A stretch of 64,000 bases of DNA, taken from the NCBI GenBank assembly GCA_041690295.1, contig JAWLHR010000004.1, positions 114,031-178,030 of the forward strand. The letters are read 5' to 3'. A program made the translations under genes and the position numbers. Of the stretch, positions 1-64,000 are shown piece by piece. This stretch comes from Bdellovibrionales bacterium (GTDB lineage Bacteria > Bdellovibrionota > Bdellovibrionia > Bdellovibrionales > UBA1609). The notes beneath the pieces were generated by a model. It did not search any database. It saw only the letters and a list, made by a program, of their open reading frames with translations, and had not been told where the DNA came from. Each line of letters starts with the position of its first letter. The stretch's first letter is position 1.

Positions 1-237
1 TTTGGCGATGGATTTGGATTCACGGCGAAGGCGCTCGGCTTCCTGTTCCAACTGCTTCGCCTGGCGCTCCATCTGCTTGGTTTCCTTGCGAGCCGTGGCT
101 TCCAGTTTTTGTTTTTCAAAAACATCCATGCGTTCGGCTTCAACTTCGGCGGAAAGTTCATCCAGCCGTTGTGCGTTCGCGGACGCCCATGCCGGTAAGG
201 CCAACATTAAGGTTAACGCCAAAATCATTCGTTTCAT
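1..237 (-). CDS. Secreted coiled-coil protein, 3' end runs off the window
   Basis: Not in the ORF track. Manual translation MKRMILALTLMLALPAWASANAQRLDELSAEVEAERMDVFEKQKLEATARKETKQMERQAKQLEQEAERLRRESKSIAK; signal peptide, GGGAG RBS. Confidence 0.8.
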   Translation of the reverse strand, partial: MKRMILALTLMLALPAWASANAQRLDELSAEVEAERMDVFEKQKLEATARKETKQMERQAKQLEQEAERLRRESKSIAK

Positions 238-284
238 GGTTCCATACTCCCTTTTTGATGACGGACGCACTCACGCGCCATTTG

Positions 285-300
285 AGCAAGCACGGTGCCA
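285..300 (-). promoter_or_regulatory. sigma-54 (-24/-12) promoter
   Basis: Minus strand TGGCACCGTGCTTGCT matches the TGGCAC-N5-TTGCW consensus, 48 nt upstream of the ATG at 237. Confidence 0.7.
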
Positions 301-407
301 TGGCGAAATTTAATTAATTCTGAGATCCATTATAATTCTTCTAAAGCGGTGACGAATTACGGCCCTAATCTATTGCCCTTTTCCCAGTGAGCGATTAATT
401 TTGCGGG

Positions 408-1172
408 ATGCAATCCATTTTAGATCCGCTCTCGTACATCCGGGGCCCCCTGGCGAGCCTGACCATCGGGATTTTCACCTTGTTCCAGTCGGCGGTGGTG
501 ATTGCCGTGGCGGCGCTGACCCATTCCCGCCGGGCGATGGATTTCATATGTATTCAGCTTTGGGCGCGGCCGGTGCTGTGGCTGGCGGGCGTGAGGCTGG
601 AGGTCCGTGGTGGGGAGAATGTTTCCGAATCCAAAAAAGGCTTCCTTATCCTCTTCAACCACAGCAGCCTGATGGATATTCCCATTCTGTTTTGTTTTCC
701 GCGGACCTTCCGTTTCGGCGCTAAAATCGAGCTTTTTAAAATTCCTTTTTTCGGCAAGGCCATGGAAGTGTGTGGAGTTCTTCCCATCGACCGAGGTGAC
801 CGAAATAAAGTGATGAAGGTCTATCAGAACGCGATCGCCAGGGTGAATCGGGGAGAGAGTTTCGCCTTGGCGCCGGAAGGGACCCGTCAAAAGGAACCCA
901 GAATCGGAAGTTTCAAGCGGGGTCCTTTTGAGTTCGCGATGAATGCCCAAATGGATATCGTTCCCGTGGTGATCGTGGGCGCTTATGAAGTTTTGCCGAA
1001 GAACAGTCTTTGGGTGAACATGGGGCGCTGGCGGCGAAAAGTGATTATGCAGATTCTCCCTAAAGTTCCAACCGCGGGACTGGGTCCTGATGATCTCGAG
1101 TCCCTTCAAACCCGGGTGCGGGAGCAAATGGTTGAAGCCTTTAATCGCGTTAGGTCAGCCGAGGCTATCTAA
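408..1172 (+). CDS. plsC: 1-acyl-sn-glycerol-3-phosphate acyltransferase
   Basis: NHSSLMD (HX4D), AKIELF, PIDR and PEGTR acyltransferase motifs. Confidence 0.9.
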   Translation: MQSILDPLSYIRGPLASLTIGIFTLFQSAVVIAVAALTHSRRAMDFICIQLWARPVLWLAGVRLEVRGGENVSESKKGFLILFNHSSLMDIPILFCFPRTFRFGAKIELFKIPFFGKAMEVCGVLPIDRGDRNKVMKVYQNAIARVNRGESFALAPEGTRQKEPRIGSFKRGPFEFAMNAQMDIVPVVIVGAYEVLPKNSLWVNMGRWRRKVIMQILPKVPTAGLGPDDLESLQTRVREQMVEAFNRVRSAEAI

Positions 1173-1536
1173 GCGAATCCTGCTCCTGAATTTCTGGGAT
1201 ATAGCAGGTCTTGCAGCCCCCTGGATTTCCGCCATCACAGGCCGGCCGCGAGCAGGCCAAATGGATCAGGGAACCATCGGAGAGAACGAGGTTGCCGGCC
1301 AAGGCTTCTTCGAGGAGTTCCAGCTCTTCGAGGATGCTGGAAATCGTTTGAGGTTCATAGGAATCGGCAACGACTTTTAGACGCAGAGCGGGATAGCGGT
1401 GATTTAAATCCGCCGTCCAGGACCGGACCATTTTCACATGGTCCGTGGAGCTAATGGGTGTATCGATATGTAAACTCGCCGAAGCGAAACTCCCCCAAAA
1501 GGCAACCGCCACTAATATTGCCGCATGCCGACCCAT
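1165..1536 (-). CDS. Small secreted hypothetical protein with Cys-rich C-terminus
   Basis: Signal peptide (…SFASA), GGAG RBS, C-terminal CSRPACDGGNPGGCKTC. Confidence 0.65.
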   Translation of the reverse strand: MGRHAAILVAVAFWGSFASASLHIDTPISSTDHVKMVRSWTADLNHRYPALRLKVVADSYEPQTISSILEELELLEEALAGNLVLSDGSLIHLACSRPACDGGNPGGCKTCYIPEIQEQDSLR

Positions 1537-1771
1537 GTAACTCTCCCGTCCTGGAGGGCGCTTTCCCCCTCAACCCGTGGAAACGACAATTCAAATCCAA
1601 GGCCAGCGGATTTTGAATGTTTTCGGTGTCGTCGTGGCCCCGAACGTCATTGATTTGATATTCGGGAATTGGAGCGCCGGTGTAATTGCGCACCGTTTAG
1701 GACAAAATGATCCCAGCACGCCTTGGCCCGCAGGTGACAAGTCCGGGCTGGTTGTCTAGCTTGGATGCTTA

Positions 1772-3001
1772 ATGCTCAAAAGAACTTTGGCCCGCATCGA
1801 AAAACTCATGGGTGCCCAATTGCGGGCCAAAGATTTAAGTTTCGTTCATTCAGACCTTCCTCTTTCCGAATTGGAACTCCTTAAAAGGTTCACCGAACTG
1901 GACACCGGCACGTTGAACAAGTCGGGTGTGGAGCGCGCGCAAAATTTGGTCAGTGAAACTTTGGACGATCTGGGGTTCAAGCAAGAAACCATCGAAGCCG
2001 ATCCGCGCTTCGCCCGCTTGATCGTTGCCGAGCGACCGGGCCGGAGCCGGCGTTACATCACGTTAGTTACTCATACGGATACAGTCTTGGGGAACGAAGT
2101 TCCGTTTTCTCTGGATCTGCCGGGCAATCGCGCGTTCGGTGCCGGAGTGATCGATAATAAGGGTGGAGTCGTGGTGGGCTTGAGCGCCCTTCGCCGTTTT
2201 TTGCGCGCCTATCCTGAGACCGAATATTCCTTGCGATTCATCTGTTCGCCCAATGAAGAAATGGGTTCCATCGGGTTCACTTCCATTTATCGCGAATTGG
2301 CCGTGGACACGGTGGTGGGCTTCGGGCTGGAGCCCGCGCTTGATAATGGATCCATCATTCACCAACGGCGGGGGAATCGTTGGTACGATATTTCGATCAA
2401 AGGGCGGGAAGCGCATGCCGGGCGCAGTTACGGCACCCATTCCAATGCCGGCCACGATCTCGCGCACAAGCTTTATCAAATGGCCCAACTCACCAATTAC
2501 CGCAAACATGTGAGCGTGAATGTCGGTCACATTTCAGCCGGCAAGGCCAAACATAACATCATCTGCGGGTTCGCCGAGGCGAAGCTGGACGTTCGCTTTC
2601 CCACCATCGAAGCGCGCGATCAGTTACATCGAAAAATTCAAAAAATTCTTTTCAGTCCGAGTGAAAATCATTGCGGTGAAATTCAAACGGAATGCAAGTT
2701 CGAGATCGTGGACGATTGCCCGCCGTTTTCGCTCACGCGCCAGTCACGGCGCCTGGCGCGAAGTTACGCGGCATTGATTTCCCAATTGGAAAAACGCGTG
2801 ATTTATTCGCAACCGGCGGGCGGCGCGGGTGATGTGAACTACCTGAGCACGCCGACGAACTTTATCCTGGACGGCCTGGGTCCGGTCGGCGGCGATATGC
2901 ATACGAACGCCGAGTTCCTGCACGTGAACACGCTTTCGACCAGATCGAAAGCGTTGGCCGGTTTTCTCTTTCACTTACAATCGTTGGATCTTAAGCCGTA
3001 G
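1772..3001 (+). CDS. M20/M25/M40 family metallopeptidase (glutamate carboxypeptidase-like)
   Basis: HTDTV, GVIDNKGG, NEEMGS, GREAHAG, DGLGPVGGDMHTNAE. Confidence 0.9.
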   Translation: MLKRTLARIEKLMGAQLRAKDLSFVHSDLPLSELELLKRFTELDTGTLNKSGVERAQNLVSETLDDLGFKQETIEADPRFARLIVAERPGRSRRYITLVTHTDTVLGNEVPFSLDLPGNRAFGAGVIDNKGGVVVGLSALRRFLRAYPETEYSLRFICSPNEEMGSIGFTSIYRELAVDTVVGFGLEPALDNGSIIHQRRGNRWYDISIKGREAHAGRSYGTHSNAGHDLAHKLYQMAQLTNYRKHVSVNVGHISAGKAKHNIICGFAEAKLDVRFPTIEARDQLHRKIQKILFSPSENHCGEIQTECKFEIVDDCPPFSLTRQSRRLARSYAALISQLEKRVIYSQPAGGAGDVNYLSTPTNFILDGLGPVGGDMHTNAEFLHVNTLSTRSKALAGFLFHLQSLDLKP

Positions 3002-4115
3002 CGGGCAGGCTCATCAGAAAACTATGGTATTCCCGCCATTGGCGGAGCGCTTGATGAAATTCCGCTTTGGCCAGACGGAGCTGGCGTTTCAGTTCGTCCA
3101 TCCGGTCCAGGCGGGATTTTTTATACTCTTCCTTAAGGGCTTCAAAGCGTGAATAGGCCGCTTCAACTCGCGCGCGCAGGTTGTCGATTTGATTTTGAAA
3201 TTGAACCTGCCAACGGGAACTCAACCGGGCTTTGATGCGTTTTTCGTCCATTTGCATCTGCGCCTTGATGACCTCGCTCCAGGGGGTGCGCCGCAATCCG
3301 TACGCGCCGCCGATCAGCTGAAAAAACGAGATCAGCCATTTGGTCGGATCCCAATGATACCAGCGAACACCGTTACGGTAGTCGTTGGCGAAAATGTGAT
3401 GGAAGTTGTGGTATCCCTCACCGAACGTGAGTAAGGCCATGATGAAAGAATCCTTGGCGGTGTTCGTGTCGGTGTAGTTTTGTTTGCCCCACATATGGCA
3501 CCAGGAATTGATCAAGAACGTGGCGTGGTGAACGGCCACGACACGAAGGAATCCCGCGACGGCGAGTCCTCCGAACGCGGATCCCAGAAAATACCCCACC
3601 AGCGTGGGAAGACCGAGACCCATCATTAGCGCGATCAACACATAATGCCGGTCCTGAAACATGACCACCGGATCCCGTTCGAGATCACGTCCATAAGGCG
3701 CGGCCAGTTGGGCGCTCTTTTCTTCGTTGACCATCATCCAACCGAAGTGCGCGTACCAAAATCCTTTGTTAATTGAATAAGGATCATTGTCGGAATCCAC
3801 GAAGCGGTGGTGCACGCGGTGATCGCGGGCCCAAACCAAAATTGAATTCTGAAATGAAGCCGCTCCGAACAAGGCCCAAAACCATTTCAACCACGGTCGG
3901 CACTCGTAAGCGCGATGGGAAAAGTAACGATGATAACCACCGGTGATACTGCCGGCGGTGAGCGCGTACATCGCGACCGCGAGCAGCCAGATCGGCCACA
4001 TGAAACCATCTAAATAAATGTGAATGACGCTAAAGACGACAGCCACCACTGGTGACAAAGTTAAAAATAAAGCGCCGAACCAATTGATCGTTTTCTTTTT
4101 CTTATTTTGAGACAT
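2991..4115 (-). CDS. Delta-9-type acyl-CoA/fatty acid desaturase
   Basis: His boxes HRYFSH, HRVHH, HNFHH; TM helices; start moved to the ATG at 4115 (GGGGAAG RBS). Confidence 0.9.
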   Translation of the reverse strand: MSQNKKKKTINWFGALFLTLSPVVAVVFSVIHIYLDGFMWPIWLLAVAMYALTAGSITGGYHRYFSHRAYECRPWLKWFWALFGAASFQNSILVWARDHRVHHRFVDSDNDPYSINKGFWYAHFGWMMVNEEKSAQLAAPYGRDLERDPVVMFQDRHYVLIALMMGLGLPTLVGYFLGSAFGGLAVAGFLRVVAVHHATFLINSWCHMWGKQNYTDTNTAKDSFIMALLTFGEGYHNFHHIFANDYRNGVRWYHWDPTKWLISFFQLIGGAYGLRRTPWSEVIKAQMQMDEKRIKARLSSRWQVQFQNQIDNLRARVEAAYSRFEALKEEYKKSRLDRMDELKRQLRLAKAEFHQALRQWREYHSFLMSLPATA

Positions 4116-4184
4116 TAATGATCTTCCCCGTTCCCTAGCCGCAGCCGATGCTGCAACTTTAGAACAGGGTAACACAAGCCGCTA

Positions 4185-4838
4185 TCAATCGCGAGAAGCC
4201 GTCATGAGTTTTTTGATTTGGCGATACTCTTGTTCCATAAAGAGTTCGGCCCTTGGATTGGAATTTCGCACTCGTGTGATCAGTCGTCGCGCATGGTCGT
4301 AGCGGTGATGACGGATCAACATCCTGACATAATTACGGATTACGGGAAGTTGAAGAGATTTTGATCGGCTTTCGAGGATGGCTTCGAAAAATCGACTGGC
4401 CTCTTCGGCTTGACCTAATTCTGACAGAGCGAGCGCGTAAGAATACATGGCTTCAAGATCACGACCCCCGCGTTTGAAATAAATCGCGAAACTTCGCGCG
4501 GCCCGATCCAATTTGGCACGTTTGAATTGGAGTTGCCCTAGCCGTAAGTATTGTTTCGGGTCATTCTTGGCGATTCGCTCCAGTTCATTTTCCACACAGT
4601 CCCAATTTTTGAGATCCGTGCACATGGCGGCCTTTTTCTCCCAATCGGCGGGCGTGGTTTTTCCGACCCAGTCTTTGACGGTGAGGGGAATGATCTCCAA
4701 CGCGTATTTATCCCAATTAATGATATGTACGGCGGTTAAAATGATGAAACCGGTGATAAAGAGCATCACCGTCATGCTTAATCGTTCAAGTTCTTCTTCA
4801 ACTTCGCGTCGCTTTTTATTGTCGTTCAAGTTGTACAC
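4185..4838 (-). CDS. Membrane-anchored TPR-like protein
   Basis: One TM helix then TPR-like helical repeats; GTG start at 4838 with AAGGAG RBS. Confidence 0.7.
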   Translation of the reverse strand: MYNLNDNKKRREVEEELERLSMTVMLFITGFIILTAVHIINWDKYALEIIPLTVKDWVGKTTPADWEKKAAMCTDLKNWDCVENELERIAKNDPKQYLRLGQLQFKRAKLDRAARSFAIYFKRGGRDLEAMYSYALALSELGQAEEASRFFEAILESRSKSLQLPVIRNYVRMLIRHHRYDHARRLITRVRNSNPRAELFMEQEYRQIKKLMTASRD

Positions 4839-4879
4839 CGTGCTTGCTCCTTTTATTTGCGACCTCATGAGGGGCATGG

Positions 4880-4895
4880 AGCAAGCGTGAGGCCC
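4880..4895 (-). promoter_or_regulatory. Putative sigma-54 promoter
   Basis: Minus strand GGGCCTCACGCTTGCT has GG-N10-GC spacing upstream of the TPR gene. Confidence 0.45.
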
Positions 4896-4953
4896 CGGGT
4901 AAGTCATTGAATTTCGGCGCCCGCGCCGTGAATAGAGTGAAAATACTAAAATT

Positions 4954-5193
4954 CGTGGGACGCTTTTGGGCACCGGACAATGGACTGCCGCCCGGGTGAG
5001 AACCCGGGAACTCGGACTGGCAGGTGAAAGGGGAGATGTTTTTAAGAGATCGCCCGCCTCCCCTTTCGAAGAGGCGAGCGGACAGGAGGGCCGCAAGTCC
5101 TTCCTGGACTCACGGTCTGTTGGGTTGGTTCATGCGTGAGACCATCCAGGTCTCGACGAACCAATGAGCAAGTCGTGTTCCTAAATATCCACG
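4954..5193 (+). ncRNA. Candidate structured non-coding RNA (unassigned)
   Basis: Intergenic; ends pair (4954-4978 with 5172-5193); internal hairpins with GAGA and GCAA tetraloops plus further stems. Confidence 0.5.
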
Positions 5194-5270
5194 CTGATCG
5201 GTGAGTTGACATTTCTTTACGATTTTTCAAAGTGACTGGTGGGGAGCGCCTGAGTTGAAATGGAAGCTGA

Positions 5271-6092
5271 ATGAGCGTTGTTAAACTTTTGTTCGAATTT
5301 GGAAAAAAAGTGCAAGGCCGTGTTCGGCATTTCCTTTTCTCCAGGGTGGTGACGACAATTGTCCTTTTTGTGATTCTCGCCCCACCACCGGCATTGGCCG
5401 ATGCCGATTTAAGTTTAGGCGGTAGCTTCAGATCTTATCCCTTAAGTGGAGTGGCGGAAGTTAAATCCGGCTATGGAATGGTTCTCTACGGCCAAAAGAA
5501 TTCCCCGTTCTCCGGTTACATTCGTCCGGCTTTGGAAGGGTACTCCGCGCTCCTATATAATTCCGGGATCGCCAAACTTGAGATTTTCCCTTTGGCCATT
5601 TTAGGCGCGCGCGCCGGCGGTGAAAGTATCCAAAACGACAATGAATACACCGCCTATGATTGCAAAAAATATCGCTGTTTGGGCCGCAACTACCGTACGT
5701 TCTTTGAAACCGAACTCACCTTGGGCGCGGGTCCTTTCTTTATTCAGGGGCGTTGGCGGCGTGAGCGGTGGACGCAACCGGATCCCGAAGCCGGTGATTT
5801 CGTCGATCCCACATCCGGTTTGCTGATGAAATCACAAGGGGAGTCGCAAACGGTTTATACCGCGGTTTCCGGAGTTAAACTTTCTCCGACATGGACCGTG
5901 ATGGCGGGTTTGCGCTATGCCGAGGATGAGGATGGAATTTCGCGAATGCCCTTCTTGCTGCTCAGCTGGAAGAATTCGAGTTGGACGGTTTCCGCGGGCG
6001 GCGGCGGTTTTGAGTCGTCACTTAAAGATCGGAGCGCGACGGCTCTGCTTTCAGTGACCTGGGAGATCCTCCCCAGCGTAGCCCTCCGATGA
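5271..6092 (+). CDS. Hypothetical exported protein, probable outer-membrane beta-barrel
   Basis: Signal-like segment ending PALA, alternating aromatic beta-strands; true start may be downstream of 5271. Confidence 0.65.
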   Translation: MSVVKLLFEFGKKVQGRVRHFLFSRVVTTIVLFVILAPPPALADADLSLGGSFRSYPLSGVAEVKSGYGMVLYGQKNSPFSGYIRPALEGYSALLYNSGIAKLEIFPLAILGARAGGESIQNDNEYTAYDCKKYRCLGRNYRTFFETELTLGAGPFFIQGRWRRERWTQPDPEAGDFVDPTSGLLMKSQGESQTVYTAVSGVKLSPTWTVMAGLRYAEDEDGISRMPFLLLSWKNSSWTVSAGGGGFESSLKDRSATALLSVTWEILPSVALR

Positions 6093-7262
6093 AGTGGGCG
6101 TTTCCCCGATCAATACGCCTTCACATTTCAGGAATTCCATTTTGTTCACGTGGCTTGAGAATTCCGATAAAGCTTTGTTCACGGTCACGGGATCAAGCGT
6201 GCCATCGCGAAGATAATTTTCCGGCAGACACACCATCATACGGTTCACATCACGGGACAGGGCGACGGCGTACCATTCCGTTGAGAAAATCAGAAGTCCG
6301 TTCGTGAAGAGATCCTGCTGGCTGAAATCGCGATTGACATATCTCAGCTTGGAGAGTGACCAGATGTTTGGACCCAGCCGTTCATTTTCGTATTGTCCGC
6401 GCAAATACGAATATAAATCCAAGTGGTCCTCTGGATAGACTTCGGTGAGTGATGCGTTCTTCCTTGTACTGATGATTTCATCAACCACATCCCGTCCCCA
6501 GAGTTTCGCGAAAAAAGACTCCAGTGCGAATTTTCTGAACGGCGGATCATTCTCGGGCAAGATCACGTCGAAAATCTGAAAGTGATGATTGGCTTCGAGG
6601 AGTTTTTCCATTTCGGGGCTGATAAGGGGAGCGTTATTGATTCGCTGGTAGCGTGCGGCCCGGAATTTCAACACATCCACTTCAAACGGTGAAACGGTGA
6701 TGGAATCCGCGTTCACGAAATATTCTTTTCCCGCCGAGTAAAAATAAAGGCGGCCAACCGGCCTCAGTGGCATCTTCTTTGGGGTGAAGTTCCAGGTGAA
6801 CCGCCATTGGGAAGTCACAATATGTTCTTCATGTTCTTCATCTAGATCTTCCGGAGTGTATTCAAGCCGACTTGGCTCCGGGGCCTCGCCGTTGTCTTCA
6901 TCGTGAAAGGTGCCCGAGGGTTCACCGATTTCTTCCGGCGATGGTGTTGTGGATTGCAGCGGAATAACTCCCGGAGGCGTGGGAATGGGTGGCGGTTTGA
7001 ACCCGGCCATTCCGGGAACCGGGGGGCCGCCCGTGGTTTTCGGCCGTGGAATTTCATTCTCGTAGGATTTTTCAAATTGGCCCGCCATTAAATTCTGAAA
7101 ACCATCGTTCAAAATAAAGACCTGCGAGCAAATAAAATTGTATGGTTTATTGGAACTAAACGGCCTTTCTCCCGGACGCCAATAGGCGGGAGGTGGTTGC
7201 GCGAACGCAATGACGTTCCAAAAAAGAACCGCGGCGGCGAAGCCACCGGATCTCCACTTCAT
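6051..7262 (-). CDS. Secreted hypothetical protein with Pro-rich/acidic linker
   Basis: 403-aa ORF, signal peptide (…IAFA), Pro-rich then acidic segment. Confidence 0.7.
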   Translation of the reverse strand: MKWRSGGFAAAVLFWNVIAFAQPPPAYWRPGERPFSSNKPYNFICSQVFILNDGFQNLMAGQFEKSYENEIPRPKTTGGPPVPGMAGFKPPPIPTPPGVIPLQSTTPSPEEIGEPSGTFHDEDNGEAPEPSRLEYTPEDLDEEHEEHIVTSQWRFTWNFTPKKMPLRPVGRLYFYSAGKEYFVNADSITVSPFEVDVLKFRAARYQRINNAPLISPEMEKLLEANHHFQIFDVILPENDPPFRKFALESFFAKLWGRDVVDEIISTRKNASLTEVYPEDHLDLYSYLRGQYENERLGPNIWSLSKLRYVNRDFSQQDLFTNGLLIFSTEWYAVALSRDVNRMMVCLPENYLRDGTLDPVTVNKALSEFSSHVNKMEFLKCEGVLIGETPTSSEGYAGEDLPGH

Positions 7263-7292
7263 GGAGTATCCGGTGAAGCAATCGTTGTGCCG

Positions 7293-8537
7293 CTAGATTT
7301 CAAGTAACATGCGAGAGGGATCCTCGATGCACTCCTTGATGCGTACGAGGAAGCTGACGCTTTCGGCCCCATCAATGATGCGGTGATCATAGGAAAGCGC
7401 CACATACATCATCGGACGAACCACAACCTGGCCGTTCATCGCGATCGGGCGTTCCTCGATCTTATGCATGCCAAGAATTCCGCTTTGCGGCGGATTCAAG
7501 ATCGGCGTCGACATGAGCGAGCCGTAAACGCCCCCGTTACTGATGGTGAACGTGCCGCCATTCAAATCATCCACCGTAATCTTTCCTTCACGCGCTTTTT
7601 GCGCGAAAGCCTTGATCGCGAGTTCGATTTCGGCGAGCGACATGTGCTCCGCATGTTTGAGCACGGGAACCATCAAGCCTTTGTCGGTGCCGACGGCCAC
7701 GCCGATATTGTAGTAGTTGTGGTAAACAATATCGTTTCCTTCAATGAAGGCGTTGACCCGGGGATAAGCTTTTAAAGCCTCGATGGCGGCTTTTACGAAA
7801 AAGCTCATGAAGCCCAGGCCGATGCCATAACGCTTTTCGAACTGCTCCTTGTACTTCTTGCGCAAAGCCATGCAATTGCTCATGTCGATTTCGTTGAATG
7901 TGGTCAAAATCGCGGCCGTGCTTTGCGCTTCCACCAGCCGTTGAGCGATACGTTTGCGAATCGTGCTCATGGGTTCACGCACGATTTCTTCGCCAAGAAG
8001 CGTTTTAGTCTCCGGTTTTTTCAAGACGCTGACCGGAGGCGCGGGCGGCGCCGGCGGCACCGTCGCCAGACTCGCGCTGGCGCTGAGCACATCGGCCTTG
8101 GTGAGACGGCCGCCACGGCCGGTCCCTTGTACCATTTCCGGATTGATGCCGGTCTCGTTAACGATTTGGCGAACGGAAGGACTCATGGTTTCGGTTTTGA
8201 ACGACGCGGTCACGCCGTTGGTGGGCTTTGGCGCCGGCGCCGGTGTCGGTGTCGCGGGCGCGGCGGCGGGTTTTGGCGCTTCCGCGCCGGCGGGCGGTTG
8301 GGCGGAGGTGTCGATCTCGCCGATCACGCTTCCCACTTTCACCACATCACCCTCGTTGGCGGTGGTTTTTAAAACACCATCCGCCTCGGCCACCACTTCC
8401 ACGCTCGCTTTGTCGGTTTCAAGAACAAGAATGACGTCGTCACGCTTAACGTATTCACCATTCTTTTTGGTCCATTGAGCGATAGTGCCTTCGGTGATCG
8501 ATTCACCAACGGCCGGAACCTTAATTTGTACTTTCAC
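7293..8537 (-). CDS. sucB: 2-oxoglutarate dehydrogenase E2 (dihydrolipoamide succinyltransferase)
   Basis: Lipoyl domain ETDKA, E3-binding [12 protein letters not shown], catalytic YDHRIIDG. Confidence 0.97.
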
Positions 8538-8547
8538 AAACCACTCC

Positions 8548-11283
8548 TTAGGCCTTTAAAGCCTTTTCTATAATCGCTGTTTGTTCTTTCAGATGAATAT
8601 GCGGGGAACCCACGGCCGGACTGGCGCGCTCATCGCGGCCCACATATTCGACGGTGAGTTTCTTGCGGCCCAACTCTTTCAATAACTCGGTGATTTTGGG
8701 TGCGATGTACGAATACGCTCCCATGTTCTTGGGTTCTTCTTGCACCCAGAGCAGGCGGGAAAGTTTCGGCAAACCGTTGAGCAAAGGAGTGAGTTGCACC
8801 CTCGGGAACGGATAAAGCTGTTCGACCCGTACGATCGCGGTGGTCGGTGTTTTAAACTTCTTCTCCCGCGCTTCATCCAGGTCGTAATAGATTTTGCCCG
8901 AGCAGAGAATCAGCGTTTCCACGTTTTTCGGATCCGGCATCTGCGGATCGGCGATGCACTCCAGAAATTGACCTTCGGTAAAATCTTTCCACGGCGAGAT
9001 CACTTTTGGATGGCGCAGGAGCGACTTGGGCGACATCACCACGAGCGGTTTACGGAAATCCCTTTTCACCTGACGGCGAAGGGCGTGAAAGAGGTTGGCC
9101 GGGGTGGTGAAGTTACAAACCTGCATATTGCCTTGAGCGCAAAGTTGCAAGAAACGCTCAAGGCGGGCACTCGAGTGCTCGGGACCTTGCCCTTCGTAAC
9201 CATGGGGGAGTAACAGCGTTAACCCGGATCCTCGCATCCATTTTTCTTCGCTCGAACTGAGGAACTGGTCGATGATGATTTGCGCGCCGTTGGCGAAATC
9301 GCCGAACTGCGCTTCCCAGATCGTCAGATACGTCGGATCCGAACAGGAATTGCCGTATTCAAATCCGAGGACCGCCATTTCCGAAAGTGGTGAGTTGTAA
9401 ATGCAGAACTCACCCTTATCCGGATTGAGCGTCGCCAGCGGGCAATATTCCTCATTGGTTTTGATATCAAAGTAGACGGCCTGGCGGTGAGTGAACGTGC
9501 CCCGTTTGGAGTCTTGTCCCGAAACCCGCACCGGAGTTCCTTCGAGGCACAAGGATCCATAGGCCAGAAGCTCACCCATGGCCCAATCCAAGTTCCCGTT
9601 TTCCACCATCTGTTTTCGCGCCTGAATGAGCCGACTTAATTTCGGATGCAAATTGAAGCCTTGCGGCTCTTCGGTGAGAACGTCGGCGGCCTTTCGCACA
9701 ATGGACTCCGCCGCCCGCGTGTCCACCGGGTGATCGAAATCCTCAAGCCGCCCGCGCCGCAAACCACTCCATTGGGCGCCGAACGCATTCGGTTTTATGA
9801 CCGGCGGATTCTTGCGCACATGATCCAGGATTTTTTGTAAATGGTCGATGCGTTCTTTGTAAAAGCGCTCGCCTTCTTCTTTGCTGATGAGATTTTCCTG
9901 ACTGAGCTGATCAAGGTACTTGTTCATCAACGTGGGGTGTTTGCGAATCACTTCGTACATCAGCGGTTGGGTGAAGGCGGGTTCGTCGCCTTCGTTGTGA
10001 CCGAATCGCCGGTAACACACCAGATTGATCACCACATCTTCGCCGAATTCCTGGCGGAAGCGGATGGCGATATCCATGGCCCGCACACAGGCCTCGGGAT
10101 CATCGCCGTTCACCAGCAGGATGGGGGCGTTGATGGCTTTCGCCGCATCCGCCGCGTAGCGCACGCTTCGCGCATCTTTGGGATCGGTGGTGAAACCCAC
10201 TTGGTTATCAATCACCACATGAACGGTGCCGCCCACGGTGTATCCTTGAAGCCGCGACATCTGAAGCGTTTCATAAACCACGCCCTGACCCACGAAGGCG
10301 GCGTCACCATGTAACAACACCGGAACCACTTTCTTGCGCTCGTTCGAATCCAAACGCCGGCGTTGGCGCGCGCGGGCCATGCCCATGACCACCGGATCCA
10401 CCACCTCAAGGTGGGAAGGGTTGAACGCCAGCGAAATGTGACATGGGCCGTGTGGCGTTTGTTTATCCGTGGAGTAGCCCAGGTGGTACTTCACGTCGCC
10501 GTCGTAATCGAAGCTGTCAAAGGCGGTTCCGTCGAACTCGGAAAAAATCACCTCAACGGCTTTGTCCATGAAGTTGGCCAACACGTTAATCCGTCCGCGA
10601 TGGGCCATGCCGATGACGATTTCTTCGACGCCCAGTTCGGTCCCGCGCTGAACACAGCGCTCGAGCATGGGGATCATGGCGTCGGCGCCTTCGATCGAAA
10701 ATCGTTTCGTGCCGACGTAACGGGTGTGAATGAATTTTTCCAGGGACTCAGTGCGGGCTAACTGTTGAAAAATGGCCCGTCGTTCATCGGGATTTAATTT
10801 AAATTCCCCGCGTTCCATTTCGGCCCGGAACCAATCGCGGACTTCTTGCCGGCACTCCGCCACTTGCACGGTGGGTGTGCGGCAGTAGGCCGACTCGAGA
10901 AAAGTGATGATCTGGCGCAAGCTGGCGGTGCCCAATCCCAACAAGTTCCCGACGGCGAAGGGCTGATCCAAATCCTGTTCGGATAATCCAAATCTCGCCA
11001 GCTCGAAGGACTCGGTTTCAGGTTTGGTCAAACCCAGAGGGTCCAGGTCCGCTTTCAAATGTCCGTAGTCGCGGTAATGTTCAATGAGGTTATAGGCCGC
11101 GAGCTCTTTTTCGGAAAAGCCGGCGGCGCCCACTGAAGGTCCAGAGAGATTTTGCGCGAATTGCACACCTTCGAAAAACAATCGCCACTGGGGATCCACG
11201 GACTCGGGGTTTTGTAAGAACGCCGAATATAAGTTTTCGATGAACTCAAGGTTGGAATGATTGATCGAGGAAAGGGGCTCCAA
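8548..11283 (-). CDS. sucA: 2-oxoglutarate dehydrogenase E1
   Basis: [50 protein letters not shown]. Confidence 0.97.
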
Positions 11284-11442
11284 TTTAATGTCTCCTAAGT
11301 GACTAGTTTATAACAAAGAGGTGGGGGTACTGCACCTTCCCCAGACTTATAAATGCGATGCATAAATTGCCCGAATAAGACAAGAGTCGATGTGCTTCAA
11401 TGCGGAAAATTCTATACTGATTGGGAAACGGCGAGGTGATGA

Positions 11443-14253
11443 GTGGCCAAGTGGATAATGGTTTTCGCCATTTCGATCCTGATCGCGATCGTGGGCGCAT
11501 TCTTTTTGGTCAACAGTGGAATTTTGCAGGCCCGGCTTCAGCAAGAACTCCAGACTCGCTGCCAATGTCAGGCGAAGCTGGGGCCCGTCCGCATTCCTTT
11601 TCAATGGCCATTGAGTGTCCGCGTGGGGCCGACCACGATCACCCGTGGTCCGATCAGCGCCGAGGCGCAGTGGCTGCACGTCGTGATCGCCAGTTTCACC
11701 GCGCCTTATGATATCCGAGTTCAACTCGTAAAACCTAAAGTAACGGTTCAACTGGAAGTCACCAAAATGAGTGAGGAGTCCGGGGGCGCGGCTCCATCGG
11801 CGGGTGCGCCATCCACGCGCTTTGTGCCGCCGCCACTGCGGCTTCGGGTGAAGATTTTGGACGGCGAGTTCAAGGCCAATGACATTTCGGTTCAAAAGCT
11901 GAATCTTGAATTCGCGCAGAAACTGCTCATGCGTTCGTCAGCCGAACTTCTGGTTTCGGCGCGGGTGCGGACCCCGTGGGTGCCCGGTGACTGGCCGGTC
12001 ACCATTGATGGCAACGGACTCACGTTCGGCGAAGAGGTCATCAAAGCCACCTCGATCAAGGCCTGGGTCGCCGATCTGCATGCGAATATTCAAGGGACGA
12101 GTTTGTTGGCCGAGGGACGGCACCGCTGGTTGGCCGAAATTCAAGTTCCTGATTTAAGTAAATTGCCCAAGCCGCCTTTTGAAATTCCCGCCAGCGACTG
12201 GCGCGGGGCCTTGCATGTGCAAGCCGAACTCATCAAGCCTGATGCCGCCACCGGATGGCAGGCGAATGGGCGGATCAATGCTTCGAACGTCAGCGCCAAC
12301 GTCAACTACCGTCAGGAAAAGACCTCGGTGATAGGGCCGGTGGCGGTTCAATTGCAAAGTCAGTTCAATTACACCGACAAAGGGATCGCCGTGCCCAAAG
12401 TCACCGGCGTGGTGGATTTAACTCAAGCACAGGTGGAGTCGGCCGGTGTTTTAACCAAGCCGGCGCATGTGCCGCTGCGCTTTGAAGTGGCCGCCGAAGG
12501 GCCGGGTGAAACTCTGACTCTAAAAAAATTCGATGCGCATTTTTGGCAGTTACACGCCAACGCCACGGGGCAACTCAATTTGAAAGCCCCTTACAGCGCG
12601 AACATCAGTTTCAATCTTCCGCTGACCGCTTTGAATGGATTGGAAACTTTGATCGTTCCGTTAAAAAGTTCACCGGTGAAAGGTCAATTGGCGGCGCAAG
12701 CCGACTATGCCGGTCCGCTCACGGATCCGATGGCGGCGAAAATCAACCTGCGAAGTCTCCAGCTTAATAAGTTTTCCGCGGATGTGGCTTATGAGGTGCA
12801 GGATTCCATGCGTTTGCGCGGTCCCGTTTCAGTGAATGTGGACGCCGCGGGCGAACTCGACGCCGGCAAACCCAAATCCTTTCGCGCTTCGGGTCAGGCT
12901 GAGTTGAGCGGACTCTCGCTCGTGGCGGGTCCCTTTCGCAAGGAAGCCCGTCAGAAACTGGCCGCGGATTTCAAGTTGTCAACGCTCGGAGAATCTTTGC
13001 GCATTGATCATTTGAATGTGGCGGGCTTTCCGGGCGATGTGCGTCTTTGGGGTAAAATCGAACAGCCCACCAATCCCAAAGTGGATGTGGTCATTGTCGC
13101 CCGCGCGCTCAATCTCTCGGCTCTGCGCAAGGCGCTTGAAGAGTACAATGAACTTATCCCCAACGGAAACATCACGGGCCGTCTCGCGGTCGCCGGTTCG
13201 ATGAAGCAGGGAAGTCCCTGGGCCGAATGGCCATTGAACGTCAGTGGCCAAATCAAGGCGGATCTGCCCGAGTATCATTTCGCGGCCGCTGCGCCCGCGG
13301 ACAAGGCGGCGCCGGCTGAACCCGCCCCGCCGCAACCATTGGCCCAGGCTGGATTTTTACCCAAAGGGCCACTCACGGAAAAATTGAATCTCGCTTTTGA
13401 AGCCACCATCGGTCTTGTTCAAAAGGATAACCTCACAGCCAAAGGCGCGAGCTTGAAGGGACGGGTGGCGCAAGGGCGCTTCAACGGTGAGGCGCAGGTG
13501 AAAGAAATCTTCGGCGGCCAATTCCGGGTGCAAAGCCTGCAGGTGCCGCTGCTCGAACCCAATGCATTAATCAAAGGGCAAGTGGGTTTTTCGCAAATCG
13601 TGATTCAAGATTTTCTTGATTTCGTTAAGCCCGAGTTGAAATCGATGGCCACGGGTCGAAGTGCCGGAACCATCAGTTTCTCCACCCGGCTTCCCAGCGC
13701 GCCCACGTTCATGGACGAACTCGAAGCGAACGGGAAATTGAACCTGAATCCCGTGACCTTCAATACGGTGAAAATCGGCGATCTGATCAATGAACTGATC
13801 GCCAAAATTCCCGGCGTGGATTTGCCGAAGGCCAAAGTGGAACCGTTAAAGGGCAAGGCCGCGGCGGGTTTCAGTTTATCCAAACAAGTGATCACGCTTT
13901 CGTCATTGAGCGCGCAGGATGAAGGCAACAGTGAATTGGATGTGAAAGGCACGATTTCTTTGGCCACGATGGAGAGTGATTTAAAGGGCAATTTTCATTG
14001 GGCGAACTCGCCGGTGAAGGGATGTTTGGCGGAAGGGAATGCGGATGCCAAAGGTCGGTTTGTGGTGCCTTTGGCGCTCCGCGGTTCCATGCATCAGCCC
14101 AAGCTGTCATTGGTGTCGGATTTGGCGGGCAAACTCGCGGCGCGCGCCTTGGAATGCGAGAAAAACAAGCTGATCGAGAAAGCGAAGAAGGAAGGCGTTA
14201 AGAGCCTGCAGAAAGAAGCGGTAAAAGCGCTCAAAGGGATATTCGGTCAATGA
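11443..14253 (+). CDS. AsmA-like family protein
   Basis: N-terminal TM anchor, long beta-rich repeats, C-terminal VPLALRGSMHQPK plus helix typical of AsmA-like proteins. Confidence 0.7.
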   Translation: MAKWIMVFAISILIAIVGAFFLVNSGILQARLQQELQTRCQCQAKLGPVRIPFQWPLSVRVGPTTITRGPISAEAQWLHVVIASFTAPYDIRVQLVKPKVTVQLEVTKMSEESGGAAPSAGAPSTRFVPPPLRLRVKILDGEFKANDISVQKLNLEFAQKLLMRSSAELLVSARVRTPWVPGDWPVTIDGNGLTFGEEVIKATSIKAWVADLHANIQGTSLLAEGRHRWLAEIQVPDLSKLPKPPFEIPASDWRGALHVQAELIKPDAATGWQANGRINASNVSANVNYRQEKTSVIGPVAVQLQSQFNYTDKGIAVPKVTGVVDLTQAQVESAGVLTKPAHVPLRFEVAAEGPGETLTLKKFDAHFWQLHANATGQLNLKAPYSANISFNLPLTALNGLETLIVPLKSSPVKGQLAAQADYAGPLTDPMAAKINLRSLQLNKFSADVAYEVQDSMRLRGPVSVNVDAAGELDAGKPKSFRASGQAELSGLSLVAGPFRKEARQKLAADFKLSTLGESLRIDHLNVAGFPGDVRLWGKIEQPTNPKVDVVIVARALNLSALRKALEEYNELIPNGNITGRLAVAGSMKQGSPWAEWPLNVSGQIKADLPEYHFAAAAPADKAAPAEPAPPQPLAQAGFLPKGPLTEKLNLAFEATIGLVQKDNLTAKGASLKGRVAQGRFNGEAQVKEIFGGQFRVQSLQVPLLEPNALIKGQVGFSQIVIQDFLDFVKPELKSMATGRSAGTISFSTRLPSAPTFMDELEANGKLNLNPVTFNTVKIGDLINELIAKIPGVDLPKAKVEPLKGKAAAGFSLSKQVITLSSLSAQDEGNSELDVKGTISLATMESDLKGNFHWANSPVKGCLAEGNADAKGRFVVPLALRGSMHQPKLSLVSDLAGKLAARALECEKNKLIEKAKKEGVKSLQKEAVKALKGIFGQ

Positions 14254-14301
14254 AAACCGGTTCTGGTTGACCGATCTCCACCCGTGTTTCAAAGTCGAAC
14301 T

Positions 14302-15330
14302 ATGTCAGAGGCCGCGGATTTTTATCAAGACCATTTGGACCGGGTGAGCCGGAGCTTCGCGTTTTGCATTCGCCAGCTGCCGTCGCCGCTCAGGGAGTGG
14401 GTGGCTCTGAGTTATCTTCTTTGCCGGGTCTTGGACACGATTGAAGATGCCCCTTGGCCGGATCAGAAATCGCAGATGGAGGCGTTCGATCAGTTTGATC
14501 GGGCGCTCAATGAACCGGGGTCGGATGTGCGATTTCAGCATTTGCTTCCCGATCAAATCACCGAAGGCGAAAAGAAATTGCTGGCCGATAGCCCGCGACT
14601 GATCGGCGACTTGCACGATCTCGACCCCAAGGTACGAGGTGTGATTCGCCAATCCGTCTTGGTGATGTCGGCGGGAATGCAGTACTTCGCCGGTCAGCGG
14701 CGCAGCGGATCTTTGCACTTAAGGACACTATCCGAAGTCAATCAGTATTGTTTTTTCGTGGCGGGCATCGTGGGAGAACTATTGGCCAAACTCGTGGCGT
14801 TGGTGGAACCGCGATTCAAACTCTCCACGGGAGAGCTGGTTCGGGCCCACCACTTCGGTTTGTTTCTGCAAAAAGTGAATCTTCTTAAAGACCAAGTCGG
14901 CGATGAGCAAATGGGGCGCCATTTGATTCCTTCGCGGGTGGAAGTTGAAAACAGCGCGGAAGCGAACGCGCGATCGGCGTTGGATTTTTTGTTGGCCGTG
15001 CCATTGGATCAAATGGAGTTTCGGCGTTTTTGTGCGTGGTCACTTTACCTGGGGCTTGAGGCACTCTATGCGGCCCGCCGATCCACCGTTGAAAATCGAA
15101 TTGTGAAGGTGGCGCGCGAGAGAATGAATGAGATTCTGTCCACCGTGGAGTCCTGCTTAAGTGATGATCAAAAATTGAAGTCGCTCTTTATGGCCGCCTG
15201 CGAGAAGCTGGGCTGGGCCGGTCAAACGGCACCGGCTCGGAGTCATGGAACCGTGCCGGAATGGCTTTTAAGCCGTTACCACGGACCCCTTGACGGAATG
15301 CACCTTGGCCAACTTGGAATAGCACATTGA
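14302..15330 (+). CDS. Squalene/phytoene synthase family protein
   Basis: VSRSFA, YLLCRVLDTIED, YCFFVAGIVG, GLFLQKVNLLKD. Confidence 0.85.
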   Translation: MSEAADFYQDHLDRVSRSFAFCIRQLPSPLREWVALSYLLCRVLDTIEDAPWPDQKSQMEAFDQFDRALNEPGSDVRFQHLLPDQITEGEKKLLADSPRLIGDLHDLDPKVRGVIRQSVLVMSAGMQYFAGQRRSGSLHLRTLSEVNQYCFFVAGIVGELLAKLVALVEPRFKLSTGELVRAHHFGLFLQKVNLLKDQVGDEQMGRHLIPSRVEVENSAEANARSALDFLLAVPLDQMEFRRFCAWSLYLGLEALYAARRSTVENRIVKVARERMNEILSTVESCLSDDQKLKSLFMAACEKLGWAGQTAPARSHGTVPEWLLSRYHGPLDGMHLGQLGIAH

Positions 15331-15342
15331 CAATCATTTTCA
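15328..15342. promoter_or_regulatory. Fur box upstream of fur
   Basis: TGACAAT-C-ATTTTCA versus the 7-1-7 consensus TGATAAT-N-ATTATCA (2 mismatches); overlaps a TTGACA hexamer. Confidence 0.6.
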
Positions 15343-15364
15343 ATTAGAATAGCCAAATATCTCT

Positions 15365-15856
15365 ATGGAAACAGCCATACCGAGCCTTGCCAAGGGTAGT
15401 GTCCCCATTGAGCCAGAGAAGTTAATTCGTCGTGATCCGGTTGATCCGGCTAAATTTAAACGAATGATCCGGCAGATGGGGCTGAAGGTGACCCAACAGC
15501 GACTGGCCATCCTTGAATCATTGAGTTCAGGCCGGGCGCATGTGACAGCGCAGGAGGTCTTTGAAACCGTGAATGCGAAACACCCGGAAATCGGATTCGC
15601 CACGGTTTATCGTTTCTTGCGGAAAATGGCGGAGGCGAAGCTCGTGACTGAGGTTCGCATGGGTGGATTACCGGCGCGGTACGAATTAACCCCGCGCCGC
15701 CACCACGATCACCTCACGTGTGTCCAATGCGGACAGATCGTGGAATTCGAATGTCCTTCCATCGAGTCCTTGCAAGAACAAGTGGCTGAGGAGCATAATT
15801 TCCGGCTGACTCATCATGTCCTCGAACTGTACGGCATTTGTCCACGCTGTCAGTAG
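15365..15856 (+). CDS. fur: Ferric uptake regulator
   Basis: [42 protein letters not shown]. Confidence 0.9.
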
Positions 15857-15865
15857 GAGAAGAAT

Positions 15866-18463
15866 TTGTCGGCCTTACCCGAAAATGACGGCATCCTGGT
15901 CAAGGGCGCCCGCGAGCACAATTTAAAAAACATCGATGTTTTCATTCCCCGTGACAAAATTACGGTGATCACGGGTCTGAGCGGAAGCGGAAAATCATCC
16001 CTGGCCTTTGACACGATCTTCGCCGAAGGGCAAAGGCGGTTCATCGAAAGTTTGTCCACCTATGCCCGCCAGTTTCTTGAGCAAATGAAGAAACCGGAAG
16101 TGGACGCGATCGAAGGTTTGTCGCCGGCGGTGGCGATCGATCAAAAATCCATCAGTACCAACCCGCGCTCCACGGTGGGAACCGTGACCGAAGTGTACGA
16201 TTATTTGCGTTTACTTTTCGCCCGGGTCGGTACCGCTTATTGCCCCACTCACAATCTGCCGCTCGAAGGTCAATCCCCACAGGAAATCGTGGATTCCATC
16301 ATGGCGATGAAGAAGGGCACTAAGTTTCTTCTGATCGCGCCGGTGATTCGCGGAAAGAAAGGGGAATTCTCGGCGGAATTTCAAAAATGGGCGAAGAAGG
16401 GATTCACCCGCGCGCGCGTGGACGGTGAGTGGATGGAATTGGAAAACGCCACCAAGCTGGCTCGCCATAAAACCCACGACATCGATCTGCTGGTGGATCG
16501 CTTGATCGTGGAAGAACGATTCATCCCGAGGATTAAAGAAAGTTTGAATTTAAGCCTTTCGCTGGCCGGTGGCCTGGTGAAAATCGAGCCCCTGCAGAAT
16601 GGGGAACCGCAGACTTACTCCATTCATCGCAGTTGTCCCAAGTGCGGTCACACCATGCCGGATTTGGAACCCCGGCTGTTCAGTTTCAACAATCCGCGGG
16701 GCGCCTGTCCGACCTGTAGTGGCATCGGCACCTTGGATTTTGTGGAAGAGGAGCCGGAAAGTGACGAAGACGAAACGGAAGTGGATGAGTACGCTCTTAC
16801 GGTTTGTCCGGATTGTCAGGGCGCGCGATTGAATGAGAATGCCCGTAATGTTCGAATCGGCGATTACAATATCGCCCAGGTGGCGGAATTGCCGGCCACG
16901 GAGATTATCACCTGGATTGAAGGCGCGAATTTAAATCAGCGCCAAGCGCTGATCGGAGAGAAAATTCTTCGGCAAATTCTCTCGCGCGTGGAATACCTGA
17001 TCCGGGTGGGCGCGGGATACCTGAGTTTGTCGCGACCCACACGAACACTTTCCGGCGGCGAGGCCCAGCGTATTCGTCTGGCTTCGCAGGTGGGATCGGG
17101 TTTGGTCGGGGTTTTGTACGTGCTTGATGAACCCAGTATCGGTCTTCATCCTCGCGATCACAAACGCTTACTGGAAATGATCCAGGAGATTCGCGATCGG
17201 GGGAACACCGTTCTTATGGTCGAGCACGATGAAGAGACCATTCGCGTGGCGGATCACCTGATCGATATGGGACCGCGAGCCGGCCGTTTGGGCGGTGAAG
17301 TTTTGGCGGCGGGGACGCCAAAGGACATTATGCGGAATCCGGCTTCTTTGACCGGCCAGTATCTTTCCGGCCAAAAACAAATCGGCATTCCCAGTCAGCG
17401 TCGAAGCGGAAACGGGAAGTGGCTGAGACTCGAAGGTGCTTCAGGTCACAACTTGAAGAACGTGGATTTCAAAATGCCGCTGGGAACGTTGGTGTCCGTA
17501 ACCGGTGTGTCCGGTTCGGGAAAAAGCACACTGGTGATCGATACACTTTACCGGATCCTGGCTCGGGAATTTAACAAATCACCCCTTGAACCCGCGCCTT
17601 TCGCGAAAATCAGCGGTCTGGAACATATCGATAAGGTCATTGAAATCAATCAGCGGCCCATCGGTCGCACGCCGCGTTCGGTGCCCGCCACCTACGTGGG
17701 TCTTTTTCCCATGATAAGGGATCTTTTCGCGTCCTTGCCGGAATCGAAAATCCGCGGCTATCGCCCGGGACATTTCAGCTTCAATGTGAAAGGCGGCCGT
17801 TGCGAAGTTTGCCAGGGCGGCGGCCAAATCCGGGTGGAGATGCACTTTCTTTCCGATGTTTTTGTCCGCTGCGAAGCCTGTCAGGGGCAACGGTACAGCC
17901 GGGAGATTTTAAATATTCGTTATCGTGAAAAATCCATCGCGGATGTTCTGAATATGACAGTCGATGAAGCGATGGAGTTTTTCGCTCATCACCGCCACAT
18001 CCACCGCAAGCTGCAGACCCTGCACAGAGTGGGTTTGGACTACATCACGCTCGGGCAGAGTTCGACCACGCTTTCCGGTGGCGAAGCGCAAAGGGTGAAG
18101 CTTTCGCGCGAACTCTCCAAGCGCGACACGGGCCGGACCATTTACATTCTGGATGAGCCGACGACGGGGCTTCATTTCGAGGACGTGAAAAAGCTGGTTG
18201 ATCTTCTGCAGGAGTTGGTGAACCAGGGGAATACGGTTTTGGTGATCGAACACCAACTGGATGTCATTAAAGCCAGCGACTACATCATCGATCTTGGGCC
18301 CGAAGGGGGTGAGGCCGGCGGTCGCATCGTTGCCTGTGGCACGCCCGAGGAAGTGGCTCGCAACCCGCAAAGCATCACCGGTGAATTTTTGCGGCCGATG
18401 CTGAGGTCGTTCGCTCCCTCCACCGGCTCGAATTATCAACATGGCATGAAAGCCACGACCTAG
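15866..18463 (+). CDS. uvrA: Excinuclease ABC subunit A
   Basis: Two ABC ATPase modules ([24 protein letters not shown] twice) and Zn fingers. Confidence 0.96.
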
Positions 18464-19432
18464 AGAACTGCCCCACTAGCCTGCAGAAAATCCTGGCGAG
18501 AATTTTGCCTTAAACCACAGGGCATGCGACCAAGCTGCCCCTATTGCCATTCATCCTCAGAGATGTCCGATCACCGGATGCGTATTCAAAAAGCCGGATT
18601 CTTCCGCCGAATCTCCGATGGAAAAAGAGTGCGAAGATTTTATTGTGTAAGCTGCAGTAGATACTTTTCTTATGCCACCTTTCACCCCTGCTTTAGGCAA
18701 AAAAAGCGTCACCTCAATCATCGTATCAACAAACTATTAGCTTCAAGCGTATCTCAGCGCCGAATCGCAAAATTACTCCATATCTCCCGAACCACAGTTG
18801 AACGAAAGTTTCTTTTTCTGGGCCAAAAAGCAGTCCATGAACTTGAACATCAAAACAATTCCAGTCCCCTGGCCACTGTTGTTGAATTTGATGAACTTGA
18901 AACCTTCGAGCACACAAAGTGTAAACCGCTTTCCGTTCCACTAGCCGTTGAATCAAAAACCAGAAGAATTTTAGCCTTCCAAGTGGCCCAGATGCCTGCC
19001 AAAGGAAAGCTCGCCCGCATTTCTCGAAAGAAATATGGCCCAAGACCAGACTTCAGGCCGAAAGCATTGAGTGAACTTTGTGAGAGTTTAAAGCCACTCA
19101 CCACACCTGATGTGCAATTCAAATCCGATCAAAATCCAATGTATCCGGAAATTCTAAGGCGTCACTTTCCTTTAAATTCGCATGAGCGCTTTAAAGGGCA
19201 AAGGGGTTCGATTGTCGGACAGGGGGAGTTAAAGAAGATCCGTTTTGATCCACTTTTTAGTTTGAATCACACGTGTGCGATGCTTCGAGCCAATATCAAT
19301 AGGCTAGTGCGGAAGACTTGGTGCACAACGAAAATTCCTAATAGATTGCGTCTTCATCTCGCCATCTATGCGGTTTATCACAACAATATGATTCGAGCAG
19401 GACCATTAGCTGCAGGCTAGTGGGGCAGTTCT
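18464..19432 (+). mobile_element. IS1-like insertion sequence with perfect 23-bp terminal inverted repeats
   Basis: AGAACTGCCCCACTAGCCTGCAG (18464-18486) and its reverse complement (19410-19432) bracket a transposase ORF. Confidence 0.85.
18524..19420 (+). CDS. IS1-family-like transposase (Zn finger-HTH-catalytic domain)
   Basis: CPYC…CVSC, HTH (SQRRIAKLLHISRTTV), EFDE, KSDQNPMY, LNHTCAMLRANINRLVRK resembling InsB IERHNLNLRQHLARLGRK. Confidence 0.8.
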   Translation: MRPSCPYCHSSSEMSDHRMRIQKAGFFRRISDGKRVRRFYCVSCSRYFSYATFHPCFRQKKRHLNHRINKLLASSVSQRRIAKLLHISRTTVERKFLFLGQKAVHELEHQNNSSPLATVVEFDELETFEHTKCKPLSVPLAVESKTRRILAFQVAQMPAKGKLARISRKKYGPRPDFRPKALSELCESLKPLTTPDVQFKSDQNPMYPEILRRHFPLNSHERFKGQRGSIVGQGELKKIRFDPLFSLNHTCAMLRANINRLVRKTWCTTKIPNRLRLHLAIYAVYHNNMIRAGPLAAG

Positions 19433-20628
19433 TAATCGACTCTAGGAAACGTCATGGTCACAATGGTTCCGTGATCGACTTTGCTTTGAATGGAGAAGGT
19501 TCCCCCCATATTTTCAACATTTGCACGGGCATTGAAGACTCCGATTCCTGAACCGCTATCGCCGGCCTGCTTACCATAACTGATGGGCTCTTTGCCGAGT
19601 CGGCGTAGAATTTCTTCGGGAATGCCTTTTCCTGTGTCGCTAATAATCACGGCAATGTCCCGTAAGGAAGATCGTAGCGCTACCGTAATTTCGCCGGCCC
19701 CATTTAACGCTTCGACGGAATTGTTGATCAAATTGGAAAGTGATTGAGCATACATTTTCCTGTCTAACAGGCAAATGGCCTCTTTCGTATCGCCCTGAAC
19801 ACTCGATGTTATCTTGATTTTGGAATCCGCGGGTAATGAAGCTCGCTTTTCTAAAACCAGCTCCTGAAGAAAATCCGCGACTTTTACCGGGGTTAGAAGG
19901 TTTTTTTGCTTAAGAGCCTGGCCGGAAAACGGTTTGCTTTGGGAAGGCATCTTATATTTGGCCAAGAGGTCGTTGGCGATTTCATTAATTCGCTGAGCCG
20001 CGTTTTTCACGATGGATCGTTTTTCCTCGGGAAGGTCCTTAAGCGAGGCAATGACCATGTTCAGCGCGGACAAGGGAGATCGAATGTCATGAGAAACTTG
20101 GGTCGCCAGAGCGTTGAAAGCCTCTTTTTGCTCAATGCTCAACGAAAGATTATAATCGGCGATGAGTCGAGCCCGCATGCGTTTTGAGAGAAAGTGCATC
20201 ATAAATCCGCTGAGCAGGACGGCGACAATCGAAACGAACACAAAAAACGTGAGATCGAGGCCGAACTCGATGGAACCGATCTTTTCACGAAAGGTCTCTG
20301 GTTGAGCGTCAATGACGAACGCGCTTTGTAAAAGCGGCTTCTTGTACAGAGGAGGGACGGTCAATGACTCTCGTCCGTCCGCGCTGATATAGCGAATGTA
20401 GGTGAAATGGGAGCTTACACTTAAACTGATCTCGATCATGGCGCTTCGATAGTCGCCCTTAATGAGATTCGGATGTGATTGTGTCACGGCGATTGACGCC
20501 AGTTGTTTTTTGAACGAATGAAAAAGCCAAAAGCCGGCGCCAACGCCCGAGAGCGTGAGACAAAGAAAGTAAATCCTGAGATTGAACTCCGCTTTCTTTA
20601 TTGTTCTCTCGATGTTTTGAACGCTCAT
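19432..20628 (-). CDS. Membrane sensor histidine kinase
   Basis: Two TMs flanking a periplasmic domain; H-box SHDIRSPL, N-box NLINNSVEA, DTGKGIP, GSGIG. Confidence 0.92.
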   Translation of the reverse strand: MSVQNIERTIKKAEFNLRIYFLCLTLSGVGAGFWLFHSFKKQLASIAVTQSHPNLIKGDYRSAMIEISLSVSSHFTYIRYISADGRESLTVPPLYKKPLLQSAFVIDAQPETFREKIGSIEFGLDLTFFVFVSIVAVLLSGFMMHFLSKRMRARLIADYNLSLSIEQKEAFNALATQVSHDIRSPLSALNMVIASLKDLPEEKRSIVKNAAQRINEIANDLLAKYKMPSQSKPFSGQALKQKNLLTPVKVADFLQELVLEKRASLPADSKIKITSSVQGDTKEAICLLDRKMYAQSLSNLINNSVEALNGAGEITVALRSSLRDIAVIISDTGKGIPEEILRRLGKEPISYGKQAGDSGSGIGVFNARANVENMGGTFSIQSKVDHGTIVTMTFPRVD

Positions 20629-20630
20629 GG

Positions 20631-21563
20631 CTAGCCTATAAAATGAGGAAGTGAATTGGGTTTGAAGCCGCAGTCGTATTCGATCAAATCACGATGCGAG
20701 ACCTGCACAACGCTCATCCGATCTCTTAGGTCTTCCAGGATGTCGGGAATTTTGAGTTTTCGAACATCGAAGTCGTCCAAACGGAACGGTCTTTTTTCAC
20801 GGAAATCAGGTCCATCCATTTGAGCATCGGGAAAAAGGTGGCGGATTTGTCTGACGTAATCGGGATCCAAACCGAGGAGTCCATGGTGAATCGGTTGCCA
20901 GCTCGATAGCGATCGGAATTCGGTCAAACTTACGGCCTGGACGGGTCTCGATGAAAATAAGAGCGGAAAGTTTTGAACGCACTCGAGGATCGCCTTTGTG
21001 GCAGCGCTCTCCCGGCTTTGGGCCGAGCCAAAACCGAAGATATATTTTTCGACTCCCTTGCCATCTGACCTTTTGGCGACGCAAATGAGAACTTCGCATT
21101 GTTGAAAAAGGCTCTCAGCTCGATAAATAGATACTGACACGTTTCGCTCGCGGCACTTATCCAGGAAAAAGCCAAAGGCCTTATCCGTCGGTTGCAAGTT
21201 TTGTAGCTTATATGGAATGCCATCATTGAAATGGGCGAGGACCGCATCGCGCTCGATGGCCTCGAGCGCCGCGTTGATAATGGCTTGGTCCTCATCGAAA
21301 TGCGCGGCAATTCCACTCAAAGATTTCGATTTCGAACGATGCAAAGTGATTCGCTCAAACATCTCAATTAATGATTTGCCCACGGCGCGCTCGTCAGTTT
21401 CGGCCACGGATCGGCCGACGATCTCAACCCCGGAATCGGCACAAATGGCGCGAACGTCAAAATAACCCGGAAGCCAATCTTTTATATAAGTGAGATTCTC
21501 GAATCGAAGATTGATCTTTCGTTGAGCCAGCGCCCAATTTGTCAGTTCTTCGAAATTTTCCAT
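20631..21563 (-). CDS. YcaO-family protein
   Basis: KSLIEMFER, SGIAAH…AALEAIERDA, GFGS…AATKAILECVQ motifs; C-terminal PHFIG. Confidence 0.8.
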   Translation of the reverse strand: MENFEELTNWALAQRKINLRFENLTYIKDWLPGYFDVRAICADSGVEIVGRSVAETDERAVGKSLIEMFERITLHRSKSKSLSGIAAHFDEDQAIINAALEAIERDAVLAHFNDGIPYKLQNLQPTDKAFGFFLDKCRERNVSVSIYRAESLFQQCEVLICVAKRSDGKGVEKYIFGFGSAQSRESAATKAILECVQNFPLLFSSRPVQAVSLTEFRSLSSWQPIHHGLLGLDPDYVRQIRHLFPDAQMDGPDFREKRPFRLDDFDVRKLKIPDILEDLRDRMSVVQVSHRDLIEYDCGFKPNSLPHFIG

Positions 21564-23086
21564 AAAGGTGAATTGGGGAACAAAATCGAAAAGTCAGCAC
21601 GCCATGGCTTGCGAATAACTGACACATAGGGGGTTCGTAAAATGGGAATGATCACCGGATTTAGCAAGCTTTCGAGGTGGAGCTGTTTAAGAGCTTGAAG
21701 TCGTTGTTCCTCGTCCGTCAAATAAAGGTATTTCTCGATCCACAACTCACGTTCCTGCTCCGTCGTGCCGAGAAAACCTGATTTTAAGCTGTTTATGACA
21801 TTCGGAAGTTGCTCAAGAAACCCGGTATCCATGGAAACGATGTAAAGATGGGGATATTCAGGCGCATCAACATTTGAATCGTACGAGGGAAGCCTCTTTA
21901 GTTGTACGATCTGAATGCCCGGTAGAATTTCCTGAACGACAGGCCGCATGCGATCGAAGTTACGGGCAAAGAAGCCGAGCACAAGCTCTGATCCGTCCTC
22001 GTGTTTTGGGACCGGTGTTTTTCGCTTTTCGAGGACAGCGCTTAACTGCTCGTCCGTAAGACTTCCTTTCCCGCCCTCGGGAAAATACTGGTAGGTCGAT
22101 TGATAACCGGTTCTCCCGCCAAAAACGGATGCGAGTTGATTGGCCACGGCGTTTCCAACCGCCCATCGGCGATCTGATGACAATTGGAGACCTTTTTGCG
22201 TGAAAACCAAGAGCTCAAGCCGCACGGGGAGAGTTTGAAAAAGCGTGGCCTCATTTGAGTCGCGATATTTGTCGATACGCTCACTGATGTCGGTTTGATC
22301 CAACGTACTGAGCAGATCGATTTGACCCGACTCAAATAGTTCAAGACCCGACTTCGAGGATTCGCGCGTGGGAATAAAAACCGGATTCTGTGGAATATCT
22401 TGCGAATAGAGGAAGTGCCGGGGGTTCGCGCGAAGCACAATGGCGCCGTCACTCCGGCGTTCTTTAACAGAGTAGACGCCGGACGTAATGGATAGATTCA
22501 AAGATCTGAGATCGTTGGGATCCACCGAGCGCTTGGGGATTACGGCAAAATCGATGGAGCTGAAGTTTTCGAAGATGGTGAAGGTTTTCTTGCTCGGTTT
22601 TAATCTAAGCTTGCCGTCCACAATGCGGATTCCAGCACATTGATCGTTCACGGACTTGGGTTGGCTATCCGGACAAATCAGTTTCTTCAAATCGCCGTGC
22701 GTGCTTGATCCCAGCACAAGCAATCGCATCAATGAAAAGTAGGCGTCCTCGACTGTGATCTTTTGTCCCTCGGAATCAACTAAATCCTTGTTGATTTCAA
22801 ATTCGATTTCATCATCGACCCAATAGAATTTCGACGCGGCTCCGGGAATGAGTCGGCCGAGATTGTCTCGCAACAAAAGGGGAATATACAGATTCTCTAA
22901 AAAAGCATACTGTCCGGCGACTTGAACTCGAGCGGGATCGAACTCGGAAAGGGAAGTCTCATAAGGGAATCCAACTTTGAACTCGTGAACATTTGAAGGG
23001 ACGGTCATGAGATAACCTCTGAGGCTAAAAAAAATGGCACTCAGAATGAAGAGTGCCATTGTTGCTAGAAAAAACTTAATGTTCAT
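21542..23086 (-). CDS. Family-5 (OppA/DppA-like) solute-binding protein, membrane anchored
   Basis: FDPA, NLYIPLL, LIPGAA, DSEGQKITVEDAYFSL, TSGVY, LRANP; N-terminal hydrophobic anchor. Confidence 0.8.
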   Translation of the reverse strand: MNIKFFLATMALFILSAIFFSLRGYLMTVPSNVHEFKVGFPYETSLSEFDPARVQVAGQYAFLENLYIPLLLRDNLGRLIPGAASKFYWVDDEIEFEINKDLVDSEGQKITVEDAYFSLMRLLVLGSSTHGDLKKLICPDSQPKSVNDQCAGIRIVDGKLRLKPSKKTFTIFENFSSIDFAVIPKRSVDPNDLRSLNLSITSGVYSVKERRSDGAIVLRANPRHFLYSQDIPQNPVFIPTRESSKSGLELFESGQIDLLSTLDQTDISERIDKYRDSNEATLFQTLPVRLELLVFTQKGLQLSSDRRWAVGNAVANQLASVFGGRTGYQSTYQYFPEGGKGSLTDEQLSAVLEKRKTPVPKHEDGSELVLGFFARNFDRMRPVVQEILPGIQIVQLKRLPSYDSNVDAPEYPHLYIVSMDTGFLEQLPNVINSLKSGFLGTTEQERELWIEKYLYLTDEEQRLQALKQLHLESLLNPVIIPILRTPYVSVIRKPWRADFSILFPNSPLWKISKN

Positions 23087-23098
23087 TTGAAAGCGAAC

Positions 23099-23263
23099 TT
23101 ACCTCTCTCCAATTCCAGGAGTATAGGTGCCGATTTCGTCTGGCCTATCCGTCAATAAATCCGCATTCTTGAGCTTCTTGATCACATTTCCATCCTGAGA
23201 ATCAGCGGCATGTGCTGTAGCAAGTCCAAGGATCGTTCCCAGCAAAACTAACAATGCCTTCAT
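23099..23263 (-). CDS. Small secreted peptide (54 aa), candidate RiPP/signal precursor
   Basis: Below the ORF-track cutoff. MKALLVLLGTILGLATAHA-ADSQDGNVIKKLKNADLLTDRPDEIGTYTPGIGER; AGGAGG RBS; stop 12 nt before the SBP start. Confidence 0.85.
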   Translation of the reverse strand: MKALLVLLGTILGLATAHAADSQDGNVIKKLKNADLLTDRPDEIGTYTPGIGER

Positions 23264-23310
23264 TATGTCCCTCCTGCCAAACGATGAACTGGTCAGATAA
23301 TCTATAGTTA

Positions 23311-23327
23311 AGCAAAGCTAAGGCCAA
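23311..23327 (-). promoter_or_regulatory. sigma-54 promoter of the peptide operon
   Basis: Minus strand TTGGCCTTAGCTTTGCT (GG-N10-GC), about 48 nt upstream of the peptide ATG. Confidence 0.6.
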
Positions 23328-23449
23328 CAAATCAACCGGCATTAAGCAAATGCTTGTCCGATAAAGGCTTCCAAGTTTTAGGATTTTGGTCTCAATTTGA
23401 AGACGAGTTAGCGATGTGTCGAATTCGATTATGAAAAAATAACAAGGTT

Positions 23450-24934
23450 TTAAAAATCTTTTCTCCCATCCAATTGGAGTTCATACTCGGTCACCTGTGT
23501 CGTCTTGGCTTCGCCTTTCCAGGTGTAGCTGTTGCCGTTCGGGGTGAACCCAAGTTTCCGCCAAAAACCGCTGACGTCGTTTTCTTCGGAAATTCCCAAT
23601 TGGATTTTTTCGATTTTGTAGGTTCGTTTCAAGAAATCGGCGATCAGCTCAAAAGAACGGCGGCCCAATCCTTTACCGAAAACGTCCTCAACCAAGAGCA
23701 GCAGTCCGATGTAGGCCACACCCTCCTGGGGATGATGGACATGAACGTCGGCGGCGCCGATCGGTTTTCCTTCATGTTCGATGATCATGAAGGTTTTCCG
23801 ATAGGCGGCGACTTTTTCTTTCGGCTCCAGGGTCATCTCGGTCTTGACCGTGTGTTCGCTCGGCTCGCAGCCATCGACTTTGCGAAAATACTCCGGAGAT
23901 CTTTTGAAAATCTCAAGAACGGTGGCCGCATCCTCGGGCGTGGCGAAACGCACTCTGAGGTGATCGGGAGGACGAGCGGGCGGGCGACCGTTGTGTGGGC
24001 CCATGGGTACATCCTTGGGCGCGTCCTCCCACAGCCAGCCGCGATCCTTGCCAACCAGGTTACGGAAGGTCTCCGTCGGATAGATGAATTTATCGTCTTT
24101 TGTGCGGGAGTGATCTTCGCCGATGATAAGGTAAAGGAGATCCGAATCGGTTTCATTGATAATGGTGTGCGCGATGTTGGTCCCCGCCGGAAAAACCACG
24201 CCGGTGCCGGCCTTGGCCTCGCACGTGTACCCATTCATCCAGATCGTGGCCGTTCCGGAAAGGATGAAAACAAATTCTTCTTCGATTTTATGAGCATGGG
24301 GGAAGGAGGATCTATGCCCGGGAGCGAGTTTTTCCACGCCAATGCCGAGCGCGCTCAACCCCATTTTCTCATTTAAACGAGCCCAGTGCGTGAAGGACTC
24401 TGTATCGCCGGGATAGGTCCCGGGGCCTTCGAATTCAAGTCGATTGCAATCAATGATAAACGAGGGCCATTCGCGGCCTTTTTCCTCAGGAAGAACCGGG
24501 CCGGGTTTACCCTTGTGCGGTCCCAGCTTTCGTTTCGGAGCGGACTCCCACCATATGGGAGAGGTTTCCCGCTGCTCCGGATTCACGGGAAAAGCGCAAA
24601 GGTTTTCTCTCTTCGTTTGCTCGCCCGCCACAAGAAGACGGACCGGGCGATCCGTGTTGTTGATGAAACAATGTCCAATCCCGGTTCCCGCCGGAAATCC
24701 CACCGCGCACAAGGGATGAAGACTGTGGATGTAGCCGTCGATCCAGACATCCGGATGACCTTCCAGGACGAAGACGAACTCCTCTTCCAAACTTTCGGCA
24801 TGAGGAAGCGAGGACTGGCTGCCCGGTTCCAAGATTTGGTGGTGGAGGCCCACCCGCCGGAATCCTCCAAGCTCGCTGAAGCTGAGCGCCTTGTCCGCCG
24901 GGACAACGTATTTTGTGTAAGGATTTTGATTCAT
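23450..24934 (-). CDS. Tandem cupin-cupin-GNAT acetyltransferase fusion protein
   Basis: Two repeats (PGSQSSLPHAESLEEEFVFVLEG / PGHRSSFPHAHKIEEEFVFILSG), then GNAT motif A (FGKGLG) and FWRKLGF. Confidence 0.8.
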   Translation of the reverse strand: MNQNPYTKYVVPADKALSFSELGGFRRVGLHHQILEPGSQSSLPHAESLEEEFVFVLEGHPDVWIDGYIHSLHPLCAVGFPAGTGIGHCFINNTDRPVRLLVAGEQTKRENLCAFPVNPEQRETSPIWWESAPKRKLGPHKGKPGPVLPEEKGREWPSFIIDCNRLEFEGPGTYPGDTESFTHWARLNEKMGLSALGIGVEKLAPGHRSSFPHAHKIEEEFVFILSGTATIWMNGYTCEAKAGTGVVFPAGTNIAHTIINETDSDLLYLIIGEDHSRTKDDKFIYPTETFRNLVGKDRGWLWEDAPKDVPMGPHNGRPPARPPDHLRVRFATPEDAATVLEIFKRSPEYFRKVDGCEPSEHTVKTEMTLEPKEKVAAYRKTFMIIEHEGKPIGAADVHVHHPQEGVAYIGLLLLVEDVFGKGLGRRSFELIADFLKRTYKIEKIQLGISEENDVSGFWRKLGFTPNGNSYTWKGEAKTTQVTEYELQLDGRKDF

Positions 24935-25109
24935 AGGTGTCGAGTAAAAGCTCAAAATAAGACATTAAACAAGGGGAAAATCCCGGCTCGGCGTCTCAGC
25001 CTGAAACAGGCGCTTCTGGCCATGCCTCAAAACGGGATTGAACTGGAATTTTGTCAAGTTCGTTTGAACAGTCTCCGATTAGTACGATGTCTATTGGGGA
25101 GAATGTATA

Positions 25110-25766
25110 GTGGCATGGGACGATATCCCTGACTGGTCTGTGCAGGTCGCCGAAGAACTACTCGCACAAGTCAAAGAAAAAGACGCGTTTACATTTTTCC
25201 ATTGTTGTCGTGTCGGACGTCGTTCGCGAAAGTTGGCGAAGGCCATCGGACTCAATGAATTCGAGCAGTCGGTGATCGAGTTCGCGGGACTCTTTCACGA
25301 TATCGGCAAAGCCAAAATTCCACTGGAAATCCTCACTAAACCCGGCCGCTTGAACGCGAGTGAAATCGAAGTCATGAAGTCCCATCCGGAACTGAGCGCC
25401 GATATGATCAAACATTTGAGCCACGTTCCTTTCTTCCGGTTCATGTTACCGGGTGTGCGTTATCATCACGAAAAAATCGAGGGATCCGGTTACCCCAACG
25501 GACTGGCCGGAGACGCGATTCCGCTCTTCGCCCGAATCATCGCCGTGGTGGACAGCTTCGATGCCATGACCCATGCGCGACCGTACCGCAACGCTCTTCC
25601 CGAGGAAAAAGCCATTAAAGAACTCAAGGATTTTTCCGGACGTCAATTCGACGCGAAGTTGGTGAACTACTTCCTCGAACTGATGCCTCATCTGAAACGT
25701 GAAGACGAGAAAAATCAGCACGACAAAGAAGTCGTGATCGCTCACCTCATCAAAAAAGCCGCTTAA
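25110..25766 (+). CDS. Stand-alone HD-GYP phosphodiesterase
   Basis: HDIGK, HHEKIEGSGYP, ARIIAVVDSFDAMT, RPYR. Confidence 0.9.
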   Translation: MAWDDIPDWSVQVAEELLAQVKEKDAFTFFHCCRVGRRSRKLAKAIGLNEFEQSVIEFAGLFHDIGKAKIPLEILTKPGRLNASEIEVMKSHPELSADMIKHLSHVPFFRFMLPGVRYHHEKIEGSGYPNGLAGDAIPLFARIIAVVDSFDAMTHARPYRNALPEEKAIKELKDFSGRQFDAKLVNYFLELMPHLKREDEKNQHDKEVVIAHLIKKAA

Positions 25767-26740
25767 TTCCCGCTCATCCAGCGCAAAACGTCGGGCGTGT
25801 GATAACTGAAGATCATGGTCGCGCCCGCACGGCGAATGGAAAGCAGAATCTCATGGACCGCGGCTTTTTCATCGATCCAACCGTTTTGCGCGGACGCTTT
25901 GACCATGGCGTATTCGCCGCTCACATTGTAAGCCGCGATCGGTAAATCGGAAAGTTCACGAAGACGGCGAATGATATCCAGATAACTGAGCGCGGGTTTA
26001 ACCAATAAAACATCGGCGCCTTCGTCCTGGTCCAGGCGAGCCTCACGTTCGGCTTCCAAGGCGTTGGCCGGGTTCATTTGATAGGTTTTCTTATCACCAA
26101 ATCGGGGCGCGCTCCCCAGCGCATCACGAAAGGGTCCGTAAAACGACGACGCGTACTTCGCGGTGTACGAAATGATTCCGGTCTCGGAAAATCCGGCTTC
26201 ATCCAATTGCTCCCGGATGTAACCCACGCGGCCGTCCATCATATCGCTGGGAGCCACGAAATCCGCTCCGGCTTCGGCCTGAACGCGGGCCTGCTCGCCG
26301 AGAACAAGCAAAGTTTCATCATTTAAAATTTTTCCGTTCTTAACGATGCCATCATGTCCCTCGGAGGAATAGGGGTCGAGGGCCACGTCCGTGATCACGT
26401 TCAAGTGGGGGAACTCGGATTTGATCTTACGAACGGCGCGGGGAATGAGGCCATCAGGATTGGCGGCCTCACTGGCCTTGGCGTTTTTCAAATTGTCGGC
26501 GATGCGCGGAAAAAGCGCCAGAGCGCCAAGCCCCATGGCGCTCAGACGGTCGCAGTCGCGAAGAAGCTCATCCACGCTCACGCAGTCGCAGCCGGGAAGG
26601 GATTTGATCGGCTCGCGTCCGTTTTCTTCTTTGATGAACGCCGGCCAGACCAAATTTTTCGCGGTGAGTGAGGTTTCTTCGGTCATTTCGCGAATGGCGG
26701 CGTTTTTTCGTAACCGGCGGGGACGTTCAACAATTTTCAT
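25763..26740 (-). CDS. hemB: Porphobilinogen synthase
   Basis: RPRRLR, DVALDPY, APSDMMDGR, FYGPFRDA, VKPA, YNVSGEY. Confidence 0.97.
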   Translation of the reverse strand: MKIVERPRRLRKNAAIREMTEETSLTAKNLVWPAFIKEENGREPIKSLPGCDCVSVDELLRDCDRLSAMGLGALALFPRIADNLKNAKASEAANPDGLIPRAVRKIKSEFPHLNVITDVALDPYSSEGHDGIVKNGKILNDETLLVLGEQARVQAEAGADFVAPSDMMDGRVGYIREQLDEAGFSETGIISYTAKYASSFYGPFRDALGSAPRFGDKKTYQMNPANALEAEREARLDQDEGADVLLVKPALSYLDIIRRLRELSDLPIAAYNVSGEYAMVKASAQNGWIDEKAAVHEILLSIRRAGATMIFSYHTPDVLRWMSGN

Positions 26741-27333
26741 GATCGACTCCAGATTTGAGGTAAGTGCAGGCCCAGTTCTTTTAATGCTTTCGTCAACGCG
26801 ATTAAAGGCAATCCTTTAATGGCGCTCGGATCCGAACATTCCATGGACTCAATCAGAGCGAGTCCGGCTTTCTCGATCTTAATGGCTCCGGCGCAGTCAT
26901 AGGGTTCATCTTGTTTGAGATAGCTCACGATTTCACCCTCGCTCAGTTGGCGCAATTTTATCAGGGTGATTTCCGTGTGGGTCACGCTTTTCAGGGGGCT
27001 GATCACCGCAAGCGACGTGATCAAACGATGGTTTTTGCCTTGAAACCTTTTGAGTTGTTCAAGGGCTTTCTCGAAGGTCCCCGGTTTGTCCAAACGTTCA
27101 CCTTCAACTTCGGCGATTTGATCACTGCCGATAATGATGGCCTTGGGAAATTTCCCGCGCAGGCTTTCGGCTTTTTTAAGGGCTAAAAAACGCGTGAGTT
27201 CCACCAAGTTGGCGGGACCTTGAGACTTCAATTCGGCTTCATTGACGAGCGGATTCTCGACTTGAAATGAAATTCCGAAATTCTCGAGCAGCGATCTTCG
27301 ATAAGGGGAACGGCTGGCCAGTATGACTTGCAT
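26737..27333 (-). CDS. maf: Maf family nucleoside triphosphate pyrophosphatase
   Basis: ILASRSPYR, IGSDQ, KPG, DCAGA. Confidence 0.9.
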   Translation of the reverse strand: MQVILASRSPYRRSLLENFGISFQVENPLVNEAELKSQGPANLVELTRFLALKKAESLRGKFPKAIIIGSDQIAEVEGERLDKPGTFEKALEQLKRFQGKNHRLITSLAVISPLKSVTHTEITLIKLRQLSEGEIVSYLKQDEPYDCAGAIKIEKAGLALIESMECSDPSAIKGLPLIALTKALKELGLHLPQIWSRS

Positions 27334-27414
27334 GCCGAAACCGTAATCAAAAAGCCAAAGCGTGTCAAAATTTACTCTTTTGACCGTCGATCAGGTCCGT
27401 GACAACTTGAAATT

Positions 27415-28467
27415 ATGTCCTACGTTCATGATCTGAGCCCTTTCGCGATTCAGTTTACTGAAAATTTCGGCATACGCTGGTACGGGCTGGCCTATCTCGC
27501 GGGATTCATCTGCGGTTATTACGCGATTCTGTTAAAAACCCGCTGGGGGCAGACCCAGTTCAAAGAGGCGCAAGTCGCGGACTTCATCACCTATGTGGCG
27601 ATCGGCGTGCTGGCCGGCGGCCGCCTAGGTTATTGTCTGTTCTATGCGCCCGAGCTGTTCACCTCGATCGATGGGAATTTTCCCTACTGGAGCGTTCTCA
27701 AGGTGAACGAGGGCGGCATGGCCAGTCACGGCGGGATCTTCGGCGTGATGGTTGTTTGTTGGCTCTATGCCCGCGCCAATAAAATGTCTTTCCTTCATTG
27801 TCTGGATCTCACGGTTTTCGGCGGTTCCTTGGGATTTTTCTTCGGTCGGCTGGCGAATTTCGTGAACGGGGAACTCTTTGGTCGCGAAGCGCCTTCGGGA
27901 TTCGCTTGGGCGGTGAAGTTTCCCCAGGAAATGGTGCTTTGGCTGCAACGGGAATTTCACCGGTTGAGGGATTTAGGGCCGGCGGTGGAACAACTCAAAA
28001 CCCTGTCCGAGCCGAATGGAACCGTGGATTTGACGGCGTCACGATGGCAGCTTTGGCTTGATAACTATGCCACTGATCCAGTGGCCCGCAATCGGGTGAG
28101 TGCCGTGATCGATTCCTTGATCCACCAGGTGCAGGCGGGGAATGAAGCGGTGAAAAACGCTTTGGCTCCGGTCTTAACCGCGCGTTATCCATCACAGCTC
28201 TTTCAAGCGGTGCTCGAGGGACTGTTGGTCTTTATTATCCTGTGCTGGATTTGGCGAAAGCCGCAAAAACCTGGCGTGGTCGGGGGATGGTTCGGCGTTC
28301 TTTACTGTTTGGCGAGGATCATCGGCGAGCAGTTCCGCATGCCTGATGCGCACATCGGATTTCAATGGCTGGGGCTGACTCGTGGGCAGTGGCTCAGCGT
28401 GGCTTTCTTCACCTTCGCCCTTGGCTATCTGATTGTGGCTTACCGCCGCGACACCAAGAAAATGTAG
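27415..28467 (+). CDS. lgt: Prolipoprotein diacylglyceryl transferase
   Basis: IRWYG, GGRLGY, GGMASHGG, GRLANFVNGELFGR, YPSQL. Confidence 0.95.
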   Translation: MSYVHDLSPFAIQFTENFGIRWYGLAYLAGFICGYYAILLKTRWGQTQFKEAQVADFITYVAIGVLAGGRLGYCLFYAPELFTSIDGNFPYWSVLKVNEGGMASHGGIFGVMVVCWLYARANKMSFLHCLDLTVFGGSLGFFFGRLANFVNGELFGREAPSGFAWAVKFPQEMVLWLQREFHRLRDLGPAVEQLKTLSEPNGTVDLTASRWQLWLDNYATDPVARNRVSAVIDSLIHQVQAGNEAVKNALAPVLTARYPSQLFQAVLEGLLVFIILCWIWRKPQKPGVVGGWFGVLYCLARIIGEQFRMPDAHIGFQWLGLTRGQWLSVAFFTFALGYLIVAYRRDTKKM

Positions 28468-28519
28468 GCCGTTCCTTTTCAGGATGCGTGGCATCCTGAA
28501 AAGGAACGGCCTACATTTT
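28459..28519. terminator. Long perfect inverted repeat between convergent lgt and nrdB
   Basis: 29-bp arms AAAATGTAGGCCGTTCCTTTTCAGGATGC and its reverse complement, 3-nt loop. Confidence 0.75.
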
Positions 28520-28523
28520 GAGA

Positions 28524-29522
28524 TTAGAACGATTCGTCGAAGTTCACGCTGCCGGTGACACCGACTTGATAGGCCGCCACCCGACGTTCAAAGAAATTGG
28601 TCAGTTCTTGAGTGTCCTGAAGTTCCATGAAACTGAACGGATTTTTCGCGCCGAACTGGTGGGGAATGCCCAAGCGCTCAAGCCGCAAATCCGTGATGTA
28701 CTCGAGGTAGGTGCGCATGTCGCGCGCGCTGAGCCCGGCCACGCCGTGATCCAAGATGTCGTGGGCGAAGGTCATCTCGCAGTCCACGGCTTCTTTAAAC
28801 ATGGCGATGACCATGTCTTTCATGCGGTCATCAAAAAGCTCAGGCTCTTCCTCGATGGCGGTGTCGATGACTTTAAAGGCGAAGTCGATGTGACCGCTTT
28901 CATCGCGGAAGACCCAGTTGGTTCCGGTGGCCAAACCATTCAACAGGCCTTTTGAGCGCAGGAAGTACACGTAAGCGAAGGCGGCGAAGAAGAACAGACC
29001 TTCGATCGTGCCGGCAAAACAAATCAGATTCATCAAGAAACGGCGACGATCCTCAACAGTCTCGAGTTTTTCGAGTTCGTTGATGGAATCCATCCACTTA
29101 AAGCTGTACTGACCCTTCTTTTGAATTGAAGGGATATTGTGAATGGCCGCGAACGCCTGCTCACGCTCCTTCAAATCCGGAATGTAAGTGTCGAGCAGAG
29201 TCAGATAGAACTGCACATGCAAGGCCTCTTCATAGAGCTGGCGCGAAAGATAAAGCCGCGCCTCGGGCGAGTTGACGTGCTTATAGAGATTCAAAACCAG
29301 GTTATTGCCCACGATGGAATCACCGGTGGCGAAAAAAGCCACCAGCCGATTGATCAAAAAGCGTTCCGCGGGCGTGAGCTTGCGTTGCAAGTCGACGATG
29401 TCGCTGGAAAAATCGACTTCATCAACGGTCCACGTGTTCTTGATGGCGTTTTTGTACATCTCGTAGAACACGGGATAACGCATTGGACGTAAAGTCAGAT
29501 TAAAGCCGGGTTGTAATATCAT
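28524..29522 (-). CDS. nrdB: Ribonucleotide reductase class Ia beta subunit
   Basis: FFATGD, EEALHVQFY, EGLFF, RDESGH, NFFE. Confidence 0.95.
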   Translation of the reverse strand: MILQPGFNLTLRPMRYPVFYEMYKNAIKNTWTVDEVDFSSDIVDLQRKLTPAERFLINRLVAFFATGDSIVGNNLVLNLYKHVNSPEARLYLSRQLYEEALHVQFYLTLLDTYIPDLKEREQAFAAIHNIPSIQKKGQYSFKWMDSINELEKLETVEDRRRFLMNLICFAGTIEGLFFFAAFAYVYFLRSKGLLNGLATGTNWVFRDESGHIDFAFKVIDTAIEEEPELFDDRMKDMVIAMFKEAVDCEMTFAHDILDHGVAGLSARDMRTYLEYITDLRLERLGIPHQFGAKNPFSFMELQDTQELTNFFERRVAAYQVGVTGSVNFDESF

Positions 29523-29544
29523 GATGTCTCTCCTCATTTCCTAA

Positions 29545-31953
29545 CTATTGACAAGCTTCGCAATATTCCGGGTTCTCCAACGAGCAAGCCAGAGCCTCTT
29601 CATCCGTGTACTTCTTCTTTGGCTCTTCGCTGGTTCGTGTGGTGACCTTGGCGATGCGAGTCGCTGGACGTGAACGCAGGTAATAGGTGGTCTTAACACC
29701 CATCTTCCACGCGTACATGTACATCGACGAAAGTTTGCCGATGGTCGGGCTTTCAATGAACAGATTCAACGATTGCGACTGATCGATAAAAGCACCGCGG
29801 GCGGCCGCCATATCAATCAAGGCTTTCTGCGGGATTTCCCAAACCGTTCGGAAAACCGATTTGATGTCATCCGGAATATCTTCAATGGATTGAATGGACC
29901 CTTCCGCCGCTTTGATGCGATTACGGATATCCTCATTCCAAAGATTGCGCTTCTTCAAGGCGTCCACCAGATACCGGTTCACCTGGATGAACTCGCCGGA
30001 GAGAGTTTCCCGTTTGAACAGGTTTGAGACCTGCGGTTCGATGGCTTCATAAGCCCCCACGATCGACGCGATGGTCGCCGTCGGTGCGATGGCGATCATT
30101 AAGGAGTTCCTCAAGCCGATGGTTTTGATTTTCCGGCGCAGACGCTCCCAGCGCTCGCTGTCTTCGGGTTTAACGCCCCAAAGATCGAACTGTAAGATTC
30201 CCTTGGCCGCACGGGTTTCCGCGAAGGCCGGGTGGGGACCGAATTTTTCCGCCAAAGCACACGATGTTTTCAAGGCGTTGAAATAAATCTCCTCTTGAAT
30301 CTTGGTGGAGAGTTTCAGCGCCTCTTCCGAATCAAAAGGCAGGTTGAGTTTAAAGAAAACATCCTGCAAACCCATCACGCCGAGACCGACAGGGCGCCAA
30401 CGTTGATTGGAGCTCGCGGCGGTCGGGATCGGGTAGAAGTTAATGTCCACCACGCGATCCAGGAACTTGATCGCGATTTCAGCCGTATGGGCCAGCTTTT
30501 CAAAATCAAACCGGCCATCGACCACGTGAGCGCCCAGGTTGATTGAACCCAGATTGCAAACGGCCGTTTCACCATCGGATGTCACCTCTAAAATCTCAGT
30601 GCAGAGATTGGAAAGGTGAATCACATTGTGAGCCAAACCGGTTTGGTTCGATTTTTTATTGCAGGCGTCTTTGAAGGTCATCCAGCCATTGCCGGTTTGA
30701 GCCAGTGTCTTCATCATGCGGGCGTAAAGATCACGGGCCTTCACTTGCCGCACATATTTCTTTTCAGCCTCGGCCTGTTCATAGGCTTTTTCAAATTCTT
30801 CGCCGTAGAGATCCACGAAATGGGGCACTTCTTTAGGATCAAAGAGCGACCACATCTCATCGGCTTCCACTCGCCGCATGAAGATATCCGGAACCCAGTT
30901 GGCCAGGTTCAGATTGTGCGTGCGTTGCGCTTCATCACCGGTGTTGTCGCGGAGCTCGAGGAATTCCTCGATATCCGAGTGCCAGGTTTCCAAATAAATG
31001 CAAGCCGCGCCTTTGCGGCGGCCGCCTTGATTCACCGCCGCGACCGACGAATCCAAAGTCTTGAGCCAGGGCACGAGACCGTTGGAATGCCCATTCGTGC
31101 CTTTGATCAAAGAACCACGGCTTCGCACGCGCGAAAACGAAACACCGATACCGCCGGCGAATTTCGACAAGAGCGCGATGTCTTTGTACTTGTCGTAAAT
31201 CGACGACAGATCATCTTGGGGGGAATCCAGCAAATAACAAGACGACAACTGCGGGCGATTGGTGGCCGAATTGAACAGCGTCGGCGAACTGGGCATGTAA
31301 TCCAGGCTCGAAATCAATTCATAGAATTCTTTGGCTTCCTGAAAGGTGTTGGCCAGCCCGCAAGCCACGCGCAAAAAGAAATACTGAGGCGTCTCCACGA
31401 CCTGGCGGCTGACCGGATCTTTTAAAAGATAGCGGTCATAGATCGTCCTCAAGCCGAAATACTCGAAACGATGAGTGCGGGATTCATCAACAATGATGTT
31501 CAGCGCCTCTTTGTGCTCTTTCACGAACTTGTATTTCTCTTCGCTCACCAATCCCTGTTTATAGGCCAAGGTGATGGAGTCATAGAAGTTGCGCACATTC
31601 TGATTGGTCACTTCCTCACCGATGTAACGGGCGAGCAACCGCGAGGCCAGGCGTGAGTATTGCGGCTCTTCGCCAATCAACAAAGCGGCGGTTTGAATGC
31701 AAAGCTGGTCGAGCTCTTTGGTGGTGGCGCCATCATACAGGCCGCTGATGACTTTCGCCGCCACACGCATGGGATCCACTTCCTTGAGTCCCGTGGAGCA
31801 GGCCAAGACCACGTTCACGATTTTGTTGACGTCGACCGGTTGTAAACTGCCATCGCGCTTGCGCACGCGCATGACGATCGGTCCCTCGCCTCCGGCTTCA
31901 GGAGCGATTGGATTCATGGCGACCTTTTCCATGGTCTCAGTTTGTACGTTCAT
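29545..31953 (-). CDS. nrdA: Ribonucleotide reductase alpha subunit with ATP cone
   Basis: VRKRDG ATP cone, SPTLFN, SSCYL, SNLCTE, VCNLGS, APTAT, C-terminal CEAC. Confidence 0.96.
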   Translation of the reverse strand: MNVQTETMEKVAMNPIAPEAGGEGPIVMRVRKRDGSLQPVDVNKIVNVVLACSTGLKEVDPMRVAAKVISGLYDGATTKELDQLCIQTAALLIGEEPQYSRLASRLLARYIGEEVTNQNVRNFYDSITLAYKQGLVSEEKYKFVKEHKEALNIIVDESRTHRFEYFGLRTIYDRYLLKDPVSRQVVETPQYFFLRVACGLANTFQEAKEFYELISSLDYMPSSPTLFNSATNRPQLSSCYLLDSPQDDLSSIYDKYKDIALLSKFAGGIGVSFSRVRSRGSLIKGTNGHSNGLVPWLKTLDSSVAAVNQGGRRKGAACIYLETWHSDIEEFLELRDNTGDEAQRTHNLNLANWVPDIFMRRVEADEMWSLFDPKEVPHFVDLYGEEFEKAYEQAEAEKKYVRQVKARDLYARMMKTLAQTGNGWMTFKDACNKKSNQTGLAHNVIHLSNLCTEILEVTSDGETAVCNLGSINLGAHVVDGRFDFEKLAHTAEIAIKFLDRVVDINFYPIPTAASSNQRWRPVGLGVMGLQDVFFKLNLPFDSEEALKLSTKIQEEIYFNALKTSCALAEKFGPHPAFAETRAAKGILQFDLWGVKPEDSERWERLRRKIKTIGLRNSLMIAIAPTATIASIVGAYEAIEPQVSNLFKRETLSGEFIQVNRYLVDALKKRNLWNEDIRNRIKAAEGSIQSIEDIPDDIKSVFRTVWEIPQKALIDMAAARGAFIDQSQSLNLFIESPTIGKLSSMYMYAWKMGVKTTYYLRSRPATRIAKVTTRTSEEPKKKYTDEEALACSLENPEYCEACQ

Positions 31954-32362
31954 TCTTATTTACCCCCATAAGTTTTAAGGTGTGCAATGCCTGTGAGACG
32001 TTTCCGTCCATTCGAAAAGTCACTGAAATCCCCCTACAAACTTCAGAACTTTGGTTCGTTGAATTGTCAGGATTAGCTGACAGAATTTTAACAATTTCAA
32101 CGCTAGCTCCACCTCTGAAAACATGTCAATGGCGATGCATTTGGCCGAACGAATAAAAAATTTTTTGTGATTGAAAAGACAGCACTCGCGAATGGATGAA
32201 GAAGAAAAATCATGAGCCGCTCCTGCTGCGCTGGCAGTCGTGAGTTGACTGCCAATCCGTGCTTAAATTGTATGCACCGAAAATGAAAAACCACAAGCCC
32301 TGAATCAGGGAAAAAAGTGGTGTGCCGCTTTTGACGCTCGAAACTTAATCAGAGCCAAAATT

Positions 32363-34297
32363 TCAACGTCTCATGCGCTGAGACATCAATTCTTTGACGA
32401 CGTTAGGATCGGCGAGAGTTGACGTGTCTCCAATATTATCGAGTTCATTGCAGGCGATCTTGCGCAAAATACGCCGCATAATTTTACCGCTTCGCGTTTT
32501 CGGCAAACCAGGCGCCCATTGAATCAAATCCGGCTTCGCCAAGCCGCCGATTTCCTTTTTCACCCATTCACCTAATTCCGCACGCAGTTCGTCCGTGGGT
32601 GTGACATCGGCGTTTAAGGTGACAAACGCGTAAATACCTTGGCCTTTGATATCATGGGGAAATCCAACCACCGCCGCTTCGCAGACTTTCGGGTGAGCGA
32701 CGAGCGCGCTTTCGATTTCAGCGGTTCCCAAACGGTGACCGGACACGTTCAAGACATCATCCACGCGCCCGATAATCCAGTAATCGCCATCGGCGTCGCG
32801 CGTACATCCGTCGCCGGTAAAATAAAGCCCCGGATAAGTTGCGAAATAAGTTTGATAAAAGCGCTCGTGATCTTTGTACACCGTTCGCATCTGTCCCGGC
32901 CACGAGGACTCCATGCAAAGATGACCGTTGGCCACACCTTCCAGGCGTTGTCCTTTGTCGTCCACGATCACGGGCTTCACACCGAAGAAGGGTTTGGTCG
33001 CCGAGCCCGGTTTAAGTTCCGTGGCGCCGGGCAGGGGTGTGATCATGATGCCGCCGGTTTCCGTTTGCCACCAGGTATCCACGATGGGGCAGCGGCTGTC
33101 GCCGACCACGCGATGATACCAAAGCCAAGCTTCCGGATTGATGGGTTCTCCCACCGAGCCTAAAAGGCGAAGGCTCGCCCGCGAGGTTTTCTTGACCGGT
33201 TCTTCTCCCAGCGCCATCAATGAGCGAATTAAAGTCGGTGCGGTATAGAGGATGCTGACTTTGTATTGATCGACGATTTCCCAGATCCGGCTGGTGGTGG
33301 GAAAAGTCGGCAGGCCTTCGTAAAGCACGCTAGTCGCGGCATTACTCAACGGACCGTAAAGGATGTAGCTATGGCCCGTGACCCAGCCGATATCCGCCGC
33401 GCACCAATAGATGTCTTCCGGATGGTAATCAAAGACCATCTGGTGAGTGAACGAAGCGTAAACCAGATAACCGGCGCTGGTATGCAAAACGCCTTTGGGT
33501 TTGTTGGTGGAGCCTGAGGTGTAAAGAAGAAACAGCGGATCCTCGGCGTCCACGACTTCCGGTTCACACTGTGTGGATTGATCGGCGACCAACTCGTGGT
33601 ACCAGACATCCCTCTCAGGATCCATCGGCACATCGCCGCCGGTGTGTCGAACCACGATCACGGATTTAACTCGCGGTGCTTTTTTAATGGCTTCCACCGT
33701 GTTGGCTTTCAGCGGCACTTTACGCCCACCGCGAACGCCTTCGTCCGCGGTGATGACATAATCGCTTTCACAGTCGTTGATTCGATCGGCGATGGACTCA
33801 GGGCTGAATCCGCCGAAAACAACCGAGTGAGCCGCGCCGATTCGCGCGCAGGCCAACATGGCGTAAACCGTTTCGGGAATCATGGGCATATATATGGTCA
33901 CTCGATCGCCTTTTTTGATACCGAGCTTTTTGTAGCCGTTAGCCAGGCGACCCACATGGTCATGAAGCATTTGGTAAGTGATGGCTTGGCGCGAATGCCG
34001 GGCGGGATCCTCGGGTTCCCAATAAAAAGCCACCTTATCTTTATGAGTGGGAAGATGGCGATCGACACAGTTGAAGCAAACGTTGAGCTTTGCTCCGCTA
34101 AACCATTCGATGTGCACGGGATATTCAAAAGTACAGTTTTGAACCTTATCCCATTTTTTGATCCAAGTTATGCGTTCGGCGATTTGACTCCAAAACTGAT
34201 CGGGGTCATTGACGCTCATTGGATAGAGGTCGTTGTACTTCGCTGAATTGATCCAAGCTTTCTGACTCCACTCCGCGCTGACTGGAAAACGGCTCAT
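32363..34297 (-). CDS. acs: Acetyl-CoA synthetase
   Basis: [32 protein letters not shown]. Confidence 0.96.
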
Positions 34298-34326
34298 GTG
34301 ATTTCCCCCTCTTTCAATTCGGTAAC

Positions 34327-35406
34327 ATGAGTTGCTTCGCCCGCTCAAGGCCGATTATACTTGCCTCTGTGGCCAACGTTTTAGCGCGTAAACACTTTCG
34401 TGAACTCACGGATCTCGAGTCATTGATCGAGGGGTTCGGCAAGCGCGCGCGGCACCGGGTGGTGGCCGAAGTCACGCACGAAGGCAAAACCTATCCGCTC
34501 TATTGCGTCAGTCTGGGAAGTCAGGATCCTAAAGCCCCCGCGGTCGGGTATTTCGCCGGCGCGCACGGTTTGGAAAAGATCGGATCCGAAGTCGTCTTGG
34601 CCTACATGCACACCCTGTTGGAGTTGATGCGCTGGGATCGGCAAATTCAGGTGAGGCTGCGCCATTCCCGCTTGGTGTTCATGCCCATTTTAAATCCCGT
34701 GGGGATCATGCAACGCACACGCTCCAACGGCCGGGGCGTGGACCTCATGCGAAACTCACCTTTGGACGGTGAAGACTCGCATTCCTCGGCGATTTTTCGC
34801 GGTCATCGGATCTCACCCAAGCTGCCTTGGTATCGGGGGCCGGAAAATGAGGAAATGGAGATTGAAGTCAAAGCGTTGATGGAAGTGGTTGAACAGGAAC
34901 TGCTTTGCTCCTCCTGTGCGCTGTCCGTGGATGTCCATTCCGGATTCGGCGCTAAAGATCGATTCTGGTTTCCTTACGCGCACACGCGCCGGCCGTTTCC
35001 TTATCTGGCGGAAGCTTACGCGATGAAGGAAATCTTCGATCAAACATATCCCCACCATTTTTACGCCTTTGAACCCATGTCCCGTCAGTACACGATCCAT
35101 GGCGATCCCTGGGATTATCTTTTTGAAGAAAACCGCAAGCGTAAGGATGCGGGATTCTATATCCCGTTCACTTTGGAAATGGGCTCCTGGTTGTGGTTGA
35201 AAAAGAACCCGCTTCAGGTCTTTTGGAAAGACGGCATGTTCGATCCGCGACTTCCGCACCGGCGCAGTCGGATTTTAAGGCGACACTTGAACTTATTCGA
35301 TTTTCTCCATCGCGCGGTTCTTTCGCCGGACGGATGGTTGCGCCAGTCCGATGATTTAAGAATGCAAAACACCCGAAAAGCTTTGGAACTCTGGTATGAA
35401 AAATAG
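34327..35406 (+). CDS. M14 family zinc carboxypeptidase
   Basis: [30 protein letters not shown]; start uncertain. Confidence 0.8.
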
Positions 35407-36172
35407 ACGAACCTGGATTCTTTTGCGTGGTCTGGCGCGGGAGAAAGGGCATTGGGGCGCTTTTACCGAACAAATGGCGGCGCGCTTCCCCGACGATGAG
35501 ATTTTGCCCCTGGATTTGCCGGGCGCGGGTGAGTTCCGCGATGTCACGGCTCCGCGAACAATGAACCAGATTTATGAGTTCGTGCGCGCGCGGGCGGTGG
35601 AACGGGCGAAAATGCAAAATTCGTTTTCGTTGATCGCCATTTCCCTGGGCGGAATGGTGGCGCTCGAGTGGATGAGACAAAAGCCCGAGGATTTGGCGGA
35701 GTGCGTGCTCATTAACACCAGTTCGAAAGCGTTAAGCCCGTTTTTTGAGCGCCTGCGCTGGCAGGTGTGGAAATCGGTCGTGTCGATTTTGATGACGGGA
35801 ACGCCTCGGGAGCGGGAAAGCAAATTGGTCGATCTGCTGATCAATTCAGCTGAAGCCAGAAACAAAGCTCTTCCTCTTTGGATTCGGCTCGCGACCGAGC
35901 ATCCGATTCGTTACAAAAACGTGATTCATCAACTCATGGCGGCGGCTCAGTTTAATGATCTACCGCCCGAAAATTGTGCCACACCCACTCTGGTTCTTTG
36001 TGGCTTGGGTGACCGGTTCGTCGACCCTTCCTGCTCCCTGGCGCTTGCGGAAAAAATGAACTGGCCGGTGAAGCGCCACCCCTGGGGCGGGCATGATCTC
36101 ACCTGGGATGATCCCGACTGGGTGATTTCTCAGATTCAAGCTTGGCTGGAAAGCGCGGATCGCATAGCTTAA
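35396..36172 (+). CDS. Alpha/beta hydrolase
   Basis: LLRGL, DLPGAG, ISLGG nucleophile elbow, D (GDRFV), H (GGHD). Confidence 0.88.
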   Translation: MKNRRTWILLRGLAREKGHWGAFTEQMAARFPDDEILPLDLPGAGEFRDVTAPRTMNQIYEFVRARAVERAKMQNSFSLIAISLGGMVALEWMRQKPEDLAECVLINTSSKALSPFFERLRWQVWKSVVSILMTGTPRERESKLVDLLINSAEARNKALPLWIRLATEHPIRYKNVIHQLMAAAQFNDLPPENCATPTLVLCGLGDRFVDPSCSLALAEKMNWPVKRHPWGGHDLTWDDPDWVISQIQAWLESADRIA

Positions 36173-36194
36173 TAAATCAGGTATAGGGGGGGGA

Positions 36195-37547
36195 GTGAGC
36201 AGGTACGGCTGTTTCACTGCAGGATTTTTATTATTGGCATGCACCGCGAAGGCGTCCACTCTCCGTTTGCAGAACAGTCAGTACGTCAGCTCCAACACCG
36301 CCTACTTCCGATCGGGCGCGAGCACGGAAAACGCTTCGATCAGTTTATTTCTCAATGAAGATTATAAATTCAACGGGCGCTATGACGCCCGGATGGATTT
36401 AAAAAACGAATACAGTTCCACCGAAAACTGGAACTACCTTCATGTCCATCAGGCCTATGTGCGATACAAACTGGATCGCGATGCTCTTCACTTGGGCCGC
36501 AAACAGGAACAGTGGTCGAGTTGGGATCAGGATTGGCGCCTCGGAGTTTTTGAACCGCGGTACATGCAAAACCGTTTGCGTCCCGAAGGCGCGGGCTTGG
36601 TGGGATTTTATTATAACGGACGCTCCGGCCAGCGGACGTGGACCATCGCCGCCTTGCCGGTTCATATCCCTGAAACCGGAGCCCATTTCTGGATTCAGGA
36701 CGGGCAGTTTGTTTCGCGCAATCCCTGGTTCAATCCGCCGGCCAGCCGGTACAATTTTCGCGGCGAACCGGGGGACATCCGCTATCGTGTGAACACACCT
36801 GATTTCGAAGAACTGGCACTGCGACCCGGCGTCGCGGTCAAGTGGGAACACCTTGATGATTCCGGCTTTCGTTTCGCCGGAGCTTACAAGCCGGTGCCCC
36901 AGCTCATGCTTGGTTTTCCCTCATTGGGGAAATACGTGCTGTCTGATACGGAAAATTATTTGAGTGTGGAAGTGACGGCGAAGGTGGCTTACCACGCGCT
37001 TGTCTCCGGTGAAGGATGGGTTAAGTCGGGGCCATGGACCGTGAATTTTGGTTTGGCCCGTGATGAAGTGCTTGAATCGCACGTTCCGGCCGATTGGACG
37101 GCGCAAACCTTCACGCCCGCCTGGATCTGGTCGGCTTCCCTGTCTCGCCCGCTGGAAGCGGAAGGTCCCTCCGCGCGGCGACTTCGCTTTTCGATTCTGA
37201 AAGTCACCGGAGGTGACGGCGACGATCGGGGAGTTTTCGCGTCGGACCGCCGCTTATTCGAAAGACGCTTTCAATATTTAGAGGCCTATTCGGCCGCCTT
37301 GATTTTTCCCGTTCGCGGACTTGCGCCGGCGGGCCTGCGGTTGGAAACGCGGGCCACGTATGATCGCCTACAAAACGGCGGATCCTTTCTCGTGGCGGCG
37401 GGATATGGTTTTTCGCGTGATTGGCGAATCGACGCCGAAGTTGAATTTCTCGGTTTGTTAGGGGAGTCCGCCATTGTCGATGATGGATTTTTCTCCACCT
37501 ATCGCGCCAATGATCGCGTGTCCTTAGGAATGAGCTATGTTTTTTAA
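36195..37547 (+). CDS. Outer-membrane beta-barrel protein (module 1)
   Basis: Signal peptide, amphipathic strands, C-terminal YRANDRVSLGMSYVF beta-signal. Confidence 0.7.
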   Translation: MSRYGCFTAGFLLLACTAKASTLRLQNSQYVSSNTAYFRSGASTENASISLFLNEDYKFNGRYDARMDLKNEYSSTENWNYLHVHQAYVRYKLDRDALHLGRKQEQWSSWDQDWRLGVFEPRYMQNRLRPEGAGLVGFYYNGRSGQRTWTIAALPVHIPETGAHFWIQDGQFVSRNPWFNPPASRYNFRGEPGDIRYRVNTPDFEELALRPGVAVKWEHLDDSGFRFAGAYKPVPQLMLGFPSLGKYVLSDTENYLSVEVTAKVAYHALVSGEGWVKSGPWTVNFGLARDEVLESHVPADWTAQTFTPAWIWSASLSRPLEAEGPSARRLRFSILKVTGGDGDDRGVFASDRRLFERRFQYLEAYSAALIFPVRGLAPAGLRLETRATYDRLQNGGSFLVAAGYGFSRDWRIDAEVEFLGLLGESAIVDDGFFSTYRANDRVSLGMSYVF

Positions 37548-39621
37548 AAGGTTGTTCGCATTTTGGTTTTTGGTTGGCATTCTCCTGGGTTGCGCGGGTG
37601 AAAACAAACCGCCGGCGCCGGCCATTCAAGTTCACCTGAAAGGTGACGTCGGTTGTTTGGATCGCTTGGGTCCAAAAATTAAAGATTATTTTTCAGCGCG
37701 CCTATCGGACGACGAAACAAAGTCAATCTTCAATTGCCTCTCCCATGCGGTCTTCGAGTTCCAACGGTTGACGACGGGAACTCTGGAGAACGGCGCCTAC
37801 ACTCCCGAAAGCGTATTTCGCTTTCTCAAGACGCATTTTTTTAAAGAGCTTCAGCTCAGCCCGGAATTGAGTTCCGACTTAATGGCTTTAAAGAAAATCC
37901 TTCTTTCCGGCGCGATTGACCGCATCGAAAAAGAAAAGCTCACCGAATTGCGCGTCCTCTTGGATCAGCTTAAAGGTATCGCGTTGGATCTGAGGCCACA
38001 TATTCCCATTCTCCTTGGGGCGCGTGTCGGTACCGATCAGGAACGTGAAATCGCGGTCCAAAAACTCGGTCGAAATTTAGTTTTGATCGGGGCTTGGCTG
38101 CAGCGGCAGGGCGAGCCGCTTCCGTTTCATCAGATTCAGCGCGCGCTGGCCAATTTAAAAACCTTGTTCGATGGTTCGTCAGGGGGACTGATCTCTGATT
38201 TGGAGAGGAAAATTTCGCTTCTTCCTTATCTTAAGTTAATCGCTTTGGCGGGCCAGAGTGATCGAATTGAAAGCGATAAGTGGATGGCTTTTTTCGAAGC
38301 CGTTGGGCACGGATTGGGCGCGTTCCTTCATTTTCGGGTTTTCTTTCAAGAGGATTTAAATTCCGCGTTGGTGCGTCGGGCGGTGCCACAATCCGTTCTG
38401 AGTTTGGTTCGTCTTTTTAATCTTTCCAACTCACACCATCCCAACGGGGTTCCCATCGAGTTATGGGACCGCCTTTTTATGGAGCTCGAATCCGTCGAAC
38501 TCGTGGGTGAAGGAAAGGCCGCGGCTTTTCAATCCACGCTTCGCTGGATGTTGAGTCGTGGGTTCAGCGAAGATCGAAACGAGGTCCGCTCGCTCACGCC
38601 GGAGCATGTGGAGCGAATGCAGGACGTGGCATTGACTTGGTTGGCCCTCTTGAACCCGGGCGAAGGGCCGATGGGAAAAGACGAAGGAGCTTTTGCTCGG
38701 GTGTTATCGGCGTCCGCTCCCATGGCATGGGATGCCCAAGGGCGATTGGAACATCGTAGACCAGGTCCCGCGGATTGGTCGATCAGCGCGCGCCGACGAA
38801 TGGTTTGGCCGTTCGTCATTCTGAATTGGCTTCGCCGCGCCTATGTCGGCGACCGAGATCATCTCACCCCATCGGATATGGATGTGGCGGTCGCTGAAGT
38901 TTTGCCGATTTTGCAAAGCTTCGGATGGCTGAAAGATACCAAGTTGACGATCGGCCGAAGATTGCTTCGCGAGGCGGATCTCTTCACATCGGCTTCCAAT
39001 GGTGACCTTCTTTTGGATCTGAATGAGGCCGTCCGTTATCTGGTGTTTGTCGCCTCGGGATTTCGGTCGGCGGAGATTTGGATGACCGAGGCCGCCCGGC
39101 ATTGCGGACCCGAGCCGCAGGTGAACTGTGTTCGGCGGATCGCCACGCGAGCGGACTCCGACATTTTAAGTTCAATGCCCCATTTGCGATCGGTGGTCCT
39201 CAGCCGGCCCGAATTCTTTATCACTTATATGAAACAAGGCGAGGAGATCGTATTTGGAAAGGTCGCTCCCCAATTGTCCACTTTGGACATCCTTCAAGTC
39301 TGGCAGATCTTCCAGTACGTGGAGATGTTCTTGCGTCTTTACGATGTCAGCGAAAATGAATTGATCTCCCTCGACGAGGCGCTGGCCGCTTATCCGATTT
39401 ATGGGCCAACCCTGAATAGTTTATTCTCTCCGCCCGGACACCCGCTTCCTGAACAGGATCTTTTGGCATTTTTTACATTCATGATGAAGTACGGCGACAC
39501 CCCTGAGATGTTTGGTGGCCAAGTTCTCTTCAATCATTGGAAATGGCGGCCAAACGAGTGGTCTTTGAGCGCGGACAGGTCGATTTTAATGGGAATTCTC
39601 AATCAATTGTCGAAGAGATAA
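37537..39621 (+). CDS. Large helical lipoprotein with EF-hand-like loop (module 1)
   Basis: Lipobox LLGC; DVSENELISLDE; paralogous to 41130..43550. Confidence 0.75.
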   Translation: MFFKRLFAFWFLVGILLGCAGENKPPAPAIQVHLKGDVGCLDRLGPKIKDYFSARLSDDETKSIFNCLSHAVFEFQRLTTGTLENGAYTPESVFRFLKTHFFKELQLSPELSSDLMALKKILLSGAIDRIEKEKLTELRVLLDQLKGIALDLRPHIPILLGARVGTDQEREIAVQKLGRNLVLIGAWLQRQGEPLPFHQIQRALANLKTLFDGSSGGLISDLERKISLLPYLKLIALAGQSDRIESDKWMAFFEAVGHGLGAFLHFRVFFQEDLNSALVRRAVPQSVLSLVRLFNLSNSHHPNGVPIELWDRLFMELESVELVGEGKAAAFQSTLRWMLSRGFSEDRNEVRSLTPEHVERMQDVALTWLALLNPGEGPMGKDEGAFARVLSASAPMAWDAQGRLEHRRPGPADWSISARRRMVWPFVILNWLRRAYVGDRDHLTPSDMDVAVAEVLPILQSFGWLKDTKLTIGRRLLREADLFTSASNGDLLLDLNEAVRYLVFVASGFRSAEIWMTEAARHCGPEPQVNCVRRIATRADSDILSSMPHLRSVVLSRPEFFITYMKQGEEIVFGKVAPQLSTLDILQVWQIFQYVEMFLRLYDVSENELISLDEALAAYPIYGPTLNSLFSPPGHPLPEQDLLAFFTFMMKYGDTPEMFGGQVLFNHWKWRPNEWSLSADRSILMGILNQLSKR

Positions 39622-39733
39622 ACAAAAATACCTGTTTTCGTGAAATACTTACACATGACTCGGCTCCAATTTGTAACTCCACGATGAACAGTTGTAAAAT
39701 CACGGGCCTGGGCTTCGAGGAGGGCCCAGGTGA

Positions 39734-41140
39734 ATGGGGTTATTGATTGGTCTTGTGGCCTTGGCCCTGGGGGCGCCGCATGCGAACGGCGCGGCTAAAG
39801 CGACAAGCTATTTAAATTTGGATTTGCGCCAGCAAAGATACTTAGGCGATGTCCAACATTCGACTCAATCTTCGAATTACACCCAGCTTTCCGCGAACTT
39901 AAACCTTGAGCCTAAGCCCGAGCGGTCAGGTCGCCTAATATATAAGGTCAATGCGCGCGCGCAGGGGGCTTTCGAGGCCAGAGAGGAATCCTATTTCGGG
40001 GTGCCGGAGCTCTTTGTCGAAGGTCGAAGCCAGGGCTCAAGTTTAGCGCTTGGCCGAAAGCGTCGCATGTGGAGCCGACTGGACGAGGAGTTCGATTTAG
40101 GCGTTTGGCAGCCCCAATTACGTTGGGATTACTTAATGCCCGAACAGCAAGGACTCACGGGGATGTTTTTTGAACATTCCTTTTCGCCCCGATGGCGCTT
40201 TGTATTGTTCGCGAGCGGAGTGAATTTGCCGGATCAGGGGCCTCAGTTCCGCTTGGAAAACGGCCGCTTTTATTCCGCGAACCGTTGGTTTCAACAGCCC
40301 TTTGGTTACGTACGGCTCTTCCAAGACACACCATTTACAAGTGACGCACCATTATATTTTCAGATTGATCGACCTTCGGATCAGGAAATCTTTTTTAGAC
40401 CGTCCGCGGCCATCGGCGTTGAATACGGTGAATCCATGGGACTCTGGTCACGGTTCAACGTGGCGTATAAGCCGCGAAACCAAATCCACCTGGGAATTGA
40501 GTGTGCGAACTGCGCCAACTTGGGTGGCACTCAACCCGTCGAAATCACCACAGTCATTCATCCCAAAATCTTGAATCACCTTGTAACCACTTGGGAATTT
40601 GGAGTTGAACGGGTGGATGACAGGGCCTGGGCTTCGATTACAGGGGAGTGGACTGACGCATCGCAGTTCCCCTCCCATTACGAGGAAGCCCCGATTGACG
40701 ATGTGCTTATTGCAGGTTTGGCCTATCAGCATTATGTGGGTTCCTGGTTGGGTGGGCGTCCGTCGTGGCTTCAATATTCCTATGTACGAGTGGTTGAGAT
40801 TGGTCCGAAGTCAAAGAGCGGGCTTCTAAAGGAAGAAGATCAAGTGAAATCCTCATTGGATCGGTACCCTTTAAAAAACTTCGCCGCCTTGGATTGGAAA
40901 ATACGCTTGGCGCAAACCGCGAAGAACCTGTGGAATTGGACCAATCGCCTGCAATACTCGATTCCTGAACAGGGCAGTTGGTTGTCGTCATTTTTGGATT
41001 TGAACCAGGGGCCTGTGACTTGGTTTGTGGGAATGGATATTCTCGGATCCCAAGTTGAGGCCACGTCCAGCCGGGCGGGTTTGTTCACGCGCTATCGAGC
41101 GAATGACCGAATCTTTGGGGGGGTAAGCTATGTCTTTTAA
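39734..41140 (+). CDS. Outer-membrane beta-barrel protein (module 2)
   Basis: Paralog of 36195 (LGRK…WS..D….LGV..P, N.WF..P, YRANDRIFGGVSYVF). Confidence 0.7.
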   Translation: MGLLIGLVALALGAPHANGAAKATSYLNLDLRQQRYLGDVQHSTQSSNYTQLSANLNLEPKPERSGRLIYKVNARAQGAFEAREESYFGVPELFVEGRSQGSSLALGRKRRMWSRLDEEFDLGVWQPQLRWDYLMPEQQGLTGMFFEHSFSPRWRFVLFASGVNLPDQGPQFRLENGRFYSANRWFQQPFGYVRLFQDTPFTSDAPLYFQIDRPSDQEIFFRPSAAIGVEYGESMGLWSRFNVAYKPRNQIHLGIECANCANLGGTQPVEITTVIHPKILNHLVTTWEFGVERVDDRAWASITGEWTDASQFPSHYEEAPIDDVLIAGLAYQHYVGSWLGGRPSWLQYSYVRVVEIGPKSKSGLLKEEDQVKSSLDRYPLKNFAALDWKIRLAQTAKNLWNWTNRLQYSIPEQGSWLSSFLDLNQGPVTWFVGMDILGSQVEATSSRAGLFTRYRANDRIFGGVSYVF

Positions 41141-43550
41141 AATGTGGAGTCGCCTGGGGTTGGCGGGCTCCCTTGTCGTGTTGGGCTGCGGCCTTAACAC
41201 AGGGGAAAAGCCCCCGGACACGATTCCTCCTTCATTTCAAGGCCGGGAATACACCTGTGTGGGTGAGATTCCCCAGCACTTGCAGAAGTATATCGATGAT
41301 GAGCTGAGCGAGGCTCAAATCACCTCGTTCGTGCAGTGCCTGCAGCGCGCCTTCACATCGTTCTTGGAATTAACCCGCGGGCGCGACTCTCAGGTTTATG
41401 AGCCCAACGAAATCCGGCGATTCTTGCAAAGCACTTTCTTTAAATCGCGTGTGATCACGGACGGATTCACGTCGGAAATCGTGACGTTGAAGCGCCTTTT
41501 GTTCGGCGGCACGCAGGACACCGTCACTCGAAAGGAATTGCAGGAAGCCATCGCGTTCTTGGATGAGGTTCGGCAGGAAGCCATCCGCATGAAACCTTAT
41601 CTGCGATACCTGAATCCCAAGCTGGTGGATCGGCAGGATCCCGATGAGGTGGGCCGGCAGCTGAAAGTGGCGAACGCCGAATTGAACGCGGTGATCGATC
41701 GGGTGAGTCAGAGACTGAATAAAACCCAACTCGAGTACCGGTTCTCAAACGTTCATAATTTAATGGCCGAGTTCCGCCAGTTCGTTCGTTGGGAAGAGGC
41801 TTTCGAGAAGGATCAAGTGGCGCCGGTCGAAGCTTGGGTGAAGTTTTTCCGCGAATTCAAATCGGCCACGGTTTCGCCGAAGGTGCCGGAATCGGTTCAG
41901 CGGGATGAGTGGGCGCCGTTCCTCAAAAATCTGAGCCGTTGGTATTTCGCCTACATCCAATACCGCGTCGGCGTGAAAGACCGACCCATCATTCAGGGCG
42001 CGGGTCTACGAAACTCAATGTACGTGGCCCAGCAGATTTTTGATCTGGTTGAAGAAGCGATTAAGAACCAGCCGGGTGAGCCCGCGGAAAAGTCGCTGAG
42101 CTTGGTTCAAATTCATAACATCATCAATGCCGCCCAGGGCTTGAATTGGTTGAATCCGAAGATTCGTTCCGAGTCGCTGGATCGCGCCTTGTCGGCGCTT
42201 TTTGACCGCGTTTTCTCGCCCGATAAGTCGGTGGCCCGCCGTCGGCTCGACCTCGAGACCTTAAAGCAAATCAAATACGAGTTTTACCGCTGGGCGTACA
42301 TTCAAATGCGGCTTGAAACTCAGTTCAAGCGCAAGAACTCAAAGATCGAGACCAGGGTCCCGAGCCTCTTGACTCGATTCGTGATTCCCAAAGATGTCAG
42401 CGCGATTCTCAAGAACATGCATGAGCCGGACTGGAATCATTTCCTGCAGATCAAGGATCTGACCCGTCCGCTGTTCAATGACAACTTGGAGCGTGTGACT
42501 CTCGTGGGTGAGTCCGAGTTGGATCGTTTCCACTTGGCCCATGAGTTCCACAATCTTTCAATGATGAATCTCTTCCGGTCCGCGGTGGGAATGCTGTTCC
42601 GCGGTTACGCCGGCGAGATCAACGGCCGCGTGGATTGGAAGTCCGGATTGAAGAGCGAGGAACTGCAACGCTTCTATGAGGATATTCGCGATCTGGCGGT
42701 GGACTTGCAATTGGCCGACGGGCGCATCCATAACACGGGAACCCGCGCCTTCACGGAAGGAAAGCTATTCACTTATTCGGCCGAAGGAATCGCTTTTGAC
42801 CTGACGAAGAGCCGCCTGTCCTACGTTGAAGCCATGGAGCTTTTGGCGTTCCTTTATTCCGGCGGACAGATGTCGGCCGACCTCTACGATTATTTTTATA
42901 ACCAGTCGAGTTGCGCCAAAGGTGATCCGGACCAATACGGCTTGCCCACGATCGACCGCGCTTGTGTGGAAAGGGCATTGCCCGATCTGATTCAAGAGTT
43001 CGGCGTGAATCTTCCGGGAATGACCGCCTACTTGGCCAGCGCCCCTGAAGGAAAGCGCGTGGAGATCATTCGCAATTTGATCCTTTCGGCTTATTCGCCG
43101 AAACATTCACATCCGCAGTGGATGGAGAAAAACGAATTGGGAATCGTTTCCGTGATTCTCCATTACATGGAAGCGGTCCTCACACGCTTTGATACCAACC
43201 AGGACGGCGTGCTGACCAATGACGAAGTGCGGGCGGCGGTTCCCGTGTTCCGAGGTTTCGTGCAAAAATTCGCCAAGGATCATGTGAAGACCACATTGTC
43301 GGATCGGCAGGCGGAAGGCGTGTTTCTTTATCTCTTGCATTATAAGGAGCTTCCGACCTGGTGGAATATGGTCCATGTTTATTATCTGTCCTACGACTTC
43401 AGTTGGACGATTGATTTGGGCTGGGGATTGGGTTCCATTGAGTTGAACTTCAACACGCCCCTTGAGTTGGATCGCGCTGAACTCTCAAAAGTGTTCCGTG
43501 CGATCGTGGCCAAGATTTTTCAAACCGCCGCGCCTGCGCCTAGTCATTAA
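41130..43550 (+). CDS. Large helical lipoprotein with EF-hand (module 2)
   Basis: Lipobox VLGC; EF-hand loop DTNQDGVLTNDE. Confidence 0.75.
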   Translation: MSFKMWSRLGLAGSLVVLGCGLNTGEKPPDTIPPSFQGREYTCVGEIPQHLQKYIDDELSEAQITSFVQCLQRAFTSFLELTRGRDSQVYEPNEIRRFLQSTFFKSRVITDGFTSEIVTLKRLLFGGTQDTVTRKELQEAIAFLDEVRQEAIRMKPYLRYLNPKLVDRQDPDEVGRQLKVANAELNAVIDRVSQRLNKTQLEYRFSNVHNLMAEFRQFVRWEEAFEKDQVAPVEAWVKFFREFKSATVSPKVPESVQRDEWAPFLKNLSRWYFAYIQYRVGVKDRPIIQGAGLRNSMYVAQQIFDLVEEAIKNQPGEPAEKSLSLVQIHNIINAAQGLNWLNPKIRSESLDRALSALFDRVFSPDKSVARRRLDLETLKQIKYEFYRWAYIQMRLETQFKRKNSKIETRVPSLLTRFVIPKDVSAILKNMHEPDWNHFLQIKDLTRPLFNDNLERVTLVGESELDRFHLAHEFHNLSMMNLFRSAVGMLFRGYAGEINGRVDWKSGLKSEELQRFYEDIRDLAVDLQLADGRIHNTGTRAFTEGKLFTYSAEGIAFDLTKSRLSYVEAMELLAFLYSGGQMSADLYDYFYNQSSCAKGDPDQYGLPTIDRACVERALPDLIQEFGVNLPGMTAYLASAPEGKRVEIIRNLILSAYSPKHSHPQWMEKNELGIVSVILHYMEAVLTRFDTNQDGVLTNDEVRAAVPVFRGFVQKFAKDHVKTTLSDRQAEGVFLYLLHYKELPTWWNMVHVYYLSYDFSWTIDLGWGLGSIELNFNTPLELDRAELSKVFRAIVAKIFQTAAPAPSH

Positions 43551-43564
43551 GCGAGTATCTTGTC

Positions 43565-43593
43565 TCCTCGCGACGTGAAAGCCGTCGCGGGGA
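43565..43593 (+). terminator. Probable terminator hairpin
   Basis: TCCTCGCGACG-7 nt-CGTCGCGGGGA just after the stop at 43550; weak T tail. Confidence 0.5.
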
Positions 43594-43703
43594 ATTTGTC
43601 CTTCTAGACAAGCATTTCTTCTAATGTTTCAATTAAATGCCGCAAAATTATGGCTCCTTGGGTGATGAGCCGAGGAGCGCACGCATCATTGATGGAGGGA
43701 TAT

Positions 43704-44279
43704 ATGTCTTTGAATCGACTTTTAGTTGCGAGCTTGATTTTTGTTTCACCACTCGCGATGGCGGAGCCGGTCACCTATAAGGTTGATGAAGCGCACGCCT
43801 CCATCGTTTTTAAAGCCAATCACCTGGGATTCGCTTACGTCTATGGAAAATTCGGCACCACCGAAGGAACGATCAATTGGGACGAGAAGGCTCCCGAAAA
43901 ATCCACTTTTGAAATTAAAACCAAAGCGGAGTCGCTCAATACGTTGAACAGTAAACGGGATGATCATTTGCGTGGTCCGGATTTCTTTAATGCCAAGCAA
44001 TTCCCGGAAATCGTTTTGAAGAGCAAATCCATCAAGAAAGCCGGAAAAAACAAATATAATGTCACCGCCGACCTGACCATGCTTGGAAAAACCAAGCCGA
44101 TCAGTTTTGTTTGGACGCAAATGAAGACCGGTAAAGACCCCTGGGGCAATGAACGCACCGGTGGTGAAACCACCTTCAAGGTGAAGCGTAGCGATTGGGG
44201 GATGACTTACATGACCAAGCCGGGCGAAATCAGCGACGAAATCGAGCTGTTGGTCAGCCTGGAAGCGGTCAAACAGTAA
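43704..44279 (+). CDS. YceI family periplasmic lipid/polyisoprenoid-binding protein
   Basis: YKVDEAHASIVF..NHLG, RDDHLRGPDFF, DPWG, RSDWGM; GGAGG RBS. Confidence 0.92.
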   Translation: MSLNRLLVASLIFVSPLAMAEPVTYKVDEAHASIVFKANHLGFAYVYGKFGTTEGTINWDEKAPEKSTFEIKTKAESLNTLNSKRDDHLRGPDFFNAKQFPEIVLKSKSIKKAGKNKYNVTADLTMLGKTKPISFVWTQMKTGKDPWGNERTGGETTFKVKRSDWGMTYMTKPGEISDEIELLVSLEAVKQ

Positions 44280-44287
44280 GGCTCCGC

Positions 44288-45127
44288 TTGTCACCGATAC
44301 TTGCCGCCTTAATTCGAAGCGCGTTTGTTCCAGCGGCCATTCTGGCCGGTGTGCTTTTCCTGGCCGGAAAATTCGGCGAGCCTTTTCGCGCCCGGTTGCA
44401 GGTGATCGCGATCGCGCTCACCTTTGTCATTGGCAATTATCTGCTGATCGGGCGCTTAAGTTTTCCGCCGACCGATGGCGCGGAATCACTCTCCTATGCG
44501 GCGTTGTTACTGGCCGGGTTCGTGTTGATTTACCCCGGCGGTAAACCGTCTTATTTCGCCCGTATTGTGATGGTGTTGATTCTTGGCGCGCTGGTCTTGT
44601 TCCATTTAAGGAATCAACTGCTCGGTCATCCGGTTCATCAGCGTAACCTCTTGGCGTTCTTCTGCTTAGGCTTGGGCTTGTGGTCGATTTTCGAGCGCAA
44701 CTCCCACAAGGTGAATTTACTGACGCTTGTTGGGCTACCTCTCATTACGGCCATCGGCCTTAGCTTTATTTTACTCTTCAACGCCAGTGCGTCTTATTCG
44801 CAGATGGTGACCATACTTTGCGCCATGTTCGGCGCGATGGCTGTCTTGGCTTGGATTTTTCCCAGTCTCTTATCGAAGGCCGCGATGATGCCGTTTCTGT
44901 CGGTCTTCGTGGTCCTGATCATGGCCGCCGGACATTTTTATCTGGATGTGAATCCGTGGAAGATGATCTGGTTGAGTATTCCTTATTTCGTACTTTGGAT
45001 TCGAAGCTGGCTACCGTTCGTGCCGAAAAGCCCGTTGCTTGAATTCCTGGCGCTCGCGGCTTTGTCCCTGCTGCCGCTCGGATACTTTCTCTATAATTCC
45101 TATGTGACCGCCGGTCCGCTTTATTGA
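44288..45127 (+). CDS. Multi-pass membrane hypothetical protein
   Basis: About 9-10 hydrophobic segments; start placed at TTG after the yceI stop. Confidence 0.65.
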   Translation: MSPILAALIRSAFVPAAILAGVLFLAGKFGEPFRARLQVIAIALTFVIGNYLLIGRLSFPPTDGAESLSYAALLLAGFVLIYPGGKPSYFARIVMVLILGALVLFHLRNQLLGHPVHQRNLLAFFCLGLGLWSIFERNSHKVNLLTLVGLPLITAIGLSFILLFNASASYSQMVTILCAMFGAMAVLAWIFPSLLSKAAMMPFLSVFVVLIMAAGHFYLDVNPWKMIWLSIPYFVLWIRSWLPFVPKSPLLEFLALAALSLLPLGYFLYNSYVTAGPLY

Positions 45128-46431
45128 GCGGAGCCGAGTGCCAGCTTGGCCACCAGGTCGTGACCGATCCACCACACGTTTTTGCGGGCGTCTAAAGACT
45201 CATACAACATGGCCCGTCCGCAAGATTTAAAGACAATCTCGCTCAGACGCGCGGTCAGAAGATTTCGCTCATCCGTGTGCATATCAAGAATCTTTTCCGA
45301 GGTGGTCCGCATGAGCGCCATTTGTTCAGGGCCATTATGCTGCGGCCAAGCCTTATAATCGGACCATCGGTTGGCAATGATATCCGAACGGAAATAGTTC
45401 TCGGTGATCTCAAGGACTTCTTTCAAGCTGTGTTCGGGCTTTAAGAGCGCCTGGCAGGATTGCATGAGTTCCTTGGTCAGCGGATGGTTCGCGCCTTCTT
45501 TTTGGAAAGCGCCGAGAAGCGGGTAAAGCGCCACTTCCACGCCGAGAAAAATCGAGCTGGAGTTAGTTAGGATTTCAGGGGCGTTGAACACGCAGGCCGA
45601 AATACCGGCTTGTCCGCTGCGGACCGCGATGCGCTCAAGTTCAAGTTTGGCGAAGCCCTGCAAATAGGGGGAATAGCTTTGCCATTTGTATTCCGTTCCC
45701 ATCAGGATTTCGGTTCCATGATAGCCATAGGCGGTGTAGGCCACTTTGCCGCCACTTTGGGTGATGCGCTCGCGAAGCGGGGCCGAGAGTTCAATCAGAT
45801 CGGCGAAGCTGTTGGCGGTCACGTCCATGAAGCTCATGTCGCAAAAGCGACCCAGCACACCTTCCCAGAATTCCTGGCTGGAGGCGTAGCGTTCGCCATG
45901 ACCCTTGAACACGCGGTTCATGACGGGAAGAACGATTTTCGCCCGCGGAACTCCTCCGGCCATGGTATGGGCGAACAAGACGTTTTTGCCTTTGGGGATG
46001 TGTTTTTCCAATTCGGCCAAATACTCGCGGACTCTCGAGCGAAAACTTTCACGCCCGCGGCGGCGGGAGTCTTCGACCTCATCGAAATCCATTTTGGCCT
46101 CAGCCCACTGGCTGAGTTTCAGTCCCTGAAGTTGATCGCAGGGTGTGCGACCTTTGGATGAGGGCTCCAGGTCAAAGCCGCATTCCAGAGGAATATTGAT
46201 CAAAGGTTGAGTTTTCTGCGCCAGTTCTTCCGCGTTCAACGGGCGGAGTTTATTTTGTTCATCACGGCGCCCGACGGTGGAGTAGATGACCTTCATGCCC
46301 GCGCGTTGCGCCTCTTCAATCAATCCATTGACGTAGCCTCGGGCGAAGACCTCGCCGAAGACCACCAAAATATCGCCTTCGTTATAACCGGATTGGGACC
46401 GCAATTCGCGCAACGGGGTGAATTCCTGCAT
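45121..46431 (-). CDS. FabMG-family enoyl-ACP reductase
   Basis: FGEVFARGYVNGL, TVGRRD, HTMAGG, YTAYGYHGTEIL, QGFAK, PEILTNSS match the FabMG family as recalled. Confidence 0.7.
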   Translation of the reverse strand: MQEFTPLRELRSQSGYNEGDILVVFGEVFARGYVNGLIEEAQRAGMKVIYSTVGRRDEQNKLRPLNAEELAQKTQPLINIPLECGFDLEPSSKGRTPCDQLQGLKLSQWAEAKMDFDEVEDSRRRGRESFRSRVREYLAELEKHIPKGKNVLFAHTMAGGVPRAKIVLPVMNRVFKGHGERYASSQEFWEGVLGRFCDMSFMDVTANSFADLIELSAPLRERITQSGGKVAYTAYGYHGTEILMGTEYKWQSYSPYLQGFAKLELERIAVRSGQAGISACVFNAPEILTNSSSIFLGVEVALYPLLGAFQKEGANHPLTKELMQSCQALLKPEHSLKEVLEITENYFRSDIIANRWSDYKAWPQHNGPEQMALMRTTSEKILDMHTDERNLLTARLSEIVFKSCGRAMLYESLDARKNVWWIGHDLVAKLALGSAQ

Positions 46432-46486
46432 GGTTTTCTCCTCCAAATCAGTTTCCAATTTGTACTGAGTGAATTATCTTGAGTCC

Positions 46487-47245
46487 ATGCGCGTCGTGTC
46501 CTTGGTACCGTCCTGGACAGAAACCCTTATTGAAGCCGGGATCGAGGTCGTCGGCCGCACCCGTTTTTGTATCCATCCGAACGATAAAGTCAGCGCTGTT
46601 CCCGTTGTCGGGGGCACCAAGGATTGGGATTTTTCGAAGATCCTCGAGCTTCGCCCGGACCTCTTGATTCTGGATCGCGAAGAGAATCCCAAATTCATGG
46701 CGGAGCAAGAGCGAATACCCTATCTCGATACCCATGTGACCCGGATCGATGATGTGGCGCCGGAGCTGATGAAAATGGCGCAAAAGCTCGGCTCGAAGGA
46801 GCTGCAAAAGCTCGCGAATCGATGGGTGGCGATCAGCCAAAAGGAGCCATTGACCGCCTGGGATGGGCATGCGGATTTCCCGGGATTGCTGTCCTGGGGA
46901 AAGCGGCCGGAGCGCCCGATTGAGCGCTTGGAATACATCATATGGAAGCGCCCGTGGATGGGGGTGGCCAAGAATACATTCATCGGTTCGACCCTGGAGA
47001 AGTGCGGCTTTGGCCCCTATCTCGCGAGCGATCACGTGGCCAAGTACCCGGTTTTGAATTTGGAGTCGGGCGCCAACCCTCGTGAGACCACCTTTCTGAT
47101 GTTCGCCAGCGAGCCTTATCCATTCCTCACGATTTCGAAGTCGCTCGAGCGGCTCGGGTACCCTTACGCTCTGGTGGATGGTGAGTCGTTCAGCTGGTTC
47201 GGCGTTCGCTCGCTCCGTTTCTTCGAAAAGGCGTTTCGCCTATAA
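46487..47245 (+). CDS. Helical-backbone metal receptor (BtuF-like)
   Basis: RVVSLVPSWTETL, VGRTRFCIHP, VGGTK, SEPYPF, VDGESFSWFG. Confidence 0.85.
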   Translation: MRVVSLVPSWTETLIEAGIEVVGRTRFCIHPNDKVSAVPVVGGTKDWDFSKILELRPDLLILDREENPKFMAEQERIPYLDTHVTRIDDVAPELMKMAQKLGSKELQKLANRWVAISQKEPLTAWDGHADFPGLLSWGKRPERPIERLEYIIWKRPWMGVAKNTFIGSTLEKCGFGPYLASDHVAKYPVLNLESGANPRETTFLMFASEPYPFLTISKSLERLGYPYALVDGESFSWFGVRSLRFFEKAFRL

Positions 47246-47414
47246 GAATTGGTTAATCTCCAGTCAGTTTAGGTAAAACCTTCATGACCTAACACAATTA
47301 ATGGAATATTCCGGTTGCAAGCTCCTCGTAATGGCGCTTATACGAAGTCTCGTCTGGAATAGTTTTTGTACAGGCTCAAAATCAAAACTCATTGAATCGG
47401 GCACGCTTGTCGGG

Positions 47415-48578
47415 ATGGGACAAAGGATGCTGGGGTCGAAAGCCGGGTTCTGGCCGTGGTTAGCGGGAGTCTTGCTTTGGACTTCAGCGGTTGTGGCTCA
47501 GGACCTGAATACAATCACAATTCAAGAAGAAGAATACAGACCCCTGCGCGCGCGGTTCTCAGGCGACTGGAGTCTGGACATCGGCGGTGGCTCCTATCAA
47601 CACGGAAAAGACTCCTTCGAAGGCGCCTACACTTACTTGTCGACCAATTTCAATTTTCAATTTCTGAAACAGTTCAAAGCGCGGATTTCGCCGATGGCGA
47701 GATTCAGTTCGGGACGCGTGCAGGATCGTTTCGATGCTGAACGTAAGAACTTTGTTTTTCTGAGCGAAGGCTGGTTCAGCTACAAGCCTGTCGATCAAGT
47801 TGATTTACGCTTCGGCATTCACAGCCAAAGAATTGTCGGCGTGAGAATGCTTGTATCCAGCATGGCCGCATTCCCCGGCTTTCAGGAAATTGTGACCGTA
47901 CCTTTGAATGAAGAAATCAAGGGACGCTTGATCGCCCAGCAAGTGATTCCGGTTTCCAGCAGTGACAACTTGGAACGTGAGAAGGCCGAACCCACGCCTT
48001 GGTTTTTCACCACTCAGGCGGAACTTTTGGGAAAAACCAACGGTTTGGAATGGAAGGCGTTCGCCGGTGCGTTCGAGTGGAAAGATATTCCCGCGAAAAC
48101 GGTGTTTGAAAGCCGGCAAGTCGGCAATGTGGGAGCCGGTGACGTGGCGCCGGGTTCCCGATACCTCTATGGTCATCGCGGTTATTTCGGTGGCGGGAAC
48201 ATGGATTATGATTTCACCAAGCAACTGGGTGTTTTTACCGAGTACAAACGCCTTCGCAATATAGATGCGCCCAGTGATTCCGCTGACGGACAGTTGTGGG
48301 CAGCCGGCCCGAAGTTCAGATTCCAGGATAAAACGTTGAAGCTCGGTTATTCGAACTACTTTATCGAATCCAACGCGACGGTGGCGGTTTATTCGCGATC
48401 GCGGTACGGCAACACGAACCGGATCGGGGAGATTCTGACAGCCGAGCTGCACTTCGAAAAACTCGGATTTAAAGTTTACGGCGAATATTATCGCAACAAG
48501 CCCATCAACATCGATCCGAATCAGTTCGATATGGAGCAGGTGTATATAGGAATGGAGACGGACAGTGCATCGTTCTGA
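47415..48578 (+). CDS. Outer-membrane beta-barrel/porin-like protein (module 3)
   Basis: Signal peptide (…AVVA), amphipathic strands, terminal Phe; start uncertain. Confidence 0.65.
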   Translation: MGQRMLGSKAGFWPWLAGVLLWTSAVVAQDLNTITIQEEEYRPLRARFSGDWSLDIGGGSYQHGKDSFEGAYTYLSTNFNFQFLKQFKARISPMARFSSGRVQDRFDAERKNFVFLSEGWFSYKPVDQVDLRFGIHSQRIVGVRMLVSSMAAFPGFQEIVTVPLNEEIKGRLIAQQVIPVSSSDNLEREKAEPTPWFFTTQAELLGKTNGLEWKAFAGAFEWKDIPAKTVFESRQVGNVGAGDVAPGSRYLYGHRGYFGGGNMDYDFTKQLGVFTEYKRLRNIDAPSDSADGQLWAAGPKFRFQDKTLKLGYSNYFIESNATVAVYSRSRYGNTNRIGEILTAELHFEKLGFKVYGEYYRNKPINIDPNQFDMEQVYIGMETDSASF

Positions 48579-51500
48579 GCGCGCGACTTTGATATTCCTG
48601 GTTTTCAGTCTCCTCGTGGCCTGCACGAAAGCGGACCAGAAACCCGACGGCGTCAACGGCAATCAGGGCGAAGAAAGCACGGCCACGTTTTTGATCAAGA
48701 GCATCTCCGGCGGCGGAGAACGCCATCACGTGAACGCGAAAGTGGAATTGCGCGACGGCCGTCCGGTGGTGAAGATGGACCGGGAAGCGCCCGAGCGTTC
48801 GTCGTGGCGGATTCCTGAAGCGGCCTCGTTCGTGTTCACGGCGTGTATCGAGGATCGCGCCAGCGGATCGCCCGCCCGGGGCCATAAGTTCGAAGTCCAG
48901 ATTCCGGAAAAGAAATCGACAATTCTTGATGTCTTGCCCACGCGGCCTGACGGATGCTTCACGTGGATGGAAACCATTCCTTTCTCATTCTTCGTGAAAA
49001 ACAGCCGTTGGGTCGTCGTGGAGCGGGATATCGTTGGAACAGGTGTTCATTCAGGCCGGCGCCGCGTGCGCTTGGCGATCAATCCTTGGGCGGTTGGTAA
49101 AGGTTCGCGGGATGACGGACCCGAGGTTCTCTTCTTGCGCGACAAAATGGTTCCGCAGGAGCAACTCGTGGGACCGGAACTCGCCGAAAAAGCCTTGAGC
49201 GGAGAATTGCAGGGCCAGGACGAGTTGCTGGTGGACTCGGTTTCCATTCAGTCCATTCGAAAAAGCGAGCGCATGACGGGCACCTTCGTTCAGATGAACA
49301 TCGACATGGAACCCAAGGTGCGTTTCGAGGACGCGGCTGGGGAGCCGGGTTGGTACAAGATCAAATCCGGTGAGTTCGCGGTTGTCGCCCATCTTGTGGT
49401 GTCGGAGACCGGACCGGATTTAAGTTCCCATTATATTCTTGGCGCCGGTAAAGGACTGGAAGGGGCGCGTGATGAGGACGGGATCACCGGTTTCGGCCGG
49501 GTGGAAGACGGTAAACTGATTCTTCGTCTCAACACATGGATCGAGGAGAAATTCCCCCAGGGTAATCTGCGTTTGGCTCTAAGGCTGATTCCCAAAGGCG
49601 TTCGCGGGCTGGCTCCGTTCGAAGGCATTTATGAGCTGGGGGCTTTGCGCAATCTCTCCAGCTCCTATTCCGGTGATCTGATCAAAGAATGCCGGGATCA
49701 AGTTGGCGGTTGTCAGGTTTCGACGTATCTCAAATCAGCGGAAAACTATAAAGCCGCGCGCAAAGAATTTTTAGAGGCCGCGAACACGCCCTATCTGTTT
49801 GATCGGGTGAATCTGCGTTACATTCAGGTGCTTCCCTACGGTGAAACCGCCACGCAAAGAATCGTGGCCTATCGCGCGTCCACTTGCGTGGTCGATCGTT
49901 TTACCGGTGAGAAAGTCGTGGGGATGGAATTTAAGATCCATTTCCTGGATAACCCCAACAAACCTCCGGAGACCAAGAAGACTCTGGCGGACGGGTGTCT
50001 GTCATGGAACTCTGAAATTTGGCACGAGTACTACCAACCGGAACAGTTCTTTGAAATCAAGGTGGCTCTGGAAAAGAGCCGGGACTTCAAGCAGACTCTG
50101 AAATTCTACATCAATCCTTGGGATGATAAGTTCACGTTCGGATTCGACGAGGCCGATTTCCCGGCCGGTCTCCGCCGTCAAAAGAAGATCAAGTCCCGCT
50201 TTTTCTTGGCCGATTACGGTTATCACACGGTTCGTTTCCAATACAATATCGACTCCTTAATGGCTCTGGATGTTCGAAAAACCGTCCTGATGGAACTTCA
50301 GCCCATGGTGCTGCGTTATTCCGGTATTGTCGATGGCCGGAAAATGACCGAACCGCTACGTGATGGTATTTATCTGATGAAAGTGGCCATTCAGAAGAAC
50401 TATCTGGATCCCGCGACGGCCGGAGTGGTGGTGGATCAGTTGCAAGACAACCAAACCATGCTCCGGCTGGCGAATGAAACGCCTGACAAGGAAGCCCGCC
50501 GCACGCTGAATCGTCTGCGTGAAATGGGAATTCACGCGAAAACCAAAGAGTACATTTCCACCCAAACCACGCTCGTGCGTGTGACCGACGGGGTGATCAT
50601 CCAGCCGGTTGAGTTGACCATGCAGGACCTGCGCATGATGCGTATGCGGGCGAATTTTCTGATCCAGCTTGAGCCGGTTGATGAACACAAATTGTGGGCT
50701 CATAACAAGCTTCAGGAAGGTGTCGGCAAATCCATCGACCAGTTGCTTGAGACGAATAAGAAACTGAATCAGCTGCAAAAGAAGATGCGCGAGGAAAACC
50801 TGACCGACGGCGAGCGCGAGCGGCTGCAAAAAGAGATATCCGATTTGACGGTTCTCAAAACGCGTTTGGGAGAACAGTTCTACCGCCGTCTGGAGGTCTT
50901 CAGAAAACTTTTTCAGACCATCAACGAACAGTTGAGCACGCGAAACACGTACTCTCTGAGCTTGGAAAACTTTGATATCAATCCCGATCATCCGGACTAC
51001 CAGTACATCGCGACCTTGTTCAAGGAATTGGATCTCCAGATGAGCGCCAATGACTTTACGAGCGTCATGTTGCCCTCGTGTTACGACATCAATTGCGACG
51101 ATCTTGTCGACGTCGATTCAGGGCTGGATAAAAGAACCTTTGTGGGTCCGGTGATCTTCATTCATAACGGTTACAAAGATTCGGTTCGAGCCACGGACAA
51201 TCTCGACGAGGCCAATTGTGATCCCAAATTGAAGAAGAGTAATGGCTCCGGCGATCAACGCGCGCCGGAATACGATGAGGACGACGAAGAAGTAAAGAAA
51301 ATCGAGGAAAAGCTTCGCGTTTTGCAAAGAAAAATGTTCCTTGAAAGCGAAGACAAGGTGAAAAAGGAACGCCATAACACGCTCTACAAGCATAGCGAGT
51401 ACTTCGGCTCCTTACGGCATCTCTGCTACAAAGACGTCGATTACCTGATCAGAAAGGAACGTGAGGATCTGCTGCTTTACGAAAAGAGCGGTCCGGCGGT

Positions 51501-52947
51501 GGCGTCCATTTACAATTTCGCCAACACATTCAAGCTGAATTTTCTCTCACTGGCCGATGAGCGCTTGAAGCATGTCGAGGCCACGCCGGAAAACATCACG
51601 CGATGCAATTATGATCTGGTCTCCTGCATGGAGGAGACGTCGGAAACGCTCAAGCTTTGGATTCCCACCGAGACCGCGCTCAATGCGCTCAATCAGAACC
51701 TGCGGGTCAGTCGGGTAAATATGGCGGCGCCGTTCCGTTGGTTTGTCAAAAATCCGGATGACGTCAAACCCGAAAATTGGACCGCCGAGGACTTCAGGTC
51801 GGCTCTCTTTGACACCAAAGAAAATGCCTCATCGTCTTATGATAGCAAGAGTCCTCGGGCGCTCCACGTGGCCGCCTGCAGCTTGATGACCTACAACATG
51901 GTTGAGTCGGTTCATCGCGAAGGCGGTCAGGCTCCGGTAACTTCCACCTGGGATCAAGTGCAAAACCGGCTTTTCCTCATGTGCCTCAACGATCCTGAGG
52001 CCTTGATGTACGATCGTAAACTTCGCGTCTTCAAAACCGGTGACGAGCAGCAATCGTATATTTTCCTCGGCGGTATGCAGCTCAATCTGAACGTGGGACA
52101 AAGTTTTTCCGTCTCGCGATCGGAAAGCTGGAGCTGGTCTTATGGAGCTGAAGGATTTGATTTCATCGCCTGGGGCGGAAAAGCCATGGGCGGAATCAAT
52201 GTGCTCCTTAAGCCGTTCAATCTCAAGCTCGGTAAGTCGCATGGTATGTCCAGCTCGGAAGGAACCTCGATTTCGGATTCCACATATCTGGTGTCGCAGA
52301 TCGCGGGATTTAACGTGCAGCTTGAAGAGTACGAACGGTGTGTGATCATGCGTTTCAACACCGGTTTCGCTCGAAGGGCGTTTGGGGACCGATACATGAA
52401 CGGTTCCCAAGTCGTGCATGTGGCTCCAACTCATATGGATTCGCGCTGGGTTCGAATGAATTCCTCTTTAATTGATCCGGAAAAGGGCGTTTTGGTTTGT
52501 GAAGGCGTTCGCAGCCATAAACCCAAAACGGTTAAGGAAAGCTACTACTATTTCACTCAGCACTTCACCGAAGGGGATATGCTCGACCAAGCGGATCTTT
52601 ACAATCACCCGTGGCTGTTGGCGCTTCGGGGACAACGCGATTTCGGAGTGTTCTTGAGCCGTATTCGCCAGCAAGAAGGCGTCTCTCTCGGTAACTTCAT
52701 TAATGGGGTTTGGAACGGCAGCCAAAGAAAGTTGGAGTGGCCGCTGGAGCACATGCTTCAACTTTATAAGAAGATCACACCCAGCTGGCCCGGATTTTAT
52801 ACCGAGTTGGATCCTTCCGAATTCGGCACCGAACTGCCGCTTGAGCGCAGTATGTCCAAAGTGGATAAAGACATTAACTGTGAGGCGATAAGTTCGGATC
52901 GAAGGAAGCCGGATGACCGATGTAGACCCGCAGCAAATGGTCAGTGA
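48565..52947 (+). CDS. Very large (1460 aa) lipoprotein
   Basis: Lipobox LVAC; two DGC..W…I…INPW repeats, coiled coil, Ser-rich beta-hairpin segment. Confidence 0.8.
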   Translation: MHRSERATLIFLVFSLLVACTKADQKPDGVNGNQGEESTATFLIKSISGGGERHHVNAKVELRDGRPVVKMDREAPERSSWRIPEAASFVFTACIEDRASGSPARGHKFEVQIPEKKSTILDVLPTRPDGCFTWMETIPFSFFVKNSRWVVVERDIVGTGVHSGRRRVRLAINPWAVGKGSRDDGPEVLFLRDKMVPQEQLVGPELAEKALSGELQGQDELLVDSVSIQSIRKSERMTGTFVQMNIDMEPKVRFEDAAGEPGWYKIKSGEFAVVAHLVVSETGPDLSSHYILGAGKGLEGARDEDGITGFGRVEDGKLILRLNTWIEEKFPQGNLRLALRLIPKGVRGLAPFEGIYELGALRNLSSSYSGDLIKECRDQVGGCQVSTYLKSAENYKAARKEFLEAANTPYLFDRVNLRYIQVLPYGETATQRIVAYRASTCVVDRFTGEKVVGMEFKIHFLDNPNKPPETKKTLADGCLSWNSEIWHEYYQPEQFFEIKVALEKSRDFKQTLKFYINPWDDKFTFGFDEADFPAGLRRQKKIKSRFFLADYGYHTVRFQYNIDSLMALDVRKTVLMELQPMVLRYSGIVDGRKMTEPLRDGIYLMKVAIQKNYLDPATAGVVVDQLQDNQTMLRLANETPDKEARRTLNRLREMGIHAKTKEYISTQTTLVRVTDGVIIQPVELTMQDLRMMRMRANFLIQLEPVDEHKLWAHNKLQEGVGKSIDQLLETNKKLNQLQKKMREENLTDGERERLQKEISDLTVLKTRLGEQFYRRLEVFRKLFQTINEQLSTRNTYSLSLENFDINPDHPDYQYIATLFKELDLQMSANDFTSVMLPSCYDINCDDLVDVDSGLDKRTFVGPVIFIHNGYKDSVRATDNLDEANCDPKLKKSNGSGDQRAPEYDEDDEEVKKIEEKLRVLQRKMFLESEDKVKKERHNTLYKHSEYFGSLRHLCYKDVDYLIRKEREDLLLYEKSGPAVASIYNFANTFKLNFLSLADERLKHVEATPENITRCNYDLVSCMEETSETLKLWIPTETALNALNQNLRVSRVNMAAPFRWFVKNPDDVKPENWTAEDFRSALFDTKENASSSYDSKSPRALHVAACSLMTYNMVESVHREGGQAPVTSTWDQVQNRLFLMCLNDPEALMYDRKLRVFKTGDEQQSYIFLGGMQLNLNVGQSFSVSRSESWSWSYGAEGFDFIAWGGKAMGGINVLLKPFNLKLGKSHGMSSSEGTSISDSTYLVSQIAGFNVQLEEYERCVIMRFNTGFARRAFGDRYMNGSQVVHVAPTHMDSRWVRMNSSLIDPEKGVLVCEGVRSHKPKTVKESYYYFTQHFTEGDMLDQADLYNHPWLLALRGQRDFGVFLSRIRQQEGVSLGNFINGVWNGSQRKLEWPLEHMLQLYKKITPSWPGFYTELDPSEFGTELPLERSMSKVDKDINCEAISSDRRKPDDRCRPAANGQ

Positions 52948-54175
52948 GGCGCCGGGTGGCGCCGAGCCGGCGGGCAAAAGCTTCGATGATTTGTTTTTCC
53001 CTGGAAGCCGGATTTTCTTCAAGAAGACCTTCTAAAACCGCTCGCATTTGATTGGCGTCACCGACCGGTTGGACCGCCTTGTATCGTCCAACTTGAATTT
53101 GCGTGAACTCCAAAGCTTCGCGGTTATTGGTGTGATACGGGCCGACCAGAGTGGATAGCCCCGCGCCGAGCGGCTCCATCACTGAATGAACCGTGCGTTT
53201 GAATGAACCGCCCACGAACGCGAAGTCGCCCCATTGATAAAGCTCCGCCAGAACTCCGGTTTTATCCACAAGCAGAACCTCGGCCTTCGACCAATCATTT
53301 TGCTCGCTGAAAAGGGTCCATTTTAAGCCATGGGCTTTCAGTTTGGATTGGAGCTGGGCGAGATGAGCGTCGGTCGGCTCATGGGGGACCAAGATCATCT
53401 GCATTCTTTTTTGCCTCAATAGTTCCGAGGTCGCTTGCAGAAGGACTTTTTCATCTTCAGGCCAGGTCGATCCGGCCACCAGGCATGGGCGCGAGGGGGC
53501 GAGAGTCTCGGGCAGAGTTTGCCCGTGCATCAAGCGGTGATGAACCTGATCGTAACGGGTGTCCCCCGAAATCACGGCGTGCCCGATGCCCAAGGCTTTC
53601 AAGTTGTCCAGATCCGCGGCGCTCACGCAATGAATCTCATTCATTTGTGAAAGGAGCCAACGCTTCAAGCCTCGAGCCAAGGGATTGATGCGGGAGGGAT
53701 CCTTTTGCGTCATGGAGAACAGGAGAAGCGGAATTTTTCGAAGTCGCGCCTGATGAATCATTTCGGGCCAAAGATCCGTGCGCGAGATGAGCCAACAGCG
53801 CGGCCGCCATTTCTTGATGAAACCCGCGCAAGGCCCGGGCAAATCGAGCGGCAAAGGCAAAGCCAGATCGACGCCGGGGAATTTTTCGATGGATCTTTGG
53901 AACGACGGTGAAGAATAAGTCACCAAAATCGGAATATCGGGCCGGCGCTGTTTGAGTTCGCGAACCACGGCTTTGGCGTACTCAAATTCACCCGATGCCG
54001 CGTGAATCCAGATGGGTTGATCGAGTTTCGGCAGGTTTCGCCGGACACGCAGTTTCAACTCGAAAAATCCGCGAAGCTTGCGATTGAAAGGCGCGGCCAA
54101 CAAAGCGAGGGGCATAAGAATTCCGACGCCCGCGCGGTACATCAACAGCTTAATGCGCGTGTTCGCAGTCATCAT
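52874..54175 (-). CDS. waaA: Kdo transferase
   Basis: IWIHAASGE, PLD, DLWP, GDTRYD, AGSTWPEDE, VPHEP, AFVGGS, HSVMEP. Confidence 0.9.
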   Translation of the reverse strand: MMTANTRIKLLMYRAGVGILMPLALLAAPFNRKLRGFFELKLRVRRNLPKLDQPIWIHAASGEFEYAKAVVRELKQRRPDIPILVTYSSPSFQRSIEKFPGVDLALPLPLDLPGPCAGFIKKWRPRCWLISRTDLWPEMIHQARLRKIPLLLFSMTQKDPSRINPLARGLKRWLLSQMNEIHCVSAADLDNLKALGIGHAVISGDTRYDQVHHRLMHGQTLPETLAPSRPCLVAGSTWPEDEKVLLQATSELLRQKRMQMILVPHEPTDAHLAQLQSKLKAHGLKWTLFSEQNDWSKAEVLLVDKTGVLAELYQWGDFAFVGGSFKRTVHSVMEPLGAGLSTLVGPYHTNNREALEFTQIQVGRYKAVQPVGDANQMRAVLEGLLEENPASREKQIIEAFARRLGATRRLTDHLLRVYIGHPASFDPNLSPHS

Positions 54176-55058
54176 GGCAATGCTCGGCCGTTGATTCGAC
54201 TTCGATCGTGACGTGGCAGTCCCCAAGAACGCGACTGATTTGGCGAATCTGCGATTTCACCGCTTCCGCCTGATTTAAATCGTGCAAGACCACATGGAGC
54301 GAAAGAATATGGCGGACCCCATCGAGGCTCCAAAAATGCACGTCGTGGGTTTCAAAAACATTCTCCAGGCTTTCCACTTGATCCCGAAAAGCTCTGAGCG
54401 CCGTTGGATTGGGATTTCCTTGTAAAAACAAATTCACGGTTTGCGAGAGAGAGCGGAAAACGTTGAACAGGACGAAAGCGGAAATCCCCAGGGCCAGAAC
54501 CGGATCCAACCAATTCCATTTGAACAGCCAGATAAAAATGCTTCCCACTAAAACCGCGATCCACCCCAAAACATCTTCGATGAGATGCCATTTCAGCATT
54601 TTTTCGTTTTGGGTGAGACCTTGGCTCATGCGCCAGGCCGCGAACCCGTTGACCGCGATGCCAAGAATCGCCAGTCCCATCATTCCCAAGCCCACCGGTT
54701 CGCGGGGTTCATGAAATGCGGACACGGCCTCGACACCTATAAAAACGGCGCCGGTGGAAATGACCAGGCCGGAGATGAACGCCGACAGCAGGGACAAGCG
54801 CCTTAAACCATAGCTGAAGTTCTCGCTCGGGCCCTGGGTGGATTTTTGTTGGAGCACGTAACCCACACCGAGGCTTATGGCATCTCCGAAATCATGGAGC
54901 GCGTCCGACATGACGGCGAGACTCTGAGTCCACCATCCCCCCACAAGCTCGATGGCGGCGAAGAGAAGATTCAGCCAAAAAGCGAGCCCGATGTTGCGCA
55001 CGCTTGAGTCAGGCGTGTGGTGAAAATGATGGTGGTGGGGCGCTGGTCCGTGGGCCAT
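54150..55058 (-). CDS. Cation diffusion facilitator (Zn/Co/Cd efflux, CzcD-like)
   Basis: His-rich N-terminus, SDALHDFGD, WHLIEDVLGW, HDVHFWSLDG. Confidence 0.92.
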   Translation of the reverse strand: MAHGPAPHHHHFHHTPDSSVRNIGLAFWLNLLFAAIELVGGWWTQSLAVMSDALHDFGDAISLGVGYVLQQKSTQGPSENFSYGLRRLSLLSAFISGLVISTGAVFIGVEAVSAFHEPREPVGLGMMGLAILGIAVNGFAAWRMSQGLTQNEKMLKWHLIEDVLGWIAVLVGSIFIWLFKWNWLDPVLALGISAFVLFNVFRSLSQTVNLFLQGNPNPTALRAFRDQVESLENVFETHDVHFWSLDGVRHILSLHVVLHDLNQAEAVKSQIRQISRVLGDCHVTIEVESTAEHCHDDCEHAH

Positions 55059-55088
55059 GGGCCATTATCAGACTCACGGCCGAATGGG

Positions 55089-56189
55089 TCAAGGTTTGGC
55101 CGGTTCCAGTCGTCGCGAGTCGATGGACAGCAGCGCGCGTGGCTCCAATTCGATCGGCGGCAGATAGTAGTACTGGCTGGCCGGAACCTCGATGGGAATC
55201 CGAATGACGTAACCGTCGGTCATGATGAATTTTGTAAACTCATCATTCACCTGATTTTGCAGGAATCCGGGTTGCCGCGACCATGAGTCAAATTGTGACC
55301 AACTCATCTGCCCACTGGATATGGCGTACATCAGGTAATACTTGTAGGCGGAGATAATGAAAACCTCCGCGTCCGCCGGTGTCAGAACATAGCGGTGCAA
55401 TTCTTCGCGAAGAGCCGAAAGTCGCGTATAAAGCTTGTCATACGGGAAGATGGTACTCTCTCCGACGTTGTCCAGGTACTCGAGAAATTCGTCGATCGAT
55501 CGAACTTGGGCCGGAAGATTGTAGCGGTTGCGATGAATCAAGCGTTGGATCGCTTCTGGCTGCCATTTGGCGAAAAATCGAATCAAGGTTCTCGTGGTGT
55601 TAAACCTTGGAAGTGTATAGCCGTACTCCCGCGCGAAATTATCATTGAGGCGAATGGAGGAGAGCCGGCGGAACATCGATAAATGATCGGCCCGTCCGTC
55701 GGACTCCCGCGCGACGATACGAAAACCCACGCTATGGGCTGGATCAAAAAAAGCCGCGAAATAATCATAGCGCGCTTGGAAATCCGATGGAATCGGCCCT
55801 TCCGGTGGATCGTCCTCGGGATCGACCGCGAGAATATTCATCAGTTCGATGCGATTCAAAATCAGATCAATTCCTCTGAGGACCTCGGGAGAAAACTTAA
55901 AGTCCTTATCGATGGGGTAAATTTCCTGAATCCGGCTCAGCATTCGCCCCAGATTCTCGTGGCTGAGTTGAGCCAGATCGGCGGCCGCGGTGAGGTTAAA
56001 AACATTGCTTTCGGAAACCGGTTTCATTTTCGCCAGATCAAGGGCCAAGGCCATGGCCCGTTGCCCAGCAGTCACATACTTAGAATCCGGCTTGGCTTGG
56101 CTGATGAGATGGATTTGGCAGCCAAGCGAGGGCATTGCGAGCGAGGGCATGGATAGGAAGGAAAGAAGCAAGACAAGGGCTATACGCAT
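55089..56189 (-). CDS. Secreted hypothetical protein
   Basis: Start at MRIALVLLLSFLSMPSLA (signal peptide); the longer ORF extension is antisense to the OmpA gene. Confidence 0.65.
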   Translation of the reverse strand: MRIALVLLLSFLSMPSLAMPSLGCQIHLISQAKPDSKYVTAGQRAMALALDLAKMKPVSESNVFNLTAAADLAQLSHENLGRMLSRIQEIYPIDKDFKFSPEVLRGIDLILNRIELMNILAVDPEDDPPEGPIPSDFQARYDYFAAFFDPAHSVGFRIVARESDGRADHLSMFRRLSSIRLNDNFAREYGYTLPRFNTTRTLIRFFAKWQPEAIQRLIHRNRYNLPAQVRSIDEFLEYLDNVGESTIFPYDKLYTRLSALREELHRYVLTPADAEVFIISAYKYYLMYAISSGQMSWSQFDSWSRQPGFLQNQVNDEFTKFIMTDGYVIRIPIEVPASQYYYLPPIELEPRALLSIDSRRLEPAKP

Positions 56190-56345
56190 ACTTGGGCTCT
56201 GCCATAGTTGACGCAATTGATCAATCTGAATTGGCCCTTTGATGATTATTTTCAAAGTCCATAAGCGATGTTCATGACCGTCATCAATATGGACAATGGC
56301 CCGCAAACTCGTTTCAATTATAAGGCATATAGAGTGGGAGGATCT

Positions 56346-56990
56346 ATGAAACGAGTACCTATATTGGTGGCTGTTCTTTCGGGCGCCATCGTGATCTCTG
56401 GATGCGAATCTGCGGGTAAAAACACGGCGGTCGGCGCTGGGGTCGGTGCCGCGGCCGGCGGCGTTTTGGGTGCGGTCATCGGTCACCAAACAGGCAATCG
56501 TGGCAAAGGCGCGGCGATCGGTGCGGTTCTGGGCGGTGCCATTGGGGGCGCGGTCGGACACCGTATGGATAAGCAAGCCAAAGAACTCGCAAAGCTCGCG
56601 GAGACCAAGAGGACTGAGCAGGGCATTATCACCAAGCTGAAGAGCGATATTCTTTTTGATTCCGGAAAAGCCGATTTGAAGCCCGCGGCGACGGAAAACC
56701 TTTTTAAGATGGCGGCGATTCTTAAGAAATATCCTGAAAACGTCTTAACGATTAAAGGCTACACGGATAGCACGGGATCGGCTTCGCTGAACCAGACGTT
56801 GTCCCATCAACGCGCGCTCGCGGTGAAAACTCAATTGGCGGCGGGCGGTGTTCCTCCGGAATCAATCACGGCGGTAGGAATGGGACCGGCCAATCCAGTG
56901 GCTGATAACTCGACGGCCCAAGGCCGCGCGCAGAACCGCCGGGTTGAAATTGAAATCACGGTGGACGAATCCAAAGTTCCGAAGAGCTAA
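56346..56990 (+). CDS. OmpA-family lipoprotein with glycine zipper
   Basis: Lipobox ISGC, GAxxGA zipper, GYTDSTG…NQTLS..RA, NRRVEI. Confidence 0.92.
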   Translation: MKRVPILVAVLSGAIVISGCESAGKNTAVGAGVGAAAGGVLGAVIGHQTGNRGKGAAIGAVLGGAIGGAVGHRMDKQAKELAKLAETKRTEQGIITKLKSDILFDSGKADLKPAATENLFKMAAILKKYPENVLTIKGYTDSTGSASLNQTLSHQRALAVKTQLAAGGVPPESITAVGMGPANPVADNSTAQGRAQNRRVEIEITVDESKVPKS

Positions 56991-57025
56991 TGACCATTCG
57001 GCCGCGGCGTCCGCCGTGGCCGACC

Positions 57026-58153
57026 TTATCGGTAAACACCGCCGGCGTTGAAGTAGGATGTGCCGTCGGTGCCGCCCCAAATGATCATCGAGTTTCCGGT
57101 CCAAACGGCGGTGTGACCGGCCCGTGCGGTCGGCGCATTGGCTGTGGAAACTGGAGTCCACTGGCCGTCACCTTCAGTGGCCGCGGGAGCGAACACGCCG
57201 CCATCATTCAAGTAGTTGGTGGTCACACCATAATTGACTCCACCCCAAACGATCATCGCCTGACCCGTCCACACCGCGGAATGTTCAGTGCGGTTCGAAG
57301 GCGTTGTGGGTGAGAGAGCCAAACCGGTGAACAGCAAGCTTTGCGGATCTGGATTGAACGAATAGCCATCTTGTTGGGTGACGTTATTGCTCACGCCGCC
57401 GAAGATGATCATTCGGGTCCCGGTCCATACCGCCGAATGACCCATTCGACGGAGCACGGGATCGCCCGATAAAAGCGTCGTCCAGGGGAGATTCAGTGGA
57501 TACTGGCCGCCGTCGCTGAAACCCATCGGGTTGGCGGCCGAGGTTCCACCCCAAACCAGCATGTAATTGCCGACCCAAATGGCCGAGTGTTGTGTCCGAG
57601 CGGTAAGGCCATCGATGTACTGTAATGCCGACCAGGTGTTCGTTGCCGGATCATAGGCGGCCCCATCATTGAGTTCCGCAGTTCCATTGTGTCCGCCCCA
57701 AATGATCATGCGGTCACCCGTCCAAACGGCACTGTGTCCGAAGCGGGCCGAAGGGGCGCCGGTGGAAGAGATCGCGGTCCAAGTGCCATCTTGCGGGTTG
57801 AAGGACGCGCCATCGCCGAACGGTGCTCCGCCCGCATGACCACCGAAAATAATCATACGATTACCGGTCCACACCGCCGAATGGGCCGTGCGGGCCGCCG
57901 GCGGATTGGATTGCACGAGAGAAAGCCATTGATTTTGCAAAGGTGTTGGCGACGGATTGGGATTCGGGGTTGGATTCGGATTCGGATTTGGGTTCGGCGT
58001 GGGAGATGGTGGTGCCGATTGTAAGGTCACTCGTTTCGATGAAAGGCCTTTGTTTCCACAAGAGTTATAAAAAACGGCGATGATCGGGATAAGAACGATC
58101 GCGCAACCCGTACTTATCCATTTCCATGCTGATTTTGGCGACTGAGATGACAT
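57026..58153 (-). CDS. Kelch-repeat beta-propeller lipoprotein
   Basis: FYNSC, PN/PT linker, six R..HSAVWTG..MIIWGG repeats. Confidence 0.88.
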   Translation of the reverse strand: MSSQSPKSAWKWISTGCAIVLIPIIAVFYNSCGNKGLSSKRVTLQSAPPSPTPNPNPNPNPTPNPNPSPTPLQNQWLSLVQSNPPAARTAHSAVWTGNRMIIFGGHAGGAPFGDGASFNPQDGTWTAISSTGAPSARFGHSAVWTGDRMIIWGGHNGTAELNDGAAYDPATNTWSALQYIDGLTARTQHSAIWVGNYMLVWGGTSAANPMGFSDGGQYPLNLPWTTLLSGDPVLRRMGHSAVWTGTRMIIFGGVSNNVTQQDGYSFNPDPQSLLFTGLALSPTTPSNRTEHSAVWTGQAMIVWGGVNYGVTTNYLNDGGVFAPAATEGDGQWTPVSTANAPTARAGHTAVWTGNSMIIWGGTDGTSYFNAGGVYR

Positions 58154-58230
58154 AAAAATCCCCTTTTCTTGATTCTTAAAAAGAAATGGCTCGAGTGCAA
58201 TCGGGATGTTTCAAAGCGAGACGAAGAAAA

Positions 58231-58968
58231 TTAGAAAGCCACCGAGAGATAGGCCAACTGCGCTTTGGAACTGATCCAGGGAACGAAATGCCATGTGACC
58301 GTCGAAGATGAAGAATTCGATCTTCGATTCCAGTAGGAAACTCCAAGTCCGTAACTTATTCCCACGGTCGCGCCACCGACGATATCATGAAGGTAATGTT
58401 CATTGTCGTTGATCCGGCTGGCGCCGGTGAGAAGAGAAAGAGCGGTCGCGGGAAGTCCCCAGGCCCAACCATGCTCGGCCCAAACCACCGATGAAAAGGC
58501 GAACGCCGAGGCGCTATGACCCGAAGGAAATGACATATAATTGGCTTTGTTGGGACGTTCTTCATGGGCGATCAATTTGATCAGATAGTTGACCGAGATC
58601 GCGTAAGTCGAAGCGCGCGCCATCACACCGGCATGGCGTTTGTACTCCTCGTCGTCTGAGGCCCAATACATACCCATCATGGAGAGAATATAAACGCCGT
58701 TCGTGATGGCCTGACCGCCATAGTCTCCCCAGAGCGCCCAATCGCCCAGCGGCTTACGCTTGGACCATGAGTCCTGCAACGGATCCACGGTTTCATCGTC
58801 GAGAAGCAAAAGCAAGCCGGTGAGGGCCGTGCCGCCGATCAGCCAGGGGCGCGCGTCCGTGGTCCACGGTGAGGCCAGTTCGGCTTTCGCGGTTTCTTTC
58901 CAGGATTCGGCATGTACGATCGGAGAAACAAGCGTCAGAAGAATTAAACTAGAAATAAACTGTCGCAT
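58231..58968 (-). CDS. PAP2 family phosphatase
   Basis: K-X6-RP, PSGH, SR-X5-H-X3-D. Confidence 0.88.
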   Translation of the reverse strand: MRQFISSLILLTLVSPIVHAESWKETAKAELASPWTTDARPWLIGGTALTGLLLLLDDETVDPLQDSWSKRKPLGDWALWGDYGGQAITNGVYILSMMGMYWASDDEEYKRHAGVMARASTYAISVNYLIKLIAHEERPNKANYMSFPSGHSASAFAFSSVVWAEHGWAWGLPATALSLLTGASRINDNEHYLHDIVGGATVGISYGLGVSYWNRRSNSSSSTVTWHFVPWISSKAQLAYLSVAF

Positions 58969-59887
58969 TGATCGTGGGCACTCCTTCGCTGTTCCAGCCC
59001 GGCAGGAAGTACCAATTGCCAGCGGTTTTTTCCGGGTGACTCTGATCGGCTTTTCCGAGCTTCAGCGAAGACTTACCCACCATGTAACCGATGGCGATTC
59101 CCAGCGGATAATCACTGGCCCAATGCACGCCATTGTTGACCATCGCGAATCCGAGAATGGACAGGTACGCGATTTCCGTCGGCCATAACCACCAATCATG
59201 TTCCGGATAATTGCCGCGAATGATGGTGAACACCAAAGTGGACGTCATGATATGGCCACTGGGAACGGCATCGTATTTGGCCGTATTGGCGTCATAATCT
59301 TTGGGCGACGGAAAAGGCCGCCAAGCCCCCCGGGGAACGGTTCGATCCGATGGAGCCTCGCGTCCGGTCGAACGTTTGATGAGCTGGTTGAAGAAGGTCG
59401 AGATCGCCATACCATGAATGAGCTGAAGACCGGTATTGTAGGGCCGGGGATAGTCATTCAGGTATCCCGTCGCGAACATGCCCACGGCGGTCCCGATGTG
59501 AAGCCAGCCGTCACCGAGAAAGTAAAACGCGGAATTCGCATCGGAGGGGAGGCGAAGGATGTCGTACTTTCCGACTTTATAGACCGTTCTGGTCTTGTCC
59601 GTATTGCTCAAGCCCCAGCCGCGTCCGGTCCTCTGGGTCCCTTCGTAAATGTCCGCATCGTAGTGATAAAGAACCACGCTGGTGCTGAGGACCGCGAACC
59701 AGCCGGGGAAGGCTTCACAACAGAAAGAGTTTTTAAGGAAATCCCAGGCGGTACGGGGCATCTCCGTGATGGTCTTTTCGATCGGGATTTTTTCCTGATT
59801 CTGAAGAGAGTACGGCGTCTCTTCCGCGAAAGTGGAAAATGGGATGCCCAAACAAAGGAGTAAAATTCCTAAAATTCGAATGTTCAT
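58949..59887 (-). CDS. PAP2 family protein (variant motifs)
   Basis: KRSTGREAP, PSGH, HWASD. Confidence 0.8.
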   Translation of the reverse strand: MNIRILGILLLCLGIPFSTFAEETPYSLQNQEKIPIEKTITEMPRTAWDFLKNSFCCEAFPGWFAVLSTSVVLYHYDADIYEGTQRTGRGWGLSNTDKTRTVYKVGKYDILRLPSDANSAFYFLGDGWLHIGTAVGMFATGYLNDYPRPYNTGLQLIHGMAISTFFNQLIKRSTGREAPSDRTVPRGAWRPFPSPKDYDANTAKYDAVPSGHIMTSTLVFTIIRGNYPEHDWWLWPTEIAYLSILGFAMVNNGVHWASDYPLGIAIGYMVGKSSLKLGKADQSHPEKTAGNWYFLPGWNSEGVPTINATVYF

Positions 59888-59939
59888 GGTGTAATTTCGT
59901 CGCATTTCATGAGAATCACGATTAAGAGTCAACCTTAAA

Positions 59940-60488
59940 ATGATTCAGAACTGGATTCGACATTTACAGCACTATGCCAATCGAATTTGGTATCCCCCTT
60001 TGATCGGGTTGTTGGCCTTTTTGGATTGCTTCATCGTGATAGTGCCGACGGATGGCATTTTGATTTCCAGCGCCATGCTGACGCCGAAACGATGGGTTGT
60101 CTTCGCGCTCCATGTGGCGATTGGGTCAACCATCGGCGCCGTTTCATTGGCCTTGCTAGTTGAGGTGATGGGATTACCGTGGGTTCTTCAATACTACCCG
60201 GGAATTGATCAAACCGAAATCTGGATGCTGACGCAGAACTTTTTTGATCGATACGGCTTGCTCGTTGTCTTTGGTATTTCCGCCACACCCCTTATGCAAC
60301 AACCCATGCTCATTTTGGCGGGGCTGGCGAGCACAAAGCTCGTTCCCCTTCTCGCAGCGGTTTTTCTGGGGCGCCTGATGAAGTTCATGATCATGGCGTA
60401 TGCCGGTGCGCGGGGTCCCGGACTGGTGCGCAAAATGTGGGGAGTCAAAAGCGAACTCAAGCGGGTGGGTATTAAACTGGATAACTAA
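59940..60488 (+). CDS. YqaA/DedA (VTT-domain) membrane protein
   Basis: VPTD, GSTIG, ATPL, FLGRLMKF. Confidence 0.75.
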   Translation: MIQNWIRHLQHYANRIWYPPLIGLLAFLDCFIVIVPTDGILISSAMLTPKRWVVFALHVAIGSTIGAVSLALLVEVMGLPWVLQYYPGIDQTEIWMLTQNFFDRYGLLVVFGISATPLMQQPMLILAGLASTKLVPLLAAVFLGRLMKFMIMAYAGARGPGLVRKMWGVKSELKRVGIKLDN

Positions 60489-60518
60489 AAAAAAGACCGT
60501 TCCCGTCGGAACGGCCTT
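60487..60518 (-). terminator. Rho-independent terminator
   Basis: Minus strand AAGGCCGTTCC-GACG-GGAACGGTCTT followed by a T run. Confidence 0.7.
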
Positions 60519-60551
60519 GTGGAAGGATGGTGGCATTTGCCGTCCATTGGA

Positions 60552-61091
60552 TTATGGAGCGGCTTTTAGTTCATCAATTTTCTTTTGCAATTCAGCATCG
60601 GTCATGTGGCTCACATGGGGATTCCCATGTGGCAGCTTGCAGTACCCGCGGAACTCCGGACCCTTGACCGTGAAATATTGGGAAGCGATTTCCAAACATC
60701 CGTGCCGAGTGACGCAAACCACGCCGGGGATGGGATTTTGTCCCTGAAGCTGAGTGGCTATTCCCATCTTCACGGATTTACCGGGACCATCCAAAATACA
60801 GACGTAGTATCCGCCTTCGGTATTCGAGTGACCGGGATTATTATTTAATCCGGGCGGAGTTTGTCCGGGAGGACCTTTCGGCCGAGGCCCCTCGTTATTG
60901 TTTCCCGTATCTTCATCCGGTTGCAAGATCTCACCCTCGGCATCCTCCGGATCATTTTGAATCACAGGCACGAGTTGGCTGTCGCTTTTAAAATTGGTCG
61001 CGCTGGTTTCCTCGCTAAACGTGCTCTTCTGGCAGTTTTGAAACAGAATCAACATGGATCCGGTTGCCAGTATCGCGATAACCTTTTTCAT
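60552..61091 (-). CDS. FQNC-type lipoprotein, hypothetical
   Basis: MKKVIAILATGSMLILFQNC, low-complexity linker, 4-Cys C-terminal domain. Confidence 0.75.
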   Translation of the reverse strand: MKKVIAILATGSMLILFQNCQKSTFSEETSATNFKSDSQLVPVIQNDPEDAEGEILQPDEDTGNNNEGPRPKGPPGQTPPGLNNNPGHSNTEGGYYVCILDGPGKSVKMGIATQLQGQNPIPGVVCVTRHGCLEIASQYFTVKGPEFRGYCKLPHGNPHVSHMTDAELQKKIDELKAAP

Positions 61092-61345
61092 CTTTGCCCC
61101 CCGTATTGCCACCACCCCATTCACTCATGCAAGCCGCCGGCCCGGCTCTCAACGGATTCCTTGTGCATCGCTGGAAACGTTCTTTTCACTGATTAAACTG
61201 TCTACAACAGCGGTGGCGCGATTCGTGGCTCATAATGATTCAGGCGATTAAACGGTTTGATTCCCTCGAGTTATGAAATCTCATGTTGAGAACTGTCTAC
61301 AAAAACCAAGGCTCGCAGACCCGTCTCCTGGTAAACTGCTATTAT

Positions 61346-62197
61346 ATGAAGGTGGGGAGACCTAGCGTTTACGAGTATCATGATTATCGCGCCTTTCTGC
61401 GCGATATGATCGCGTATCACGGGCGATCCAAGTATCTTTCCCTGCGTAAGCTGGCGAAAAAAATTGGTCTTTCCCACGGGTATTTTTCCCTCGTCTTAAA
61501 AGAACAACGAAATCTGAGCGAGAAAGCTCTGGCGTCCACAGCCAAGGAGCTCGGGTTGAAGCCGGCTGAGGTTCAGTATCTTTCTTATCTGGTTCAGTTG
61601 GCGGATTCCGGTTCGGCGGAAGATCGAAACAAGGCGTTTCGCGAGTTGATGGGGGCTCCGAAATATAAGGAGCGCCATCCCGAGGAATTTGAAACCTACA
61701 AATATCTGGAAAACTGGGTCAATGTCGTCATCCGCGAACTCGCGCAGACGGACGGGTTTCAAGCGGATCCGAAATGGATCCAAAAACAAATTCCATTTTC
61801 CGTATCGATCAAAGAAATCGAAGAGAGTTTGCGGTTTTTGACCGAGCGGAAATTTCTGGTCCCGGACGCCAACGGTCGATTGGTGGTGGCCGAACGGGAT
61901 ATCAAGTGTGTCGGCGGCGTTTACCAACTGTCCTTGGGGAATTTTCATTCCAATATGCTGGAGCTGGCGCGAAAGGGACTGAAGCTCTTTCGCCGTCCGC
62001 AGCGCAAACAAATCGGCTACACGCTGGCTCTGGCCAAAGAGGACTTCGAAGCGGTTAGAAACATTTTGGAAGAAGCGAAAGAAAAAATAAAAGCCTTGGA
62101 AAAAAAGAGTTCCGGAAAACCCTCGGATACAGTTTATCATATTAACTTCTCCGCGTTTCCGTTAGCCGGAAAGGGATGCAGCAATGATGAAACGTAA
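61346..62197 (+). CDS. TIGR02147-like HTH/DUF4423 protein
   Basis: YEYHDYRAFL, SLRKLAKKIGLSHGY HTH, W…VIREL, FHSNML, VYHINFSAFPL. Confidence 0.8.
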   Translation: MKVGRPSVYEYHDYRAFLRDMIAYHGRSKYLSLRKLAKKIGLSHGYFSLVLKEQRNLSEKALASTAKELGLKPAEVQYLSYLVQLADSGSAEDRNKAFRELMGAPKYKERHPEEFETYKYLENWVNVVIRELAQTDGFQADPKWIQKQIPFSVSIKEIEESLRFLTERKFLVPDANGRLVVAERDIKCVGGVYQLSLGNFHSNMLELARKGLKLFRRPQRKQIGYTLALAKEDFEAVRNILEEAKEKIKALEKKSSGKPSDTVYHINFSAFPLAGKGCSNDET

Positions 62198-62792
62198 TGC
62201 CGGCGCTCTTCTCGTATCCATTTTGGGCTTGGCCTTGATGATCGCCTTTCAAAATTGCGCGAGACAAGGCACGGAAACAAGCGATCCATCGGCGGGAACC
62301 GAAACCGGTGATCCCTCTTTGCGCATTGAGTTTTCCGCTTATAACCAGACCTCGTTATTGGAAAAGCTGATCTTGCCGCGGGCTTACGCGGCGGTGGCCG
62401 GCGCGCAAATGTGCGTTCACCAGATTCGTATGTTCAAAAAACAACCTTCCCCGGGTGCGGGAGTTGTTGTCGTTGACGTGAATGGCTTGATCACGCTTTC
62501 GCCAAGTGGAACGCTGATCGGTGAGTTTGAGATTGAGTCCGCGGTTTACCAGCGGGTGGATATCATGGTGAAGGATGAGTGCGGCGTGGGTCTTTCCATT
62601 CAAGTGCAAAATGATAGCGGCACTTTCACCGGCACTCTGCCCAAGATCCTGCGCTTTAACGGCGAGTTCGAAGTGAAAAACGAAAATGAACGCCTGGTGT
62701 TGGATATCGTTCCATTTATCAACTTCTTCGATACCGTCACCTCGGATGCCGAATTGGGCGCCGGCGTGGAGAATATCGAAAGTCAGTTCTAA
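62184..62792 (+). CDS. FQNC-type lipoprotein, hypothetical
   Basis: IAFQNC, GTETGDP motif; overlaps the upstream gene by 14 nt. Confidence 0.75.
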   Translation: MMKRNAGALLVSILGLALMIAFQNCARQGTETSDPSAGTETGDPSLRIEFSAYNQTSLLEKLILPRAYAAVAGAQMCVHQIRMFKKQPSPGAGVVVVDVNGLITLSPSGTLIGEFEIESAVYQRVDIMVKDECGVGLSIQVQNDSGTFTGTLPKILRFNGEFEVKNENERLVLDIVPFINFFDTVTSDAELGAGVENIESQF

Positions 62793-62946
62793 GTGTGGCG
62801 GCGGGCCAAGCGAACCTAATTTACAGTTCTCCCACATTTTGATATCCAAGGAAAATTCTTTAACTCGAGTTGGATGCGGGGGGGGGGATGAAATGGTTCG
62901 GGTATTGGCCATTCTTATAAGTTTTGCCGCCATGGTCGGATCGACG

Positions 62947-63570
62947 ATGAGGGTTTCATTTGGATTCGCATTGGTTACGCTTTTTCCATTTGCCGCAAAT
63001 GCGGCGGACATTTCGCCGTTCTTCAGTGCGGGGCTCGAATTTGGCGGTGATAAGCTCGTCGACATCACCTATTCGGATGGTTCGAATTCCGACATCCGCG
63101 CCGGGCGGGGAATTCTTCTTTCCGGTGGCGCCGTTTTCGTCCTGAGTGATACCGCTCCTCATAGATTCGAGCTGCAACCGTCGTTGGGGATTAAGTGGAC
63201 AGGGGTTAAAGAAGCGGAGAACGGATCCGTCGACTTTTACCGGTTTCCGATCGAAGTCCTCAGTTTTTATCGAAACACGGATAGCCATTTTCGTATCGGT
63301 GGGGGTGTTACTTATCAAGTTCGCAACGAGCTGAAGGGGACCAAAGATGCCGCTCTCGCTTCGACCAGGTTTGAAAACGCCCTCGGTCTGGTGCTGCAAG
63401 GTGATTTCATGGTGGGAAAACATCGCAACATGGGATTCGGACTTCGCTACACGGCGATCAAGTATGAACCCAAGGTGGGCGGTGACTCAGTGAATGGAAG
63501 TAGTATCGGTTTTATTTTCACCTTCGTTTTCCCCTCGCGGGAAGAAATCGCTCAATCTGAATCGCCATGA
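62947..63570 (+). CDS. Small outer-membrane beta-barrel protein
   Basis: Signal peptide (…AANA), FGGDKL, about 8 amphipathic strands; start uncertain (62893 possible). Confidence 0.75.
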   Translation: MRVSFGFALVTLFPFAANAADISPFFSAGLEFGGDKLVDITYSDGSNSDIRAGRGILLSGGAVFVLSDTAPHRFELQPSLGIKWTGVKEAENGSVDFYRFPIEVLSFYRNTDSHFRIGGGVTYQVRNELKGTKDAALASTRFENALGLVLQGDFMVGKHRNMGFGLRYTAIKYEPKVGGDSVNGSSIGFIFTFVFPSREEIAQSESP

Positions 63571-63783
63571 AGCGAGGCGAAGACATTGCCGTAGAGTTTG
63601 GTGATTTTTATCTGATTCACCAGAATGTTCCGGGAAAGCGCCACACCGATGATCAGCCAGGTCAGCTTTAGAATTGATGAGGTTAAATCCATTTCGCCGG
63701 GGGCATTTATGGTTGTGGCGACAAAACCATCACGCGCTCGGGAAATTGCCTTGCGGAGCCCGAAGATCCGAAACCCGCCCTAA
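63567..63783 (+). pseudogene. Possible frameshifted remnant of a cupin/AraC N-terminal domain gene
   Basis: ATGA-coupled MKRGEDIAVEFGDFYLIHQNVPGKRH stops early; another frame continues QVSFRIDEVKSISPGAFMVV. Confidence 0.3.
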
Positions 63784-64000
63784 TTAACTCGCCCGTTGAT
63801 ATGCGGTCGGGTCTTCGTCCGCGTAAATTCCCGGTCCATAACATGGTCATTCGACGTAAGAGAAATCGACCTCAGGAGTGAGTCCGGAATTTTGCCATTT
63901 TCACTAATGCCCATGGTGCAGGGGCCCCACCATCTAGAATGTAAGTTTTCGCTTCCATTCGGAGCTGCTGAATTCTATAGCAACCCTGTCTCCAGGGGAT

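Follow-up and report, generated by a model that had tools for sequence, protein, structure and literature searches.

The intergenic DNA at about 4954 to 5193 of the window, by which we mean the whole stretch of 64,000 nucleotides that was analysed, raises the question of what kind of element lies there and from which strand it acts. The initial annotation had proposed a structured RNA of about 240 nt with segments resembling the specificity domain of RNase P, and had left its strand in doubt. Our analysis indicates that the element is very probably a genuine structured RNA and that it is encoded on the minus strand. The genome under study, of 2.88 Mb and 99.9% complete, carries it in the gap that separates a TPR gene on the minus strand from a plus-strand gene without Pfam match. 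The features of the locus are as follows.

4185..4838, minus strand: TPR-repeat protein gene with Pfam TPR matches, the downstream neighbour
4985..5023, minus strand: second hairpin CUGCC...GGCAG, as a rule with a U-rich stretch behind it
5026..5035, minus strand: CUCCCCUUUC, with a CUUUC that could pair to the loop of P3 if transcription reads through
5044..5080, minus strand: terminator-like P3 hairpin of 12 bp, GC-rich, its loop of the GAAA type and its U tract weak
5081..5090, minus strand: single-stranded CCCUCCUGUC, anti-Shine-Dalgarno-like, mean unpaired probability 0.81
5091..5115, minus strand: P2 hairpin with the CsrA-type loop C[AGGAA]G
5121..5130, minus strand: single-stranded AACCAACCCA, conserved, mean unpaired probability 0.92
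5138..5154, minus strand: P1 hairpin, loop UGGAU in this genome
5044..5156, minus strand: predicted sRNA, short form, about 113 nt, its start placed 12 nt past the C of the -12 box
5166..5182, minus strand: predicted sigma54 (-24/-12) promoter, GG at 5181-5180 and TTGCT at 5171-5167
5271..6092, plus strand: divergent neighbour gene without Pfam match

Structure and strand of the conserved element

The predicted RNA comprises three hairpins, with single-stranded AACCAACCCA between P1 and P2 and a further single strand, containing CCUCC, between P2 and P3. The predicted short form is 111-117 nt long in 18 of the 19 genome copies and 136 nt in G013, which has an inserted hairpin, again with a C[AGGAU]G loop. 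In an unfitted alignment of 16 sequences, 90% of the cells pair and 10 of 27 pairs have changed on both sides (0/500 shuffles; slid controls 1-5), and in an alignment of 19 sequences fitted to the covariance model, a procedure that leans towards structure, the corresponding values are 95% and 15 of 27 (0/500 shuffles; slid controls 3-5). These copies come from close kin, so the counts are not independent of one another. Each of the three stems shows covariation. Two-sided changes are found in 5/5 pairs of P1 in the model-fitted alignment and 3/5 with MAFFT, and in 6/10 pairs of P2 in the model-fitted alignment and 4/10 in the unfitted one. The hairpin at 5051-5080, which forms part of P3, was noted at the outset and is conserved in homologues with 98-99% of the cells paired, the value for P3 in the model-fitted alignment being 98%. 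The single strands are also kept, with CCAACCC in 19/19 copies, the full 10-mer AACCAACCCA in 17/19 and CC(C)UCC at 5081..5090 in 16/19. At least one GGA loop is present in every one of the 19 copies. The P2 loop holds GGA in 18/19, unpaired at p>=0.98 in all 18, and matches CAGGA(U/A/C)G in 15/19; the remaining copy, G009, has the loop AAGAU. In P1 the loop holds GGA in 11/19 copies as compared with 3.7% of shuffles, and the strict form A(N)GGA in 8/19, this genome not among them. The two GGA loops lie about 41 nt apart, the distance being 39-43 nt in nine of the ten copies that have both.

Several lines of evidence bear on the strand. One pair of P3, read on the minus strand, is U-G in 13 copies, C-G in three and U-A in three, and the plus strand would put a C-A mismatch at this position in 13/19, so that the wobble pairs favour the minus strand. 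On that strand the hairpins are followed by U-rich tails, and the wobble pairs, the putative promoter described below and the U tracts all favour it; the doubt first expressed about the strand was justified. Folding energy is no guide here, as the minus (sense) strand is the more stable in only 10/19 copies. Against shuffles, the fold of a 271-nt region gives modest z values of -1.6 on the plus and -2.8 on the minus strand; for the redefined piece of 113 nt on the minus strand z reaches -3.7, and none of 200 shuffles folds as well. The terminator scan of this genome called no terminator at the element and no sigma70 promoter was called there. The U tract of P3 is strong in G032, G132 and L351.

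All stems that had been listed from the single sequence can be found in this genome, and their fate in homologues differs. The CTGCC/GGCAG hairpin is kept in 16/17 copies of the genus and, over all copies, is missing in G015, G032 and G132; it is likely a back-up terminator, with no U tract in this genome. From the two pairings put forward as mutually exclusive, a core of 5-7 bp survives comparison (GAAAG/CUUUC on the minus strand) in 14 of the 16 copies with the second hairpin. In G011 both sides of this loop-tail pairing differ (AGUGA/UCACU), and its per-genome shuffle p is 0.01-0.27, each case alone being weak. The terminal pairings CGTGG/CCACG and GGGCAC/GTGTTC are not conserved, their flanks being unalignable with only 4-7 bp pairings in unrelated registers, nor is TTGGTTC/GAACCAA, seen in 2/19 copies. 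The CAGGAGGGCC/GTCCTTCCTG stem has no two-sided change, and a different, covarying stem (5091-5115) sits in its place. Two further candidates, a CAGGA/UCCUG stem from RNAalifold and a long-range UUGCU/GGCAG pairing in which UUGCU belongs to the promoter, were discarded as they have no two-sided changes. The extent of about 240 nt at 4954-5193 had mixed promoter DNA with RNA; the conserved part of the predicted transcript runs on the minus strand from about 5156 to 5044, and conservation as a whole spans about 5044-5182 plus the second hairpin.

According to the reading first suggested, the element would be transcribed from the plus strand as a relative of the RNase P specificity domain, with tRNA elbows as its ligand. 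In this one genome the order of short words does recall J11/12-P12-J12/13, the words for J11/12, J12/13 and L13 being those we assume for the comparison, and the genome's own rnpB also appears by eye to be without GGUGAAAG. However, RF00010 has no match at the locus at E<=10, where its sole match in the genome is the full-length rnpB on contig C22 (198.7 bits), which answers the proposal to look for a canonical gene elsewhere. The T-loop-like words are mostly not conserved, with GGTGAAAG in 2/19 copies and TAAGAG in 5/19 anywhere in the region, and the strand evidence points the other way. Two of the words have another reading, GAGCAAG being the reverse complement of the sigma54 -12 box and TGAAAG the antisense of CUUUCA, which can pair with the hairpin loop. 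The RNase P reading is thus largely refuted, and we regard it as extremely unlikely. The rnpB gene itself lies at L001, 1501-1849, on the minus strand, and the GGUGAAAG that it appears to lack is usual in the specificity domain.

The other part of the original proposal, that this is an unrecognised ncRNA, has held up: the stems are conserved and covary in relatives, as the suggested check on syntenic homologues was meant to reveal, and an Rfam scan of the window at gathering thresholds gave no match, a local scan at E<=10 giving only two matches of chance level. The housekeeping RNAs rnpB, 6S, SRP and tmRNA are all encoded elsewhere in the genome, and the element was therefore rejected as a missing 6S, SRP or tmRNA. 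A short AUG frame is present, but it is broken by indels across copies as judged by eye, and a leader peptide was likewise rejected. The sRNA family is apparently undescribed, with the eight attack-phase sRNAs of PMC3627812 lying outside the sequence comparison; a literature search returned no description of it, and the supplements of motif-discovery papers could hold one. Separately, ARAGORN reports a 'tRNA-Stop' with anticodon TTA at G000 C15:56317-56407.

Predicted promoter, distribution and genomic setting

Upstream of P1 the 19 copies share two short boxes, with G-24 in 19/19, G-25 in 18/19, C-21 in 18/19 and TTGCT in 19/19, and the GG-N10-GC spacing is fixed in all 19 while the bases between and around are variable. 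We take these boxes to be the -24/-12 pattern of sigma54, and the predicted start falls at P1 or a few bases before it. A genome-wide control of the spacing is consistent with this assignment. At the spacing of the element the pattern is non-coding in 23 of 32 matches, 16 of them 20-200 nt before a gene; at four other spacings it is non-coding in 3-6 of 21-32, with 0-3 of them 20-200 nt before a gene, non-coding DNA making up 14% of the genome by our own crude gene caller. The genome encodes rpoN and 16 matches to sigma54 activators, 12 of them strong. A sigma54-type promoter sequence thus appears to precede the RNA, its start site being a prediction. Farther upstream, at about 5205-5235, A-tract-like repeats (TGAAA/TGTAA) recur in phase at distances of about 10 and 21 bp, as they do in homologues, and may mark a site of DNA bending or activator binding. 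Elsewhere in the genome many sigma54-type promoters lie before genes with signal-peptide-like product starts, not before flagellar genes; one of them is in the window near 7292 on the minus strand, before a 403-aa ORF.

The RNA family is confined to two genera among the genomes sampled. The covariance-model search among 109 genomes of the family brought the genome copies to 19, namely that of the genome under study and those in 16 of the 17 other genomes of the genus and in both genomes of a second genus. By BLASTN, copies were detected in 15 of the 17 other genus genomes and in none of 43 other relatives, and one further copy, L351, comes from metagenomes. No copy was found in G017, which is 77% complete. 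Covariance models recovered none beyond the two genera in 151 genomes of the order and 151 of the phylum; all seven weak matches that were examined are partial, and L047 is likewise only a partial match. A pattern search matched in 60 of 401 genomes, and none of 30 pattern loci from other genera scored with the model. True copies numbered one among 119 metagenome pattern loci (a scan of 26 of 64 parts) and 0 among six viral ones, and no RNA copy adjoins the neighbour gene at its 24 loci in other genera. One weak model match of 18.5 bits, from a distant family (G238, L055 at 1501-1652, plus strand), shows a TTGCTC box, a 5' part led by GAGGC and a similar final hairpin without the conserved middle.

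The neighbours of the RNA are not constant. The divergent gene without Pfam match adjoins it in 17/17 loci of the genus and in 0/2 of the second genus, and the TPR gene lies about 200 nt behind it, in the same orientation, in 12/19 loci, two loci ending too soon. In G009 a convergent thioesterase gene follows the RNA, in G010 and G014 the downstream genes are different and in G032 it is a transglycosylase, while in G031 both usual neighbours are present with no RNA between them. The changing neighbours and the convergent gene in one copy suggest that the element, which has a promoter-like sequence of its own, is probably transcribed by itself as a small RNA of about 113 nt, although its terminator is weak in this genome. 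Alternatively, it could belong to the TPR gene as a 5' leader or attenuator whose read-through would depend on CsrA binding or on the P3 loop-tail pairing; the same-strand gene in 12/19 loci, the weak U tracts in this genome and the conserved loop-tail complementarity would all fit. We consider this improbable, if less surely so for this genome, since the RNA is followed by a convergent gene in G009 and by other genes in G010, G014 and G032, and the TPR orthologues of G017, G031, G032 and G132 have no adjoining RNA. Moreover, the tail is synthesised later than P3 and so cannot act as its antiterminator. As to the TPR protein of the window (4185-4838, minus strand), it appears to be without the N-terminal cysteine-pair motif of several orthologues.

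A predicted CsrA-binding decoy and its alternatives

What the small RNA may do is suggested by its loops. CAGGA(U/A/C)G is the repeat of CsrB (PMC7652899), and AGGAX five-base loops closed by C-G are among the solved RsmE sites (PMC4005645). In this genome csrA is present beside fliW, and the two are also adjacent in 5/5 other genomes checked. A strict search of non-coding DNA found 136 NGGAN hairpins with stems of at least 5 bp, and two such hairpins no more than 80 nt apart at only two places, the element being one; a looser loop definition gives 15 hairpin pairs in the genome. From these features we predict a stand-alone sRNA that binds CsrA through its GGA hairpin loops under a sigma54-type promoter, a prediction that in our judgement has about an even chance of being right. 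An enhancer-binding protein would switch the promoter on, and the transcript would end at P3 or read through to the second hairpin. A single CsrA dimer would be bound by P2 and, where its GGA is present, by P1 about 41 nt away, and CsrA would be drawn off the GGA-rich leaders of flagellin and other genes, relieving translational repression. The RNA would in this way serve as a second input on CsrA beside FliW. The unpaired AACCCA beside the P2 stem, as in one flagellin leader, may add specificity, and the CCUCC stretch may pair with ribosome-binding sites, in which case the RNA would be dual-functional in the manner of McaS. A separate pair of AGGAC-loop hairpins, about 36 nt apart and before a 44-codon ORF, was seen at G000 C15:39865-39920 on the plus strand (L131, about 1465-1520). 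One of them is identical to P1 of two homologues, the whole RNA not being homologous, and the pair is possibly a CsrA-controlled leader or a second Csr-type RNA.

Some findings weigh against CsrA binding. Only the GGA loop of P2 is near-invariant, CCAACCC, the sequence conserved best of all, does not correspond to a known CsrA element, and csrA is also present in G031, which is without the RNA. The binding of five-base loops is reported to be 10-1000-fold weaker than that of six-base loops of the ANGGAX type (PMC4005645). In the flagellin leaders of the genus most GGA hairpins are of the six-base kind, and the RNA would therefore compete poorly unless it is abundant or bivalent.

Some flagellin leaders resemble the RNA in a further respect. 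Of seven flagellin paralogue groups, one has AACCCA no farther than 24 nt from the hairpin in 12 of 14 rows (one looks mis-binned), as compared with a background of 24 among 4886 hairpins (0.5%); a second group has AACCC in 9/14 and the other five have none. We estimate the chance of such a likeness somewhere among the leaders at about 1 in 10, and regard it as no more than suggestive. The fullest version of the decoy proposal, a minimal RNA for one CsrA dimer under sigma54 control in a FliW host, sharing the AACCCA-plus-GGA signature of a flagellin leader and with short and long forms linked by the loop-tail pairing, is tentative and on the whole doubtful. The leaders themselves (G000 C11:32968, C11:31645, C11:37350, C11:36153 and C2:177750, all on the minus strand; L132-L171 and L214-L239) carry conserved motifs without Rfam match, namely a CUCCAACGUGUU stretch before the GGA hairpin, hairpins with a GAGUAGGU loop, CUGCUGAAA...UCUGUGGGC before a divergent flagellin gene, and GAGAGGUAA. 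Several of these persist in other genera, and they are candidate new cis-regulatory RNAs.

The loops and the CCAAC-type repeat might instead be read by another RNA-binding protein, one that recognises NNGAY five-base loops together with CCAAC as in the flagellin leaders, and for which the RNA would be a decoy or scaffold. P1 loops without GGA mostly keep GA near the 3' side of the loop, the P2 loop of G009 is AAGAU, and one flagellin leader keeps its CCAAC-type sequence in G031 as well, despite the loss of its GGA hairpin there. P2, however, is close to the CsrA consensus in 18/19 copies and no candidate protein was found, and we think such a protein quite improbable.

A different possibility is that the RNA acts by base pairing independently of Hfq, with CCAACCC and CCUCC as seeds that block ribosome-binding sites and with GGA either incidental or a site for CsrA as chaperone. 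In its favour, the two stretches are conserved as well as unpaired, Shine-Dalgarno sequences are complementary to CCUCC, no Hfq was found in the genome, and the build is like that described for Pxr, with sigma54, three stem-loops and no Hfq (PMC5684412). The target scan over 2964 rough gene starts, taken from our own crude caller, argues against it, as neither stretch clearly beats its shuffles: the best value is -25.4 for the first stretch against -24.1 to -27.3 for shuffles, and -23.0 for the second against -19.1 to -22.3, its tenth-best being no better. TGGGTTGG occurs near 0 gene starts as compared with 2.9 expected. The top target was a dksA-like gene; its locus was read in 17 genomes that carry the RNA, and by eye only about 2-3 of them keep the extended pairing, so that this target was rejected for want of conservation. 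The C-rich stretch also matches an apparent 16S rRNA over 8 nt, a match that is broken in several copies and was taken as chance. In our view base pairing as the main activity is unlikely. Upstream of the dksA-like gene (L093-L122) several members of the genus have a CCCUGUCC-like leader stretch, which could pair in cis with the ribosome-binding site of that gene; most of these genomes have two dksA-like genes.

Relation to known regulatory RNAs

The current view is that CsrA is restrained by sRNAs in Gammaproteobacteria and by FliW elsewhere, and a 2020 review (PMC7652899) calls it open whether the two kinds of antagonist operate jointly in any one species. In Bdellovibrio bacteriovorus CsrA has been implicated in predation, and its control is described as little known (PMC13443453). 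If the predicted CsrA binding is true, the RNA would be a dedicated CsrA-titrating sRNA in a bacterium that also uses FliW. Such a short RNA can be synthesised, and with recombinant CsrA the question is testable without culturing the organism. The scope is two genera, whose named records are metagenome-assembled genomes, and the RNA was not found in the other genomes of the phylum sampled. If it is an ordinary base-pairing sRNA, it would be a new lineage-specific family and little more.

Among known RNAs, type A RNase P RNA (RF00010) shares only a few short plus-strand words with the locus in this one genome, and differs in that there is no model match, the strand is wrong, a catalytic domain is lacking and the real gene lies on another contig. 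Pxr of myxobacteria (RF01812) is likewise about 110 nt long, with three stem-loops, a predicted sigma54 promoter and a predatory host without Hfq (PMC5684412). However, RF01812 has no match in the genome at E<=10, and PMC5684412 makes no mention of CsrA. In Campylobacter, where antagonising sRNAs are absent, CsrA is titrated by the flagellin mRNA itself (PMC4894983). The flaA leader of C. jejuni resembles the element in having two GGA hairpins for one CsrA dimer in a CsrA-FliW organism (PMC4894983); it differs in that the antagonist there is part of an mRNA and its six-base loops are separated by 21 nt, whereas here the antagonist would be a separate RNA, with five-base loops at a distance of about 41 nt.

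McaS and GadY of E. coli are small RNAs with at least two GGA motifs that bind CsrA and with a capacity for base pairing (PMC7652899). Unlike them, the element has no Rfam match, no Hfq was found in its host, and its second GGA is only partly conserved. The likeness extends to CsrB/CsrC and RsmX/Y/Z of Gammaproteobacteria, which share with it the short hairpins with CAGGA(U/A/C)G or AGGAX loops, an A/C-rich linker, a terminal hairpin, a CsrA in the genome, and GGA in the loops of conserved, covarying hairpins (here P2 in 18/19 and P1 in 11/19). In contrast to about 18 sites in CsrB or eight in RsmZ there are one or two here, with no Rfam Csr/Rsm match, a sigma54-type promoter, FliW in the host and the additional conserved CCAACCC and CCUCC stretches. 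By site number and homology the element thus falls outside the Csr/Rsm families, and by its predicted mode of action it would work like the Csr/Rsm sRNAs or McaS.

Follow-up and report, generated by a model that had tools for sequence, protein, structure and literature searches.

In the staphylococcal agr and Bacillus ComQXPA systems, a peptide precursor, its modifying enzyme, a kinase and a regulator are encoded in one operon, and to our knowledge signalling by modified peptides through a kinase has been characterised mainly in Gram-positive bacteria. YcaO products, as far as we know, have mostly been studied as antibiotics or protein modifications. Among receptors in which a periplasmic solute-binding protein (SBP) controls a membrane kinase, ChvE-VirA and BctC-BctE sense small molecules from outside, and we know of no instance in which these pairs or CBP-ChiS are co-encoded with a peptide precursor and a maturase. 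CBP-ChiS is also an SBP-kinase receptor, in which CBP is described as sensing chitin (PMC12704726). In addition, RiPPs exported by Sec are known, namely the bufferins, whose published account (PMC11626156) describes traits that recall the cassette reported here: a precursor with a Sec signal, a small folded body, a Cys heterocycle and no dedicated exporter. Their own features are an MNIO plus DUF2063 chemistry and a copper-binding role, and the sections of that account considered here name no SBP-kinase pair.

The cassette lies in a window of 64,000 nucleotides from a Bdellovibrionales bacterium (contig JAWLHR010000004.1) and consists of four minus-strand ORFs, in the order precursor, SBP, YcaO and sensor kinase from the promoter, separated by a 12-nt gap, a 22-nt overlap and a 2-nt gap. 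A preliminary description had proposed this tightly packed arrangement, which the ORF coordinates and spacing reproduced, and the families that it named were also upheld, with SBP_bac_5, YcaO, HisKA and HATPase_c all scoring above the Pfam cut-offs. We consider it probable that the cassette serves signalling by a modified peptide, which an SBP-kinase receptor would relay to a sigma-54 activator; that the YcaO modifies the peptide, the SBP binds it and the kinase responds is what we infer. The operon logic would be that of agr and ComQXPA, probably autoregulated as well, by analogy and not by homology, whereas Sec export, a separate SBP co-receptor, a two-TM kinase, a sigma-54 activator and a Gram-negative host set the cassette apart. 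Pfam and NCBIfam searches gave no match to an AgrB/ComQ-type enzyme or an AgrC/ComP-type receptor among the four cassette proteins, nor any AgrD/ComX-type match for 51 precursors. With CBP-ChiS, ChvE-VirA and BctC-BctE, the cassette would have in common a periplasmic SBP controlling a membrane kinase. A literature search with few subscription journals in its reach, its entries judged by abstract openings, returned no description of the cassette, whose novelty as a category rests on its architecture, its function being predicted.

The first gene (23099-23263, minus strand), with an AGGAGG at 23270-23275 upstream of its start, encodes a putatively secreted precursor of 54 aa with a Sec-type signal at about residues 1-19 (cleavage site judged by eye from hydrophobicity), a leader helix containing L31 and the core G45-T-Y-T48-P-G. 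It is a Cys-free, short variant of its family. The peptide showed no match in Pfam or NCBIfam and retrieved only itself in a homologue search, and a typical family precursor used as the query gave no usable match in the ESM Atlas. Its orthologue in the closest relative (locus L131) has GT[YW]TPG in common with it, at 28% identity and a pairwise E of 3e-7. One conserved column of the precursor alignment is the candidate modification site; the column of T48 holds a Cys in 48 of the 51 aligned precursors, and 32 of 50 aligned rows show a helix-to-site spacing of 17. A Cys is found within the last 22 aa of 58/61 precursors, compared with 18/61 for the preceding 22 aa. With leave-one-out profiles, 49 of 61 precursors outscored the best background ORF; the window precursor reached 1.8 bits on a family profile built without it (rank 228 of 18,142 small ORFs), and its membership of the family is predicted from its position, the one orthologue and the alignment.

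The YcaO (20631-21563, minus strand) is an unusually small, stand-alone minimal enzyme of 310 aa, which matched PF02624 with 57.1 bits (cut-off 25.7) and TIGR03604 with 45.6 bits (cut-off 219). It keeps E67, E70, R71, S83-G84, E101, E104, R105 and E194, of which E67, G84 and E101 are invariant in 68 sequences and E70, R71, E104, R105 and E194 are kept in at least 90% of them. A Ser stands at the position that we read as McbD T148. The best VIA match of the structure model (pLDDT 92) was the azoline-forming LynD (4v1u; Z 21.4, 278 residues, rmsd 3.5), with McbD (6gos) at Z 19.7 and TruD (4bs9) at Z 14.8, and the alignment spanned these three to the very C-terminus, whereas archaeal thioamide YcaOs were aligned to residue 301 only. 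The C-terminus is PHFIG and not PxP, a PH-type end being present in only 30 of 61 relatives; for McbD, the C-terminal residue is described as the proposed general base, and a deletion variant made thiazoles only (PMC6395948). The cassette resembles the LynD, McbD and TruD systems in fold, ATP-site glutamates, aligned C-terminus and a Cys/Thr at the candidate site, but differs from them in enzyme size, in having neither an E1/RRE partner nor a dehydrogenase, in its one candidate site and Sec-type precursor, and in its link to a receptor and a kinase. Similarly, LAP, TOMM and cyanobactin RiPPs have several Cys/Ser/Thr core sites and a dehydrogenase, in contrast to the single site column of the cassette and its lack of a recurring dehydrogenase. 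The cassette contains no E1-like/RRE partner, and among the clusters listed for 107 loci neither such partners nor TfuA, dehydrogenases or proteases recur as neighbours. The genome contains one YcaO, the cassette copy, and one ThiF, on another contig. Thioamide formation, which the preliminary description had left as an option, is unlikely because TfuA is absent from the genome (0 matches at 99.9% completeness, with a positive control matched in M. acetivorans).

The SBP (21542-23086, minus strand) is a family-5 protein of 514 aa (PF00496, SBP_bac_5, 40.1 bits, cut-off 32.4) with an N-terminal hydrophobic anchor or signal, its membrane anchoring being judged by eye from hydrophobicity. A terminator-like hairpin is located at 23033-23060, without a same-strand counterpart in L131. 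The last gene (19432-20628, minus strand) encodes a two-TM sensor histidine kinase of 398 aa (HisKA 31.1 bits, cut-off 26.9; HATPase_c 68 bits, cut-off 26.4), in which H180, N299, N303, D331, G333, G335, G359 and G361 are invariant. Its model shows a periplasmic alpha/beta domain of ~90 aa and no C-terminal extension, and the matches of a fold search were taken up by the catalytic core. The SBP and the kinase with its periplasmic sensor are adjacent and inherited together, and in 39 loci SBP divergence followed that of the kinase periplasmic domain with a rho of 0.67, against 0.20 for the kinase core. No OppB/OppC homologue was found in the 107 loci with three queries (E 1e-5), in agreement with the earlier observation that the cassette itself has no permease. 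This co-variation and the missing permease support its assignment to the kinase side rather than to a transporter. That the SBP instead feeds one of the Opp/Dpp transporters of the genome, and is merely co-transcribed with the kinase, seems most improbable: there are six permease pairs outside the cassette, and the closest solved relatives (OppA3, AapF, MppA, OppA and PrgZ, with NikA also matched) are transport SBPs, but five of the six pairs are accompanied by an SBP of their own, the cassette protein falls with kinase-linked SBPs and apart from the permease-linked ones of the genome, and its co-variation is with the kinase periplasmic domain.

Gene order and the small ORF, whose conservation had been anticipated, were both kept across homologous loci. 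Of 60 fresh loci selected by their YcaO, 56 have the SBP and the kinase beside it. In the reciprocal comparison, 20 loci outside the order were selected by their SBP; 13 of them have a YcaO after it and 6 have none there, L173 consisting of regulator, SBP and kinase only; because kin share features, locus counts such as these are not independent. Upstream of the SBP in L132 (64% SBP identity), there is a toxin-antitoxin pair and no precursor. A related YcaO was detected in 186 of the 384 genomes of the order, although some of the weaker ones may not belong to a cassette.

The sigma-54-type promoter that had been reported was found as a GG-N10-GC site with 8/10 consensus letters (23312-23326, minus strand), 48 nt upstream of the precursor start; its function is putative. 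L131 has a 9/10 site at the same 48 nt spacing, and rpoN is present in the genome. In the five-gene form of the cassette, a sigma-54 activator is the first gene behind such a site. Such sites stand ahead of the regulator in 14 of 32 loci that bear one (shuffles: mean 0.7, max 4); of 24 loci without a regulator, only 4 have a site (shuffles: mean 0.2, max 2). VirB4 conjugation genes adjoin 29 of 40 regulator-bearing loci, and sigma-54-type sites facing VirB genes showed a modest enrichment (7/20, against a shuffle mean of 1.3 and max of 5). The cassette of this window has no response regulator, and the search for a cognate one in the genome singled out none; cassette regulators form no clade apart from the genome's own.

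The same precursor-SBP-kinase layout was also found with radical SAM/SPASM and with aKG-HExxH enzymes, both present in this genome, and each of the three maturase types has its own SBP clade. In the radical SAM version, the SBP follows in 23/30 loci and the kinase comes after it in 12/15, the corresponding figures for the HExxH version being 29/30 and 12/12. Precursors of both have tails unlike the YcaO type, those of the HExxH version carrying ARMD in 4/28 cases and AR-x-D in 11/28. ARMD is reported as the motif cleaved by PflC/PosC, aKG-HEXXH enzymes that the sibling cassette recalls in its TIGR04267 enzyme (50 bits, cut-off 40) and its ARMD or AR-x-D tails (PMC12636437). This comparison covers the HExxH sibling and not the YcaO cassette, and the sibling differs in having residues after the motif and a signal peptide on its precursor. 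That the layout recurs with two unrelated maturases points to a possible, undescribed route by which these Gram-negative bacteria would produce and perceive signal peptides that carry a chemical tag.

These tails bear on two other explanations. The small protein could serve the SBP-kinase pair as an accessory without being modified, with the YcaO acting on another substrate or on receptor maturation. In 9 loci where the YcaO has moved to the front, the small gene remains beside the SBP, precursor divergence tracks that of the SBP (rho 0.21) and of the YcaO (rho 0.20) only weakly, and the Sec signal could remove the protein before modification. We regard this as decidedly unlikely, as tail chemistry varies by enzyme (Cys/Thr with YcaO, AR-x-D with HExxH), the helix-to-Cys spacing is fixed, and no other recurring small substrate gene was found among the neighbour clusters listed. 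It is also unlikely that the product is a periplasmic effector, for example a metal binder of the bufferin kind or a protein of envelope stress, whose loaded state, or else an outside cue, would be sensed by the SBP-kinase pair in a cell-autonomous and not a cell-to-cell manner. The mature protein may remain in the periplasm as a whole, nickel binders such as NikA are found among the family-5 SBPs, and a Sec signal, a folded body and a modified Cys recall the bufferins as described (PMC11626156). However, Thr stands in place of Cys in the clade of the window precursor, and the tails of the radical SAM and HExxH precursors are different again, so that no single metal-binding chemistry is kept, and the proximity of VirB4 to the regulator-bearing loci also speaks against an effector. 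Regarding the bufferin features MNIO/DUF692, DUF2063 and a Cys-rich precursor, the cassette proteins match other families and the window precursor has no Cys.

Under the signalling reading that we favour, the minimal YcaO would bind the precursor through its leader helix in the cytoplasm and cyclodehydrate, with ATP, the residue usually 17 after the helix Leu, giving a thiazoline from Cys in most relatives and a methyloxazoline from Thr48 in the window precursor. The Sec signal would then export the precursor, and therefore a dedicated transporter or protease would be unneeded. The permease-less SBP would bind the modified tail and act on the kinase periplasmic domain, a step with comparative support, and the kinase would phosphorylate the sigma-54 activator. 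In the five-gene form, where the activator gene comes first after a sigma-54 site, positive feedback would result, while the window copy, without a regulator of its own, would have to borrow one in trans. On a broader scale, we see as evenly balanced the proposal of a modular peptide-pheromone family in Bdellovibrio-like bacteria. A folded precursor exported by Sec would be tagged by one of three exchangeable maturases (minimal YcaO, radical SAM/SPASM or aKG-HExxH) and recognised by a family-5 SBP that has no permease, belongs to a clade particular to the enzyme and docks on a kinase; a sigma-54 activator would then switch on the operon that encodes it and, in many cases, genes for conjugation. 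All three channels would be present in this genome, and the Thr-derived oxazoline would be a private variant of the YcaO channel. If true, Gram-negative predators would have several chemically distinct channels in which to communicate by peptides, their conjugative elements might be controlled at this point, and the three compact enzyme-substrate pairs could easily be tested in E. coli, the partner-free YcaO being of use in peptide engineering.

With respect to its genomic setting, the cassette has been inserted between uvrA and an HD gene. Next to it is an IS1-like element (18464..19432, plus strand), which lies outside the cassette and adjoins the stop codons of the kinase and uvrA. This element has terminal inverted repeats and many copies in the genome, and matches NF033558 weakly, below the cut-off. 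We ruled out that the IS had truncated the kinase, because the kinases of the closest relatives are likewise short (387 and 423 aa). A different possibility, to which we give a quite small probability, is that the family works as proposed and the window copy is what remains of a mobile insertion, silent and in decay. Its position beside the IS, the missing regulator and the short, Cys-free precursor would fit a relic, as would its two closest DNA relatives, which are broken or without parts; in L131, the YcaO frame has a stop at residue 85, 45 nt short of the contig end. Against this, all four frames are intact and catalytic residues are kept, 21 full-length short-kinase loci likewise have no regulator, L131 keeps both the promoter spacing and the GT[YW]TPG core, and the closest YcaOs extend over the full length, with PHFIG as their last residues. 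Finally, near-identical pieces of the cassette were found in contigs of all four runs examined, from four studies, which rules out an assembly artefact.

On re-reading, the four minus-strand ORFs at 19432..23327 matched the count, strand, lengths and spacing claimed in the preliminary description, and SBP_bac_5, YcaO, HisKA and HATPase_c all scored above the Pfam cut-offs; the 54-aa ORF (23099-23263) had no family match in Pfam or NCBIfam. A YcaO profile built from 28 sequences (threshold E 1e-6) matched 186 of the 384 genomes of the order. The conserved synteny that this description proposed to check was borne out: among 60 loci outside the profile, picked from 150 listed of 359 matches with preference for strong matches and long contigs, 47 showed the order SBP-YcaO-kinase and nine the order YcaO-peptide-SBP-kinase-regulator, the remainder being interrupted by contig ends (two) or different (two), and a small ORF, its N-terminus almost always hydrophobic, preceded the SBP in 81/87 loci (eight small-ORF calls were discarded as evident miscalls). 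Reciprocal selection via the SBP (20 loci, 14 genomes outside the order) found YcaO next in 13, followed by the kinase in 11, with one contig end and six loci without YcaO. A sigma-54 regulator lay upstream in 30 of 34 full-length loci with kinases of at least 480 aa and in 0/21 with shorter ones, and VirB4 was nearby in 29/40 regulator-bearing loci versus 1/26 others. The window cassette is of the short-kinase, regulator-less type, and its genome had no VirB4 match. The cassette-type SBPs of L157, L161, L158, L159 and L173 come without YcaO, in tandem, alone, with just a precursor, or in the order regulator-SBP-kinase, and are possibly listen-only modules.

Further SBP-kinase pairs of the same genome adjoin other RiPP enzymes. 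One cassette (contig C19, 21762-25920), perhaps damaged in this genome, carries a radical SAM/SPASM enzyme, a 101-aa secreted ORF, an SBP split in two frames and a kinase; another (C3, 218936-222304), of a type widespread in the order, holds a small ORF in which EARVD is followed by four final residues, an aKG-HExxH enzyme (TIGR04267 above cut-off), an SBP5 and a kinase cut by the contig end. The radical SAM enzyme, present in 23/384 genomes, is followed by an SBP in 23/30 loci (five of the remaining seven lie near contig ends) and, among 15 extended loci, by a kinase in 12; a regulator precedes in 11 of these 15 (two of them short or split). For the HExxH enzyme (29/384 genomes), an SBP is adjacent in 29/30 loci, with kinase and regulator in all 12 extended ones; its precursors contain ARMD in 4/28 and AR-x-D in 11/28, and cleavage at ARMD by PflC and PosC yields an amide (PMC12636437). 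In a FastTree phylogeny of 56 SBPs, those of each enzyme type formed their own clade (23, 11 and 12 tips; printed support 0.39, 1.0 and 1.0), and these clades plus two more kinase-linked SBPs excluded the genome's eight other SBPs (support 0.94). The strongest argument for the small protein being a substrate whose product the SBP reads is that three unrelated peptide-modifying enzymes occur with the same precursor-SBP-kinase frame; that it is an unmodified accessory seems unlikely. The genome also contains a RiPP radical SAM C-methyltransferase (C2, 28440-35206; TIGR03975 above cut-off) divergent from genes for a methyltransferase, an SBP5, a membrane protein of 378 aa and a kinase. On C4 (30576-33041) a hydrolase and a secreted ORF of 86 aa lie opposite a related kinase, and C14 (72669-75572) has a further SBP-kinase pair with the kinase split into two ORFs.

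Among type-A precursors, the window's excluded, 58/61 had a Cys within the last 22 residues, and 49/61 scored above every one of 23,314 background ORFs (leave-one-out). The window peptide fails this family-profile test (1.8 bits), is Cys-free and misses the folded middle. The closest relative, L131 (SBP identity 65%), has a precursor of 74 aa that shares the helix and reads GTWTPG where the window's reads GTYTPG; in both, a sigma-54 site stands 48 nt ahead of the precursor. A relic copy in the window is, in our judgement, very unlikely. The column of T48, the second Thr of this motif, holds 48 Cys, two Thr (window, L131) and one Ser in a 51-row alignment, a figure flattered by leaving out 12 mostly long precursors and, at an earlier step, the two Cys-less ones of L066 and L129; a spacing of 17 from the helix Leu to this site occurs in 32/50 rows. 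The L169 precursor (54 aa) is Cys-bearing with a KLKNA helix as in the window, and those of L154 and L080 have Cys-free tails of other kinds. Five precursors (L018, L054, L055, L071, L073) reach 136-160 aa with a duplicated folded leader.

The window YcaO (20631-21563; 310 aa) has about ten residues between its two ATP-binding helices. E67, G84 and E101 do not vary across 68 sequences, in which E70, R71, E104, R105 and E194 are nearly invariant. Its model (pLDDT 92) matched LynD 4v1u over residues 1-310 (Z 21.4), McbD (Z 19.7) and archaeal thioamide YcaOs (Z about 19.5, alignment ending at residue 301), values so close that its class was judged by C-terminus and substrate, not rank. The PH-type C-terminus (here PHFIG) is retained in only 30/61 relatives, and TfuA is absent from the whole genome.

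Pairwise identities over 39 dereplicated loci correlated between SBP (window 21542-23086) and kinase periplasmic domain with rho 0.67, versus 0.20 for SBP and kinase core, 0.41 for SBP and the intervening YcaO, and 0.29 for periplasmic domain and its own core; precursor identity correlated weakly with all partners (0.14-0.21). Shared ancestry inflates correlations of this kind, but their difference between two parts of one gene favours functional coupling of SBP and periplasmic domain. An Opp permease was found in none of 107 loci, in agreement with the earlier claim of no ABC permease beside the SBP, and a transport role for the SBP appears highly improbable. A sigma-54 site stood ahead of the regulator in 14/32 loci, versus 0.7 in shuffles; among regulator-less loci, one stood ahead of the precursor in 4/24, versus 0.2 in shuffles.

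From these sequence comparisons, we consider it probable that the precursor would be cyclodehydrated in the cytoplasm and exported via Sec, and that its product would be bound by the SBP, which would control the kinase with output through sigma-54. Bufferins (PMC11626156) are a precedent for modifying a precursor that bears a Sec signal, and CBP-ChiS (PMC12704726) for an SBP governing a kinase. Against this reading, the YcaO frame of L131 breaks off at residue 85, close to the end of its contig, L132 (64% SBP identity) lacks a precursor, L173 lacks YcaO, and no cognate regulator could be assigned to the window kinase. A periplasmic effector with cell-autonomous sensing is rather unlikely. As the preliminary description had claimed, no account of this architecture emerged from the literature searched, which largely excluded subscription journals.

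The precursor, the SBP and the YcaO each occur once in this genome (2.88 Mb, 99.9% complete), and cassette pieces were recovered with 0-2 differences in contigs of all four sequencing runs examined. Bdellovibrionota was the most frequent source of the nearest Atlas clusters. GC content of the cassette is 46-49% versus 54-55% for uvrA, the cupin gene and hemB, and codon usage of its three long genes lies at the 6th-11th percentile. The cassette was found at none of seven relatives' uvrA-HD junctions: uvrA directly abuts the HD gene in two close relatives and other inserts fill five, while four further genomes have an empty site, judged by coordinates. The nearest kinases are likewise short, although a multi-copy IS1-like element with terminal inverted repeats (18464-19432), showing no clear target duplication, ends exactly at the stop codons of uvrA and the window kinase (19432-20628). 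Composition, codon usage, junctions and these short kinases together indicate that the cassette is an intact unit gained horizontally. In five relatives (L176-L180) the junction is occupied by a secreted protein of 473-488 aa that has several CxxCH-like motifs. A 501-aa double cupin-GNAT fusion (23450-24955) has host-like GC and is absent from the junction in the seven relatives examined. A 10-bp hairpin with a T run (23033-23060), just within the SBP gene and not conserved in L131, could increase the precursor-to-receptor transcript ratio.

Follow-up and report, generated by a model that had tools for sequence, protein, structure and literature searches.

A probable RiPP precursor gene in an operon with a family-5 SBP, a stand-alone YcaO and a histidine kinase in a Bdellovibrionales bacterium

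Is a 54-aa open reading frame lying ahead of a stand-alone YcaO gene the precursor of a modified peptide, and, if it is, which residue would be modified and what would the product do? The frame lies in a 64,000-nt stretch of DNA from a Bdellovibrionales bacterium (contig JAWLHR010000004.1, positions 114,031 to 178,030; hereafter the window). Its operon runs in the order precursor, family-5 SBP, stand-alone YcaO and histidine kinase; the SBP gene starts 12 nt after the precursor stop and overlaps the YcaO gene by 22 nt, and the kinase gene starts 2 nt after YcaO. The features discussed below are, in window positions:

23311..23326, minus strand: predicted sigma-54 (-24/-12) promoter, TGGCCTTAGCTTTGCT, beginning 63 nt ahead of the peptide ATG
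23270..23275, minus strand: RBS of the precursor gene, AGGAGG, 6 nt upstream of the ATG
23099..23263, minus strand: precursor peptide gene, 54 aa (ORF with ATG start, positional homologues, gene-finder call)
23207..23263, minus strand: predicted Sec/SPase I signal, residues 1-19, cleaved between AHA and A (sequence reading)
23153..23185, minus strand: leader motif V27-L37, VIKKLKNADLL, family pattern xLxxLxxxGxL (profile, alignment, relatives)
23120..23122, minus strand: codon of Thr48, the predicted target of the YcaO, which as 11th residue past the motif aligns with the family Cys column (profile, MAFFT, relatives)
21542..23086, minus strand: family-5 SBP with N-terminal membrane anchor/signal and no adjoining ABC permease (PF00496 over cut-off, fold, Cys pair)
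23033..23060, minus strand: terminator-like hairpin and T run inside the SBP anchor codons (strong, z -3.0; locus-specific)
23006..23019, minus strand: second RBS of the SBP gene (GAGGT) with an in-frame ATG (Met27), start of a predicted signal-less isoform (RBS energy, counts)
20631..21563, minus strand: stand-alone YcaO, 310 aa, ATP/Mg motifs intact, C-terminus PHFIG (Pfam, alignment, fold)
19432..20628, minus strand: membrane sensor histidine kinase, HisKA and HATPase_c (domain match)
18464..19432, plus strand: IS1-like element, multi-copy, abutting the kinase stop codon, outside the system (family match, repeats)

The precursor gene and the cassette family

The 54-aa ORF is a real gene. 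Its AGGAGG RBS, rightly called strong in the preliminary description of this DNA, has a duplex energy of -10.8 kcal/mol against the anti-SD 9-mer, and inspection together with hydropathy indicates a predicted signal (Lys2, a hydrophobic stretch and A17-H18-A19 ahead of A20, that is, n-, h- and c-regions with an AxA site), which by sequence reading leaves a predicted mature precursor of 35 aa free of Cys. The gene had been regarded as unannotated, which holds for the ORF track used at that time and not overall: a gene caller had called the exact 54-aa protein, which is present in a public protein collection from the same contig with NCBI as its source. Among four DNA sequencing runs, two yielded three near-identical contig pieces and the other two yielded nothing. 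A direct homologue search with the window peptide returned only the peptide itself. It had no match in Pfam or NCBIfam and no paralogue in its own genome by loose tblastn; Rfam gave no match, and no sigma-70 promoter was found on the coding strand.

Positional homologues in related operons, which the preliminary description had proposed to look for, were found. A YcaO search profile made of the window YcaO and six relatives matched 79 of the 401 genomes of the phylum at 102 places, and the census covered 61 loci, namely the window and 60 regions round the best-scoring of these places, the weakest being left out. An SBP gene is present at 52 of the 61 loci (window included), accompanied by a kinase gene at 51 of these 52, by an NtrC-like sigma-54 regulator gene at 30 (an adjacent regulator is missing at 22) and by VirB4/pilin-type conjugation genes at 15. 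A small ORF with an RBS and a signal lies just upstream at 46 of the 52 SBP loci, window included; the signal is present in all of these ORFs by selection, as it was a filter criterion, one of the calls (L052) is probably wrong, and 6 loci have no such ORF by the filter used. These precursors are 51-171 aa long and contain the motif xLxxLxxxGxL, repeated in some of them, followed by a variable tail, with a Cys near the C-terminus in 41 of the 46. A held-out set added 21 peptides in 28 further loci, among them two records titled Elusimicrobia and one titled Bacteroidota. Thus, a small gene beside a maturase, in a conserved position as expected of a RiPP precursor, recurs in both sets.

Searching 1.84 billion representatives with a precursor profile gave 25 matches, including 15 short signal-bearing proteins, 12 of which are new; the Cys found at +11 in the 25 matches is partly circular, because the profile contains that column. 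Comparison of 39 precursors with Pfam and NCBIfam gave nothing meaningful, the ESM Atlas returned only a 0.76 match for one precursor and generic SBP5 clusters, and no SBP match was found in the plasmid collection. The precursor family is widespread and uncatalogued, in apparently predatory-type Gram-negative bacteria. We take the ORF of the window to be a genuine precursor, with a modification predicted from sequence, and its cassette to be a RiPP-sensing module that has so far escaped cataloguing and would be a variant form of peptide autoinduction.

Several other arrangements were also observed. In G276 and G219 (L112-L115, L046, L048), the system is split, the regulator-YcaO-kinase block lying apart from several peptide-SBP pairs, some with tandem SBPs. 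Another recurrent YcaO context (L074, L083, L085) has no SBP and contains sulfatase-like, DUF294 nucleotidyltransferase, glycosyltransferase and fatty-acid hydroxylase genes. The precursors of L042, L084, L087 and L094 have a duplicated or triplicated leader unit (helix, G-x-L, hairpin) that is winged-helix-like by eye, and the core encoded at L076:4220-4570 is tandemly repeated and Cys-free (GGRT..GTxARD units) instead of having the usual single Cys.

Leader motif and the fixed Cys/Ser/Thr position

The tripartite layout of signal, leader and core suggested earlier is borne out by the homologues: VIKKLKNADLL corresponds to the family leader motif (LxxLxxxGxL, then Cys, usually ten residues on), and the division into conserved leader and variable core sought upstream of related cassettes is seen there as a shared motif followed by a variable tail. 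The window motif scores 8.8, and 49 of 67 peptides score ≥5. The ADLL variant is also found in P0035, the 54-aa peptide of L072 has KLKNAGVL, and P0025 has GTYC where the window peptide has GTYT. An ungapped profile of 18 non-redundant relatives, with the Cys column left out, finds its best placement on the window peptide at V27-Y47, which puts Thr48 in the Cys position (46 of 5000 shuffles equal this score). MAFFT aligns Thr48 to the Cys column without gaps in the same register.

In the 49 peptides with the motif, the residue at +11 is Cys in 30 (25 of the Cys rows had been picked by that spacing), Ser in 4 and Thr in 2, and in most of the others a Cys stands slightly farther on, by one or a few residues. 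The motif is present in 12 of the 21 held-out peptides, with Cys at +11 in 5, at +12 in 4 and at +14 in 1, and both Cys-free ones have Ser or Thr at +11. Overall, Ser or Thr occupies +11 in all five Cys-free cores with the motif (p ~0.0007; 4/4 and p ~0.004 without the window), a test that comprises five cores only, with L071 and L081 related to each other and L125 and L129 seen by eye beforehand.

Judged by its sequence, the window peptide is a weak member of the family. A leave-one-out HMM missed it at E<10 among 54,846 segments of its own genome, and it is absent from the 25 matches of the profile that had included it; when the 158 small signal ORFs of that genome are ordered by the ungapped profile, it comes 4th. 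The conserved leader and the variable core with a modifiable residue that are looked for in a RiPP are present, the match of the window being modest by both the shuffles and the HMM. The interchange of Cys, Ser and Thr at a fixed position points to azoline formation by the YcaO, and a position that accepts only these residues would behave like an azoline target; a Cys/Ser/Thr substrate residue in the core is also expected of LAP/TOMM precursors. With regard to the YcaO targets named in the preliminary description, the choice of Thr gained support and can be narrowed to Thr48 in the conserved Cys column; the Gly/Pro backbone positions gained none.

The YcaO enzyme and its predicted chemistry

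The enzyme belongs to the YcaO superfamily (PF02624, 57.1 bits against a cut-off of 25.7). Residues E67, R71, G84, E101, E104 and R105 are invariant across 47 rows, and E70 and E194 are nearly so. Its model (pLDDT 93.9) matches archaeal thioamide YcaOs (TM 0.63), LynD (0.65) and McbD, the best fold matches by E-value being the thioamide-forming archaeal YcaOs. With TIGR03604 it scores 45.6 bits, below the cut-off of 219, and the SagD-type azoline model is the best-scoring one for every family YcaO that scores (34 of 47), always below cut-off. The PxP motif is missing in the window YcaO, which has PHF there; Pro is found at that column in 21 of the 47 rows, and the C-terminal tail is missing from one clade whose YcaOs are short (265-294 aa). 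When near relatives of the YcaO were sought together with their surrounding DNA, the scans gave either nothing or three distant loci, so that the subclade of the window YcaO (P0002-P0007 in a quick tree) offers no precursor for comparison.

According to the available text of PMC7136475 and PMC12670281, YcaOs form azolines, amidines or thioamides, usually together with E1/ThiF or TfuA partners, and azoline-forming YcaOs end in PxP. The window cassette resembles the azoline-type clusters (LAP/TOMM) in having a YcaO with intact ATP/Mg motifs and a leader joined to a Cys/Ser/Thr-containing core. It differs from them in having no E1/ThiF partner, RRE or dehydrogenase, in PHFIG instead of PxP, in a precursor with one fixed target position and a Sec signal, and in its linkage to an SBP and a kinase, not to an exporter. 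The recurrent neighbours of the 61 loci include neither an E1/ThiF/TfuA partner nor a dehydrogenase, and neither a protease nor an outer-membrane exporter. The pair of an E1-like/ThiF-like partner and a dehydrogenase that marks a LAP/TOMM cluster is therefore missing from these neighbours, as is the TfuA partner of a thioamitide cluster (the scan covering recurrent neighbours), and, judged by its gene content and the C-terminus of its YcaO, the cassette is not a LAP cluster by membership.

A hydrophobic N-terminus was found in 1 of 53 family YcaO ORFs, in agreement with the earlier statement that the YcaO has no signal peptide, and modification would thus precede export. This order had been described as unusual; it is indeed rare, but it has a precedent in bufferins (PMC11626156, available text).

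The same circuit may also work with another chemistry, in which the YcaO activates the backbone beside the fixed Cys/Ser/Thr residue and the result is cleavage (MusD-like), an amidine or a thioamide, and not a stable azoline. The missing PxP, the missing tail in one clade and the thioamide YcaOs as closest folds all agree with this, and the cassette has no protease, while MusD is a YcaO that hydrolyses a peptide bond with ATP (PMC10885120, available text). However, a position restricted to Cys, Ser and Thr fits an attack by the side chain, TfuA is not found among the neighbours, and the azoline model remains the best, if below cut-off, for the members that score. We consider such a different chemistry unlikely and prefer azoline formation at Thr48.

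Binding protein, kinase and the proposed circuit

The SBP has the fold of OppA, MppA, AapF and NikA and also matches the metallophore binders NikA/CntA; another structure match is 4faj (E 1.3e-8), the plasmid pheromone receptor PrgZ. A near-invariant Cys pair in the SBPs is consistent with a periplasmic disulfide. No ABC permease or ATPase genes of the Opp/Dpp importer type were found among the recurrent neighbours of the SBP at the 61 loci, and the kinase of the window has one clear hydrophobic segment (117-135). SBP genes adjoining sensor-kinase genes are a known signalling layout, and in LuxP-LuxQ and other pairs of this type the SBP gene likewise adjoins a membrane kinase gene and no transporter (PMC8050422, available text), whereas here the SBP is of family 5 (OppA-type) and its predicted ligand is a modified peptide encoded in the same operon.

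Past its membrane anchor, the SBP gene contains a second RBS and ATG, from which a cytoplasmic isoform is predicted. In the window, the RBS of this internal start (Met27, -6.5) is stronger than that of the first start (-2.8), and the structure predicted for the short form is that of a complete SBP. An in-frame Met after the anchor is present in 46 of 52 SBPs (~32% expected), and an internal Met with an RBS of ≤ -4.5 kcal/mol in 32 of 52, compared with 17 of 371 deeper Mets and 0 of 19 kinase Mets, counts that are not independent, as relatedness among the loci reduces them to 26 clusters at 50% identity. The background for a post-anchor RBS and ATG is 12 of 409 anchored proteins of the window genome. 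The held-out SBPs are weaker in this respect, with the Met in 19 of 31 and a strong RBS in 8 of 31. The anchor is coding: all 35 testable loci have a stop-free hydrophobic stretch in the SBP frame, whereas the two remaining frames have one at 1 and 0 loci. A cytoplasmic SBP isoform is thus predicted for part of the family, and it might serve as a helper of the YcaO. A predicted complex of YcaO, short SBP, ATP and mature peptide scored 0.75, compared with 0.00 for the peptide-replaced controls and 0.72 for the SBP-replaced control; these scores count neither for nor against the complex. Internal initiation that changes protein location is known from the N-terminal proteoforms of SpaO, CheA and SseL (PMC13515050, available text); here, too, a second in-frame start gives a predicted shorter isoform elsewhere in the cell, with the difference that the predicted change is the loss of an anchor from a peptide-binding protein encoded beside a cytoplasmic maturase. 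The hairpin inside the anchor codons was also considered as a family feature following the peptide and was rejected, comparable hairpins being found in only a few of the 46 loci.

The sigma-54 site ahead of the peptide gene, scored like all such sites with a -24/-12 consensus, has a near-identical counterpart at L049. Of 29 cassette regulators, 12 have a site of this type upstream (0.6 expected) and the other 17 have no strong site; ahead of the peptide gene, such a site is found at 3 of 19 regulator-less loci (the window among them) and at 0 of 27 loci with a regulator. Together with the NtrC-like regulator at 30 of the 52 SBP loci, the site ahead of the gene suggests positive feedback on the operon. 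The window genome contains rpoN; no regulator lies beside the window cassette, and the best genome matches to cassette regulators are 38-40% identical. The co-encoded precursor, receptor kinase and regulator with a promoter that make up an autoinduction loop are therefore found for the family, while the window has the site and no adjacent regulator.

There is direct support for the gene and its family, the leader motif, the fixed Cys/Ser/Thr position, the operon order, the intact ATP motifs of the YcaO, the sigma-54 sites and the association with a regulator, and we infer chemistry, export, binding and feedback as follows. The YcaO would likely bind the leader motif of the precursor in the cytoplasm and probably cyclodehydrate Thr48 to a methyloxazoline. 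Sec would export the modified precursor, the signal being removed; the membrane-anchored SBP is predicted to bind the modified peptide and switch the kinase, and the kinase would drive the sigma-54 activator, which would feed back on the operon. In the window genome, this regulator would act in trans. A cell would sense its own modified peptide in a quorum-sensing-like loop, and the signal may pass between cells. As a whole, from the azoline at Thr48 to the sigma-54 feedback, this circuit has in our view slightly better than an even chance of being right. In the Gram-positive agr AIP and ComX systems and with PrgZ, a single auto-inducing operon likewise encodes a precursor together with its maturase, a kinase and a regulator, the cores vary, and there is a link to conjugation; the present system differs in its Gram-negative envelope and in the predicted Sec export, YcaO chemistry, SBP co-receptor and sigma-54 output.

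It is also conceivable that the peptide stays in the periplasm of its producer, in which case the loop would tell of the cell's own condition, be it export capacity, metal binding or the presence of the mobile element, and not of cell density. Sec takes its substrates no further than the periplasm, the cassette is linked to neither an outer-membrane exporter nor a protease, the SBP fold matches metallophore binders, and many precursors are 90-170 aa long with repeated leader units. Bufferins, which are Sec-exported RiPPs binding copper in the periplasm (PMC11626156, available text), share with the window peptide a Sec-signal precursor, cytoplasmic modification (predicted here) and a Gram-negative periplasm as end point, but they are modified by an MNIO and not by a YcaO, and the SBP5, kinase and sigma-54 activator found here suggest sensing, not chelation; the MNIO (DUF692) and DUF2063 genes and the multi-Cys core of that class are not found in the cassette. 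Moreover, variable cores, several cassettes per genome and the conjugation genes at 15 of 52 loci fit strain-specific signalling, and Ser/Thr variants would probably bind soft metals poorly. We regard a loop confined to the periplasm as quite unlikely and retain the sensing circuit described above.

Another explanation accepts the family and takes the window copy for a decaying orphan on an acquired island, in which Thr48 arose from Cys by drift. The cassette has a GC content of 47.6% between flanks of 54.8% and 52.8%, the IS abuts the kinase stop, no regulator is adjacent, and the profile scores of the peptide are weak. However, all four frames are intact, as are the YcaO motifs, the strong RBS and the sigma-54 site, an adjacent regulator is also missing at 22 of the 52 SBP loci, and other Ser/Thr cores exist; decay is improbable. 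That the ORF is an open frame arisen by chance whose first residues happen to be hydrophobic, as the lack of a direct homologue and of any Pfam/NCBIfam match might imply, is highly improbable in view of the positional homologues, the motif match, the strong RBS and the gene-finder call.

As to the surroundings, the IS1-like element has 28-nt inverted repeats and >10 copies or fragments genome-wide at 94-97% protein identity. Directly upstream of the cassette, a single-copy gene for a double-cupin and GNAT fusion lies on the same strand (window 23450-24955), and the ribonucleotide reductase alpha subunit at window 29545-31953 has its best plasmid-collection matches in two actinobacterial records and one Bdellovibrio record (61-65% identity). 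A bacterial histone at L135:1483-1719 is close to PDB 8cmp/8fvx, the Bdellovibrio histone entries, and points to a likely Bdellovibrionota genome.

Further cassettes with SBP5 or kinase genes were observed in the same genome. At G000:C19:21762-25920 (L130), a radical SAM/SPASM gene, a 101-aa signal-bearing ORF ending in ATRSVW, an SBP5 gene (which likewise has a Met preceded by an RBS inside it) and a kinase gene form a sister cassette with another maturase. At G000:C2:28440-35206 (L131), a RiPP radical SAM C-methyltransferase gene (TIGR03975, 505 bits, over cut-off) is divergent from SBP5, MFS-like and kinase genes, and a 42-aa Lys/Ser-rich ORF with a strong RBS (33295-33423) lies ahead of it. 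G000:C3:218978-221424 (L132), near a contig end, contains a 71-aa signal-bearing ORF, an aKG-HExxH beta-hydroxylase (TIGR04267 over cut-off) and an SBP5, while G000:C4:29464-34341 (L133) contains an 86-aa signal-bearing ORF ending in ASDQPW, with a methyltransferase-like gene and hydrolases round a divergent kinase. A further SBP5-kinase pair with a divergent MFS-like gene is found at G000:C14:71123-76823 (L134), where no precursor was found. The SBPs of the C19, C2 and C3 cassettes are distant from the window SBP subfamily. The presence of other SBP5 cassettes with other maturases in one genome suggests a general precursor-maturase-SBP-kinase design with an exchangeable maturase. A broader reading would join all of this into a Gram-negative peptide quorum sensing of Bdellovibrio-like bacteria with plug-in chemistry: a YcaO heterocycle at a ruler-measured Cys, Ser or Thr, or radical-SAM/HExxH chemistry in the sister cassettes; one SBP gene giving two products, an anchored periplasmic receptor and a cytoplasmic form that would keep the precursor back for a YcaO working without a partner and so slow its export; and a loop controlling conjugative elements via sigma-54. 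This combination is possible, but we would not expect every part of it to hold.

Signalling by modified peptides through membrane kinases is textbook knowledge in Gram-positive bacteria. For a version with YcaO chemistry in Bdellovibrio-like bacteria, we found no describing paper in the literature text available to us, nor any account of a peptide-SBP5-YcaO-kinase cassette, although large tables from YcaO or RiPP mining may list such loci; a term search in the available text of a Bdellovibrionota comparative-genomics paper (PMC11656739) gave no match. The window peptide yields an exact prediction, an 18 Da loss at Thr48, and the predicted dual-start SBP suggests, in a form open to test, by what means an enzyme in the cytoplasm may reach a Sec substrate before its export. 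If the proposed circuit is true, the YcaO would be a minimal, partner-free enzyme acting at one measured position and a tool for peptide engineering, and predatory-type Gram-negative bacteria would possess peptide signals that are specific to the strain and in many cases linked to conjugative elements.
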